Assembly (NCBI GenBank): GCA_001662655.1
Contig: KV460223.1
Direction: 5' to 3' (one strand)
Length of the DNA stretch: 64,000 bases
Source: Pseudogymnoascus verrucosus
Taxonomy: Eukaryota
The position numbers and the translations under genes are program-made. The notes under the pieces are model-generated. The model saw nothing but the letters and a program-made list of their open reading frames with translations. It made no database searches and had not been told where the DNA came from. Below are positions 1 through 64,000 of this stretch, one piece after another (positions within the stretch are counted from its first letter, which is position 1; each line of letters starts with the position of its first letter).

Positions 1-406
1 CGACCCGATATATCTGGCCTGCCTAGAGTCGAAGTTCTCCAGGAAGTGTACGATTTTCTCCCACAACGGCAACAGTTCCTCAGGCGGGGTGTTGTTTTGA
101 GCCGATTTGGGGGCGCTTTGGACTTCGTTGACGCGGGCGAGAAGTGCAAACGCATACGGTATTGAATTCAGCGCCGGGTTGATAATCTGCACGAAGTCAG
201 TCAATAGCAGTGAATTAGAGCGGTGAGAGTCTAACATCGAGAATATCTTCACCCCCAGAAGTCTTCTGGAGAAGTGTCTTTGGGGCAAGCTTCTTGATAT
301 GTTTGATCTGCGACTTTATGGTCTCGTCATAGTGCTCGTCGGACAGAGGTTGAATGGGCGGCGGATGAACTGGAAAGGAAAGCAACGATGGAAGTAGTTT
401 ATCCAT
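1..406 (-). CDS. csn3: COP9 signalosome subunit 3, 5' part (runs off window start); exons 406-236 and 186-<1
   Basis: ATG at 406 (MDKLLPSLLSFP...TSGGEDILD). GT..AG intron 235-187 with CTGAC branch. Exon 2 reads IINPALNSIPYAFALLARV...WEKIVHFLENFDSRQARYIG, matching the recalled fungal CSN3 N-terminal motif FDxxQxRY. Confidence 0.75.
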
Positions 407-1015
407 TTCCGTCTGTAGGGCGAGTTACTGTCAAGCCGTGACGTTGTGAGGTCGATAAGTTGTGAGGTAAACGTCAGATTTGTGGTCCAGGCGCCCACGC
501 GATAGCTTCTTTAGCAAGACGCCTTACCTACCTTCAAGGTATTGCTTAGAGGAGAAGCTGAATAAAGATCCTGCAAGCACTACCAGTGTGCAAGAGGCGT
601 CAGAGACCGTGCTGCCAAAAGTGGATGAGTCCTCTGCCGTGAGCCGGAAAACTATGTACTGTGATAGCTATCGTGCTGTACTGTACCTTCAAGGCGGCGG
701 CACATGCGGGATGGTTGCGGAAGCATGGTTTTTCCGCGACGTCAGGTACCAATTGGATTGTATCTCGGATTGATCTCGGATTGTGTCTTTGAGTCAATCT
801 ATCTCTCACAAATGATTCTCAAAGAATTATAAATCAAGCAATCGAGCTTTTCCACCCTCAACTACAAACTTGCGATCAGTTGATTCCTCTATACCCTGAT
901 TCTATTTAGCGACGACATTGCCTCTCCCCCCCAGCCCACAGCAACAAAAGCTGTTCTCTCAAATTCGCCCCGCCATCTCGAAATCAAGTCCGAGCTTATT
1001 TATACCCCTCACTCA

Positions 1016-2469
1016 ATGTCTCTCTCCAACGCCCAACCCGTCGACGCCGGCAAGGCCGCCAAAATCGCCTCTCACACCCTCGCAACCCTCTCCTCGAGCG
1101 CCCGAAACGATGCGCTCACCGCAATCCACAGCGCCCTCTCCCAATCCAAGGACGAGATCCTGGCGGCGAATGCGCGCGACCTGACGGCCGCCAGGCAGGC
1201 GGCCGAGGACGGATCGCTGAGCGCGAGTATTGTGTCCAGGCTGGACCTGGGGAAACCGGGGAAGTGGGAGGATATGCTGAAGGGGATACTGGATGTGCGT
1301 GGGCTGGATGATCCAGGTAACTAAATGCTGTCCCTGCATTCAAATATGATATATGCTAAGAAATGCTTCTCATAGTTGGCAAGGTCACCCTCCGCACCCG
1401 CCTAGATGATGGCCTAGACCTCGAGAGAGTAACCTGCCCCATCGGCGTCCTCCTAATCATCTTCGAGGCCCGCCCCGAGGTCATCGCAAACATAGCCGCG
1501 CTGGCAATCAAGTCCGGCAACGCAGCCATCCTAAAAGGTACGCACGCCCCGTCCGACATCCCCCGAGACCCAAACTTACCAGACACTACAGGAGGCAAAG
1601 AATCCACCGAATCCTTCGTCGCCATCTCCACCGTAATTTCCAGCGCCCTCTCCTCCACAGCCGTCCCCAACGACGCCATCCAGCTCATCAAGACCCGCGA
1701 TGTGATCCCCCAACTCCTCGCGCTGGACCAGTACATCGACCTCGTCATCCCGCGCGGCTCCAACGAGCTGGTCCGCTTCGTCAAGTCGTCGACTAAGATC
1801 CCTGTCCTCGGCCACGCTGACGGGATCTGTTCCATCTTCCTCGAGCAGAGCGCCGACCAAGAACTAGCCACGAGAGTCATCGTCGATTCCAAAACCACCT
1901 ACCCCGCCGCATGCAACAGCGCCGAGACCCTCCTCGTCGAGTCAGCCGCCCTCGGTCTCCTCCCGAAAGTAGCGGAAGCACTGCTGGCCAAGGGTGTCGT
2001 CCTGCGCTGCGACGAGGAGAGTAAGAAAGTGCTCGACGAGAAGCTGCCCGCCAACGAGTCTATCCAGGCTTCCGAGCCCGTAGACTACGACACCGAGCAC
2101 TTATCCCTCAAGCTCGCCATCAAGACAGTCGACTCCACCGAGGCCGCAATAACGCACATTAACACACACGGCTCTCACCACACCGACGCGATCCTAACCT
2201 CCTCCTCCGAGCTAGCAGAGCGCTTCATGGCAGCCGTCGACTCAGCGGGTGTATTCTGGAACACCTCCACGCGGATGGCGGACGGTACGCGCGTCGGGTT
2301 CGGCACAGAGGTGGGCGTGAGCACGAATAAGATCCACGCGAGAGGACCCGTGGGACTCGAGGGGTTGATGATTTACAAGTACAAGCTGCGCGGGCAGGGC
2401 CAGATCACGGCCGAGTATGGGGAGGGTGAGAGCCAGAAGAAGTGGAAGCATGAGCAGTTGCCGATATAG
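1016..2469 (+). CDS. pro2: Gamma-glutamyl phosphate reductase (glutamate-5-semialdehyde dehydrogenase); exons 1016-1316, 1376-1537, 1592-2469
   Basis: Motifs CPIGVLLIIFEARP, KSGNAAILKGGKES (after splicing), DLVIPRGS, PVLGHADGIC, YPAACNSAET, GSHHTDAI, GFGTEVGVSTNKIHARGPVGLEGL. GT..AG introns 1317-1375 and 1538-1591 restore the frame. Confidence 0.95.
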
Positions 2470-2688
2470 ATGAGATAGAGGAAGGAAGAGAAGGACGGAT
2501 TGAAAATCAAAATGAGAGCGTATATAGATGATAAATGAAATGAAGAGAGAATTGAGAAAGAGGCGTGGGATTCCATTGCTGTTTCCACTATCCTATCTAT
2601 ACATGGCTTGACTCGTTAATCCCATATTCTACGTTAATACCCCTACCTCCCAAGAATCATAATAACAACTTAACCCGGCCTCCCAACC

Positions 2689-4911
2689 TTAATCCCGTCC
2701 CTTATAACTCCCCATCCGTTCAATCGACCCCATAATCCCACTCCGCCCCCCCAATCCACTCCCCGGCCTCATCCCCAGCCCACTCCCCGGTCTCATCCCC
2801 AACCCACTCCCCGGCCTCCCCTGCGCACCACTCCCACTCCTCGCCCTATCTCCCGCCGCCGCACCACCACCACCGCCGCCAGGGGGTCTAATCTTGCTCT
2901 CCCCCGCGCCACCAGCACTATAATTCGGCGCCCTCAACCCCGACGCCCTACTTATACTCCCCCTCAGATTCTCCACCCCGCTACTAACCGCCGGGCCCCT
3001 CGCCGCGCTCACCTCCTGCAACGCAAGCAGCTCATCACACGCCGCGACCAGCTCCCCCTTCTCAATCCTCTCCTGCTGCAGCTCCTCTCGCAACCCGGCG
3101 TTATCAGCCTTGAAACTCTGCACCTCCTGCGCCAGGCCCTCAAGGCGGGCTTCCAGCTCCCTCACGATCTGCGCATCCATCGCCGCATTCGCGCGCAGCT
3201 CCTCCGTCACGTCGTCAACAGGCATGCGCGGGACGACACCGCTCATCGTCGCGTCGCGACCGATTCTGAGATCCTCATTCTCGTGCGCGAGGTCCTCAAC
3301 CTTAGCCTCGAGCTCTTTAACCCTCCTATCCCACCTCCCCTCATAACTCTTCTTCAAAGCAGCGACCTTGGTCTCATGCTTACTCTTATACAGCGCATGC
3401 AACTCCCTCGCCACCTTCTCGACCGCAAACTCCACCTCGTGCGCCGCGCTCGCCCCCGCCGCCCTCTTCGCCGCGTCCTGGCCCGGTGATCCGGAGCCGG
3501 CGGCCGATTGTGCGGCGACGGCACGCATGCCCGCCATCTTCGACTCGGCCTCCTGCGCCATCCCCTCCGCCGCCTCGCGGCGCTTCTCGCTCTCGTCCAG
3601 CCGCCCCTCTAGATCCTCCCTCTCCCGCTCCGCATGCACAATCTCCTCCTTCACATTGCGCAGCACGCCCTCCATCTCCCGTCCCCTCTTCTCCCACGCC
3701 TCCTTCTCCGCCTCCAGCTGCTCGCGCGCCGAACGCTCGTCGCGGAGCATCTCCATCCCATCCCCCGCGCGCTTCTCCGCGTCGCCGATCGCGGATTTGA
3801 GGAAGACTACTTCGGCTTCCTTGCCCGAGAGCGAGGCTTTCAGACTGCTTATCTCGGAGAGGAGAGCGGATTTTAATCCCTCGAGCTCGCGCGGTGTGAC
3901 GGAGGGCATGCTCCGCGGGGTCGGGGCGGGGGGGATATCGAAGTCCAGGAGGTTCGACATGCGTGTTGAAGACGGGACTTGGAAGCTGCGGTGTTTGTTA
4001 GGGGAGGGGGTCCGCGCGCTACTGCTGCTGCTGCTGTTGGTGTAGGAGCTTTGATTCCTCAGCGGAGACTCGTAGCTGTGTCGCGCGGTGCTGAAGTTGT
4101 TGAACTGCTCCGTGAAATCGATGATATTCGTAGTGTCGTGCTGTTCGCGGCGCGGTGTCGGCGACGATTCGTCCTGGCGCATCGGCCGACGCAGCGTCGC
4201 GGGCGTGTAGGAGGAGGCGAGGTTGGGGGGCGCGCGCGAGGAAAGGGATTTGGTCGGCGTGTGCCCGATTTGTGCGTACATCGTCATGTCGGGGACGGCG
4301 GAGAAGGCGCTGAATGCCGTTTCGTCCGCGAACCCCTCGTCATCGCCGCCATTGCGCGTCAGGACCGTATCGTCGAAGCCCGATTCGGCATCGGCGTAGT
4401 CGTCGCCCGTGCCGTCGTCGCTGTCTTCGTCCTCGAGGATCTGGATGGCTTTCGTGAGGCCCTCGTTGTCGCGCAGCACGTCGTTGATGGTTAGGGTCGT
4501 CTCCTGGATTTGTCGGGGCGCAGGTTGAGGTTGGGACTGGGGCTGGGTTTCCTGCGTGGGCGAGAGCGCGATCTTGACGGGGAAGCGACGGTCTGGGGAG
4601 GATATCTTGCGCGGACTCCTTTGGGAGGGTGTGCTTGCGTCGGACTGGATCGAGCGGATCTTCAGCATCTTCAGGGGAGACACCACGCTATTTCGATTCG
4701 CGGGCGACGGCGACGGTGAGGCAGTCTCCTGCTTCGCGGGGGGGATGTTCTCGGACTGGCTGTTGCCGTTTGCCATGAAGGGCGAGCTGGGTGGCCCTTC
4801 AGACAGGTCCGCGTCAGGGTCTTGGTACATATTTGTTGACATGTGCTGTTTGAGCGGTGATGTCGACGTGTTCATTGCGGTGTTGGATTTCGCGGAGAGG
4901 GGTTGCGCCAT
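2689..4911 (-). CDS. Fungal TACC / Slk19-like (kinetochore/spindle) coiled-coil protein, 740 aa, intronless
   Basis: Long ORF with an S/P-rich disordered N-half carrying many S/T-P sites and a long coiled coil. Motif VEKVARELHALYKSKHETKVAALKKSYE resembles the Slk19/fungal TACC domain. C-terminal (RPGSGLGM/G)x3 repeat. Confidence 0.65.
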   Translation of the reverse strand: MAQPLSAKSNTAMNTSTSPLKQHMSTNMYQDPDADLSEGPPSSPFMANGNSQSENIPPAKQETASPSPSPANRNSVVSPLKMLKIRSIQSDASTPSQRSPRKISSPDRRFPVKIALSPTQETQPQSQPQPAPRQIQETTLTINDVLRDNEGLTKAIQILEDEDSDDGTGDDYADAESGFDDTVLTRNGGDDEGFADETAFSAFSAVPDMTMYAQIGHTPTKSLSSRAPPNLASSYTPATLRRPMRQDESSPTPRREQHDTTNIIDFTEQFNNFSTARHSYESPLRNQSSYTNSSSSSSARTPSPNKHRSFQVPSSTRMSNLLDFDIPPAPTPRSMPSVTPRELEGLKSALLSEISSLKASLSGKEAEVVFLKSAIGDAEKRAGDGMEMLRDERSAREQLEAEKEAWEKRGREMEGVLRNVKEEIVHAEREREDLEGRLDESEKRREAAEGMAQEAESKMAGMRAVAAQSAAGSGSPGQDAAKRAAGASAAHEVEFAVEKVARELHALYKSKHETKVAALKKSYEGRWDRRVKELEAKVEDLAHENEDLRIGRDATMSGVVPRMPVDDVTEELRANAAMDAQIVRELEARLEGLAQEVQSFKADNAGLREELQQERIEKGELVAACDELLALQEVSAARGPAVSSGVENLRGSISRASGLRAPNYSAGGAGESKIRPPGGGGGGAAAGDRARSGSGAQGRPGSGLGMRPGSGLGMRPGSGLGGRSGIMGSIERMGSYKGRD
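2735..2820 (-). repeat. 24-nt coding tandem repeat encoding RPGSGLG(M/G) x3
   Basis: Plus strand unit ~ccactccccggcctcatccccagc repeated; translation RPGSGLGMRPGSGLGMRPGSGLGG. Confidence 0.8.
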
Positions 4912-5384
4912 CCTCTGACTGCTGGCTTATCGGGGATATACAACTGTCTTTCGTCCCTTTTGCTGTGAATTTGCGCGTGTCACTTGGTGCTGGTAGCTTA
5001 CGCTGACTCCATGGGCAGCGGTCGCGGAGTGTGGTTATCGGTGAATAAAGTTGGGTTGTGTTGATGTGCCAAGTAGTCGCCCCGGTAACCGAGCCAAAAA
5101 AGACCAGAGCCGCCATCTTTCTCGACGGTTTAACAAACACTGACTTATTTAAGGCGCGACTAGTTTTACATGATCTCACCATGCAGCTTTGAATGTTTAA
5201 GAAATACTCTAATATAGTGGCTGTGCATCTCTCTCTTTTTTTACAGTAGCTATATGTGTCTGCCGCTATATCGGGAAAGAGTCCGTGAGTCTGTGTGTGT
5301 CTTGTCTTGTCTCGTCTGTTCCGCAGTTATCCGCGGCCGAAACCGAAACATTTTAAATGTGGACTGAGTGATGGACGAACGAAC

Positions 5385-5415
5385 CGCGAAAATCAGATCG
5401 TACTCTGATACGCGT
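5385..5415. promoter_or_regulatory. Candidate SCB-like (CGCGAAA 5385-5391) and MCB/StRE (ACGCGTAC 5410-5417) elements between the divergent TACC-like and stuA genes
   Basis: Exact motif matches about 480-500 bp upstream of the TACC-like ATG. The motifs are short, so chance occurrence is possible. Confidence 0.3.
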
Positions 5416-8400
5416 ACCTTGCTGGAAGGGGAGGCGGGCGGTGCAGTAGAGGTACAGCATCATGTGCTCTTTAGTACCGACAGACGCCTGATCCGCACTG
5501 GCAGTTGCTAGAGGATGTACGCTCATGCCAGTGATGCGTATCCGCGCATCTTACCGCTAAACTTCCCGCACCGTACCGTTGCAAGGGGAAAGCAAGTTAT
5601 ACCACAGCTACTGGTAAATCTGGTAGGAGCTACGGCTAGAGTACAGCTATAGTACAGCAATAGTACAGCCACACTACATCACGGCTACAGCTACAGCTTT
5701 ACAGCTTACAGACAGAGCCGCCGTCATCGCTCGGGATGTCTCGGCGGGGAATAATAACCTTGGTAATGTGTGCGTGCAGATGCAAGGCATACATTAGCAT
5801 TTGGAACAACAAGCGTTCAGCCAGGACGGGACGTCTGAGTTGGGGAGGTCGGGGAGGGAGGGGTGGTATGGTATGGGGGAGAAGGGGGAAGAGGAAGGGA
5901 GGGGGGTGGGAGTGGTTTGGTGGAAGGGTGGTCGGGGGGAGAGGGGGCGCGGAAGCGGGTGATGTTTCTGTGTGGTGCTGTATGTCTCTCATCGTCTGGG
6001 CCATGCATGCCTGTCTCCATGGCTCCATCTCGCACCGCAGCGCAGAGTAACAGAGCAAGCAGCGAAAGTATCCGGAGTACAGAGTTTTGAGGGAGAGCCT
6101 GTAAAGCCTGCCCTTGGAAGCGCAGGCTTTCAGTTCCTTGACACAGGGCTAGACTAGGTTGGGAAGGGGCAAGGTGGGGAGACAGAAGTGGGATTTGGGG
6201 CTAGGGTAGTTACGTGATGATCGGAAATGGCGGCGCAAGGAAAAGGAAAATCATGTCCCGCTGCAAGTAGCCGTCGCAAGCACAGAGGCTAGAGGAGTGT
6301 CCGTGGCAGGAACACAGCGATTTTTTTGTGGTTTTGTGGTTTTGTGGTTTTGTGCACGGTGTGGAGTATACATAGGACGCAGCATAGGACGGCATGTGCA
6401 TATTTTGTACATACAGACGAGAGCATAGTACAGACGTCTAGAGTAGAGATGATGTGCACTAATGCTGCTGTACAGAAGAGTCGAGACAGTTCAGACGAGA
6501 CGACTGGTCTCGGAGTGCATTTGCTGTAAAGAGCAGGTGGGAAGGTTTGGGGGAGGATCGGGATCAAGATCAAGATCAAGAACACACGATCTGGGGGCGT
6601 AGCTGAGTACTGGACTGGGTTAAGTCAAGGATTGGGTATGGGGAAAAGGTGAGTTGAGGAGTGTCTGATGGCCGATGGGCGGCCGGATAAGGGAGGACCG
6701 AAGTAACGAGGCTAGGAGGAGGAAGGAGCAAGGCAGAGTAGTTGAATTGCGACACGTATGAGCCGAGCACATGACAGGATAGGATAGGTAGAGAGAATAG
6801 TCAGTCTACTTAACAGGGCCAGTCAAAGTAAGTATAGGATAGAGTAGGATAGAGTAGAATATACATGTACTTTGGTATAGTAACTCATGGAAGTCGGCAG
6901 GGACAGAGAGACAGACAAGGCGAGACAAGGCAAGACAGAGAGACGAGAGAGAGGAGTGGAGAGTGGAGAGAGAGTGGAGAGGAGGAGAGAAAAGAGAGAC
7001 AGATAGGAACTGACAGACTGACAGACGACGATTGAGTGAGTGTGTATAAAAGGCACCCGTGTATAAATTGATGAGAGTAATCTGTAATACACATAGTACC
7101 ATCGTAGTACTCCTGAGAGAAAGTGTACAAGATGCATACATACAAACTCTAGGACTGTATTATACTGTGAGAGTTAGTAACTCTACGATGAGTATATTCA
7201 TATATTCCCCTCTATCTACTCTATTCCTCCCCCTCTCAACCTCCGTACTATGCAAAGTACCATGTATGTGCGTTGTGCGTTGTGCGCTGTGCGTTGTGCA
7301 TCTTCTATTAGTAGCTAGTTCCCGGAGTGCAGGTGCAGATGCCGCGCCGCGCAGCGCAGTGCAGTGCAGCCGTCCGTAGTCTGCCCGTAGAGCGATCCAA
7401 GCTTCTAGGGGACGCGCGCGATTTGATGGGAATGAAAAAGATGATGGATGGATGGGCGGACGGGGGGGTGGGCGGTAGGGGGGGTGGTAGGGTAGGGGGG
7501 GTGTGAGGTGTGTTGAGGTGACGAGGGGGAGGGATGAGGGGAACGAAGGGGAGTGGGTGTGGAAGTGACGGTGTGCGTTGTGCATGTATGTGTGTACTTA
7601 GTACTCTACTGTGGGGCGGGGGGTGGACGGAGGGACAGGGGGACATGGGTGGACGACGGGGGAAACGGGGGAAACGGGGGTTAGGGGAGAAGATGGGGGG
7701 GGCCGGGCGGCGGGTGGGGGAGCAGAGGAGGAACAGGATGAGAAGAGATAGAAAAGGCCAGCCACACAGCACATAGGACCACATAGGACCACAAATAACA
7801 GACCATCCAACGAGCACTAGAGAAAGTTGAGGGTTGAGGGTTGACGGAGGAGAGAGGAGTACTACTATAGGACTGGACTGGACTGACTAGATCACACACA
7901 CATCACCAGCTCACACACCCACCTCCCACCTCTCACCCACACACGCGCGAAGGGCCAGCGTATAGACGACCCAAAAAGAGTACGTACCCTACCTTGTGTG
8001 TGGTGTGTACTTATAATCGACCAATGACAGGCAACCACGTCTGTCCTGCCCGCTCCTCTCGGGGCCATCCTCAGTCTGGCTCTGTCTGGCTATGTCTGGC
8101 TCTGTCTGGCCTATCTGCCCTGTGTCTGGCTGGAAGGGAAAGTCTGATCTGTATGGAGTAAGAAACAAAAAAAAAATACAGTACTCAGTACTCCAGTACT
8201 CCCCTTCCGGTATATGGAGTCGGGGAGGGGGGGGGGAAGAAAAAGAGAAACGAGGAAACGAGGAGACGACTAAACGACTAAACGTGTACTATGATGGGCA
8301 TCTGGCCGGGTATCTATCTGTCAAACCCTGCCACGGAGCACACCAGGCCTGCCCTGCCTTTCTATTCCTTGCCTTCAATCGCACGACTCGTACGACTCGT

Positions 8401-11096
8401 CTGGTACGGTCCGAAGAGCGCGATAGATCATAGATGGGCTGGTACCTCCAAGTGCTTTGTGTTGTGTTGTGTTGTGTCGTGTTGTCTAGTTGACAGATAC
8501 AGATACAGATAGATGGACACAGATACAGCAGGCACGGAGATCTGTGCCTCGCAGTCACGTTCACACGCACACACACACACATACATACACACGTACACAT
8601 ACGCACACTCTCACACATACACTCAAAAACTAAACTGCCATACATCGTTCCCTTAGATTACCATAGTTTCTCTATCTACTCTGCCACTCTACCGCTCTAC
8701 TCTCCCTTACTCAGCTTCAGCCTCTCAGCCTCCCGCGCTTCGCTTCTCATGTTGGCACTCTCCTCTCCACTCCTCTGCCCTCCCATCCATCACCTCACCC
8801 TCCCCCCTCCCCTCACCTACCCGCTGCCTCCCCCAGCCCCTCCAATTGCCAATGGCCCCCCTTCGTTGGACGCCGATCGACCCCTTGTCAGTTTCTTATA
8901 GCCACGCCACACACACACAGCCGACCGCGACCGCGCCAAAGGTACTCACTCTACCCTACCAGCCTGTACCTGCTCGACTGCCAAAAGTACCGCGCTAAAA
9001 CTAAAAAGATACCCTGGCGCCAGTAAGTGTACTACCCATACTACCCTCTCCTCTGCCCCCCATCCCACTCTGCCCCAACCGCCAATCACGCACGGTCAGA
9101 CCCTCTATTCTCAACCATACCGGCGCTAAAAACAGAGCAGGGCATCTCGTCGTCAAAAGTACGATGAAGGGTACTCCGCCTACAACCGTCGGCTGTTCTC
9201 ACACCCCCCCCCAGCCAGCCAGCCCAGCTTCAACCTTCCCAACCCCCATCGAGTCTTCTCCGCCCACCACCAACACCACCAGTGCCAGCCATCATCTTCA
9301 TCCACCCACTCCCACTTACATTCCCACCACCACCACCAAATACTCACCACAAACACTCTACTATAATCTGCTCTTTCTGCCCTTTTACCCTTAACAACAC
9401 AACACAACACCACTAACTAACTCGCTTAGTCATCATCAAGGTAAACGAAACCCTTCGCTTCCCCCACCATCTAACCAATTGACACCATACAACCAACAAC
9501 ACGAACTGTGAACTGTAAAAAAGGACTCAAATTCTTATTCTTAATCCCACACCCCCCATCCCATCATATCCCTTCCCCTGCCCCTTCCAATCGTGGCTTG
9601 TGTAGGTGTAGAGTAGAGTATACATAGTATTCTACTTTTGTACTGTACTCTCTCTACCTACACCCTCCTACCCTAACTACTCTACTAACTCTAGTAACTT
9701 TACTAAAACTACTCTACCCTACCTCTGCTACTACTACCACTACTACCAACCTCCTCTCTCCTCGTCTCTTCCTCCTCCTCCCGCTCACCACCCCCCCCCC
9801 CCCCCCAAATCCCTACCAACCCACCCCCCCCACTCCTCTAATCCTCCCAAAACCCTGCCTAGGTCCTTGCACCTCTGATCCGCGTGCTGTACAGCACTCT
9901 TGCCGTAGCGAGGACAGCTCTACTCCCTCTCCACCTACCTCCACTCCCCGCCCAACCACTCACAATTCCCGAAATCTGCTGTCGCTAATGCTCCTCCTCC
10001 TCCCTGCTATGACCTGTATACTTACTAAGGTAAACCTCCACACCCCGATACTACATCCAACATCCACTTGCATTTGCATCTTCAACCTCTTCTTCAAAAC
10101 TCTTTCTTAACCTCCTCCTCTCCATAACCTCCTCCTCCCTCCCTCTACCCTCTTCCCCTTCCCCCCTCTCCCCGCGTCGTCTCCCTCCGTCGCCAAATCG
10201 AATTCTATTCCCCCATCGCTGTATCTATCTGGTGAGGTGTTGGCCCCGATCAGGTACGTCTTAGGCAAATCTCCATCTCGGCTGCTGTCGCCAATTCTCC
10301 TCGCGTCTTTGTCCTCCCAGTCTCACCCTCAAGACATACATTGCGCGTGCATTCGACGGCCGCTGACACTTTTTTTCTTATGTTAGAAAGTGGTGGAGGA
10401 CATTGTCATCTTCACACTTCAAATATTCTTCAAGGAGCTCTACGAGCCTCCAGGTGGTACTACTGCTACTACGCCGCTGCTACTACTGTTGCCGCTGCTT
10501 GGCTCTCTTACTACGTTCACGCCCAAACGACCTTAACGACCTTACGAGCTCTTCCTCGGCCACATAAACGCCTACGCGCCCCAGGACCCTCGCCGCCAAA
10601 ATATTCACGTCCCAGACTGCCTCAATTGGCAAGAGTACAGCAGCTTCCCTCTCCCCCCCCCAACGACTCTTAACGAACTCTACGATATACACGTTCTGCT
10701 CATTGAATATTCCCCCGCATTAACGAATACCAACTTGCGATATCCATCTTCTTTTACCCTGCAGCGAGCATAGAAGCATCATCACAACTCCCCCGCACGT
10801 TCCCACAAAAACTTTACCACATAGTTCTTTTCTGCAGCCTTCTTCCCCAAGTTGGCTCTAAGCTGTGCTCGTCCACTTCCTGCAAACGACGCCAAGTTTG
10901 TCACGTAAACATACCCTTCCCGCCTATACGCACTTTGCACCTGCGTTTTCAATCGCCAACGGATCGCGCGTCTCTTTACCTATATCAGGACCCAGCCCTA
11001 CCGAAAAGCTGGATCTCCCGTCTCTCTCCCACGCCTCAACCCGGGGACCGAGCAACATTCCGTCCTACAGCCTGCAGTCTTATCAGCGGCCGTCGC

Positions 11097-11237
11097 ATGT
11101 GAATGAGAGGTTGCCGTCGTTGCCATTGCCACAGCCGCAAGTGGCCTATTCGTCCAGTGCCTCATCCCCTCGGTTTGGCTCCATCTCGTCAGCATACACC
11201 AACAGTACCGCAGACACGTCGTACTCAGTTGAGTTAA
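11097..11237 (+). promoter_or_regulatory. Upstream ORFs in the stuA leader: start-stop ATG-TGA (11097-11102) immediately followed by a 44-codon uORF (11103-11237)
   Basis: Sequence reads gc ATG TGA ATG AGA GGT TGC ... AGT TAA. Both are out of frame with stuA, and the longer one ends 122 nt before the main AUG. Confidence 0.5.
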
Positions 11238-11359
11238 ACGGCGCGAAATCCCAATCTCCCACTCTGCCAGCTAGTGGAGGCCTCCAAACTCTGTCGCATC
11301 AGACACCAGCGAGCAATTCTGCCACTGGATATCAGTACAGCCCAGAGTCATACAACAAT

Positions 11360-13333
11360 ATGAACCAGGCGCCTCCTGATATGTATTACTCCACACATAT
11401 GTCGGCCGGACAGGCCCCAGCACCGCAGACCGTGACATCTGGTGGCCTGGGTCATTACCCACACCACCAGCAACCGCCGTCGCTTCAGCCCGTGCCGGGG
11501 CAGTACTCGGCCGCACCGGGCTCTTATGGACAGTATGGATATTCTAATGGCCTCACATCGCCTCAGCAATCGGGGCAGGTCTCGGGCTCTTTAGGGTCTC
11601 AACCGAATGTCCTGTCGCTGCCGTCATTAACTGCAGCGCAGCCAGTCATGCACGGGCAAGGATATCCTCAACAGCAGCAGCAACCGTTCGATTCGACGGG
11701 CCAAATCGCGCCTCCTGGCATGAAACCCAGGGTGACGGCGACGCTTTGGGAGGATGAAGGGAGTCTCTGCTTCCAGGTAGAGGCCAAGGGCATCTGTGTT
11801 GCGAGGAGAGAAGATAACCATATGATTAACGGAACCAAGCTGTTGAACGTCGCGGGCATGACTCGAGGACGCCGAGATGGCATATTAAAAAGTGAGAAGA
11901 TGAGACACGTGGTCAAGATTGGGCCGATGCACCTCAAGGGCGTCTGGATACCGTTTGAACGCGCTCTGGACTTCGCCAACAAGGAGAAGATCACGGAGCT
12001 GCTGTACCCCCTCTTTGTCCACAACATCGGCGCGCTCCTCTACCACCCGTCAAACCAGACGAGGTCGCACAGTGTCATGGCTGCGGCTGAGCGCCGAAAG
12101 CAGGAGCAAAACCAGATGCGAAACCCGCAAGCTCCCAACCTGCCTTCCATGCAGTCACATCATCACCACTCGATGCATAACTCTGGAGGTGGCTCGTTGC
12201 CAGGCCCGCAGCACTCCGTATCGGGGCACCAGGGGATTGGTGGCCGCCCAGACATCCAGCGCTCGCATACGTTTCCGACCCCCCCAACCAGCGCCTCGAG
12301 CGTGATGGGAAACATGGGGACTTCTGATGGCTCGTTCCAATGGGGTGGACAGAACCTAAATGGTGTTCAAGGGTCCAACCCGCTCGCGATTGATACTGGG
12401 CTGAGTAACGCCCGGTCGATGCCTACAACTCCTGCTACTACACCACCGGGAACCTCCATTCAAAACATGCAACAGTACCAGCAAACAACGCAATCATACG
12501 ACACGTCTAGACAGCAAATGTACTCTGCGCCGCCTCTGCAACAGAGTGCGTATCCTCAACCGAATGGCGCTCAGACGAACATGGGCCGGTACAATCAGAC
12601 TGGTGCATACATAAAGAATGAGATGGGCCCTCCTTCAGGGCGCGCGGCAGGGTCCGTGTCGGATGGCGAGCACCACGATACCAAACTCCCCAACGGTCTC
12701 ATCCACCACAGCCAAGGCAATGATCAAGTGAGCCATTCTCAGCCAGAAGAGGAGGCAGAACACGATGGGGACTATGCCCATGATAACGCCGCCGCCTACG
12801 ATGCGAACCGTGGTTCGTACAACTACGCGCCTGGTCCTCCAGTCGGTTCCATCACAGGCGAGCACGCCCATATCTCCCCCGAGTTGACAGGCTCGCCGAA
12901 CCACAACGGCGGATCTGGCCATGTAACACCGCGCACCGCCACGACCTCACAGGCCTACTATTCCCAACACCAGGGCGGATATAGCACTCCTCCACGAGCC
13001 CAACCACCGTCGAGTAATCTGTATAATGTAATGAGCAGCGAACGAGGCACCGCCAATGGAAGCTCAACTAATGAAATGTACGGCAACCAGTCAGACTTGG
13101 GTAATCCATTAACAAACGGATTTGCAGGCCAGCCCCTTACCAACGGCGCCACGCCGAGCAGTAAGAGGAGCCGCGATGACGATGACGATCAACGGCCCTC
13201 AAGCCGCGATGCAGGAGGAGAGACCGATGGCTTGAAGAGGAGGAGAACAATCCGCGAAGACTCGGCGCCTAATCTCAACTACGACGCGCCCCTCAACCGC
13301 GCTCGCGCGACCATCTCCCAGCGCCGACGATGA
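11360..13333 (+). CDS. stuA: APSES transcription factor StuA/Asm-1 (cell pattern formation protein); first in-frame AUG at 11360, frame open from 10862
   Basis: APSES/KilA-N domain RVTATLWEDEGSLCFQVEAKGICVARREDNHMINGTKLLNVAGMTRGRRDGILKSEK...HLKGVWIPFERALDFANKEKITELLYPLF. Also RSHTFPTPPTSASS, SNARSMPTTPATTPPG and C-terminal LKRRR. No intron is needed. Confidence 0.97.
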   Translation: MNQAPPDMYYSTHMSAGQAPAPQTVTSGGLGHYPHHQQPPSLQPVPGQYSAAPGSYGQYGYSNGLTSPQQSGQVSGSLGSQPNVLSLPSLTAAQPVMHGQGYPQQQQQPFDSTGQIAPPGMKPRVTATLWEDEGSLCFQVEAKGICVARREDNHMINGTKLLNVAGMTRGRRDGILKSEKMRHVVKIGPMHLKGVWIPFERALDFANKEKITELLYPLFVHNIGALLYHPSNQTRSHSVMAAAERRKQEQNQMRNPQAPNLPSMQSHHHHSMHNSGGGSLPGPQHSVSGHQGIGGRPDIQRSHTFPTPPTSASSVMGNMGTSDGSFQWGGQNLNGVQGSNPLAIDTGLSNARSMPTTPATTPPGTSIQNMQQYQQTTQSYDTSRQQMYSAPPLQQSAYPQPNGAQTNMGRYNQTGAYIKNEMGPPSGRAAGSVSDGEHHDTKLPNGLIHHSQGNDQVSHSQPEEEAEHDGDYAHDNAAAYDANRGSYNYAPGPPVGSITGEHAHISPELTGSPNHNGGSGHVTPRTATTSQAYYSQHQGGYSTPPRAQPPSSNLYNVMSSERGTANGSSTNEMYGNQSDLGNPLTNGFAGQPLTNGATPSSKRSRDDDDDQRPSSRDAGGETDGLKRRRTIREDSAPNLNYDAPLNRARATISQRRR

Positions 13334-15361
13334 TGCAATCAAATGAATGACTTGACGCAGCAGTCCTTCCGTACTATAGACGTTGGCGATTTTTACCCCC
13401 ATTTTTTTTACTCTTTGGCATAGCAACGGCATCTCAGCACCCCTCTCCACCACCAAAAAAATACACCTAAAAAACCTCTTTAACGAACGCCCTGATGGCA
13501 AGAAACAGTTGGCCAAAAAGACCACTGTTCTTCGCGCCTTATCAATGACACGAAAACTACACTCATTCGAACAATCTTTTTCCTTGGGACGTCTTTAACG
13601 AAAGTGTGCCTTCGACCTTTTTTACCTCCCCTTTGGTGTGTTTTGCCCCTGCTCACGAAAGGGGGGCATGCATACGCACCACACACACACACACGCACAC
13701 GAAATACACACTGATACCGAACCCTATTTTTTTAACGTTTTTGCCCCAAGTTAACGAACGAAACACACACACACACACGCCGACCCTTTTTAACGACTAC
13801 TGAAATTTTTGAGATGGGAAACATGAAATGAAAAAATGGACGCACGCCCCTCTCCCCTCCCTCCCAAACGAAGAGAAAGGGAGGGAGGCAAGGAGGGGGG
13901 AAATATCTTTATTTTCATGATCTGGGGCTTTTTTTTTGACAGATTATACAATGCGGTGCTTGCTCGGCTCGGGAAATGGGAAATGGGATATGGGATATGG
14001 GATGGGACGGCTGTCCCTGCGTCTTTGATGAAACCAGGCGTCGTGGACGGAGTTCATTCCCCCCTCTCCCCCAAGTCCCCCATTACTACTCTAGCCTCCG
14101 GTGCTATGAGAGAAGTTTTTTTTATGATGACCATGATGACACTATCTTGCTTTTTATGTTTTTTGCTTTTTGGAATTCTAACTTTTAAATGGGGGCTTCT
14201 TTTTTTATGTTGGTTGTTGATGCGTTTTTGCGCTTGGTTGATAGAGTAGCCCGTCGTTTCGCGTTTTTGTGGAACGATGTGATGAGCGGACAATCAAAAG
14301 CTTTTTTGTGTTGAAAACATGTGTGCGTTTGATGAAGTTGTGCGTGATGTGATGTGAGATCTCTGATGTTGTGCCTAGACGTCCTTTGCCCATGCTTGAC
14401 GTCAGGCGGAGGGGACAGGCATCGATGTGAGAACCAGATTGAACTTTGACAACAAGTTATCCTTTTAATTCCCTCCTGTTGCGGTGTTGATAGTTTGCAC
14501 GCCGCAGTTGCGAGGTAAATGGAACGAACCTCCCCAGGAAGCTTAGCTAAAGCTTATATCTCTGACACCTATGGGGAAGGTCAGACATGCACCGTTCTAC
14601 ATCGATTGCCCCCAGAAGAAATCTCACAGCAGGACGGATCGGGGATATAAGCGCTGTCATACTGCCATGACTACATCATCTGCCAACATCCCCGTCAACA
14701 CGGAGACTATCTAGCCAGACACCGAAAATGAGAATACCATGAGTGTCCGCATTGACAAAGTTAGAAGATAAAAGTTAAAACCTAAACCTATTCCACTACA
14801 CCAATAACCCATCCTAGCACCTATCAACACATCCAAAGCTTAATCACCACAGTATAACCCCCCCCCAATCCAATCCCCAAATAAAATTCATGTTTTCCCC
14901 AAATCATACAGATATGACAGTGTTTCGGTTGGTCGTCGGGTAAAAGGAACAACCCCAGATCACGTGCACCTCTATGCGGTAATCCAGCCGGGTCTCAGGA
15001 CGTACCTTGTACTATAAAAGATGGCACATTTGTGCATCCCGAGCTTCGAGGCGGGGAAGTGTTTCCAAGCTTCATTCAGCGTATCGATCATTTTATTTCT
15101 ACGAGGTTTATGATATTATACGGATTATTTGGCATTGAAGCGTGTGAGAGAGAATACTGAGAGCTTTGAAGGTAGGTTTGTGGGGTTATCCGTCGGTGCT
15201 TGGTTGGGCGTATGGTTCTTTGTGTTGCCAATTCGGCGATGTTGAGAAGGGGAGAGAGAGAGAGATCTAGCAGCAGCTCAGTCTGGCATTGCATTTACAT
15301 CATAAATGGCATCAAACACTCACTAACACCTCACCAGATTACCACCCAACCACCACCAACA

Positions 15362-17644
15362 ATGCCACCCCACGCCCAAGACGCCCTCCAGCACCGCTCC
15401 CTCACCGACCCGGAATCCTTCTGGAGCGAGCAAGCCGCCCAACTCACATGGCACAAGAAGCCCACCCGCGCCCTCACGCTCACCCAAAAGACGCTTAAAT
15501 CCGGCATATCGCACGACCACTGGGAGTGGTTCGCCGGCGGCGAGATCTCGACTTGCTATAACTGCGTTGACCGCCACGTCGAGGCTGGGAATGGGGATAG
15601 TACGGCGATTATATGGGAGAGTCCCGTGACGGGGGGGAAGACGACGTATACGTATAAGCAGTTGCTGGATGAGGTGGAGGTGTTTGCGGGGGTGTTGAGG
15701 GAGGAGGGGGTTAAGAGGGGGGATGTGGTGTTGTTGTATAGTACGCCTCCTTTTCCCAGCCATCAATTAATCCCCGTCCATTTCCCTCAGTTACCCTACA
15801 CCGATGGAGAGAGGGCCCTAAACTAACAAAACCGCAGTGCCCATGATCCCCGCAACCCTCATCGGCACCCTCGCCATCTCGCGCCTCGGCGCCATCCACG
15901 CCATAGTCTTCGGCGGCTTCGCCCCCGCCGCCCTCGCCCAACGCATCGAGGACTCCAAGCCCGTCGCCCTCCTCACCGCCTCGTGCGGCATCGACGGCTC
16001 CAAGCCCGCCGTGAGCTACACGCCCTTCGTGCGGGAAGCTATCGCGCTGTCGTCCCACAAGCCTTCCAAGACGATAATCTGGCAGCGCGACCAGCTGCGT
16101 TGGAAGCTTGATAAGCCGGCGGGGGAGAGGAATTGGCAGAGGTCGGTTAGGAGTGCCAGGTTTCGCGGGGTGAAGGCGGGATGTGTGCCGGTGAAGTCGT
16201 CGGATGGGCTTTATATCATCTACACCTCTGGAACGACGGGGTTGCCGAAGGGGGTGTTGCGTGAGGCGGGCGGGCATGCGGTGGGGTTGCATTTGTCGAT
16301 TAGCTATGCCTTTGGCATCCGTGGACCAGGCGATGTGATGTTCTGCGCCTCTGATCTGGGATGGGTAGTCGGGCATAGCTACATCCTGTACGCGCCCCTC
16401 CTCACCGGCGCCGCGACGGTGCTGTACGAAGGCAAGCCCGTCGGCACTCCCGACGCCGGCGCATTCTGGCGTATCATCGAGGAGCATAAGGTTAACACCC
16501 TCTTCACTGCACCCACGGCGCTGCGGGCTATCAAGCGCGATGATCCTGAGAACGCGCGCTTCCGCGAGGTCGGCGAGAGAGGTGGGTTGAAGTCGCTCAA
16601 TGCGCTGTTTTTGGCGGGGGAAAGGTCCGAGCCGAGTATCATAACGATGTATCAGGGGCTGCTGAAGCAGTATGCTGGTAAGGGTGCGGATGTGGTGGAT
16701 AACTGGTGGTCATCCGAGTCCGGGTCTCCTATCTCTGCTATTTCGACTTTCCCCAACTCGGGGACGGAGCGTAATGCGAAGACGAGGGTTGCGCCGCTGA
16801 CTGTCAGGCCGGGGGGGGCGGGGAAGGCGATGCCGGGCTTTGATGTTAGGGTTGTGGATGATGAGGGGGTGGAGGTGAAGGAGGGGACGATGGGGAATAT
16901 TGTGATGGCGTTGCCGCTGGCGCCGACAGCGTTTAGGACGTTGTGGGGGGATGAGGAGAGGTTCTATGAGGGGTATTTGGAGAGGTTTGGGGGGAGGTGG
17001 GTGGATACGGGGGATTCGGGGATGGTGGATGGGGAGGGGTATGTTTATGTTATGTCGAGGTCGGATGACATTATCAATGTTGCTGCGCATCGGTTTAGTA
17101 CTGGTAAGTCGTCTTGTTGTCTCGTGGTCGTCTCCCTTGGGGAAGCGGCAAGGGGGTCAGTCAGTATCAGAGAAAGGGATGAAAGCTAACCAAGCACACA
17201 GGCACAATCGAACAAGCCATCTCCTCCTCCCCCCTCATCGCCGAATGCTGCGTCGTCGGCATCCCCGACTCCCTCAAGGGCCACCTCCCCTTCGCATTCA
17301 TCACGCTCTCCACGCCCTCGCACCCCACCTCCGCGACCCCCTCCCCCGCCGTCTTTGCCGAGATCCAAGGCCTCGTGCGCTCGCAGATCGGCGCCATCGC
17401 GTCCCTCGGCGGTGCGATCCAGGGGAAGAATATGATACCCAAAACCCGCTCGGGGAAGACGCTGAGGAGGGTGCTGAGGGAACTCCTCGAGAATGCGGTG
17501 CATGGCGAGTTTGACAAGGCTGTTAAGGTGCCGGCGACGGTGGAGGATGCGGGGGTGGTGGAGGTGGCGAGGGCGAGGATTAGGGAGTATTTCCAGGAGG
17601 GCGGACGGAAGCATAAGGCGATTGAGGGGAGGGCGAAGCTGTAG
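15362..17644 (+). CDS. Propionyl-CoA synthetase / short-chain acyl-CoA synthetase (ACSS3/PrpE-like) with C-terminal PTS1; exons 15362-15740, 15838-17103, 17202-17644
   Basis: AMP-binding motif YIIYTSGTTGLPKG; WFAGGEISTCYNCVDRH, SDLGWVVGHSY, LFTAPTA, DNWWSSESG, RSDDIINVAAHR, PKTRSGK. Introns 15741-15837 and 17104-17201 have CTAAC branch points. Ends GRAKL*. Confidence 0.9.
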
Positions 17645-19679
17645 GTGGAGGGTAGTTGGGGGGGTAAGTTGGGGGAGGTTGTGGGAGGGGAATCGGCGGA
17701 TTTGGGCGTTGGATGGGGGGAGATAGCTGATCTACCCTATCTCTACGCGTGGAGGAGGGGGGATGTGTTGATGAGGTCATATCAAAACAAACCTCCCTCC
17801 CCCACCAACTCCATAGAAACGCGCATGGAACCTCCTTCTCCAAGACATGATCCGGTCTTATCACAGACATGCATACATGTGCCGTCCCACACCTTACGTA
17901 GTTGGAATGTCAAGCAAAGCAAGACAAGACATGTAGTGTCAGCGGTAACGTAACTTCGCACTTACTTCCCAGTTTCCCAACTTCCACTCTGGTTTCCATG
18001 CATGAACGGATGGGTTACCCGCCTTTGTTTATCTCATATCTCACTCCGGCCGGAACGCTGGGAATGCTTGGAATTTCTGGGCGGCATGATCGGGACGTGC
18101 CATCCGCGTGGAAAAAGCGGGACCTTAGCGTATTGTATCGTAATGTATCGGTCAAAACAAGTAATGCGTTATCTCGGTATTGTATTGCCATCATATCCCG
18201 CGGCGCGCCGCGGAACCGGTGGGTTGATTGAGTTTCGCCAGATTTTTCGCCACTCTCCACCAAGGAAAGGGGAAGGGGAAGGCAAAACTTGAATGACACA
18301 GAGGGAATTGGAGCTCGTATTTGTGTGATTATTTGATTTCCGCCACAGCTGTGTATGGAGTGGGTAATAATAAGAGTAGTGAAATCATCGTAACCCTTGC
18401 CGCTGTGGGGTTATATTGTGTTTTTGTATTGTTTGGTATTACCCGTTACGGGTTCCAGGTCGGTTTAGGGGAGTGTCTGTGTGTGGTGGTTGGTCTCGTG
18501 TGGTGTGGTTATGGTGGTAGGTATGTGGTGTGGTGTGGTGGTCTAGACGGTGAACAGGGGAAGGTAAAATCCGGCCCGGGAGATAAGGAAAATCGATATT
18601 GAGGCTGGAAATAAAAGCAATGCTGACTAGGGTGTGTGTCTGTGTGTGGAAAAAAGGCTGATTGTCGATGATTGGGGTTGGTTTGAGCGGTGATGGGATG
18701 GTGGTAATTCGTTGGGGGGTTATTTATAGAGTAGTATTATTGTATTTGCTGATACGGGATGTGTTGAGGTAGCGGTAAGGTAAGGAGGGAGGAGTGTTTC
18801 TTCATACGAATTTGGTCAGAGCGGTGATGGTTCTTCATGGTGTTTTGAAGCTCTACCGACTTGACTGTACAGCTAGCTACAGCTACAGCAGGTGGGTGTA
18901 TGACAGCTCACACCCACAACACACCCACACCACAACAGCACCAGCACCACTCTTCAACACCACCCACACACACACACACACACCTCCCCTCTCCCACCTC
19001 GCCCATCACATCAAACCACGGGTGGCACCAACCGTCCGCCCTGCCTGTTCCTCCACCACCATCCACCATCCCTCCGTCCCCCAAACCCGGCCTAGACCAT
19101 ATTGTCAGCCAACACATCCAGCCAATCACACCTCCCCTACCGCGCGCGTACCTGAAATGAGCTGTGGGTCCTCTACCGCACTAGTGAGATCGGAGAGGAC
19201 GCGGACTAACGGGATGGAGGTGTTTCCGCTGGGGGTGTGGGTGGTTTTGGGGTTAGCGCGGTGTTGGCATTGTCTTAGTGGGTTGCCAGTGTACAGGGTG
19301 TAGGGGTTGTAGTGGGTGAGGGCGATTGGACTGGGGAGGGGGGAACAGCCGGCGAGTTGTGTGTGCGCTTTGGGATGAGGTACTGGGGGGGTAGTGTGAC
19401 TTGCGACGAGTTTTAAGATTGCATTGTGTCCACTTATGGGGGTACGGGATGGGAGATGGGGGGGGGATGGGATGGATGGGGGAGATGGGAGATGGGATAA
19501 ATGAGGGTGATGGGAGAAGTACGAGATGGGAGATATGGCATTAATGAGGTGTGGGTTGGTTTGGGCTGATTTGGGGAGGGTTAATAAACGGGAAGAGGTG
19601 AGGGAGGGACAGGAATAGAATAGAATGGAATTGGATTAGGAGGGAGAGTTGTGTGTGTTCTGTGTGTTCTGCGTGTTCG

Positions 19680-19760
19680 GTCTGTCTCCACTGTGTCTGT
19701 GTCTGTCGTTGTATCTGTCTCTGTCGTTGTATCTGTCTCTGTCGCTGTCTCTGCTTGTCT
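19680..19760. repeat. 18-bp minisatellite (ctgtcgttgtatctgtct)n, degenerate
   Basis: Direct reading of tandem copies. Confidence 0.7.
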
Positions 19761-19831
19761 CGATCTCTATGTGTCTCTTGTCTCTCCCACCACCGTTTGC
19801 CGTCCGCGGTTACTCGGGATGGATTGATGCC

Positions 19832-19980
19832 TTCCCAGCTTACCACACACTTCAGCAGTAGTTTCCCAGCTTACCCAGTAGTAGAAGTAGAGTAATACAC
19901 ACTTTTAGTAGTAGTAGTTTCCCAGCTTACCACACACTTTACCACCAGTTTCCCAGCTTACTTACCCACACACTTTTAGT
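19832..19980. repeat. Four copies of TTCCCAGCTTAC (19832, 19863, 19919, 19950) forming a nested 31/87-bp duplication
   Basis: Spacing is 31, 56, 31 bp. Flanking cacacactt and agtagt motifs are also repeated. Confidence 0.8.
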
Positions 19981-20746
19981 CTCCGAAGTACATACAGTAA
20001 TAATATACCCCGTTAGTCAGGCACAAAGACAACCTACGGCCCACTCCCGCCACGTCCAAGTAAGTCACGGAATCCTAAAAATACAACAACAACAACGACA
20101 ACAACACACACTCCCCTACAGTAGTACCAATCCAATCCAATCCATCTCGACTCGTCTTTTTCCACCTACAGCAGTCATACATAGTCCCCTCCCTCCACCC
20201 ACTCACGTCCACTCACACCCACTCTCCACCCACCCTATACGACAACCCAAAGTACCATCACACACCCAGTATATACAAATCCACACACAATAGCACACAA
20301 CAGGTACATGCAGTAGCATCAAAGAATCGAAATTGCCAAATTCCCCTTCCCCATCACATCCAGCCAGCCAGGCCTTGATCTCTCACCATCCCAAAAGTAC
20401 CGTACTCGTACACTTCGTACCAAACCTCGTACCTGACAAGACCCGCAACGCACTCACAACCCACACCCACACACCCATCACACATCCCATCCCATCTCCC
20501 CTCCCCCCCCGGTCCCACCCCCCCCTCCCACCCATCACCACCGGTTACCATTCCGTATAAGATCGTTTCCTCTCCCAACCCTCTCAACTTCTTTTCCTTC
20601 CTTCCTCACCCAACACATTCGCTCACTCACACAACTCCAGACTTTTAGTCACTTACTTTCGTTAACACACGCCCTCTCCACCTCACCAATACCATCTAAT
20701 CAACCACCTTTTTTACTTTTAAAGTAAATCAATCCCAATCTTCAAG

Positions 20747-21264
20747 ATGCAATTCTCCGCCGCCGCCGTCGCCGCTGCCCTCGTGGCCACCGTCGCTGCC
20801 CACAGCAACGTCACCTACGTCACTGAGGTCGTCACTGCTTACACCACCTACTGCCCGGAGGCCACCACCCTGACCTACAACGACAAGACCTACACCATCA
20901 CTGAGGCCACCACCCTCACCATCACCGACTGCCCTTGCACCATCTCCAAGCCAGTCACCGTGACCCCAGTTGTCGTCTGCAACACCTGGTAAGCACGATC
21001 TTCAGTCCACTCCAGATCGAGAGATCTGCGAGATCAAAAACACAGAATGCTAACAACCCCTCCCTCTACAGCGTCCAGCCTGCTGCCCCAACCTACGTCA
21101 ACTCCACCACCCCTGTGGTCACCCCCGTTGTCCCAGTCGTCCCAGTTGGCACCGAGGCTCCTCAGCCAACCCAGACTCCTTTCAAGGGTGCCGCCAACCG
21201 CGCCGTCGTCGGCTCCGCCGCCGGCCTTGCTGGTCTCCTCGGCCTCGCTGCTTACATCTTGTAA
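20747..21264 (+). CDS. Small GPI-anchored cell wall protein, clock-controlled gene 6 (ccg-6)/Mmc family; exons 20747-20988, 21072-21264
   Basis: Signal peptide [18 protein letters not shown]. Family motif [15 protein letters not shown]...[13 protein letters not shown]-rich stalk and GPI signal FKGAANR...[13 protein letters not shown]. Intron GTAAGC..CTAAC..CAG at 20989-21071. Confidence 0.88.
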
Positions 21265-23834
21265 GCGGTGAAACTCTCCGAGTTTGACCTAGCGCGATGA
21301 ACGGTTTTCCAGGAACCGGACTTCTGCAAAAGATGGACAAAGAATATACAACACACACCCTTGACGTGGACACGATGATATCGGCACATTTGCGATTTCG
21401 GGGAGTTCATGAGATGGAATTGTTAATATAATAAAAGGGATCTGTGGTGTTTTGTGGAAGCGGTCGGGAGGATTAGATGAGAGGGATTTTATTAATTTAA
21501 AGATGTGTCGGTGTTTTGCATTGCTCTATGGAGTCTCTAATGTGTTCTCTAATTCATGGCCATAAACCTTACCTTTTTATTTTCTTCTTGTGAAACCGCT
21601 TTTGATGGGGATGGATTGGAAGTTATTTGGTGAGAGAGAGACTTTTACTTCTCTGGACGAGCTCGACCTTTCTTTCTTGGACCTCTGGATAGATGAAGAG
21701 CTTGTACAAATATATGAAACGTTTGACATATTCCCTCGTCTGGTCCCTTGACATTTTGCTTCGACGTCACTTCCAAAAAGCCTCACATTTTCCTCCCGTT
21801 GTGTGCATCACTCCTCAGCTCTCCCCATATTCCTCACCACAGCACCTCCATAAACAAACACACCTCCTAAACAAAACAATAACAAAACCCCCCAAATACA
21901 GCCAACCAAAAGGGAAAAAAATCCAGGTTTTCGACCCGCCACCACCTACCTACCTACCTACTACCTACCTACCTACTCCATCCATCCAGTCCAAGCACCG
22001 CCAAACTCGCCCTACAAATCTCCACTTCCCACTCACCCACCCCCCAAGCCTTTCCACACCAATGGTCCAGAACCTTCCTTCCAACCAAACCCGCCGGCTC
22101 ATCAAACCGTTACGGAAAACCCTTCACACCCCTTCACACACACACACCCCATCCATCCGCCCTACCACCGCCCCATCCTTAGTAGTGAGTGGGTGGCAGG
22201 GAATAGCACACACACTATCGAACCTCGTATCGCGTGGGGTTTGTCCGATACATAAGAAAAATCTCCACAATGGGAACAGCGGACGGGTATGTATTCTATG
22301 GATGAGATAATAGTGGGTTGGTACCCTTACGCCCTTGTCTGTCTGTCTGTCTGCCTGTCTGCCTGGATGTCTGGAAGGTTTTTCTCTCATCCCTGGTGAA
22401 TATCTATTCTATCTGCCAAGTAATATGTGAAAGTGTGGTAAGGGAAGGGGAAAGGGTATTTTGCCGCGGTGCCGGTCGAGCCGCTTTTCGCCTTTTTCCT
22501 AAAAAGGAAAGGGGAAAACAGGATTTGGAGGGAAAATATGGTACCGAGTCGATTACTGGGCGTTGGTGGGTGGTGGGTGGTGGGGGTTTAGAAAAACAAA
22601 AACAAAAACAGGAACAAATAACTGGCTGGGTACTGTACGTACAGACAGCTATCTACCAGAGTACTACACGGATATGCCCGGCGCGGCCACATCATCCATT
22701 TCGGTCGGTCAGATAGATACCCTTTTTTTAGATGCGCGCGAATGATAGAACAACAAATCTTCCCGGTCAGTTGTGGCTGCACCGGTTACACCGGGTCGCG
22801 GGCGCCTTGGCCCGTCCGTCCCAAATCACAGCCAGCCAGCCAGTTGGAGAGTCGGAGGTCGCTACATAATACCCGCCAGCCTCGCTCTACACTCCCCCGA
22901 TAATTGGAAATGGAGCTTGTTGGTAGGTAGGTAAGTAAGTAGAGTGGCTTTCGCCCGCCACAACAATAGGATGGGGAAGCAGAGGGAATTCCCCATCATC
23001 CCGTCTCCGTCCCGTCTGATCTTCCTGCACGAGAGCTGATGGCGAGATGAGATGGATAAGTGCTGATAGGATTGCTGATGCCCAGCACACACACACACAC
23101 AGGCGCCACTGTGCGCTAACGCAGGGGCGTGATTGCTCGGCGCTGCGCTGGGCAGGGTGTAAGCAAAAGGCTCCGGATGAGGGCCGATTGGTGATGGGTG
23201 AACTACGGCGTCGATAGTGGTTAGATATGTTGGTTCACGTGACTTCCCACCTTATTTGACGCTGGTAATATGGCGAACAGACACATCAAAGCACAGGAAG
23301 GAAGCCAAATCAAGGAAAATCAAGGAAAACCAAAAGAAAGCGATATTTTCTACCCATCCAAAAGTTTTATATTTCTCCCCATCCCCCTCCCCTTCCCCTC
23401 CGCTCCGTATATAAAACTACATGCCAAACAAATGGGTTTGTGTACACAAATCAAAAATATGATCGAAAAATCGGGAGAGAGTGCCCACGCAAACAGCAAG
23501 GAAGGCAGCTCGCTCTTCTCTCTCCCCCGAAAATGAATGACAAGAATGGTATAATACTCCCGAAAAAAAAACAAAAGAACAAGATAAACAAGGTCCCAGC
23601 CCCCTTTCCCCCTTTCCCTTTCCTCCAAAAATTTTGGTGTGTAAAAATGATGCGCCAGTTGTTGTTATTGTTGTTGTTGTATCTGCTTTCTGTCGGTGGA
23701 CTGGTGCTCCCAGCTACCGAATCTCTTCTGTCGGTGGTGGACTGTTGGTCCCAACCTCCGAATCCTCCCTCTTCGAACCCCCTCAACACGTTCTCATAAC
23801 AGACGAACAGAGTCAAGTGATTAAGCTCCCCCCC

Positions 23835-26800
23835 TCAAAACCCTCTAAACGGATCATCCCTCCCACCCCCCCTCATCTCCTCCTCCCCCGCCGTCCTACT
23901 CCCGTACCAATCCTCCACATCCGTCGTCGCCGCATACGCCCCCCTCCCACGCCCATAATAACTATCCCTATTCCGACTCCTCCTTCTCCTCTCCTTACTC
24001 CTCCTCCTATTAGCGCCCGACCTCGTCGACCCGCCACCACCCATCCCCAGATCATCAATCTGGACTGGGTAATCGTTATCCGACCTCGGGAACGCGAGGG
24101 GGCTGATGAAAGCCTCCATCCGCACCGTCCCCACCGCTTCGAAGAAGTTATTCACCACCGCCCCGGGCCGCGACGACGCGTCAGAGGTGCGGATAGAGGT
24201 GCGGTTGGAGTTGTTGGACAGACCGTTGGAGAAGGAAATACTATTCCCCCCCATGACGGAGCTCGAGCGCTGCGAAGCGGTATAGATATCGCTCGACCCA
24301 TTCGTCCCAACGCTCATCCCCGCCGTGCTCCCTGCAGGCGCGTGTCCGTAATTGCTGAACCCCCCTCCACCACCGCCGCCATTACTGCTCCCCCCCGTCG
24401 ACATGGCACCACGCTCTGAGAAGCCACGGAAGGAGAGAGGCGGCGGGATGCGCGACCCGGTGTTACTGCGCTTGCGGCCGTGCCCGATGCCGCTGATTAG
24501 CGCGCGGTCGGTGAAGCGCGGGACGATGGGCGGGTCCGCGGCGTCGGGGACGAAGCCGTCACCGCCGTGTGAGCCGCCGATGTCCTTGACGCTGTGGTCA
24601 GTGGTGCTGGCGCCGCCGCGGGTGCTGGTGTCGGTGCGGATGCTGTATTCGCCGCGGTGGATGCTTGACTGGGCTGTTGTTGGGCCGGATTGGGTGGAGA
24701 GGATTGTGCGGCCCTTGGCTACGCGGATGGAGTCGCGGATGGGCTGTTTCTGGAGGCGCGCGCCGTTTTGGCGCAGGATGTCGAAGTTGCCGCTTTCGAT
24801 TGGGGGTGGGTGCGGTGCCATTACCTCGGGGATGGCTTGGGAGGAGTGCGCGAGGAAGGAGAGGGCGGTTAGCCAGATGTAGTGGCGTTCTCGTGATGTT
24901 GCTGTGAATTTCAGAGCGCGTGCTGGGGTCAGGATGAGAATGGAGCGGTTGAAGAGGTTGTTAACGCCCTTTGGCGCCGCATTATCGTCCTTGACGTCCA
25001 AGACAGATTGGATAGTTACTGTAGCCTTGTTAGTTATGAATATAGAAAGGAGTTGATATTGCTTACGCTTGCGACCACTCTTCCCCATCAGAGCAGATCC
25101 AGAAGTTGGCTGTTTGCTACTCCACATGACTGCTCTCTCGTACGGTGCCAGCCAAACCCAGCGCTTGTGACGAACGCCATTCGACGCATCACTGTCCAAG
25201 GCTCCCGACTCGGGGACTCCGAACGACTTCCTCCTCCTGACGTACTTGAACATCCACTCGCCGACCATAGTCTGGGCAATCGCATCAACCACGCTAGTGG
25301 CTTGAACAGAGCTGCCAGCAGATTGTTGGGTATTAAATGTATTCGCCGTGGTATTCGACGGCTGCTTCCTGTGTGTGCTGTATCCGTACGAGCTTCGGTT
25401 ATCGCGGTGCGCCATGTACGGCGATGTGATTTCGTTGTTCGGCATTGGCGGCAGCTGTGGGCTCTCTGGAGCTTCTGTCGACGGCGAAAACGGCGGCGGG
25501 GATCTGCTCCCACGACGTCGAGATCTGCCACCAACATCAGGCAGCGCGGCAGCAGAACGAACCTTGCGAATGCTATTGATCCGGTGATGTCCTCTAACGG
25601 ATGAACGGCGAGACCACGGTTCCCGAGTTGGGCTCCTGCTGCCATCGCTGGGAGCGCTCGCGCTAAAGGGAGGCTTGCGAGAACTTGCACGCGTCGGAAT
25701 GGGGAATGGTGGCTCCTTGACAGCATCTGGCAGGCTGGGGCTGCGAGAGCGGCCTTGGTGCGCAGCAATGCCATTGGATATAAGAGCAGCACGGCGCATT
25801 GTCGTCTGTTGGGGTCGAGCAGGTGGCATTACCAAGCTCAGCGGCTTATCAAATTGTCGGATAGTTCGCGTGACGGCCGACTTTACGCCGGACGTATTCG
25901 AATTGTCTCGCAAGATCACCTCGCCGTTGGCATCGTAGCCCCCTTGTGCTTGGCGGGCTTGCTTCTTCACGTGGTTTGAGACAGCTTCCTCAACAGGCTC
26001 CTCATCCTCTGGAACAGACGTTGGTGCAGTCGAGTTCCGTTTGCCTCTGTTAAGAGATTTTCTGGGCCTTGGAGCAGAGAGAGCTGTCCTGAAGTCGCTA
26101 TCGCTCAGATCACCATCGGCAAAGTCATCCGCGTCATCGGAGCTGACATTCTCAAAGCCAGCGAACAAGCTGCTAATGCGAGGAGGGCGTCTGATCCCCT
26201 TGTCCATCGAAATAGGTCCATCATCATTGTTGCCCGGATATGAATCGTGTGTCTCGGCTGACATTGGCGGGGGAGGAGGTGACCGCATAGGAACGGGCGG
26301 CGACGAAGGCGGCTCTCCAATGCTCTGGTTGCTCTTCTTTCGTCGCGGGTTTCGAGGCGGCGGCACCACGCCAGGTGTGAAAAAGCCAGTGGGCTGGGCT
26401 GATGGCTCAGGAGATGGAGGGCATGATGATATTGATGATGGCTGTAGGTGCAGGGGAAGGAGATTTAATCGCTTATCAACTCTGATTTCCTCCGTTTGCA
26501 CGGAAGCGGAGCTGTATGGAGCGGCTACCTGCATGGAGACTTGGCACGCAACGTCCTTGAAGTACTGCGGTAGCAGCGATTCCTTGGGGGTTGCTGGTCT
26601 GGAGGTCGGTGGGTGTATTGAAATTTGTGGGATTGTTGGTGGGACAGGGGGTGCCTTGACCACAAGGGCCCATTCACCTTCAGTCTGTGTTGAGATCGAG
26701 ATCATACATTCCTTCTCCACCTCCGAGACAGCGATCGGTGTCGTGGGAGTTCTCGGTGGGCTAAGTGGCTCATCAACGGTCTGGCACGCACTAGAGACCA

Positions 26801-28160
26801 TTGTATCCGCTGCGTTGGGAGGAGCGACCTGGGGAACAGGGGTACTCGCTCGGACGCGTTTGCGGCGTTGGTTGGCCTCCGTCTCTCCTCCTTGGACATT
26901 GTCAACTTGTCTCGGTTGCGGTTCGGCCGCGGGATCTGGTAGTACAGCTGGGCTCGAGGCAGAGATTGGTGGAGAATACTGTGTGCTGGAATCAACATAG
27001 TCAGGCTTACTGAGCACCAAGGTTTCATCGCCTTCCGCAATGCGCCCTTCAAGCTTCTCCAATACGGACTGGTTGGCAAGAAGGCGGCCGCGGGCAACGC
27101 TACCAGGTCTCCTGACGCTCTCAATGCTCTGGGAATGTTTGTGGTTCCTTGATATCATACTATCGCGGCTGAGATTGCGCCTATGCGTTGTGGAGAGAAC
27201 GCTTTCACGCCCTTGCATGGAAAGCACGCTCTCGCGCCCATGAGTGTTGGAGAGAACGCTCTCGCGCCCATCCTGGTACATCTGCGACAACTCGTCGTCG
27301 TCTCCGAAGTCGAGCTCGTCAGCAAGACTCATACCATTCAGCTTCGACCCGTTAGGGAGCATAGAGAAGCGGACACTGTTTGTCATGCTCATAGAGCGTA
27401 CGCTGGCCGTGTCACTACCATGACCTCCGAGCTCCTCAGCCTCGGACTCCTGTATAGGATGGCTGGCCTGATACGCTGCAACCTCATCAAGGACGGTCTT
27501 TAGGCGTCCTTCAGCTACGTGGACCTTGCGTTCGAGTTTCCTACGCTCATCGTCCCAGGAATCTTTGTCTTGCGCCCATAGGCTGTGAACCCTATCGGAA
27601 TCCACCTCCTGCGCGCGAACCTTCTTCTGGGAAGCATCTAAACGTTTCTTGATATCAGAAATGCTTTCCACAGCCTCGTCGCGCTCTCTTGCCAGCTCCC
27701 CGAGCGCATTGGAAGTTCCGCCTTCCAGGAGCGCTAGTTGGCGCTTCAAAGATCGGTTCTCCTTCGCATTGGTAGACAGAGAGGATGAGAGCTCCTCCAC
27801 CTCGCCTTTCGACGCATGGAGAGTCTCTTCCAACCCCTCAATGGCACGTATCTTCTCCTCCTGATCCCGTCTCAAGTTGAGAATTTCCGCCACCAGGTTC
27901 GCATGGAGCGTAGGGGTGAAACGTCTCGGGTCGAGTATGGATATGTTTTCGTCCTGCGACACGTCTCTCGACTCCCTTCGGTTGTGCATATCTGCGTGGG
28001 GTATGGGGCCCGGCGACGAGGCGTGCACTGGCGATACGGACTTCTTCCGCCTTGAGCGTCTCGAGTGACGCGACGAGTTCCTACTGGGTGTGTCTACGGG
28101 TGTAGGCAACGGCCGCTGAGCTGCCGAAGCATACTCGTCGTCCGTCTCCCACGCGTTCAT
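23835..28160 (-). CDS. ApsA/Num1/Mcp5-like cortical anchor protein with N-terminal coiled coil and Mcp5-type PH domain; one intron 25066-25019
   Basis: PH-domain motifs AIAQTMVGEWMFKYVRRRKSFG, RHKRWVWLAPYERAVMWS, SILILTPARALKFTATSRERHYIW. Removing the 48-nt intron (GTAAGC..CTAAC..CAG) gives GRKLTIQSV. Confidence 0.8.
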   Translation of the reverse strand: MNAWETDDEYASAAQRPLPTPVDTPSRNSSRHSRRSRRKKSVSPVHASSPGPIPHADMHNRRESRDVSQDENISILDPRRFTPTLHANLVAEILNLRRDQEEKIRAIEGLEETLHASKGEVEELSSSLSTNAKENRSLKRQLALLEGGTSNALGELARERDEAVESISDIKKRLDASQKKVRAQEVDSDRVHSLWAQDKDSWDDERRKLERKVHVAEGRLKTVLDEVAAYQASHPIQESEAEELGGHGSDTASVRSMSMTNSVRFSMLPNGSKLNGMSLADELDFGDDDELSQMYQDGRESVLSNTHGRESVLSMQGRESVLSTTHRRNLSRDSMISRNHKHSQSIESVRRPGSVARGRLLANQSVLEKLEGRIAEGDETLVLSKPDYVDSSTQYSPPISASSPAVLPDPAAEPQPRQVDNVQGGETEANQRRKRVRASTPVPQVAPPNAADTMVSSACQTVDEPLSPPRTPTTPIAVSEVEKECMISISTQTEGEWALVVKAPPVPPTIPQISIHPPTSRPATPKESLLPQYFKDVACQVSMQVAAPYSSASVQTEEIRVDKRLNLLPLHLQPSSISSCPPSPEPSAQPTGFFTPGVVPPPRNPRRKKSNQSIGEPPSSPPVPMRSPPPPPMSAETHDSYPGNNDDGPISMDKGIRRPPRISSLFAGFENVSSDDADDFADGDLSDSDFRTALSAPRPRKSLNRGKRNSTAPTSVPEDEEPVEEAVSNHVKKQARQAQGGYDANGEVILRDNSNTSGVKSAVTRTIRQFDKPLSLVMPPARPQQTTMRRAALISNGIAAHQGRSRSPSLPDAVKEPPFPIPTRASSRKPPFSASAPSDGSRSPTREPWSRRSSVRGHHRINSIRKVRSAAALPDVGGRSRRRGSRSPPPFSPSTEAPESPQLPPMPNNEITSPYMAHRDNRSSYGYSTHRKQPSNTTANTFNTQQSAGSSVQATSVVDAIAQTMVGEWMFKYVRRRKSFGVPESGALDSDASNGVRHKRWVWLAPYERAVMWSSKQPTSGSALMGKSGRKRKQYQLLSIFITNKATVTIQSVLDVKDDNAAPKGVNNLFNRSILILTPARALKFTATSRERHYIWLTALSFLAHSSQAIPEVMAPHPPPIESGNFDILRQNGARLQKQPIRDSIRVAKGRTILSTQSGPTTAQSSIHRGEYSIRTDTSTRGGASTTDHSVKDIGGSHGGDGFVPDAADPPIVPRFTDRALISGIGHGRKRSNTGSRIPPPLSFRGFSERGAMSTGGSSNGGGGGGGFSNYGHAPAGSTAGMSVGTNGSSDIYTASQRSSSVMGGNSISFSNGLSNNSNRTSIRTSDASSRPGAVVNNFFEAVGTVRMEAFISPLAFPRSDNDYPVQIDDLGMGGGGSTRSGANRRRSKERRRRSRNRDSYYGRGRGAYAATTDVEDWYGSRTAGEEEMRGGGRDDPFRGF

Positions 28161-30099
28161 CTTGCCCGTCGGAGGGTTGCTAATGTCATTTGGTTCGTTT
28201 CGTTACGGCGTCGGTTCGCCGATCCGTATTGGTTATGCTGAGTAGAAATTCGAGGCCCGAGTCTGATAACTATATAACGCTGGAGAGAACTGGCGGGGTA
28301 TGATTTGCAAGACGAACGAACTGCGTGCAACCGTTAGCGCGTGTGAACAGCATGAGAGTTTGGCATTCTGGGGGAAACTGACGAGTCTACTCCGAATATT
28401 TTGAGGTTAAGATTGCCGACAAGGGGAAAACGGGCAGTACAGCAATTGGCGGCTGAGAATAAGGAGATATTTCAAAAATGATGGGCTCCAGCAAATCGCA
28501 GATAGAAAGGCGAGTGTTAGGAATAAAAGCTCGAGTCAACTCGAGGTGAAGAATGGTTTCGGATGAAAGTAAAAGGAAGCTGAGTAGAGTCGAGTCGACT
28601 CAGCAGCGTTGGTGGAATTGTCGAGTTGTTAATGGTGGAGCGTATGCGTAGGCGTTGTTGCTTGTGAAGGGGGGTGGCCCAAGCTGGCCAGACGGGATTA
28701 GGATAGGATGGGGGAGGGGGGTGGGATGTGAGGTAAGGTACAGGGACCGATTTAGGAAGTACCTCGTCGTAGGCCTGTCGCAGGGCGCACTAATTGGTAG
28801 ATTCGCAAGTCGGCAGTGTATCCCATTGGGGCCACGGGGGGGGGTTTAGAGAATAGAATGGGGGTAAGTGTATTGGGAATGGGGGTAGATGGAGGCAAAG
28901 GAGTGGTCATAGGCAGTGTAATGCACCGTAGGTTGAGCTGTGCAAGGCCAGTATTGGAATAGCATCAAAGGTGGACTCGGAGGAGAAGAAGAACGATGCA
29001 ACGATCCGAATAGTACGAGGCGCGATGAGCAGAGTCGGGTGTCGAGAGTGCTCCGTACGCAGGAGTTCAGTGGTTCTTGTTGAATCTGTTGGTTCTGTGG
29101 TGTTCCTGGCGTGTCCTTGCCCTGCCTGTCCCTTGTGCTGTCCCTTGTGGTTTGTTGTCCCCCTTGTTCCTGTTTCCTGTTCCTGCTCCAGTTGGCGTTG
29201 GTGTTCCCCCTTCCTGTTGGAGTGTTTGTGGAGATTTCTTTTTCCCAAATTAAGGGTGGATGTGTTAGCGTGTTTGAGGTGCATGCGACCTTAATGTGAT
29301 TGCGACTGTGATTGACACGGACGATAATGTGCGGCCCTAGGAGAACTAGGGGAACGGCGTACGGAGGAACACAACAGGAGTAATGTTAATCTAGTATAAC
29401 GGGTTGAGGAATGGAAGAAGGAGGATAGAAGGTACAGAGATATGTAGGATGCAAATACAAGATACGAGATGCGAGAATGACTCGCTTTTCGTCTTCTGTA
29501 TTACTCGTACCTTACTTACCCCTTACTTTGTAGGTTGGGTATAGATGATTGTGATATATTATGCGTGTATATACGTGTATAGGCTGTCATAGGTATAATA
29601 GAATAGATAGCATGACATGACATGTGGTAACACACAAATGTGCCGCTGTACAGTACAATGGCATTAAGGTACGCCTCCTCCTCCTCCCTCGGGCTCCTGA
29701 CAGCTCTCCCCAATCCCGTCATCCCGCTGTCCGCTGTCCCTGCCGAGCTCCTTTTTTTTTCCCATTCGCTCCTTCCTCGTCCCGAGCCAGAGCCAAGTTA
29801 TACCCGTTAGGAACTACCCGTTCGTTATACGAGCCACAGTAAGGGACCACCAGAGCCACAAGAACCACACTCGGAAACGGTACACTACTGTAACTAAACT
29901 ACCCAAACTTACCAACTGCCACCTTACATAACTGTGTGCCGTGTGTGCCCCAACTACTACCACTGCATACAATACCACTCACCTCATCTGACCCAACAGA
30001 CATTGCTGATCACCCACGGGAACCAGCCGTACCAGCCGCACCAGTCGTATCATCCACAACAACCCACAGCCACGCATCCAACCACTTCTACGGGATACA

Positions 30100-30170
30100 A
30101 CAGGAATAGATCCAGCAGGAATAGAGCAGGAATAGAGCAGGAATAGAGCAGGAGTAGAGCAGGAATAAAC
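30100..30170. repeat. 11-bp minisatellite (GCAGGAATAGA)x~6
   Basis: Direct reading: caggaataga...gcaggaatagagcaggaatagagcaggaatagagcaggagtagagcaggaataa. Confidence 0.8.
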
Positions 30171-30787
30171 CGTGAATAAACCATGAATAGTAAGGAGAAG
30201 TAAGGAGTACTCCGTAGCAACGAATTACTGTAGGGGGCCAGACCCACCACTCACTCTCCACGCCCCATCAATCTGCGCTCATCTACCCTCATCCATACCC
30301 TCATCTACCCATCTCCATTATCTCCAGCAAGGGTTCGCCAGTCCGGCCCTTCCCCTTCCCACTCTTTCCCACTCTTTCCCACTCAGCAGGTACCCTAGTC
30401 CCTGAAACGGCCTCGTCCCGTGCTGTTTACAGCGTAGTTGACTTTCCCTAGCTGTGCTTGCTGTGCTCTACTCTACTGACTCTGCATTAACCTGCCCTCT
30501 AAACTGCGCTCCACACCAGTACCACGGACTAAAGTACCGGTACGCACACCCACCAAACTACCACGCTACTCCATATTTCTCCCTCTCGAACTGGCTTAGC
30601 GGGTCCATCGCCTCATTCGGCATCGGGGACTTGCCGTGCTGCTGCTGCCAAGATAAATATCCCCTTCTGCCAAGATATAACTTCCTCAGCCTCGTCATCG
30701 TGACCGAAGCCTCGTCGACTTTTATCAGTATCATATCATATCATATCCATAATCCATGTCGTCCGTCGCAAAGGCGTCCTCCTAACA

Positions 30788-32143
30788 ATGAAGGAGTGGT
30801 CGCGAATCCCCGTGTCGTTCCTCAATCCGACAGCCCAGAGGCGTCCAATTGCCCAGCCCTCGACGCGTCCCAATGCTCCTGGTCTCGACGACGGCCGCCC
30901 ATCAACACAACCTCCAAGAGCCAAGACCGAGGCTGATGGCAGCCAAAGAGTCCAAGATGTCCATCATCTATGGCGGTCGAGAGACAATCGAAAAGGTATA
31001 CCCTCGCCAGCGCGCGCTCTGTTCGCAGATCCAGCTTGCTAACAAACTTCAACAGGCAGGCACGCCATAGCCGTCTCGCCCGCCGCAGAGGGCCAATTCC
31101 TCGCCCCGCCACCCTCGAATACCCTGCGACCAATCCTCCACAACCTCTGGCGCATGCTCACATACTACCCCGTCTGGGACGTGTCCTACATGGTCGCGCA
31201 ATGGTTCACCTGGGGCTCGGTAGTCTGGGTCATAAACTCCTTCTTCGTCTGGCTTCCCTCCGTGCGCCCGTCTTCTGCCTTCCCAGGGGAAATCACAAAC
31301 GGCGGGGGCATCACCGCCTTCATCGGCGCGACCATCTTTGAGATTGGCAGTATCTTCCTCATGATCGAAGCCGTCAACGAAAACCGCACACAATGCTTCG
31401 GCTGGGCCTTCGAAGAAGCCCTCGAGGAGAACGGGCTCCTGCGCCTCCGTCCAAGCAGCACGAATTGCACCCACCACCACCTCAACAAAAAGAACCTCGT
31501 CGGCAACCGCAAAATCCCCCCAGGACAACCCCCCCAAGAAAAACCCTTCGCCCCAAAAAAATTCGCCGAAGCCAAACTCCTCGAGACCTGGGTGTGGTTC
31601 CCCTCCCGCACCGAGCTGCGTCACCACTACCTCCGCGAAATTGGCTTCCTCGCCTGCCTCGCCCAATACATCGCCGCGACGATCTTCTGGATCGCAGGCT
31701 TCACCGCCCTCCCCTCCATCCAATCCTCGCTCTCCCCGCGCGCAGTCGACGGCGCCTACTGGGCGCCCCAGGTCATCGGCGGCTCGGGCTTCATCATCTC
31801 CTCTCTCCTCTTCATGCTCGAGACGCAGGAGCGGTGGTGGAAGCCCGCGCCGCGGACGCTGGGGTGGTGGGTCGGGGCGTGGAATCTGGTCGGGGCGGTG
31901 GGGTTCACGATGTCTGGGGCGTTTGGGTATTGGCATGGGAGTAAAGGGGAGTATGAGGCGGGGCTGGCGACGTTTTGGGGGAGTTGGGCGTTCTTGATTG
32001 GGAGTGTTTTCCAGTGGTATGAGAGTCTCGTGAAGCATCCTGTGGAGAGGGATAGGGATGCTGGGAAGGATGTTGTGGTGCCGAGGGGGGTGGGGGAGGT
32101 GCGTCGTGATGTGGAGGGTGCGGAGGAGGGTGATACGGAGTAG
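30788..32143 (+). CDS. Conserved fungal multi-pass integral membrane protein of unknown function; exons 30788-30995, 31056-32143
   Basis: Splicing the GTATAC..CTAAC..CAG intron 30996-31055 joins SFLNPT...WRSRDNRK|GRHA to the 329-aa hydrophobic, Trp-rich ORF (about 6-7 TM segments such as FTWGSVVWVINSFF, AFIGATIFEIGS, TFWGSWAFLIGS). Start codon uncertain. Confidence 0.75.
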
Positions 32144-32399
32144 TGGTGGGGGTATTTCAGAGATATTTTTGGGTTGGACAACGCGTATATTATTTGATGA
32201 TAGGTGTTTTCGGGGGTTATTCGGATCTATCAACACGTATATACATGTATTGTAGCACATCAGATATTTCGGGTTCGTTTAGGTTCGCCATGGTCATATT
32301 TTATAAATATACACAAGGTTGTGGTGCCGGAGCTGCTGTTTTTGGCTGTGGCGTTGGTTGCTTCTTTATGCAGCCCTGAACACCCAAGACCTAGGTTCA

Positions 32400-32700
32400 T
32401 CTTTAACGTCACTATCCTATAGATGAAAGTAGTTTACTTTGATTTGGTTATTAGAATGGTTATATCATTTTACTTTCTATATATATAAAGAGATATTAAG
32501 CCCTAAACCATTAAAATCTATAAAACTAATTAATAAACTTAAACTAGGTATAATAATTAACTTATATTATATGCGTTATTATAGTTACTTATTAAGGCAT
32601 AAATAATTATATTATTAGTTAGGAGTTAGGCTAGTTAGTGACTGGGCTAGAACATATGTCACAAAAATCTTCGTGACAATTAAAACTTCGTTAGGTAAAG
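32400..32700. mobile_element. AT-rich, TpA-rich relic, probably a RIP-degraded repeat fragment
   Basis: Abrupt drop in GC with dense TA dinucleotides (e.g. tataaaactaattataaacttaaactaggtataataattaac). Ends near TGTCAC-N10-GTGACA at 32657-32678. Confidence 0.45.
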
Positions 32701-32953
32701 GAAGTAACGAAATTCTTAGGAAACACCATAATAGATCTAGAATCGAACAACTATGCCGTGATCAACTAAAGCACTTGCGAATTTAGGCCTCTATCCTAAC
32801 TTGGATTACTTATGAATCTCGTCATCGTCGTTGATAAGCTATATAAAGATTTTTGGGGAAATGTTGCTCTCTTCTTAATATTTATTTCTCGTGCTCCTTC
32901 TCTTCAGACCAGCTCGCCTCTGAAGGGTGTAACCTGCTTAAGAATCTCACCTC

Positions 32954-33049
32954 CTTCCTACTCATCTTCCTACTCATCTTCCTATGCATCTTCCTATTCA
33001 TCTTCCTGTTTGTCTTCCTGTTTGTCTTCCTGTTTGTCTTCCTGCTTGC
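32954..33049 (-). repeat. 12-nt tandem repeat x8 at the NLR 3' end; four units read CAG GAA GAY (Q-E-D), four read TAG GAA
   Basis: Plus strand has cttccta x4 then cttcctg x4, at a 12-nt period. Confidence 0.9.
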
Positions 33050-36000
33050 TTTCCTCCTCGCCTTCGTCAGGCGTAGCCTGCCTAGACGTCTCCTCCCTAA
33101 TCTCCTGAAGCGATATACCCCAGTCTGCAGCTAATGCCTCCTTCCACGCCTCTACAGTGATATCCTCGCCATCGCCATCCTCGCCATAACAAATCTCCCA
33201 TACTCTCTCGTCATCCTCCACGGCCCGCACCTCCTTCGGCACCCGCACACTCTTCGCCCTTAGCCCAACATACATGTCCGTTCCCTGCGGCGGGATGATC
33301 AACCACTGGTGCTTTGCGCTGCACACCATAATGTCCGCGCCGGAGTCAGGAGATCGCACGCGTTTGAGACATTCCCGGCAAAAGCCTAGGTTCGTGCAGT
33401 ACATGCAGTGGTAATACTCATGTTTAAAGTCAACCACTATATCGCAGTGCTTGCCATCTGGGGTGCGGCCGTCACAAGTCAAAGTCACGGGGAACGAGTT
33501 AGGGTCGACCTTTAGTGTGTACTCCTGCTGCAGATTGAATAGCTTGTTATAAAGGAGGCTGTGCGCTAATGTGGTCTCGCCGTCTTGGCCTGTCTGTTCG
33601 CCTTGTTCGTTTTGGAGCTCCTCGCCGTGGCCGCCGTCAGCATCGGGTGTGGATCCAGTCTCTGCGACAGCTGCGAGATTGTCGACGTACTCTCTAGCGG
33701 CGTTAATGCGTTGAAGCTGTTGCGAAACGTCTGGGAACTGGATCTTGGCAGCTTGGATTGTTTCCTTAGCCATATTAGTAACTAATTCTAACACCCGTTC
33801 CCTATTCATGCCGTCGTCTCTAACAATGTCTTCGGCTTCGAAGTACAGTGCTTCAGTCACGAGATCTGGCTGGCCGAGTATAGACAGGGCAACAGCCGCA
33901 TTCTTAAAATCCTGGTACTGATTCAGCGTATTGAATATAACCCAGAACCCGTCTCCATCGTTCTCGGGTATATCGTCCGAGAGGATCTGTAATGCTACTC
34001 TGATCCGCTGCATGAACACCTCTCTAGCCTGCGCCTTCTCGTCACGCAGCGCATACAGCGCCCCTAGGAACCCGACCGCGTTACTGAAGTTGCCAGATTT
34101 GGCCTCAGCCAGCTCGGTCAGCGCGTCGATGTGACCCAGATGCTTCCCCTCTACCATGCTCTGAAAATAGTGTTGCGCCAGCGCTCTGGTAGCGTGTTTC
34201 TCCGCGATAAAAGCGTTGCGCCCACCTAGTTGAGAGAGCAGGTTGCGGCTCAATCTCCACAACTGCAGCGCGTCGCCGACGGCCTTAATGCCGCTGAGTG
34301 ATTCCCCGTACGTGTACGCCGCGAAGCCTTGGTCGCAGAGGAGCACCCCGCGGGCCTCGTCCTCATCGAAGCGGTCGTACTGGGCCATCTCGCCGATGCG
34401 GTCCCCCTTCGACGCTGGAATCGCCGTCGCTGTCTCCATGGTACAGACAATTCCTTTAAGGAGGTCTAGATGCCCCTTCGCTACAGTGAACATTTTTGAG
34501 ATGAGAAAATCATGGTCGGCGTCTCGAGCAATCATTTTCAGAATGCTAACCATCCTCCCTTTTCCATCTTCCGTGGCTAGTGTAGTCTTTAGCAACTCCC
34601 GCATTCCTTCCGCATCCTGGAACTTTAATACGGCCTTTAGATAGCCTAGCTGTCCCTTCTTCGCCTGCGCTAGGTCCTCACTCTCGCCCACAACCGAATA
34701 GTGCGTTGTCGCAATCTCCGCATTGCCCGCCTCGTAGTTATACTGCCCTAAGAGCAAATGCAACTCGTCGACATCCTTCGCTGCCGGCTTAGGTGTAGCA
34801 CTCTCTTCCTCTGCCTCTTTTAGCGCTAACTCCATGTGCTTGATGGCCTTCTGTGTCTGGTTCTGACCGAAGTGCGTCATTCCCAAGCCGCGGTGGCACA
34901 GCCAGCTGGGGTTTTCCTTTTCGATAGCGCGCTGGTAGAGTAACAGAACGGTGTCGGCCTTGCTCTGCTGTGTTGCTGCGGCCTCGGCGAGACGCTCGTA
35001 CCAGAGTGAGTTAAGCTCAGTGTCCTGAAGCCCTAGGAAGCTCTGACACCAGATGCTTATGCTGTCCCAGTTGATATAGTTAGTGGCGGAGCCAGGCGAG
35101 CTAGCGGCGTCCGATATAGGGGGTGTTGGTGTTTCCTGGTTCCTCTTATGGTCCTGTTTCCGAGGAATGGTTAACATGCTTTTATAATGCAGTGGGCTAG
35201 AGTGGGAGATTTGAAAGGGGTATGTAACTCGAAGACTCACTAGATCTATGAACCTTTCGATCCAATAATAAGCGCTCGCAACCTCCCATTCTCTCTCCCT
35301 CAAGAACCCCTCGACGACAACTTTCACGAGCTCCTTCAAAAAGCCCCTTGTCGGCCTAGTAGCAGTATGCACCTCATCTAGCCACGTCTTGTCTAGCCTT
35401 CTGACAACAGCTGAGTCTGTCAACCACTTCTGCACGTCCTCCATCTCCTCCACCTCCCACCACACTGGTTCGAAATTGGCCCTGTGGCGCCGAATAACCT
35501 GATCGTCCTTGAACAGCTTATACAGGTCCCGACCTATATCTAACTTCTCATTCGGTGTTAGCGTCCCCATGTCCTTGTCCTCGAGACAGCGCAGCTGATT
35601 TAGGTGGTACGGCAGCCAGCAAACGAGGTACCTTCCGATATCCTTAGTCTGTTTCCTATACCCCTTTTCTAGGTACTTGAACGCGAGCTTGACAATGGTG
35701 TGGTTTGCCTCGAACTCGTCTACCGCGATGACCGCTTGGCTGCTACTATGCAGAGCCGAGGCGGCATCGAAATTAAAATTGAACTTCTCCCTAATCGCCT
35801 TGTGCGCAAGGTCCCATAGAAAATGCCCGCAGAGTTCCTGGTCCACGTTGTTAATGGTAATGGTCATGCTAATGGTAGCGCTGTCCTTGAACTTGCTAGA
35901 GGTATCCTTTTCCTTATGAAGATAGGCCTGGACGCCGTCTTGGCCATATACGAAGTCATCCTCGAGCTTTAGAATAGCTGAGTACTTGTTCGTAATAATA

Positions 36001-38069
36001 TATTGCAGGGACGCTAGGGACTCTGTGTCAGAGGATAAGAACTTTAATGCTATTAGTTAGCTGTGCATAGGAAGCTACTTTGGGGATTCAGGAAAGCTCA
36101 CCATAGCAGCCTCGAGATTGTCCAACGTCAAGGTCTCGTTGCTAAAAAGCACCCACTTTAGTAGCTCGTTCAGCTCGCGGATCTCGTCCAGCGTTAGAGA
36201 CCGCTGAAGTTTCTTGATGGCCGCTTCATGGCTACTCATCGAGTGGTCTAGCATGTGGTCTAGGTCTTCGACCGCAGTCCGTGTGCTTAGCAGGCGGATC
36301 ACGTCGTTCAGCCCAAACTGTAGCAGAGAATAGCTTCCGCTGACGTTCTGCGGCAGCTTCTCGATGATCTTGTCCCGCGCCCTTTGCTGGTCCGAGTCGG
36401 GCTTCGTGTGCTGAAGCACGCCCTCTTTGGCAAGCGCATTTTCGATCATGATGCGCATATCCGACCCGTTATGCTCCTCCATATTAATTCGCAGTGGACT
36501 TCTGCTCTCGACAACGTTCGTCTTAGTGTCGAACAGTTCATTTGTCCCGCTCAGAAGCACGCGTACCCGCCTAGACGAATCCCCAGCTATCTTAGGGCCA
36601 AAGACAAACGTTAGCAGCTCCTTAGCTTGCTCGTCGCGCAGGTTCTCAAGCCCGTCGAACACGAGATAGTACACGGCGCCTGACCCGAGCGACCCAATCT
36701 TCAGCTCCTCCCACAGCGTGTCTAGACTCTCAAGACTTGCCGAGCGGCGGAACGCGCCAGGCCCAGCTTCGCACGCTTTCCCAAGCTCTTTTTGAACAGT
36801 GACGTCGACGCGTGATATCTGGAACGCCATATACTTCAGAGCCGACTGCACAGGACTATTATCATCATCTGACTTCTTAATGCTAGCAGGAAAGAAGTAG
36901 TGCGCTACGTATATGCGTCCCTTTTGCTCCTCGAGGCGCTTCGTGATGAGAGCGCTAGCTGTGGTCTTGCCTGAGGACTGGGCCCCCGACAGAAGGAGAA
37001 TGTGCGAAGAGATATCCTTGTCCTTGTTAGGTGTTGTCCAAGCAGTGTAGGCAGGGTGCTCCCAGATCCAGGACCCTGTGTCCTTAACCCACTTGTTGGA
37101 GATGTTGGTGCACGTCTGCGTGGTGTTAGAGTCGAGGCGCACCTTTTCCGGCACGCCGAGTGTGTCGCGAATCTTAATGAGCGTCTTGATGCGAATGGCA
37201 TCGGCATTGAGGGATTGTACGCCTTTCTGCGTCTCCTGCGCCACCTGGTGCATCTCCTCATTCACCTTCCTGAAGACAATGAGATCCTCGAGGACCCTCG
37301 AAATATTGCGATGCGACTCAACCACCACAGCGAGAGTAACGGTCCCCTCAACAATGCGCTGCTGCTTTTGCGCCTGCTTAAACACAGCCATCTCGTCGCG
37401 TAGGCCTGAGTCGTCATCAAAGATAGACTTAACTTGCTGCAGGAGGCGGTTCCGCCTACTACCCTGGCGGTACTTGACAACGTGGGCGCAGAGCTTAACG
37501 AAGCTGATCATAACGAGATGGATCTTCTTGACAGGCCTAGGGTCGACATTTTCTATTGACGTGTAGATATGGAACTGGGAGAGTGCTGAAGACACTTCAC
37601 CAAAGACCTGCCCGATGGCGTCGTTGTACCCTTTGATGGCCTCGGGAATGTTAAACACGAAGTAGAGCGCGTGGCTAGTGATGTTAGCTACCGATTCAGG
37701 GATAGGGATCTAGAATTGTTAGCAGGCATCTAGCTATACGCGTGGAATCTAACATACAGTCGAAGCAGCAAGGGAAGCAGCCCCGACAAGCATCTTCAGG
37801 TACTTGAGTGACTCGAGTCCCACGCTCTTCGCCTTCTCCCACTTATCCTTTTGCTCTGCATCGATGCTGTATGATGGTGTAGTAGCTTCCTCAATCATCC
37901 TCTGCACATCATCAAACCCCTTCACGTCGCCTCTCTGCAGCGACTGGTGGCATATGGTCTCAAACGCCTTTTCTGCCGCGATCCACATTTCCGACATTTC
38001 CGACATTTCCTTAATCCCGTTGGGCGGGCTCCCCCCCGTTGGTGCGTTCGTTTCTAGTTGAGCCTTCAT
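32994..38069 (-). CDS. NLR-like STAND protein: Goodbye/NACHT_N-type N-terminal domain, NACHT NTPase, TPR-like helical region, C-terminal ZZ-type zinc finger; exons 38069-37758, 37709-36102, 36041-35241, 35153-32994
   Basis: Walker A LLSGAQSSGKT, Walker B YLVFDGLE, pre-NACHT TGSWIWEHPAYTAW, VAHYFF. TPR-like YQRAIEK..WLCHRGLG. Cys/His cluster CDG...C...YHCMYC...FCREC...C..KH. Three GT..AG introns restore one continuous frame. Confidence 0.8.
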
Positions 38070-39055
38070 CTTGCCCCTGGTCTACTAGAGATGGAATAGA
38101 GTATAACTCTATCTTAAGCTAGGAAGTAAGTGGAGCTCATTTTGCGTTAAATATATCGGAGGCGGTCCTATAAGAAGAAGAAAGTTGTCTTATTAGACAA
38201 GCCGGTTAGCTTAATATAGATGCATGAGGTGGATATGCACTGGCTTTAGGCTGTAGTAACATACCCTACATTTTAAAAAATAGCTCTACTAGATAGTGGT
38301 ACAGGATATATCGACTCGTTGCAACGTGAATCCCTACAATTCGATGAAGCACTACTGTCTCATGCAGCGGACGAATGCCCCTCGCCGTAAGACGACCACT
38401 CATACTTAACAGAGCATGGGCGAAGTCAATTAGGGCCGCCACGGGGCTGTGGGAAGGGAGTGGCTTCCCCTTTGGGGAAGTTGGGGGGTAAGACGAGGGT
38501 TCATGTAATTGTAGCTTTTGTGGAGCCAGTAGCGGGCGGGAGCGGGGGCAGGGGCCATCCCATCCATGGTGGCATAAGACTAAGCGCGTTGCAGCTAAGT
38601 CTGCCTCACGTTTTCACCTCTGACTAATGATAACTAGCCTCCACGTCTACTTTACGTTCACGCTCATGGTGTCGCTGTTAACTACAAATGAGCCAAGTCC
38701 TTGCGATAGCAACCTTGCAATGTTAGATATATAACAGTAAATTTGATTAGACTTATTTGAACTTGTGAAGACAATATTATTTAAATGGTAAAATTGGACT
38801 GGATGTTACAACCATAGCCCCTGTGCTACAGGCTGTCGCAATCGAGTATCTTCGTTTAATTGTGGTATTAGCAATAGTTTTAGTATCTTATCACGTAGCA
38901 AGACCAAACATCACTTCCTCTTGATGACAGAATCAACCGCCCCGTCAGAATAATACACTCATGGGCCAATAGCTTATCATATTCTAGTCAAGTAGCATCC
39001 CCAGCAGAAGCGCAGTTTACGCTGACGTTTGGTAACTAAACCTCCCAGGAGATAG

Positions 39056-41637
39056 CTACAAGCGCTCCAAGAAATATACATAGGCGAATTTCTTCACCTC
39101 CTCCATATTGTCCGCCTCGACAACCTTCTCATCGTTGAAGAGGACCCATGACTTGGCCTTCTCCTGTTCAAGCTGCCGCCTAATGAAGGCCACATAATGA
39201 CTACCGGATGTTAGCACGTACTATATTATAAGAATGGACTACCTCAGCTTACCCAGCGTGGATGCTGCCCCCCTTATGGCAGATAATCGACTGGAGCTCA
39301 AACCTAGCAGGCAAAGCGTCAGAACCAGGCGTCTCATTCGAGCGACCCGTATCCGCAGCCTGTCCACCCTCATCAGCATCGCCCTGGTCATCCGGGTGAC
39401 TAAAGAGCCAGTCAACAGCTCGCTCCATGTCGCCCCCAGTTTCCTTCAGAGCTTTACGGGCGTGATTTGGGCTGAACCCCATATTGCCAAGGTTTTCGAG
39501 TTTCTCCGCATCCACAGGGGCTGCTGGTCCAGCAGAGCTCGCAAGAACCAGCGGCTCGTCGATATCGGGGTCCTCCATATGAGCAAATAGCCATTCCATA
39601 GCTGCGTTCGCGTCAGTGTTGCCAGTCGCATGCAACGCCTTCTCGCAGCGAGCGGCGGGGAATCCCATCTGCTCCAGGTTTGCGAGAGCTTCTGGGTTTG
39701 CGGTGAAGGATGGTTGGGCGCTTGCTGCATCTTCCGGCATGAGCTCCTCCGTGTCTTGTTTCCCGAGCGACTTGTAGCTATCTAGGGTGATAGGATCATC
39801 GCCGACGATAACTGGGACGTCCACCTTCGTCGGCACCCAGTTTACGGCCATGATTCGCCGAGCGTTGACGGCTAGGACGGCGGGGAACGTTTTGAAAAGG
39901 GATCTTTTGGTAAAGCCGTCCTTGCTTCCACAGGAGACACAGGTTAATTCGACAACCTCCTCTGCAGTAAAGCTGTCCAGGCATTCCTTGAACGTGACAG
40001 GCTCGTATTCCCCTGCAGATGCAGATGGTTCTTCACCGGCTTTCCGCTCAATCTTTCGGACAGGAAGTGGGACCGAAATGTTATCCTGCTCTTCCGTGCT
40101 GTACCTAACTTTTTTACATGACAGGCATTGCAGTCGCTGCTCCATGACGAATCGGAATGCATCTGTTGGGTCGCCTAATGCGGGCGGATGCTGAGATCGA
40201 TTGATGAGCTTGAAGAGATGCAGCAGGAACTCAAAGGCATCCTGCTGGCGCATTGTTGAAAACTCGACGTGCCCACGACCAACTAGATGTTTCAGCATTG
40301 CTGGGGCGAGGCCTTTTTGACAAGGAATCTCTGCCGAGTACTCCGATGCAATGACGTCTGAATCGGGCTTTGAGTATCTGCCAGAGAGAAGGCCATCGGC
40401 GATCTTTCGCAATTGGGTCTCAAGGTCTTGTGCCGGCTCCTGAACTTGTGAGGGTGCTTCATTGGGGTGGAAGTATCGTTTTTGAAACTGAGGCAGCGAG
40501 AAGAGGCATTGGGCTGTACTGGCCAAATAGCAGCTGTTGCCAAGGTTCATGAGACCCGTTAGACCAGGTCCAAATAATGGCTTGAGCTCCTTGCCGTCCT
40601 CGGTGGTCATTGAAAATTCCCACCTAAGATTCTGCTCAATCTGCATTTCCGTGAGACTCTTTTCTGTCTTCTGGCGCTCAGCAAGAATGATGCCCCAGTG
40701 GGCTAGATGCTTCCCGAGATGCTCATCGACTCTCTCCTCGTCGCACTGGTAACAGTACACGTCGGCCGTGCCTTCAGGGGTGATTGATCCCAGCTTGACG
40801 GCAACAGCGTGGTGCGATGCATCGGCGTGTGCCAAGCCGTGAGACTGCCCGCCAACCCCGCCAAACTGGGATCGGCCACAACCCAAGTTCCCACACTGGA
40901 GACATAACCAAAGGTTTTCCTGCAAGTTGCACATTGAGCAGTGGCCAAGGTTTTGAGACTCGATCGCTCGTGCCGGTTCCTGGGCGAGCGTAAGGACATG
41001 CTCGCAAGACGTGATTTCCTGTTCCCATGCTTTGACTTCTTCTTGTCTAGAAAATGTGTTTGCCTTCATGACTCCACCGACAACCGATGCGATCAGGGCT
41101 GAAGTTGTATCCACATCAGCAATCCCGCATTCGTAGCAGCGAACAACCAAATGGGTATCAAAACGATCGGCTTCTGTTTCTGCGGTTATGGCGAGCTTCG
41201 ACATCTTTTGCCTGGGTTCATCTCGAACAATTACTCGCTTGGTCCGGCGGATGTTGAGAACGAGGGGGTGCTGTGACCTGGCATAATGGAGCTTGCTATG
41301 GTTCCTGTCGCCGGTGCACCCCCCATTGAAGCAATAGAGGCAAACATCTAGCCCCGTCGAGTCATCCTAGATGAGGATATTAACAACAAATCTTTGTGTT
41401 ATTCGAAGGTTGGCATATGCTTACAATAGAATCAAAGCACTGCGTGCAGTCTTCACGGTAGACAGCTTGATTTGGGCCTGGCGGGCGCAGCTCTGTTCGA
41501 TCCAGTTAGCAGGCTGGCAATAGTGACACTCGCAGGCAACAGATTAAGCCCATGAGATACCAAAATGGGCATAGAAAGTGGGCTGGATTGCGACTTGTCA
41601 TCAGCTTACCCAAAGATTCGAGATGTTTACACGCCAT
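39056..41637 (-). CDS. ubp14: Ubiquitin carboxyl-terminal hydrolase 14 (USP5/isopeptidase T orthologue); exons 41637-41610, 41492-41425, 41366-39253, 39200-39056
   Basis: N-terminal VYREDCTQCFD. Zf-UBP ENLWLCLQCGNLGCGR. Cys box GLMNLGNSCY, QQDAFEF. Two UBA domains (MGF...AMEWLF; MGFS...AVDWLF). His box HKGGSIHAGHY and WVLFNDEKV after splicing. Confidence 0.95.
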
Positions 41638-42189
41638 GTTGTCTTGTGCCTGGAGCGAGTGTATGGAGAAAGAACGAGGTTGTGGAAGATTACAGTATTG
41701 TGGCTTTCGGGATTCACAAGAACTTGAGACAATTAGACGTCCATAATAAAGTGTTTCGGGGTTTGTAGTGGATGATGAGCTTGGTGCTATCGAGGGGAGC
41801 TGTTGGTGTTGTCCAGACAAAGATGTCTAAACTTGAGCAAACATGACAAAATAGCGGGATGACGAAGAGGGGCGGGGTTGTAGCCTGGAGGTACTGTAGG
41901 TACTCCGGATTTGTAACTTTGTTATCTTTACTATGGGGGTAGGTTTATCAATGGGTGGGAGGGGTTGCTTACTGGACTCGTCACGTGCATCGGAATTTGC
42001 CACCCATGGCCGGTGATTTCATATTTCTGGATCTCCCGCGGATACCGTTTATCTGATCCTCCATCCTCTTACTCAATACCCACAGACCTCGAAATTCTAC
42101 GACCACCTACCTCATCATCAACCTCGATAAACGTTAAAACCTATACTATTTCGACTAAATTGATCTATTACACTACCGCGGGATCTAAG

Positions 42190-42848
42190 ATGTTTCAACG
42201 GGCTATCGCCACTGCTCCGCGGGCGGCCGCGAGGGCATTATCAACCCCGACCCGGGCATTTGGACCTTCTTCGGCACGGATTGCAACACCCGTCATCGCC
42301 AACCGCATCGCAAATGGCCGCAGACAATACCATGAGAAGGTGTTAGATCACTATTCTAGGCCGCGCAATGTTGGAAGCATGTCCAAGGCTGATACCGATG
42401 TCGGAACCGGACTTGTTGGCGCTCCAGCTTGTGGTGATGTGATGAAGCTCCAGATCCGCGTGGATCCCACCAACAACACCATTTCCGATGTGAAGTTCAA
42501 GACCTTCGGATGCGGTTCAGCAATCGCCTCATCATCATACTTGACGGAGTTGGTTCGGGGAATGACCCTGGAGGAGGCCGGAAGGGTGCGGAATACGGAG
42601 ATCGCCAAAGAATTATGTTTACCTCCAGTGAAACGTAAGTACTACCTCTACCATACTATACAGAACCCTTTGCTAATTATACTATAGTTCATTGCTCCAT
42701 GTTGGCGGAGGATGCAATCAAGTCGGCAATTTCAAACTACTACACTAAGAACCCGGCGTCCAAGGCTACTAATCTCGGTGGAACCGGCTCAAGCATGTCG
42801 AAGATTGATATGGAGACTGTGGCCCAGGGATCATCGGCGACCGCTTAG
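42190..42848 (+). CDS. isu1: Mitochondrial Fe-S cluster scaffold protein IscU/Isu1; exons 42190-42634, 42688-42848
   Basis: Arg/Ala-rich presequence; YHEKVLDHY, GLVGAPACGDVMKLQI, FKTFGCGSAIASSS, and LPPVK|LHCSMLAEDAI across intron 42635-42687. Confidence 0.97.
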
Positions 42849-43337
42849 GTGTGAGAATACTTGTCATGGAGAGTACGTGTGCGGCCATGGATGGATGGCA
42901 TGACGAGAGTTTTCAAAGTCGGGGAATCCACGGGGAATTCACGGGGAATTCGTATGTAAACGAAAAACAATTGGTAAGCAGAGCGACTTCTGCTTAATGG
43001 CGGGCTGGGTTCTATGAAAATTGGTACCCGGAAATAGTATTGGACCAGTTGAAAAGTGCCATGCGACTTAACTCTCCTCCTTGGATTATGTATATTTAGG
43101 GGTTCGATATTGCTCACTGTTCCAAATTGGGATTACTTAGTTTGAACGCAGGGCCGTTCTATGAAAAATAAATTCAGAACCTATTATAATTGATTAATCA
43201 CATGACTCGCTGACTGTACACGGCGAAAATTTGATCCGATCGGTGAAAGCCCAGAATATTTTTTGATTTAGTCTCGTTCCTAGCCGGAACTTTTGAGAAA
43301 CTTGATAGATTTGGCATATTTGCACAATCGCGCAATC

Positions 43338-45143
43338 ATGGTCAAGAGAGCTCTCGAAGATACCGAGGTCGCTGCTGCGTCCGCCGGAATACAGGCAACT
43401 GCACCGGCAAAAAAGAAGAGCCGTAAGGAAGCGAAATCAGGTGGCGCATCAGACAATGGAGCCGATGATACTGTAAAAGAGACCAAGGAAGAACGCAAGG
43501 AGAGGAAACGTCGCGAGAAGAAGGAGAAACTTGCTGTTGAGCAGGATGGCGATGAGTCTCCGGAAGATCTGGCTGCTCTGAAAAAAGAGAAGGCCGAGAA
43601 AAAGGCATTGAAGAAGGCAAAGAAGCTGGAAAAGGCTGAACCTGCCTCAGTTACGCCCCCGTCCACCGAGTCGACTACACCAGCGACTACACCAGCGACT
43701 ACACCAGCAGAGACTACCAGCACTGGCAGTTATACCCCGGCCGCTGATCTCGCAGCCCTTCCACAGTCCAAGGTCGACCAATTCTTGACTGATAACTTCA
43801 TTAACATCACCGACCCGACGTCGCAGCCCTTACTGAGACCCATTATCGACTTTGCCCACCTTCCAATTACCGACCCGAAACAACGCGCGCCCTTCAAGGA
43901 CTTCAAAAGCCCCACACCAATTCAATCGGCAGCATGGCCCTTCTTGTTGGCTGGCCGAGATGTCATTGGTGTTGCGGAGACCGGCTCAGGGAAGACAATG
44001 GCATTCGCCGTGCCATGTATCAGGCACATCAGCGAGCAGCCAAAGTTCAAGGGAGCCAAGGCTGTGGTTGTTTCGCCAACCCGTGAGCTTGCGATGCAGA
44101 GTTACGAGCAAATCAACAAGCTGGCTGCCTTGTCTGGCATGCAAGCCGTCTGTGTATACGGAGGTGTGGCAAAGGACGAGCAGCGAAGAGCGCTCAAGAC
44201 TGCCGACATTGTGGTCGCAACACCCGGTCGCCTGAACGATCTCATCCAGGAGGGGTCGGCGGATCTTAGCAAGGTCAGCTATGTCGTTCTGGACGAGGCA
44301 GACAGGATGTTGGATAAAGGTTTCGAAGAGGAGATTAGAAAGATCATCAATTCCGGCCGCCCATTGGGCAAGAGACAGACACTCATGTTCACCGCGACCT
44401 GGCCAGAATCTGTTCGCTCGCTGGCATCGACGTTCATGACGTCGCCAATTAAGATTGCTATCGGAGACAACCCCACGGGAGATCTCCGCGCGAATACCCG
44501 CATTGTCCAGAAGGTCGAGGTTGTCGACCCTCGCGGCAAGGAGTACCGCCTCCTGCAAATCCTGAAGGAGCACCAGAGCGGCAGCCAGAAGGACGATAGG
44601 ATTATCGTGTTCTGCCTCTACAAGAAGGAAGCAACCAGAGTCGAAGGTTTCCTCCGCTCAAAGGGCATTAGAGTTGCCGGTATCCACGGCGATCTGTCAC
44701 AAGAGCAGAGGACGAAGAGTCTTGACGCTTTCAAGAAGGGAACCACACCGGTACTTGTCGCCACCGACGTTGCTGCGAGAGGTTTGGATATCCCAGCGGT
44801 GAAGCTTGTCTTGAACTGCACGTTCCCCCTTACCGTGGAGGACTACGTCCACCGTATCGGTCGAACTGGAAGAGCTGGCAAGGAAGGATTGGCAATCACT
44901 CTGTTCACGGAGCATGATAAGGCACAGTCAGGAGCGTAAGTTTCTCTAATTGATACCCCATAATTTGACAAGTATCTAATGTGTCGCAGTCTAATAAATG
45001 TCCTCAAGGCTGCAAACCAGCCAGTCCCAGACGAATTACTTAAATTCGGCACGACTGTGAAGAAGAAGGGTCACGAGGCCTACGGTGCATTCTTCAAGGA
45101 TGTTGACACCTCAAAGGCAGCGACCAAGATCAAATTCGATTAA
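43338..45143 (+). CDS. dbp3: ATP-dependent DEAD-box RNA helicase Dbp3 (60S biogenesis); exons 43338-44935, 44990-45143
   Basis: Lys/Glu-rich N-terminus; [33 protein letters not shown]. Dbp3-type tail [22 protein letters not shown]...KIKFD after intron 44936-44989. Confidence 0.93.
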
Positions 45144-45163
45144 GGACCGTTACGATATTGGGA

Positions 45164-46949
45164 TCATGTTGGCGGCGTTCGGACTGAGCGGTAGCATTGC
45201 AAAAGGAACTTATGCTCGGACAGGACGCTTATTATGTTAGCGGGTATATGTTCAGTAGATTAGTGGGTTTACTTACAGAAGAATGAAGAAGCTACCTCCA
45301 ATTACAGTAGTGGTGATGAAGTTTTTGATGTCGCTGCCCTCTTGTGAGCTCTGGTGATAATATATCGCAATAGTCCCCATAGCAGCAGCAACCGTTGTTG
45401 CTGTTGGGAGTATCAGACCCAAGTTCAATTGACTGTTATGCCTGCGGAAAAAGCTGTTGATAAAATTATAACTCCATAGTATCCGAAACACCATGTTTGC
45501 CATATTTGCATAAACAAGACCTGTCGCGCCGAGGTCGAGTAGACGGAGGAAAACATAGCCAGTACTTGCGAATCCCACAGAAAATGCCAACATCCAAAGG
45601 GATTGCCTGTTCAGTTGAGATTCGGTCGCGACAACTGACACGAAAGCTTCCAAGACGCCATTGTATGCCAGAAGGGGTATGTAGTAACAGTACTTGGAAA
45701 GAACATCTCCTGCACCACTTGACGCCCATCTACTGCCAACAACGAACTTCAGAAGCAGGGGTGCCATGGTTGGTCCAACGGTCATTGCCGATATTGACAT
45801 GAGTGTGTATATCCGCAGTAACTTGTGCAGATCGTCTCTAGCAGATGATATTGTCCCACTCGAACGCTGGCCGTTGGTGGAGTAGAGAAGTTTGCCAAAA
45901 TAGTTCCTGCTGCTCTCTTCGATGGGTTGGAAGACCATGCGAGCAACAAGACCTCCATAATTTGATGCCAGAGCATATATTCCCTGAGCAGAAAGAGATG
46001 CTAGATACGATATCAAGAGCACATCTCCTTCTGTCAGAATATGTTTGACAACCCCTTGAACAAAAAGGCTCGCCCCGAGCGTCACCAGTGGTTTTGAGAA
46101 ATATGACATGATGTAAGTTTCATTACTACTAGTTATTGTAAGTAAAAGCCCAGTGCAATAACCACAGCCAACTTACCTCGGCGCTATCGGTCTCGCAAGT
46201 AATGAAAATTTGTCTGCAGCTGATATAGCTGAGACTCGCCAGAGATAACATAAAAGTATTGACAAGCCATACGTCCATTGACCAAGTGCGAAGGGAAACA
46301 CACCCAGATCCAAGCCAGTCTTGGAAGCGAAGATGATGGAAGCGCATGTCACGACGCAGCGAAGTAACGCTCCAATAGACTCAGCAAATGCCCGCGTCTT
46401 GTATTCGGACTTCTGCTGGACAACAACAAAGCACGGTTCGGCCAGCAGCTCAAAGACTGCTGCGATCGCATAGAGCTGGAGGGTTTCTTTGAAGTAGAGG
46501 GTGCCAAGAACCTTGGGGTTGGAGCGCAGAGAACGCACGTATGCCCAGGCCAGTCCCCACGCAAAGAAGATCCCCAAGCATATTGAAACGTAGGCCAGAT
46601 TCACAAGCGCCTGTGTCTTTTCTATGGCCAGCTTCCTCTTTCGTTCTGACTTTTCTCCATCCTGTATAGATTTGTCTGCCTCCCCAGGACCTTCAGAAAC
46701 CTCGGATTGACGTTGTATTGCTACTCGTAGGGACTCTCGGGCGAAAAACAGTACCGATATCAGGTACACCTCGAACTGAGTCGATATCCCTAGCAAGTCT
46801 GGAGATATGAATCGGAGGAGAATCTGGTTGGCGGCAAACGTCAATGCCCGTGAACCTATCTGTAATGCGATGAGGAATGTCGCGCCATGAGCAGATTTTT
46901 CGAGAAGAGACTGTTGCTTCGTAGAGCTAGCCGTCCCTGTCGCGTCCAT
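45164..46949 (-). CDS. rft1: Man5GlcNAc2-PP-dolichol translocation protein Rft1; exons 46949-46177, 46128-45277, 45227-45164
   Basis: GATFLIALQIGSRALTF..NQ, LFFARESLRVA, QGVVKHILTEGD, QGIYALASNYGGLVARMVFQPIEESSR, YIPLLAYNGVLEAF. Multi-TM protein with canonical introns. Confidence 0.93.
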
Positions 46950-47047
46950 ACCTGTCGATTGACTGTGAATAGGGAAGCTGGCTGGAGGTTTGGGCGGCGG
47001 ACGGAGCGGAATTTAATTAGTCCGAAATATTTATAGCGCTCTCCAGG

Positions 47048-48055
47048 TTAAACCCCAAGAAACCCGGCCTTTCCACCCCTCTTGTCTTTTTTTAATGGTG
47101 AAAACGCAGCATTAGCAATACCCGCACCGCTTTTGCGAAGGAAAGCAAGGTTTCCTCCAGGTTTAGCCAGAGCCGGGGCAAGGGATATCCTTGCTGGTCG
47201 CTTGTCTGCCTCGTTATAGTCTTCGTCAAATATCGTCTTTGCCGCCCCGAAGACCTTGCGCTTCTTCTTCTTGGGTTCTGCTTCGTCAGGGATTATGGGC
47301 GCTGGAGCTCCTGATGACTTCTTGCGGACGTTGTGCTCTAGTTCATCCGGGATTATTGGCGCGGGAGCCCCAGATGACTTCTTGCGGACGTTGCGCTTTG
47401 TTTCGTCAGGGATTATTGGCGCTGGACCTCCTAGTGATTGTTTGTGGATGCTGCGCTCGCTCTCGATGGCTAGCTGTCGAGTGTTCCGTTCCTTCTCGAG
47501 GGCAAGTTTCTTTGCGCTCCGTTCCTTCTCGAGTGCAAGTTGCCGGGTGATTCGCTCGGTCTCGGCGGTAAGTTTTTCAATGCTTCGCTCTTTCTCGAGG
47601 AGAAGTTGAGAGTTTCGCTCGTTCTCTATGGAAAGTTGAGTATTTCGCTCTTTCTCGAGGAGAAGTTCTGTGTTTTGGTCGTTGTCGACAGGAAGTTGTG
47701 TGTTTCGCTCGTTTTCTTTGGCAAGTTGGGCGTTTCGCTCGTTTTCTTTGGCAAGTTGGGCGTTTCGCTCGTTCTCTTTGGCAAGTTGAGTGTTTCGCTC
47801 GCTCTCCATGGCTACTTGTCGCTGGAGTTCGTCGTTATCATCTTGAAGCAGGAGGATTTGAAGTTGAAGGCGCCTCGAGTTTTCGTCCTTGGCGATGCTC
47901 TCCTGTTTTAGCAGGCTATTAGAATATTCCAATTCCATGCACTGCGATGTTGACATGTGCTATAAATTCGTTAGTAAACCCGAATAAACCCCACCCTGTG
48001 CATTAGAACGCACCTCGATAGTAGTCGAATCTTCGAACATCAAAGATGAATCCAT
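47048..48055 (-). CDS. Coiled-coil protein with internal tandem repeats and a C-terminal KKKKRK / TIFDED / FSPLKKDKR tail (possibly monopolin Mde4/Lrs4-like); exons 48055-48014, 47959-47048
   Basis: A 302-aa ORF plus a 14-codon first exon joined by the GTGCGT..CTAAC..TAG intron 48013-47960. N-terminal KDENSRRLQLQILLLQDDNDEL coiled coil; 10/11-aa and 21-aa repeats. The family assignment is from memory and tentative. Confidence 0.6.
47270..47430 (-). repeat. 63-nt coding tandem repeat (GAPAPIIPDExxxNVRKKSSG) x~2.5-3
   Basis: gggattat(g/t)ggcgc and gatgacttcttgcggacgttg recur at a 63-nt period. Confidence 0.85.
47480..47805 (-). repeat. 30/33-nt coding tandem repeats (ERNxQLAKEN / EKERNxQL) x~10
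   Basis: Near-identical units gtttcgctcgttttctttggcaagttgggc on the plus strand. Confidence 0.85.
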
Positions 48056-48133
48056 GGTATGCATAAGTATAGCTCGAATAGCTGTAAGTATTAACTAGAC
48101 ATAAAGATGCGATACTCCGGTAAAGTTGGTATC

Positions 48134-48183
48134 TATTTACTTGATCATGGATAGATACCTGCAATCGCGTCAACTGTAAACAA
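48134..48183. promoter_or_regulatory. Two forkhead/FLEX sites (GTAAATA on - at 48134-48140; GTAAACAA on + at 48176-48183) flanking an MCB-like TCGCGT (48165-48170)
   Basis: Exact motif matches clustered in 50 bp, 80-130 bp upstream of the coiled-coil gene ATG, inside a 266-bp divergent promoter. Confidence 0.4.
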
Positions 48184-48321
48184 CGCTATCGATACCCCTG
48201 TTAGCTTACTCGAAGCTTACATAAGCTTGGTTTGAGGACAACGAGTAGCTGTGATGCCAGCTCAACTACAAGTGTCGTACGCAATCGTAGCTCTTCAATT
48301 GAACGACACGATTTCTTCACG

Positions 48322-49478
48322 ATGCGTCTCTTCGGCGATCTGATATTCGCCCTCCTCTTGGCGCCATGCCTCGCCGCCAAAAAGGCCGCCACGGACCGAT
48401 TCCCCGACTTCCACGCCAAGTCGCTGGCGTCGTCACCATTGAAGCTCACTGATGCGAGCTATGGCCGATTGACTAAGGCACCGCGGGATTACTCCGTCGC
48501 AGTCCTCTTGACGGCTCTGGAGCCAAGATTTGGATGCGTGATGTGCAACGAATTCCAGCCGGAATGGGAACTTCTGGGCAAGAGCTGGACCAAGGGCGAC
48601 AAGAAGGGCGAGTCTCGTCTGATATATGGCACACTGGACTTTGCCGATGGCAAAGACACTTTCCAATCTGTAAGACTATAGTGACCTGGAAATATATATG
48701 TGCTAACAAGAATAGCTTGGGCTTCAAACTGCCCCAGTATTGTTATTCTTCCGACCCACCACTGGCCCTCTTGCTGTTGCAGGCAACGCACCTATCAAAT
48801 ATGACTTCACTGGCGGGTAAGTTCCACCTACTCTTCTTACGCATATGATAATCTGCTAACATTGATAGACACCAAACCGCCGAGCAAATCCACGCCTGGG
48901 TCAGCCGACAAATACCGGATGGCCCTCACCCTGCGATAAGCCGCCCTATCAACTGGGTACGCATTATCGCAGTGTCAACGACTGTTCTCGCAACGATCAC
49001 ATTCCTGGGCGTTGCGTGGCCGTACCTGTTGCCTATCATTCAGAACCGCAACTTGTGGGCGGCTATCAGCTTGATTGCCATTCTCCTCTTCACGAGCGGA
49101 CATATGTTTAATCACATTAGAAAGGTGCCTTATGTCGTCGGTGATGGACATGGTGGCGTCAGTTATTTCGCAGGAGGCTTCTCCAACCAGTATGGTCTCG
49201 AGACTCAAATAGTTGCAGCCATGTGTAAGTTATTTGCTCTCATTGTCTCTGATGATGAATCTCCACACTATGAACCATGTCTAATGGAAACAGATGGCCT
49301 TCTATCCTTTGCTACCATCTCGCTGGCCCTCAAGGTTCCCCGCATATCGGACCCGAGGACTCAGCAAGTTGCTGTGATTGTGTGGTGCGGTATTATCTTC
49401 GTCATGTACAGCTTTTTACTGAGCGTTTTCCGCATCAAGAATGGTGGATACCCATTCTGGCTTCCACCTTTCTCATAG
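48322..49478 (+). CDS. ost3: Oligosaccharyltransferase gamma subunit Ost3/Ost6 (MagT1/TUSC3 family); exons 48322-48669, 48716-48816, 48869-49224, 49294-49478
   Basis: Signal peptide; PRDYSVAVLLTA; thioredoxin-like CVMC; LDF; TM region with FTSGHMFNHIR, QYGLETQIVA, FRIKNGGYPF. Three canonical introns. Confidence 0.92.
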
Positions 49479-49721
49479 ACGTACAATATTCTAGATACGT
49501 CGTGATGACAAGATGAGAGAAAACAATGGCTTCGTGGTGTGGGGTGGCTGAAGAAGTCGAAGACTGTGGCGTTGTAAGAATTACTGGGTTTCCAAAAAAT
49601 GAGACTTAGAATGTATAGAACGGGCAATGTATGCCTTTATGTATTTGACCAATTGCTCATCCCTGACTGCTCGCTTCAATGTGAGATTTGTATTATTATG
49701 TTTCTTCACCAACCAACTATG

Positions 49722-50969
49722 TTACAGTGCTTCCCAGAAGCTGTTATACCCCATCTCCCCCGAAAATGTCCGCATATTTGGCCGCCTCTTTTCGGCGTAA
49801 CGCCACAAAGTATGCCTCTTTCGATTCCTAATCTCATAAGCATGAAGTCCGAGTGCAATTTTGGGAGTACATACACTTCTTGAAGATTCCGGCTTCTCTC
49901 TATGAACGGCGCCAAACAGCTTCTTCAGGCGATTCTCCAACTGTTTATCTTCGGCGCCTTGGTAGAACTTGCAAACAAAATGGCCGCCAGTTTTGAGAGT
50001 GTCGTACGAGAACTCTAGCGCGGCGTTGCATAGATCCTCGGACGTGTTAGCCGGAACAGAAAATGAAATGGAATTTGGCTCATACCATGCTCCCTGTGTG
50101 GTCTCTGAACGGTATACCGCTCGTATTCATCATCCTAATATACGGATTACTTAGACTCCTCTTCCAAAAACCACTCGTTTGTTCCCAGGGTGCGGACATA
50201 TCACTTAGAACAATATCAATCGTCTTCCCCGATTCATCCTTGAGCTTCTTTCCCTTGTCCGCCGTTGGCACATCTTCTTGGGGATCGTCCACGCCGGGCT
50301 CCTGAGCTATAGGGGCGTGCATCTGCTGTTGAGGTCGACCCCTATGTGGATCATTAAGAAATTTCTTGATCTCTGCCTGCACATCTTTTGACAAGAAGTT
50401 TCCTTGAATAGTAGATACGCCCTTCGGCGGCTGGGCCGGAATGATGTCTATTCCAATAATTCGGCCATTGGGCTTGGTGCGTTCCACAGCAACCTGAATT
50501 GAGCGTCAAGCGAGTCCCCACTGGCATCTCCAAAAATGACTTACCTGTGACCAGCTTCCTGGTGCATAACCCTATACTGTCAACAATTGGAACACCACAG
50601 TAGATCAGCTGCTCCTTACCAGATCTATAACAGTCTGTCCCTTTTTGAACAGCTTATATTTCGTATCGATCTTTCAATCTATTAGTTGCAGTTACATTTA
50701 TTAAGGGGGAATCTGGATCCCACCTCTAATAACTTGAAGGCTGCCCGGCTTTGAAGACCTCGAACTTTAGCTTCCCTCGCAAATGAATCTCGGCCTTGCC
50801 TGCTCTTCCACCGAGTCGAAGAGGACGAGGAGCTTTGTCTTGTTACGGGCGGCGTATAGCTAGTTCGGAAACAGCACTGTGCAACCAACCGGCAAGGCGT
50901 CAACAAATGGTGTTGCAGCCTCCCATGGCGGATGACCCTTGCTGCCGGCAAAACAACGAAGGGTGGCAT
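49722..50969 (-). CDS. mrm2: Mitochondrial 21S rRNA 2'-O-methyltransferase Mrm2 (FtsJ/RrmJ family); exons 50969-50724, 50670-50620, 50571-50545, 50493-50086, 50036-49722
   Basis: Spliced motifs SRAAFKLLE|IDTKYKLF..VIDL|GYAPGSWSQ|VA, IGIDI, VLSDM, GHFVCKFY, EKPESSR. Mitochondrial-type presequence. Confidence 0.9.
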
Positions 50970-51927
50970 GTAGAATTAAATGGTCAATTGTCCACCTTCC
51001 ATAACCAGATGGCTATGCTTCTGGTTGGGTTTGAAGTTCAAGATCATGGGAAATTCGCGAAATTCGCGATAGGTTTCTTTCGAGCGCCGTAATTAGAGCT
51101 CGGACTTGGGGTTGTCTCACAAGCTTTTATGGGTGGATTTGTGCAGATTTGGGTGCTGACCAGGTACCACGGGTTCAATTGTGATCGTGATCTCCCAATC
51201 CCCCACAAGTTACACACTCGAGAAGGTAAATATTGTCTATGAGGTGAATAACTTCTTACCCGGAGCAAAGTAAGTAAGTAAGGCACAAGGCACAAGGCAC
51301 AAGCCATAAGACGCATGTGATTGTGATTGTCTTAATCCCGTAGCATTCCATTTATACCCCCCCCAGCGCACAACTCCCGAATAGGAAGCCACATCGGCAT
51401 GTTTAAAGTATGGGGCACACACGCAGAAAGCGGGGAAAGGGCTGATGACGATGCGCGCCACGCCAAACCAGTCACGGGAGGATGGCTGGATAATGCAAGT
51501 ACATAACACAACTTATTATATACCAGCCACTCAGGGACACAGATGACGGCGGTTGGCGCACGCGGGACCCTCTTCAGATCAGAGGGGAAGCTGAAGTGAT
51601 TCGGTTCGGGGAGCGAAGCGATGCGGGTACTGTCCTGTAGCCCTGCACGTTCGTCTCGCCTCGCTACGGTGCCTGGTTGGTGAGAGGAGAGAATAGGGTG
51701 CTGCATCGCCGGTGCTTGGACACTTTGGGGAGGGATCAGACGGTGGCTGCCAAACTAAAGTACGAAGTATAACAGGGATATACTGAAGATATACGATGGA
51801 TGCAAAGCTTGATGGCATGCTGCCGAGGTGGGGTAGCCGAAGGCAGGGCTGGGTGGGTATTAAAGATGAGCAGGCGCCACTGTGGTGGGTGCAGACACGA
51901 GAGCTTGTTGTGAAAGAGCTATTCGCT

Positions 51928-54312
51928 ATGGATGAGCACGAGAAGTATAATCTGCTTGATGACGCTGGCCGCGAGGGCGAGCCAGCGAAAGAGCGCACGC
52001 GAAGGGGGAGACTGGCGGCATGGGTCGCGCTGCCGTTAGTGATAATCGCTGTGATATATGCGGCCTGGGCGCTGTCGGTTGGTATTCAAGACGAATCCGG
52101 CAGTAGCTGGGCGCAGAGGTTTGGAGGAAATGGCCACAAGGAGATTCGAGAGGTGGGCAAGCAGGAGTACCTAATCGGTGTTGGCAAAGGTGATATCACT
52201 GGGTATGTAAAACCATCCTTCAAACCTCGCTCAACGTGCAAGACCTAAATACTAACAGCTTCTAGTCCAGTCGTAGAGCTCAACTTTATGGGCTATGCCA
52301 ACACGGCGCAGATTGGCACGGGCTTGCGCCAGCGCCTGTACTGCCGCGCCTTCATCGTCGGTGATGTCAATAAGCCAGCAGATAGGTTCGTCTACCTCAT
52401 CACCGACATTGCGATGGGTGACACTGCGATTCGATACGGAATTCTCCAAGGCCTTGCCGCGTTGGGACCCGAGTATGCCGTGTACTCGCAGCAGAACGTT
52501 GCTGTCACGGGGACGCATTCTCACTCTGGCCCGGGCGCTTGGCTCAACTACCTCCTACCGCAGATCACGAGCAAGGGATTCGACCATCAGAGCTACCAAG
52601 CCATTGTCGACGGTGGGGTTCTCGCCGTCAAGAGGGCCCATGAGAGTCTTGGCCCTGGATACCTGCGCACCGGTCAGACAAAGGTATTTGGTGCCAACAT
52701 CAACCGCAGTCTGTTCGCCTACTTGGCAAACCCGGCTGAGGAGCGAGCAAGGTATAATGCCAGCTCAGAGGATGATGGATCGGTCGAAAAGGACCTGACA
52801 ATGTTGGCTTTCCAGAGCACCGCAGGCAAGGACCTTGGCGTTCTTACCTGGTTCCCCGTCCACGGAACGAGTATGTTGGGAAACAATACTCTGGTAACAG
52901 GTGACAACAAGGGTGTCGCCGCATACCTCCTCGAGAAGTCTATCGGCGGAGACTTTGTAGCAGGATTCTCACAATCGAACGTTGGTGACACAAGCCCAAA
53001 CGTCCTTGGAGCCTGGTGTGAAGACGGGTCAGGCCAACAATGTTCCTTCGAGAAGAGCGTCTGCAGCGACGGGAAGAGCGAACAGTGCCATGGGCGTGGA
53101 CCATTCTTCCGCGAAAAGGATAACGGCGCAAAGTCGTGCTACGAAATTGGCCGGCTGCAGTACCAAGCTGCCGCGGACCTCTATTCCAAAATCAAGAATG
53201 GGAACTCTTACATTGTCGGCAGCTCGGTGAAGTCGTATCACACCTTCAACGACATGTCGCACTTCAAGTTCCCTCTCGCCAACGGCACGGTCGTAGAGAC
53301 TTGTCCTGCGGCTCTGGGATACAGTTTCGCGGCCGGAACAACGGACTGGCCAGGCCTGTTCGACTTCACGCAGAACGACCCTGGAGAGCCCGACGCGAAC
53401 CCGGTCTGGAAGCTTGTTTCCGGACTCCTCAAGGCGCCCAGCGCAGCGCAGAAGGCGTGCCAGTACCCAAAGCCGATACTACTGGATGTGGGTGAAATCA
53501 CCGTTCCATATCTCTGGACACCGAATGTAGTCGACGTGCAGTCCTTCCGCGCGGGCAATTTCTTCATCATCGTTAGCCCCGGAGAAGCAACCACCATGGC
53601 TGGCCGCCGCTGGAAGTCTGCCGTCCACGATGCTGCCATTTCCATGTCGCTCACCGGATCCGCCTCCTCCGTTGAACCCATCGTCGTCATCGGTGGCCCC
53701 GCAAACACCTACAGCCACTACATCGCTACGATCGAGGAGTACGGCATCCAGCGCTACGAAGGTGCAAGCACGCTCTACGGTCAACATACACTGAACGCGT
53801 ATATCAACCTGACACTGACCAACTTGCCGTACCTCGCCCCCGGCGCCACCGACCACCCCGCCCCTGGCCCGCTCCCACCCAACCACGTCAACAGCAGCGT
53901 CAGCTTCATCACGGGCGTCGTGTACGACAACCCGCCAATCGGCAAGAAATACGGTGCCGTTAAGGCCGATGTTTCTACGACGTATACCCGTGGCCAAACC
54001 GTCTCCGTGACCTTCATCGGCGCGAACCCGCGTAACAACCTTAGACTTGAGGGCACGTACGCAGCTGTGCAGAAGCGCGACGCAGCAGGTGCATGGGCTA
54101 CGGTGCGTGACGACCGCGACTGGAGCTTGATGTATAACTGGAAGCGACTGGATGGACTGCTGGGGACCAGCGATGTGACGATTGTATGGGAGAGTGAGGC
54201 GAATAGCGAGGCGGGGACGTATCGGATTAAGTATTTCGGGGATGCAAAGGCGCCAATTGGGGGGAAGATTTCGGCGATTGAGGGCACGAGTGGGGTGTTT
54301 ACTCTTGCTTGA
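51928..54312 (+). CDS. Neutral/alkaline non-lysosomal ceramidase, type II membrane anchor; exons 51928-52202, 52266-54312 (alternative upstream ATG at 51796)
   Basis: YLIGVGKGDITG|PVVELNFMGYA, GLRQRLYCRAF, GTHSHSGPG, VHGTS, GDNKG, GDTSPN, PGEATTMAGRR, QRYEGASTLYG, GANPRNN. Single TM segment near the N-terminus. Confidence 0.93.
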
Positions 54313-54504
54313 GTGAGAAGAGATGAATAATACGCGTTTGCTATATTGCTAATTGCATTTGCTTTGAAGGTAGCTTTACTTTAAACTCGCAAACAGGGAC
54401 TCTACATCCAATTGCAATAAATAAAATAACTCTTTATGATATATGGTATCCGGGTGAAACTAAATACAGCTAAACTTCACTATATAACTTCGAACAGTCC
54501 TCCA

Positions 54505-56120
54505 TTAAAATCCAAGCGCCTTGTTTCCCTCCTCCAAAGCCTTCCTTACGCCCTCACTTCCCTCAACATTCCACTTCTCAACTCCGACGGACCTCCTCGC
54601 CTCCTTACTCTCCTTTGCTAGATCGGCCTCAGATCCACGTCCGACATGGTGTTGCTCTCCCACCCCGCCTGGGAAATCTGGCGGCGGGATGCCTTTGAGG
54701 AAGTTGGCACGCTGGCGCGCGAGGTAGGCAGCGTTGGCGGGGGTGAGAGGCGTGGCGGGAATGTAGAGGACGCTGGAGTCGGTGGTTCCGGTGTGAGAAG
54801 TATCGACAGAGTGGATTACTATAATATGTTAGCTAACTGTTGGTAGAAAGGGTGAATCTGGGGGGGACTTACTGTCGCAGTGCCATGCAACATAGTCGCC
54901 AGGACGAACGGCGGGGATGTTAATCATCGACTTCTCCAGCTCAAGATGAGGATGCAGGGTATCATTCAACTCAAGACACAGACTCGGATACGCGCCCTCC
55001 AGCGTCGAGTCCTGCTCTCTCTTCAACCTCCAGTTATTCACCGCCAGGAAGTCATCCCTTGCCATACCCTCCGGGCCCCTTACTGCCTCAAAAAACGGCC
55101 GAAGCAGGTAATACGCCGTCGCCCTATCAAACAACGGATTAACCCTCAACGTCCCCTCCCCCGGCGCCGTAGTCGACATGCTCATCCACCCCTGAAACAT
55201 GCGGAACATACTGCACGCCCCCGAGCCACCATAATTATCGCTTACAGCCTCCAACCGACTAGACGACTCCCACGGATCGAAGGCCGCAAGATCGCCGCGG
55301 AAGACAGCGTCATAGACACCTCCCAGCCCGTATCCGTGGTCCTCCCATCGCTCGACGCTGCCGCCGTCGCAGTGTGGACCGAGCGCGAACCGGTTGTCTC
55401 CTGGGTTGCGGATGCGGAGGCGGTCGGCGTAGGAGACGGGGTGGGTGGGGGAGAGGGGAGCGGTGGGGGAGGAGGACCGCCAGTGGCTCATTAGGAAGGA
55501 TTGTGTGGCGAGGAGGTTGGGGTGGGCGCGCGCGCGGAGCTGGGGGCGAGACCAGTAGAGTTCGAAGACTTGGGGATCGTCGGGGGGGAAGGCTGGGAAG
55601 AGGGGGTTAGCTTGGTCTGTGGATGGGAGTAAGAGGGGAGTGGGGAAGTACCTTTGGTTTGGGGGTTTTGTTTGATGTATTCTCTGATCTCGGCCTTCCA
55701 GCCTAGTGCTTCCTCTTGGCTTACAACATCTCTGATGACGGCAACACCTGTCTTCTTCAGGCGTTTAGCAAAGTCTTGCTGGGTATTTGGGTGGTTGATG
55801 TCTTTGAAGTCCAGCTCTGGGACAATGGCCGGGCCTGTACTCTTAATCTCCTCAATCTCTCGACGAAGTTGGGGGAGGAGAGTGTTCCATGCATGCCTCA
55901 CTGCATCTTCATTGCCGTTAATCAAGCGCTGTTTCTGCTCTGCAAAACGCTGAGGAAGCGGCTTTTGGACTTCACCGCTGAGTGAAGAGAAGACAGATGA
56001 GATATCACCTTCCTTCCTAGATTCTGTAGATGCAGACTGCATGCCACGCCTTCCAGCCCGGGTAATATGAGAACGCAGGGGCTGAGAGAGCCTATTTGGG
56101 GATCTGAGAGTCGAATGCAT
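54505..56120 (-). CDS. DUF1479 / Gig2-like putative 2OG-Fe(II) oxygenase, probable mitochondrial presequence; exons 56120-55652, 55592-54873, 54818-54505
   Basis: KEGDISSVFSSL, ELYWS, YADRLRIR, LGPHCDGGSVERWE, SMFRMFQGW, PGDYVAWHCD|IIHSVD, DSSVLYIP, PPDFPGG. Confidence 0.88.
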
Positions 56121-57052
56121 AGCTGCGGTTTGGAATGAAGTTAGAATCTATTATCAAGGGGAAATCACAGAGCCAGGACATATTTATAATTTATTAAATG
56201 CTATAGAAAATGTTCTCATAATTCCTACAGTTCCCCATGGACTGCAGTGGTCCGGTACGTCACTGTGAGAAGTCTTAGTAGAGCCAGCCGGGTGTGGCGG
56301 TGGCTGGGTGGGGCGGACTGTTGTACAGCGGGGGGTTTAGCGCGGGGTAAGTCTTTCATCACCTCTACGGCCCGACTAAAAACTCCGGGTATGCTCGAGT
56401 GCCAGGCCGTTTTGGAGATCCGACTTTCTTAATAACCTCGTCTTCGTCATTTGTTTATTTATTATTTGTTTGGTTTATTAAGAGTGCATTTTATATCTCT
56501 TATATGTCATATGTCGCGTGGTATTGCATTGAGGCGTGAGGACCACTCTTTTTAGTCTTATGTTCTGTCTTATCTTGTATTATATCATAAGCCAAACAGC
56601 TGAAGCTTATATGAAAATTGGCCCGTACCATCCGCGTCAGTACTAGATATTTGTTAAATTATTAACGCTTGTGCTATCTCTCTCTAGAAGTTCTACATAA
56701 CTCTGCCTATCCTAACTTGTTACGCTTATGTCTCAGATTGTTGGGCTGGTTGTTTGCCAAGCTTCCAAATATTCGCTGTTCCTACACTCTATGACGTCAT
56801 CGGTCGGGGACCATCCTTGCGAGAAATGTTCGTGTGTACCTGGAAATCCACGACCATAGAGCGACCACAAATGCTTCAACCACAAGCCAAATCTAATTGT
56901 TTCTGCAATACATAGAATCTCCGATGCGGAATTATACCACTACCTAAATAATCGTTTTATCAACTTCCTGGACCAGTAGCTCTACATCTATCAAGACAAG
57001 TCGACGAGGAAGTCCAGCCTTGACGCGCGACGAGGAGCTCGTCCCGTGGCAA

Positions 57053-60000
57053 ATGTCGAACCTTCCACCGAACTACGAGCTAGCAGATGAACTGCCAGCA
57101 GTATTTATCGGACCAGATGGTACAATCGAATACCCCTCCCTTATCCCGCCTCATGTCGAATTCCCCCGCACCACACCACGGGGCACACACATACAGCGGC
57201 CGGCCAAGGGAAAGGCGCCCGCTGGAGAGGGACGTGGGGTGAACGAGCCTTTTCCGGATCAACGGCTCTGTGATGCCTCGGCGCACGACACATCATTACC
57301 ACATAGACCGTTGAACCAGGAGGCGGGCGGGGTTGGCGAAACTGGCTCTGAAGCCCTAGGGAATGCACCGGGGGCTGTACCGCCACCTTCGACTTATCTA
57401 AATCACCGCCCTTCCCCGGTGACAGGATGGCGGACAGAGCAACCGGAACCGCCGAGGACATATAGGGCGTCGCATGGCCGTCGGGCAACCGAGGGTTCTG
57501 GGCCCACTGGCCTGGTTTTGACGCCTGCAGCTAATGGGGTTAACGCGGCTGATTCAGCTGATACGAGTGATACATCGAGCTCACCATCATCATCCGAAGA
57601 ATCCTCGTCAGAAGACGAAGAACCTCAGGGAGTGCTTATGAAAGCGCAGAGTTGGGTTGGGCGAGGACGCAATGAAGCAGATAGCGATCCCAAGTCGCCA
57701 AGGAGGTCATCTACAAGCGCTAAAGCTCGAAGCCGCTACAGGAAATTCAACCTTGGGAACGATAAATACAAATCGTCAGGAAAGGTATCGAAAAATGACG
57801 GGCGACTGAAAATTAGTGTGAGCGACACTAGCAATACAGGGTATCTGGCGAAGGCACTGGGGGCAACGTTTCGAAGACGCGTAGGACTTGAACCTGAGCC
57901 AGGCCGGCCCAGCTCCAGTGGTACGGAATTAAGTTCAAGACACAAACCATTAGCGACATGTTCGGATTGGAGCTATCTTAAGCAGCAGAAGAAGCTCTCA
58001 CTGAATGTTGTGATTATGGTGATTGGTAGCAGGGGAGACATCCAGCCGTTCCTCAAGCTCGGAAAGGTGCTCAAAGAGAATCACGGACATCGCGTCCGAA
58101 TCGCAACACATCCAGCATTCCGAGATTTCGTGGAGCAAGACACCGACCTGGAGTTTTTCTCAGTCGGCGGCGACCCAGCAGAGCTTATGGCCTTCATGGT
58201 CAAAAATCCTGGCATGATCCCCACTATGGACACTCTCAAGAAGGGAGAGGTGGGAAGAAGACGAAGTGCAATGGCAGAGATGTTCGAAGGTTTCTGGCGC
58301 GCTTGTATCAATGCTACCGACGACGAGCATGATGTTCGCAACCTGAAAATGATGGGCACAAAAGGGCCATTTATTGCCGATGCCATCATTGCAAACCCCC
58401 CATCATTTGCGCATATTCATTGTGCAGAGCGTCTTGGTATCCCTCTACATCTCATGTTTACCTTCCCATATACGCCAACCCTTGATTTTCCTCATCCGCT
58501 TGCGAATATCAAGAAAACAAACGTTGACCCAGGGTATACAAACTTTATGAGTTATCCACTGGTGGAGATGATGACTTGGCAAGGTCTGGGTGACTTAGTG
58601 AATGACTTTAGGGTTAAGACTCTTGGCCTCGAGCCTGTTTCAACACTTTGGGCACCAGGCCAGCTCTATCGACTAAGGGTTCCATACACCTACCTGTGGT
58701 CGCCAAGCCTGGTCCCCAAGCCAAAAGATTGGGGCCCGGAAATTGATATTGCTGGTTTCGTATTTCTCGATCTCGCGTCCTCCTTCGAACCGCCAGAAGA
58801 GCTAACGAAATTCTTGGACGATGGGGAACCACCAATATATATCGGCTTCGGTTCAATCGTGGTGGATGACCCCAACAGGTTTACCCAAATGATCTACGAA
58901 GCGGTAGAAATTGCTGGTGTTCGAGCTTTGGTATCCAAAGGATGGGGCGGATTCGGTGGCGACGATTCCCCAGAGAATGTCTTCTTGCTGGATAACACGC
59001 CTCACGACTGGTTATTTCCTAAGCTTAAAGCGATTGTTCATCACGGCGGAGCTGGAACGACAGCCATAGGCCTTAAATGCGGTAAACCGACCCTCGTTGT
59101 CCCTTTCTTTGGCGACCAGTTTTTCTGGGGGAACATGATTGGGAAGGCAGGCGCAGGAGCCGAGCCGATTCCATACAAGGAACTCACAGCTGAGAAACTA
59201 GCTGAAGGGATCAAAACACTACTGGAGGGCAAGACACAGGAGAAAGCCGAAGAAATCGCTAAGAGTATCGAAAATGAAGGTGATGGCGCCGAAAACGCGA
59301 TCAAGACGTTCCAGCGTGGGCTGGCTATTCGGAACGAGCAGTCCATGCGATGCTCCATCCTCGACGAGCGATTAGCTGTTTGGACGCTCAAAAAGACGAA
59401 CCTTAGATTGAGTGCTTTGGCAGCAGACTTTCTTGTGGCTTCGAAAAAAATCAAGTGGAAGCAACTCAGACTTTTGAGGCATGTCGAATGGAACGATTTT
59501 GAAGGGCCTGGGGAGCCTGTAACGGGAATCGCCTCTACTATTGCTAAGAATTTTACTTCTGCCGCTACAGGAGTAGCATCTATCCCATTTAAACTTGCTC
59601 AAAGCGCAAATAAACGCAAGCACCATGAGGAGAAGCGCGAAAGAAAAGAGCGTAGGGCTATAGCTAAGGAAAAGCGAAGGCAAATGCGTAGTGCGTCTGT
59701 TCAGACTGACTCAGCTTTTGCTCCTGGACATTTAAACAATAGAGCTGGGCAGCCACAAAGTCAACAAGGCGAACCCCTTGAAGCTGCTGTTGCAAGGCGA
59801 GATCTCCTTCCTTTTAACCAGGTCCCGAATGTGGTAGCATCCACCCAGAGTGACAGGGCAGCAGAGCAGATTCAAGGAGGACGCCCTGAGGGGTCTCAGG
59901 CTGGAAGAGATCAATCTGTCACAGACAATGACTCTGTCCTAACTGCAGAAAACCCTCATGGATGTGCTGATGAGATTGCTGGGGATATTACGGGCGGATT

Positions 60001-60971
60001 GAGAAAGAGTGGCAGGGCAATAATAAAGAGTGAGTTCCCCAAACGCTCTATATGAAATCAGCTCTAACTATAAATTTTCAGCACCCATCGATCTATCGAC
60101 GGCGGTAGCCCAGGGGTTCCACAACGCCCCCCGCCTTTATGGTGATGAGACTGTTCGCCGCCCTACGCGAATCACAGGCATACAGTCTGGTCTCAAAGCC
60201 GGAGGCAAGGAATTCATCTTCGGCATCTATGACGGCTGGACCGGCCTGGTACTCCAACCGTACGACGGAGCCGTCCGCGATGGGCCCGTGGGCTTCATAA
60301 AAGGCACCGGGATGGGCCTCATGGGCTTCGTCCTCAAGACCCTCTCAGCGGTCATTGGGCCATTCGCGTACACGGCCAAGGGTGCGCAGAAGGAACTCCA
60401 CAAAGGCCAGCAGCCAACGCAGTTTCTCCGCCGCGCGAGGATCATCCAGGGGCAGCGAGATCTCGTTGCATTGAGCGACGAGAAGCGGGCTGTGGAATCG
60501 AAGAGGGTGGCGCACGGGTGGGCGGTGATGGAGGAGCTGTGGCACGAGATGGCGGAGGAACGGCGGGGCGGGTTGTTTGGCCATATCAAGGCAGTGCGGG
60601 AGCGCAAGACGTGGCGCATGGAGGTGCGGTTTGACAACATATTTATGGCGGAGAAGGCACTCGAGGCGCTGCACCGCGGAGATGGAGAGTGTCTGGAGAC
60701 GATTTTCGAGCAGCAGAGGAGGCAAATGGAGGAGGAGCGCATGTTTACGAGGACGGCGGCGAGAAGAGATAGGGATGTCAGGCGTGACAGAGCAACGAGA
60801 GCAAGGAGGGTGACTGAGTTCTTGGCGAGGGAGGAGGAGCAGCGTAAAGCGGAAGGGTTGGGCGGCGTGGGCCCGGTTATTGAGCGGCCAAGGGGGCATA
60901 GTGATGGTGATGCGGAAACTTCACAGAACCTGAGGGGTACGGTGGAGAGAGTGAATATCGGAGAAGTTTAG
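57053..60971 (+). CDS. Sterol 3-beta-glucosyltransferase-like GT1 glycosyltransferase (Glyco_transf_28 + UDPGT; UGT80-type, no PH/GRAM domain seen); exons 57053-60029, 60082-60971
   Basis: IGSRGDIQPF, HRVRIATH, IIANPPSFAHIHCAE, PPIYIGFGSIV, PHDWLF, HHGGAGTTA, PFFGDQFFWG. After intron 60030-60081: AQGFHNAPRLYGD...GFIKG (ATG_C-like). Confidence 0.88.
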
Positions 60972-61173
60972 TGCTATGGAGGGATGGGTTTGTACTTTGG
61001 CGAAGGTCTTGAGAATGGCTGGTTGACCCGGGCATACAGGCGGGCTGAACATATACCCCCTTTATTTATAGACATCTATAGCACATACAGTATATATAAT
61101 ATGTATAATGGAGATAACAGTAATCAACTGTGAAAGCAAAATCTGATATATTATCTATTTATTAGGTTACCTC

Positions 61174-63623
61174 CAGTGTTGCCCGAATACCGCTCCGAGT
61201 ACTACTCGAGCATCCTCGAGTAGAGTACTGAAAATTGAAGCTCGAGTACCGGTATTCGAGTACCGGTACTCGAATACCTCGAGTAGTACTCGAGCTTAAA
61301 ATAGATATTGATATAAAACTGTATATTACTATTCTAACTCTCATTATCTGCATCGTCGCCGCTGTCTTCGTCGTCGCCTTGTGATAAAACACCCTAATTC
61401 CGTAAGCAAAGTAGATATCTAAGTGTAGAAGGCGATAATCAGTTCCGTTTCTTTGTGATAATATCACTACCGACACTAAATACTCGTTCTAAGTCTGCTA
61501 AGGTAGCTGGAATAGCTAGGTAATCCCTTGTAATAGAAGCAATTAATAGATATTAGTATTGCTTACTCTACTAATACTTAAGAATATCTGTATCCCTACT
61601 AACTGTCAGCTCCTTTATCTATTGCTTCTATTCTAGCTTAATATTGTAGCAGCTTTGTAATACGTATAGCTCATCTTCTAAGTTGATATTGATATTTATA
61701 GCTTGCTCTATATCTAGATCCTTAGCTTTAATACTATTTATAACGTCTGCTGCTTGAATATTAGACTTGCAGCCTAAATATCAATAGAAGTAGTCCTACC
61801 ACTATGCTTTTACCCTATTCTTCCTAGTTAAGTGCATGCTATCTTTCTATATAATATTAAAGACGTTAAAGTTATACTAAGGATTATAGATCGTAGCAAT
61901 TGTAAAGTGGCTCTGTTGCTGATTTATAGCTAGAGTATAGTAATCATTAAGCTTCTTTAATGCAATTAACGTAGTAGTAGCAATTAGGCTTCGTTCTAGT
62001 AGCTTACTTCTTATATCTTTAAGCTTCTTAATTATCCTTATTTACTATAGAACAGCGTAGTTAAGAGATAGATAAGAAGAGCCCTATAACTTCTTAGTTA
62101 GGCAGACAAAGATATAGAATAGCTTTAATAAGTTATGTAGTGTAGCCTAGTCTACTACTATTAAAGCAATATCTCTTATACTAATATTAAGTTGCTATAA
62201 TGCGTATAAAGCTGTAATTAGAACCTAAAGCTTTAAAGCTATATTAATTATATAATAAGTTAAGCTCTATTAGACTAGCATATTAAGAGTTAACTAACAG
62301 ACTTTAATACTTATAGCTTTACACTAATTCTTTAAGGCATCTTTCTATCTATAGCAGTTCTAAAATATATATATATAACGCTAGAGCTTAGCAAGAATAG
62401 TAACGATATCATTTTTAGAAGTAAGTAGTATTTATACTACCCTAATCTTAAGCTAATATACCTCTAGGCCTTTATCTAGTGTTGCTTTTAAAGAGGCTAA
62501 AGTAGCTTAAATAGTAATATTAATAATATGCCTAATATAGCGTACGTCTCCTACTTTTGCTATAAAAGCCTATAGTTGTTTTAGAGTAACAGGTTGTACT
62601 AAAGCTAGCTTCTTATATTCTAATAGCATAGTTGTATTCGTAGAGGCGTTATCTCTTATAATAGTAAAGATTGTAGGCGTAATACTATAATCGTCCGTTA
62701 CATTTATCAACTATTTAGCAAGGTATTCGCTAGAGTAGATTAGCTCTTATAGGTGTATAATGTTAAGTATAGTATTTCTCATTTGCTAATTATCATTAAT
62801 CTAGTGTACTATAACTACTATATACTTAGAATAGTTCTAAGTAGACTAAGTATCTATCGTTATTACTAGTTGTCTACTGCTTATAATATGCTGTTGTAAT
62901 TCTACTTAAAGCTATGCTTTATAATAGCAGAATAGTCGATATAGATCCTGTCTAATTATAGTTCTACTAACTATTAAGACTATAGGATTTAGATAGTAAA
63001 CTAATTACTAGAAGGATTAGCTTTTAATAAGGCGTAATAGTAGGTTATTTGATACTATAAAAGAGAGAACAAGCTCTTTATATTTCATCGAACTTAGTGC
63101 ATTACTAAGTGCTTAGCGGGGCTAGAAGAAAGCAGAAGTAGAAGTAGAGGGTGTTGATGAGCTTTGAATTGAAGATATTGTATTATATTCTACATGCACT
63201 AATGGGTGCTGCTTCTAAAGATGCTTCTATAGATTGCTCGTTGTTAGGTTCTTTAGGGGCTAGCTCGGCGTATATCTACAATTAGTTTAAAGGCATTAGT
63301 ATTAGATTCTAGCAGGTACTATATCTAATAAAGTACAGTAGAATAGTCTTTTAGAAAAGAGTATTGATGTAGAATTAGGTAATTGAACTCTTAGAGGCAT
63401 ATGTAGCATCGAAATAAGGGGCATTAGAATAAGGGGCAGCAGCTCTAAAGCATCAGACTGATACTCAGCCGGCACTAGCGACAGCGAAGAGTCACTCATT
63501 ATAGGAAGTAATATAGAACGCTCAAGTAGAAGCTTCAATTATCTATTCTACAATCTATATTACCCCTCTTTGCCAAGGGCTTGGCAGTACTCGAGTATTC
63601 AGAGTAGTACTCGGGCAACACTG
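61174..63623 (-). mobile_element. Full-length (2,450 bp) hAT-superfamily DNA transposon, inactivated by RIP-type mutation
   Basis: TIRs CAGTGTTGCCCGA(A/G)TAC at both ends (16/17 identical). Perfect 8-bp TSD GTTACCTC at 61166-61173 and 63624-63631. Subterminal CTCGAGTA repeats and transposase remnants on the - strand. Confidence 0.95.
61340..63440 (-). pseudogene. Degenerate hAT transposase (BED zinc finger, catalytic core, hAT dimerisation domain); boundaries approximate
   Basis: Minus-strand fragments TTSNL*KHL*KQHP (~63200-63245), VITIDT*ST (~62840-62870), RDNASTN (~62640-62660), VRYIRHIIN (~62520-62550), DILKY**SKQY*YLLIASITRDYLAIPATLADLERVFS (~61475-61590). The stops fit TGG>TAG and CAR>TAR transitions. 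Confidence 0.9.
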
Positions 63624-63839
63624 GTTACCTCTACTAATTAATACCCATCTATATAATCAAAAACACCAAATCAAAATAAGTGGTGATAACGTAAAATAGG
63701 CATCCTCAGTCCGTACTTTCCAAAACATTCCTAGCCTGCCGTGGAATTCGACCACTCCTCCTTCAGGGAAAGCCCCAAAAAGGCAGATATCAAACACACG
63801 ATCTGCCTTCTAGCTGGCCATAACCAAGTGGATCACAGA

Positions 63840-64000
63840 TCATGCTTGGTTGTTGCCTTGCGCCGCAAGCTTTTGCTCTTCAAAGATGGATAACGGGATT
63901 GGACCACCACTCTCGACTTCCTCACTTGCCACCGCGACTACGCCGCTTGCTATGGCGGGTGCGTGGTGAGCTTTCATCCAGTAGGGCGCGTCATGGGGTA
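63840..64000 (-). CDS. Possible 3' end of an unidentified gene entering from the right edge
   Basis: One open minus frame PHDAPYWMKAHH...EEQKLAAQGNNQA* ending at TGA 63842-63840, with coding-like GC. No recognisable motif. Confidence 0.3.
   Translation of the reverse strand, partial: PHDAPYWMKAHHAPAIASGVVAVASEEVESGGPIPLSIFEEQKLAAQGNNQA

Follow-up and report, generated by a model that had tools for sequence, protein, structure and literature searches.

A conserved AUG-less N-terminal extension of StuA and its candidate CUG start codon

Development, secondary metabolism and virulence are all under the control of StuA (Asm-1), a master regulator that has been investigated in dozens of filamentous fungi. 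In the stretch of DNA analysed here (the window, 64,000 nt of contig KV460223.1 from Pseudogymnoascus verrucosus), the stuA frame continues well upstream of the AUG at which standard gene models begin, raising the question of whether the gene also encodes a longer protein started at some other codon, and if so where that protein begins. An earlier note on this DNA had proposed a non-AUG-initiated extension of 166 codons. From comparison with orthologous sequences we consider it likely, and the best reading of the locus, that a long StuA isoform is initiated at a CUG beside the AUG form, and that this arrangement is widespread in Pezizomycotina.

The stuA gene and the extent of its open frame

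By domain and by full-length similarity the window protein belongs to the APSES transcription factors (StuA/Asm-1/Efg1/Phd1/Sok2). Pfam family PF04383 is found at residues 312-389 of P0001 (E 7.6e-9, 35.8 bits vs. a cut-off of 23.8), and 1075 proteins match at E <= 1e-20, including some named 'cell pattern formation-associated protein stuA' and 'ascospore maturation 1 protein (Asm-1)'; the nearest named protein among the matches listed is from Pseudogymnoascus sp., at 83% identity. The features discussed below are collected in Table 1.

Table 1. Features of the stuA locus in window coordinates
Feature	Position	Strand	Remarks
Candidate 5'-UTR intron (GTACGT ... CTGAC ... TAG)	10254..10386	+	predicted only; encloses ATG 10380
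ATG-free C-rich 5' leader	10387..10999	+	includes chance-open 10862-10999
Conserved initiation context ACCGAAAAG	11000..11008	+	A at -3; conservation profile
Proposed CUG start of long StuA isoform	11009..11011	+	G at +4; conserved in orthologues
N-terminal extension, 117 codons, S/P-rich	11009..11359	+	open frame, purifying selection, conserved motifs
Out-of-frame (+1) AUG-UGA 'start-stop'	11097..11102	+	88 nt after CUG
In-frame GTG	11099..11101	+	aligns with in-frame ATG in some relatives
Second +1-frame AUG, 44-codon ORF	11103..11237	+	ends before main AUG
AUG-initiated StuA/Asm-1 CDS	11360..13333	+	657 aa + stop, intronless here, APSES/KilA-N domain

Preceded by a TAA at 10859-10861, the stuA frame stays open from 10862 until the stop at 13331-13333; its first in-frame ATG is that at 11360. 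As the earlier note had it, the frame encodes the motifs TEKLDLPSLS and ERLPSLPLP and holds a CTG at 11009 in a strong context (gaaaagCTGgat) as well as ACG codons at 10886 and 10889; the acceptor-like string 'atatcag', which it placed one base further on, ends at 10988 and not at 10989.

Nucleotide similarity to orthologues begins at 11000 in five of seven comparisons and at 10984-10985 in the other two. Three close relatives from the window's own clade, found in three runs of three studies, carry a 1-nt deletion at 10996 that shifts the frame, and orthologues have in-frame stops in this part. At least 49 stop-free codons precede the CTG in 17% of dinucleotide-shuffled leaders, so the open stretch upstream of the CTG is unremarkable. 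Codons 1-46 of the frame (10862-10999) belong to leader that is open by chance. What survives of the proposed extension is thus the CUG, its strong context and the conserved linear motifs, all backed by comparative evidence, with a length of 117 codons (11009-11359) in place of 166; the two ACG codons, suggested as further possible starts, both lie within the non-conserved part. The 117 codons remain open in 4.5% of dinucleotide shuffles, a figure that is only suggestive, and it is the comparative data that decide.

Conservation of the extension and of the CUG codon

The loci compared at the DNA level are those reachable by Leotiomycete- and Sordariomycete-like peptide patterns, whereas Eurotiomycetes and Dothideomycetes contribute evidence at the protein level only. 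A stop-free frame with dN/dS below 1, the check that the earlier note proposed, is what was found: the extension is open in all 61 orthologous loci that hold both of its ends, its length ranges over 105-131 codons and changes by whole codons only, and its median dN/dS of 0.141 (388 pairs) indicates purifying selection. Differences by codon position (0.279, 0.194 and 0.549) have three-base periodicity, and the four substitutions listed against relative X17 inside the extension are all third-position and synonymous. Comparison establishes coding-type conservation here, although the window's extension has diverged further than most others (pN 0.26-0.30 vs. other loci).

Conserved motifs of the extension, LDLPS(I/L)S..TRGP, ERLPSLPLP, SSPR and K.(Q/T)SP, are kept at the amino-acid level across five classes. 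Among the database matches listed, 44 of 120 proteins have 180 or more residues ahead of the APSES motif; these and the window share TEK-L(D/E/A)-LPSISQV.TRGP ... ERLPSLPLP ... SSPR, with nothing alignable upstream of TEK, and conservation starts at the same place in protein models from Aspergillus, Penicillium, Phyllosticta and Phylliscum. The Aspergillus models with TEK-LELPSISQVHTRGP are only automatic or 'partial' annotations, and several NCBI models (P0006, P0055, P0060, P0064, P0065, P0152 and P0153) are flagged 'partial' and lack a Met. A regulatory or interaction role is probable for the extension, with its S/T-P sites as possible targets of phosphorylation; the co-repressor binding raised in the earlier note is a hypothetical one. 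A Pfam search returned no family within it, and an AlphaFold2 model of the extension with APSES (39-row alignment, mean pLDDT 41) was poor even in the APSES domain and is therefore uninformative on order or docking.

Conservation sets in sharply at ACCGAAAAG-CTG-GAT. Of 66 sequences examined (65 metagenome loci and the window), 62 have the site in frame, and all 62 show the CTG, the A at -3 and the G at +4; 47 of them share an identical 15-mer spanning CTGGAT, from which the remaining 15 deviate by between one and three bases. In 59 of the 62 the frame is closed by a stop 3-71 codons upstream of the CTG, the other three reaching the contig end, and in none of the 62 does an in-frame ATG intervene between the nearest upstream stop and the CTG, leaving no usable upstream AUG. 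Five loci have the stop only 3 codons upstream, and TAA abuts ACCGAAAAGCTG in L021, L034, L004, L023 and L038, two of which (L023 and L034) are mRNA-like contigs. Upstream of ACC neither sequence nor spacing is conserved; many orthologues do have CAG directly before ACC (QTEKLD). A single codon that never varies, an abrupt onset of conservation and stops directly upstream make this an unusually clean case of a candidate near-cognate start. Because the conserved AUG-less segment most likely begins at the invariant CUG, the usual StuA gene models are probably too short by this 117-codon N-terminal segment.

Individual sequences vary around the site. The Apiospora hydei model P0088 begins with M exactly at the CUG (Leu) position, which favours a start there, and in a single metagenome contig, L051, the AAGCTGGA motif is out of frame with the downstream match. 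In annotated models from A. wentii, A. udagawae, Squamulea and others, in-frame ATGs that are not conserved occur a few codons further upstream, and an AUG could therefore serve as the start in these species. We found no conserved CUG-boosting hairpin downstream: RNAalifold on 36 sequences gave a 3-pair invariant stem with no covariation, and 114 nt of the window fold no better than shuffles (z +1.03).

Leader structure and alternative explanations

No ATG occurs in any frame between 10381 and 11096; when 10387-11008 was shuffled, the mean was 4.3 ATGs and only 0.45% of shuffles had none. Orthologous leaders are likewise ATG-poor, with 60 ATG vs. 110-238 of the other A/T/G permutations (400 nt upstream, summed over 47 loci). 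In 11 mRNA-like contigs the leaders run to 369-1445 nt and hold 0-3 short uORFs each. Setting mRNA-like L026 against genomic L014 points to a leader intron comparable to the one predicted in the window (124 nt, GTATGT...TTAG, about 750 nt upstream of the CTG). The region upstream of the gene is large, the nearest ORFs of at least 120 codons ending at 5182 and 7784. For the window itself, four runs (two of them RNA only by guess) yielded short contigs with no GT..AG joint and no transcript ends, uncovered parts and the lack of joints being uninformative either way. The one joint listed, 10789>10861, with CC..TA ends (side 28) in one metatranscriptome contig, looks like a relative's deletion.

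The mRNA contig L003 corresponds to genomic L006 after splicing: the two are 99.8% identical, and L003 lacks two 52-nt CDS introns. Over 525 nt upstream and through the CTG, the L003 leader follows the genomic sequence without a break, with an in-frame stop 8 codons before the CTG. This collinearity argues against a spliced-in AUG exon and shows, for this orthologue, that the mature mRNA retains the CUG with its genomic upstream sequence; 10 further mRNA-like contigs suggest the same.

We think it unlikely that the extension, though coding and conserved, has a CUG that is little or never used here, with long forms made from GUG 11099, an AUG in close relatives, or absent, and the AUG 11360 product being the functional one. 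Where the window has that GTG, 4 of 43 distinct loci have an ATG in frame, as do the ORF-called P0003 and P0004, which start there, and many Sordariomycete gene models begin at a Met aligned with it; moreover near-cognate initiation is usually inefficient, and the window's extension is relatively diverged. However, conservation runs 30 codons upstream of GTG 11099 in all lineages, the ATG-bearing ones included. The codon at that place is frequently GCN or ACC, neither of them start-like, and has T or C at -3. Little use of the CUG would also leave the synonymous-site invariance of its context unexplained.

Very unlikely, in our view, is the earlier note's own alternative, that splicing joins a distant AUG exon to the extension in frame, by which the long form would be AUG-started. 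One such route would run from ATG 9988 or 10009 through a donor AAG/GTAAAC at 10030 to the cag at 10986-10988. The sequence does offer the acceptor-like string and a phase-0 donor candidate, and the CAG that precedes ACC in many orthologues fits an acceptor there. But the deletion at 10996 in the three relatives falls between that acceptor and the CTG and would break the frame, the L003 leader is genomic across its in-frame stop, TAA directly precedes ACCGAAAAGCTG in mRNA-like L023 and L034, and upstream of ACC neither spacing nor sequence is conserved.

That all 166 codons (10862-11359) are translated, from ACG 10886 or 10889 or another upstream near-cognate, is barely credible: the frame is open and such codons are present, but nothing upstream of 11000 is conserved, the relatives are frameshifted, and orthologue stops and shuffles alike bespeak a stretch open by chance. 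Finally, we give practically no credence to the whole frame being a chance feature of a non-coding leader, C-rich and stop-poor as that leader is and despite the shuffles in which the 117 codons stay open, given the low dN/dS, the periodicity, the whole-codon indels, the frame open in every locus and the motifs shared by five classes.

A model for two StuA proteins and its relation to known systems

If the CUG is used beside the AUG, as we favour, the stuA mRNA would give rise to two nested proteins. Scanning ribosomes would traverse the long, nearly AUG-free leader, and a fraction would start at CUG 11009 in its invariant optimal context (ACCGAAAAG CUG G), making a 774-residue StuA whose 117 additional N-terminal residues form the conserved S/P-rich segment with its short linear motifs. 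Those passing the CUG would encounter two weak out-of-frame AUGs, the AUG-UGA at 11097 and then the 44-codon ORF from 11103, and would thereafter reach the in-frame AUG 11360 and make the 657-residue StuA of standard models. The actual use of the CUG, the ratio of long to short StuA and the role of the extension are the inferred parts of this model.

A +1-frame ATG is present at the AUG-UGA spot in 34 of 43 distinct sequences, 25 of which have the start-stop itself (TAT-GTG-A), and equivalents of the 11103 ORF in orthologous loci have 24-36 codons. The AUGUAA of plant NIP5;1 is a minimal AUG-stop ('start-stop') leader element. Like that type, the window has an AUG immediately followed by a stop in the scanning path, conserved at synonymous sites; unlike it, this start-stop lies within the coding region of the extension, downstream of the proposed CUG, and its functional role is putative. 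A tentative further reading, to which we give rather low weight, is that StuA's ancestral and main proteoform across Pezizomycotina is the one begun at the CUG, with the conserved AUG-stop and +1 ORF about 88-94 nt past the CUG gating ribosomes that skip it and perhaps also queueing ribosomes back to it. Were the CUG form principal, the long/short ratio would respond to start-codon stringency or eIF2 status, linking development to translational state, and AUG-based StuA constructs and N-terminal tags would have tested a truncated protein.

More generally, reference StuA models start at the AUG, and if the CUG-made region of 105-131 residues is real, annotated protein lengths would need re-reading, as would deletion-complementation constructs, tagged alleles and interaction screens on StuA. 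The long-known translational control of stuA would then gain a mechanism, a choice between CUG and AUG starts with small out-of-frame ORFs between them.

A literature search, whose slight coverage of subscription journals means that its outcome is not proof of novelty, returned no paper that connects non-AUG initiation or an N-terminal extension with StuA, Asm-1 or APSES factors. A preprint on Histoplasma isoforms describes long Stu1 leaders and, in its accessible portion, mentions no CUG start. Aspergillus nidulans stuA has two transcripts, a large 5' UTR, a small uORF with translational control and a very large upstream intergenic region (PMC3730340); the window shares with it the gene family, the large upstream region, a C-rich tract, a long leader and small upstream ORFs, and the excerpted description has translation from the AUG, with no mention of a CUG-initiated extension (PMC3730340).

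Among the closest parallels is Neurospora crassa cpc-1, in which conserved near-cognate codons initiate N-terminal extensions (Ivanov et al. 2017, mBio, PMC5487733). Like cpc-1, stuA is a Pezizomycotina transcription factor gene with a long leader and an AUG-less in-frame extension, of about 120-180 residues in the two; both have conserved near-cognates flanked by A at -3 and G at +4, and in both the annotations disagree on the start. They differ in that cpc-1 has several candidate near-cognates (ACG, AUU and CUG), conserved in 74-98 of 100 species (PMC5487733), whereas stuA has one CUG, invariant in every sequence with the site; in that the cpc-1 extension bypasses an inhibitory uORF, whereas in stuA conservation begins sharply at the CUG, which precedes the out-of-frame AUGs; and in that near-cognate use in cpc-1 was demonstrated in vitro and in vivo (PMC5487733), whereas CUG use in stuA is proposed from sequence comparison. 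The same source, in the part seen, cites a proposed CUG start, conserved in Neurospora, for the Podospora anserina bZIP factor IDI-4, which like StuA is a fungal transcription factor, of a different protein family.

Extent and conservation of the open frame

A single long plus-strand ORF, preceded by a TAA (10859-10861), runs from 10862 to a stop at 13331-13333; the earliest ATG in the stuA frame is at 11360, and the 166 codons before it (10862-11359) lack an ATG, as the earlier note had correctly stated in proposing a 5' extension of StuA. These codons contain the motifs quoted there, ACG at both 10886 and 10889, and the CTG at 11009 (gaaaagCTGgat); the acceptor-like 'atatcag' is also present, but ends at 10988 rather than 10989. 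Translated from 11360, the frame gives a StuA/Asm-1 orthologue with a Pfam KilA-N/APSES domain (E 7.6e-9). A protein database search retrieved 1075 relatives at E <= 1e-20, the closest named one among the matches listed (83% identity) being from Pseudogymnoascus sp., a Leotiomycete of the order Thelebolales. The window CDS (11360-13333) is intronless and related loci have two ~52 nt introns in the APSES region (1915-1966 and 2102-2153 in metagenome locus L006), which looks like intron loss in the window's lineage.

Protein searches used either residues 1-166 of the frame only or the whole 823-residue frame. The former retrieved two close relatives, P0003 and P0004 (745 aa), that begin with MNERLPSLPLPQ where the window has HVNERLPSLPLPQ; thus the window's in-frame GTG at 11099 aligns with their ATG. 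With the whole frame, 44 of the 120 database proteins listed had at least 180 residues before the APSES motif. The block common to these long models and the window opens (T/V)(E/V)K-L-(D/E/A)-LPSISQV.TRGP and runs on via ERLPSLPLP, SSGTSSPRV and NGPKTPSP until it meets the canonical MN(Q/H)...MYY start; no alignable sequence precedes 'TEK'. A profile of this block (A1) gave 79 matches among longer proteins, and we examined N-termini for 34 of these, scoring the edge by script pattern and then by eye. The edge between TEK and L(E/D/A)LPSISQVHTRGP was recognized in 30 by pattern and in three more by eye; in one (P0172) it was not seen within the first 120 residues. It is present in Aspergillus, Penicillium, Phyllosticta (Dothideomycetes), Phylliscum (Lichinomycetes) and lichen-fungus models. 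Several NCBI models (P0006, P0055, P0060, P0064, P0065, P0152 and P0153) are flagged 'partial', with a Met-less start inside or before the block, indicating that automatic annotation of other species ran into this AUG-less frame as well. The Apiospora hydei protein P0088 starts MDLPPIS, its Met falling exactly on the Leu of KLD.

Coding signature and its upstream limit

Searching A1 against metagenome contigs yielded 65 loci, 66 sequences with the window; the search went via two peptides, and this DNA-level evidence is biased toward lineages matching them. The frame from CTG to canonical ATG was open in all 61 loci containing both ends (46 distinct sequences; extension 105-131 codons). Mean pairwise differences at codon positions 1, 2 and 3 were 0.279, 0.194 and 0.549 (107 well-occupied codon columns), and median dN/dS was 0.141 (range 0.038-0.405; 388 pairs with dS 0.1-1.5). 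Together, open frame, codon-position differences and dN/dS rule out a non-coding leader for 11009-11359, where the stop-free frame and dN/dS below 1 that the earlier note had looked to among orthologues were both obtained; at the sequence level, conservation of the extension is thereby demonstrated. The extension is S/P-rich with S/T-P sites and matches no Pfam family; our guess would be that it serves regulation or partner binding.

Contigs from four public runs were aligned to window 8000-14000. Three relatives from three studies (contigs X15, X17 and X18) share a 1-nt deletion at 10996, where a CCC run immediately precedes ACC, so that the 166-codon frame is broken upstream of ~10999 even in near-identical genomes. 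X15 differs over 10876-11281 by one mismatch and that single gap. Each of the four X17 substitutions listed inside the extension (11155, 11290, 11296, 11305) is a silent third-position change. When seven orthologous loci were compared with the window at the nucleotide level, similarity began at 11000 in five and at 10984-10985 in two, with an extra similar leader block in L001 (window 10671-10780), and at least 49 open codons upstream of the CTG occurred in 17% of leader dinucleotide shuffles. The deletion, the similarity edge and the shuffle rate thus mark 10862-10999 as a leader open by chance; of the extension proposed earlier, 11009-11359 stands as conserved and coding, whereas the upstream part, frameshifted in relatives, does not. 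Both ACG codons lie in this chance-open leader and are unsupported as starts.

The CTG and its leader

The site is in frame with downstream StuA in 62 of the 66 sequences. It was absent from three (L049, L050, L065), and in L051, a single metagenome contig, the AAGCTGGA motif (~987-1057) lies in another frame than the StuA match, which may reflect a true frameshift or misassembly. Each of the 62 has CTG as its Leu codon, flanked by A at -3 and G at +4; the 15-mer ACCGAAAAGCTGGAT is identical in 47, the other 15 having 1-3 base differences upstream of the CTG. An in-frame stop occurs 3-71 codons upstream in 59 of the 62, the remaining three being open to the contig end, and no in-frame ATG lies between nearest upstream stop and CTG in any. 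Where TAA stands immediately before ACC GAA AAG CTG (L004, L021, L023, L034, L038), the in-frame start options are only ACC, GAA/GAT, AAG, ACG/AAA and CTG; CTG is the sole efficient near-cognate codon that these five loci share. Conservation is low and flat (30-60%) upstream, near-invariant over the 15-mer including synonymous positions, and then shows three-base periodicity.

At window 11045-11052 (ACCCGGGG) the T-R-G codons ACC CGG GG are near-invariant at synonymous positions in the 36 sequences of alignment A2 (columns ~46-56), the Arg codon being CGG in all 36. No covarying pairing partner for ACC CGG GG and no conserved RNA structure were found.

An AUG exon spliced in just ahead of the conserved block, the alternative raised earlier, is unsupported by the orthologous loci compared. 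L003 (3380 nt) matches genomic L006 at 99.8% identity but without the two 52-nt APSES-region introns, marking it as a spliced mRNA. Over its first 1354 nt, 525 nt of them upstream of the CTG, it follows the genomic sequence collinearly, and its CTG is preceded by an in-frame stop at a distance of 8 codons. L026, compared with L014 (85% identity), reveals a single leader intron (GTATGT...TTAG), located ~750 nt before the CTG, and is collinear thereafter. In eleven mRNA-like contigs, whose ORF from the CTG spans 723-790 codons, the leader is 369-1445 nt long and carries 0-3 upstream ATGs, all in short ORFs (2-58 codons) closing before the CTG. Five mRNA-like contigs (L003, L018, L023, L026 and L034) have a tiny uORF (5-9 codons, context c/tTATGc) at a similar distance from the CTG, ~303-329 nt upstream; the window lacks an ATG there.

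No ATG occurs in any frame at window 10381-11096; shuffles of 10387-11008 averaged 4.3 ATGs, with only 0.45% ATG-free. Summed over 47 distinct loci, the last 400 nt before the CTG held 60 ATGs vs. 110-238 for each of the five other A/T/G permutations, a depletion weaker at -1200 to -800 (41 vs. 57-71, n = 24).

Predicted initiation and precedents

Ribosomes would scan the AUG-poor stuA leader, some initiating at CUG 11009 in its optimal context to give a 774-residue StuA, while those passing it would traverse two weak out-of-frame AUGs (table) and reach AUG 11360, giving a 657-residue form. We infer CUG use, the isoform ratio and a role for the AUG-stop.

Minor sequence features in and around the window's stuA
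Feature	Position	Frame	Basis
In-phase ATGs opening a 40/33-codon ORF	9988, 10009 (within 9988-10110)
GTAAAC donor-like site	10030
ATG-TGA start-stop	11097, 88 nt past CUG	+1	window sequence
Second ATG, directly after ATG-TGA	11103, 44-codon ORF to 11237	+1	window sequence
(CA)n/(AC)n microsatellite runs, 3' UTR region; small indels among relatives	13680-13790

A +1-frame ATG occupies the same spot in 34 of 43 distinct orthologous sequences (a start-stop in 25), with an in-frame ATG instead in four and none in five; L026 went unscored when the script motif failed. Most of these ATGs come from Tyr TAT plus G, against overall Tyr usage in these genes of TAC 384 vs. TAT 262, and we read the TAT preference at this spot as a nucleotide-level constraint. 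The string (T/C)ATGTGAATGA, conserved at window 11097-11108 and equivalents in L002-L048, gives an out-of-frame AUG-UGA and then a second AUG, and needs the synonymous choices TAT and AAT.

The nearest precedent is cpc-1 of N. crassa: PMC5487733 describes an N-terminal extension initiated at conserved near-cognate codons that have A at -3 and G at +4, and demonstrates their use in vitro and in vivo. Its main text makes no mention of StuA, APSES or NCU01414. In the literature searched, whose coverage is incomplete and leaves primary stuA papers outside, no account of StuA starting at a non-AUG codon was found. According to PMC3730340, A. nidulans stuA gives rise to two transcripts and has a large 5' UTR, a small regulatory uORF and, upstream, a very large region; the layout of stuA in the window matches this published picture. 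The plus strand at 8600-10800 is strongly C-rich and G-poor (GC skew to -0.75; poly-C at ~9791-9831), and unrelated contigs pile up on it; this stretch agrees with the polypyrimidine tracts that the same account (PMC3730340) describes ahead of stuA in Aspergilli.
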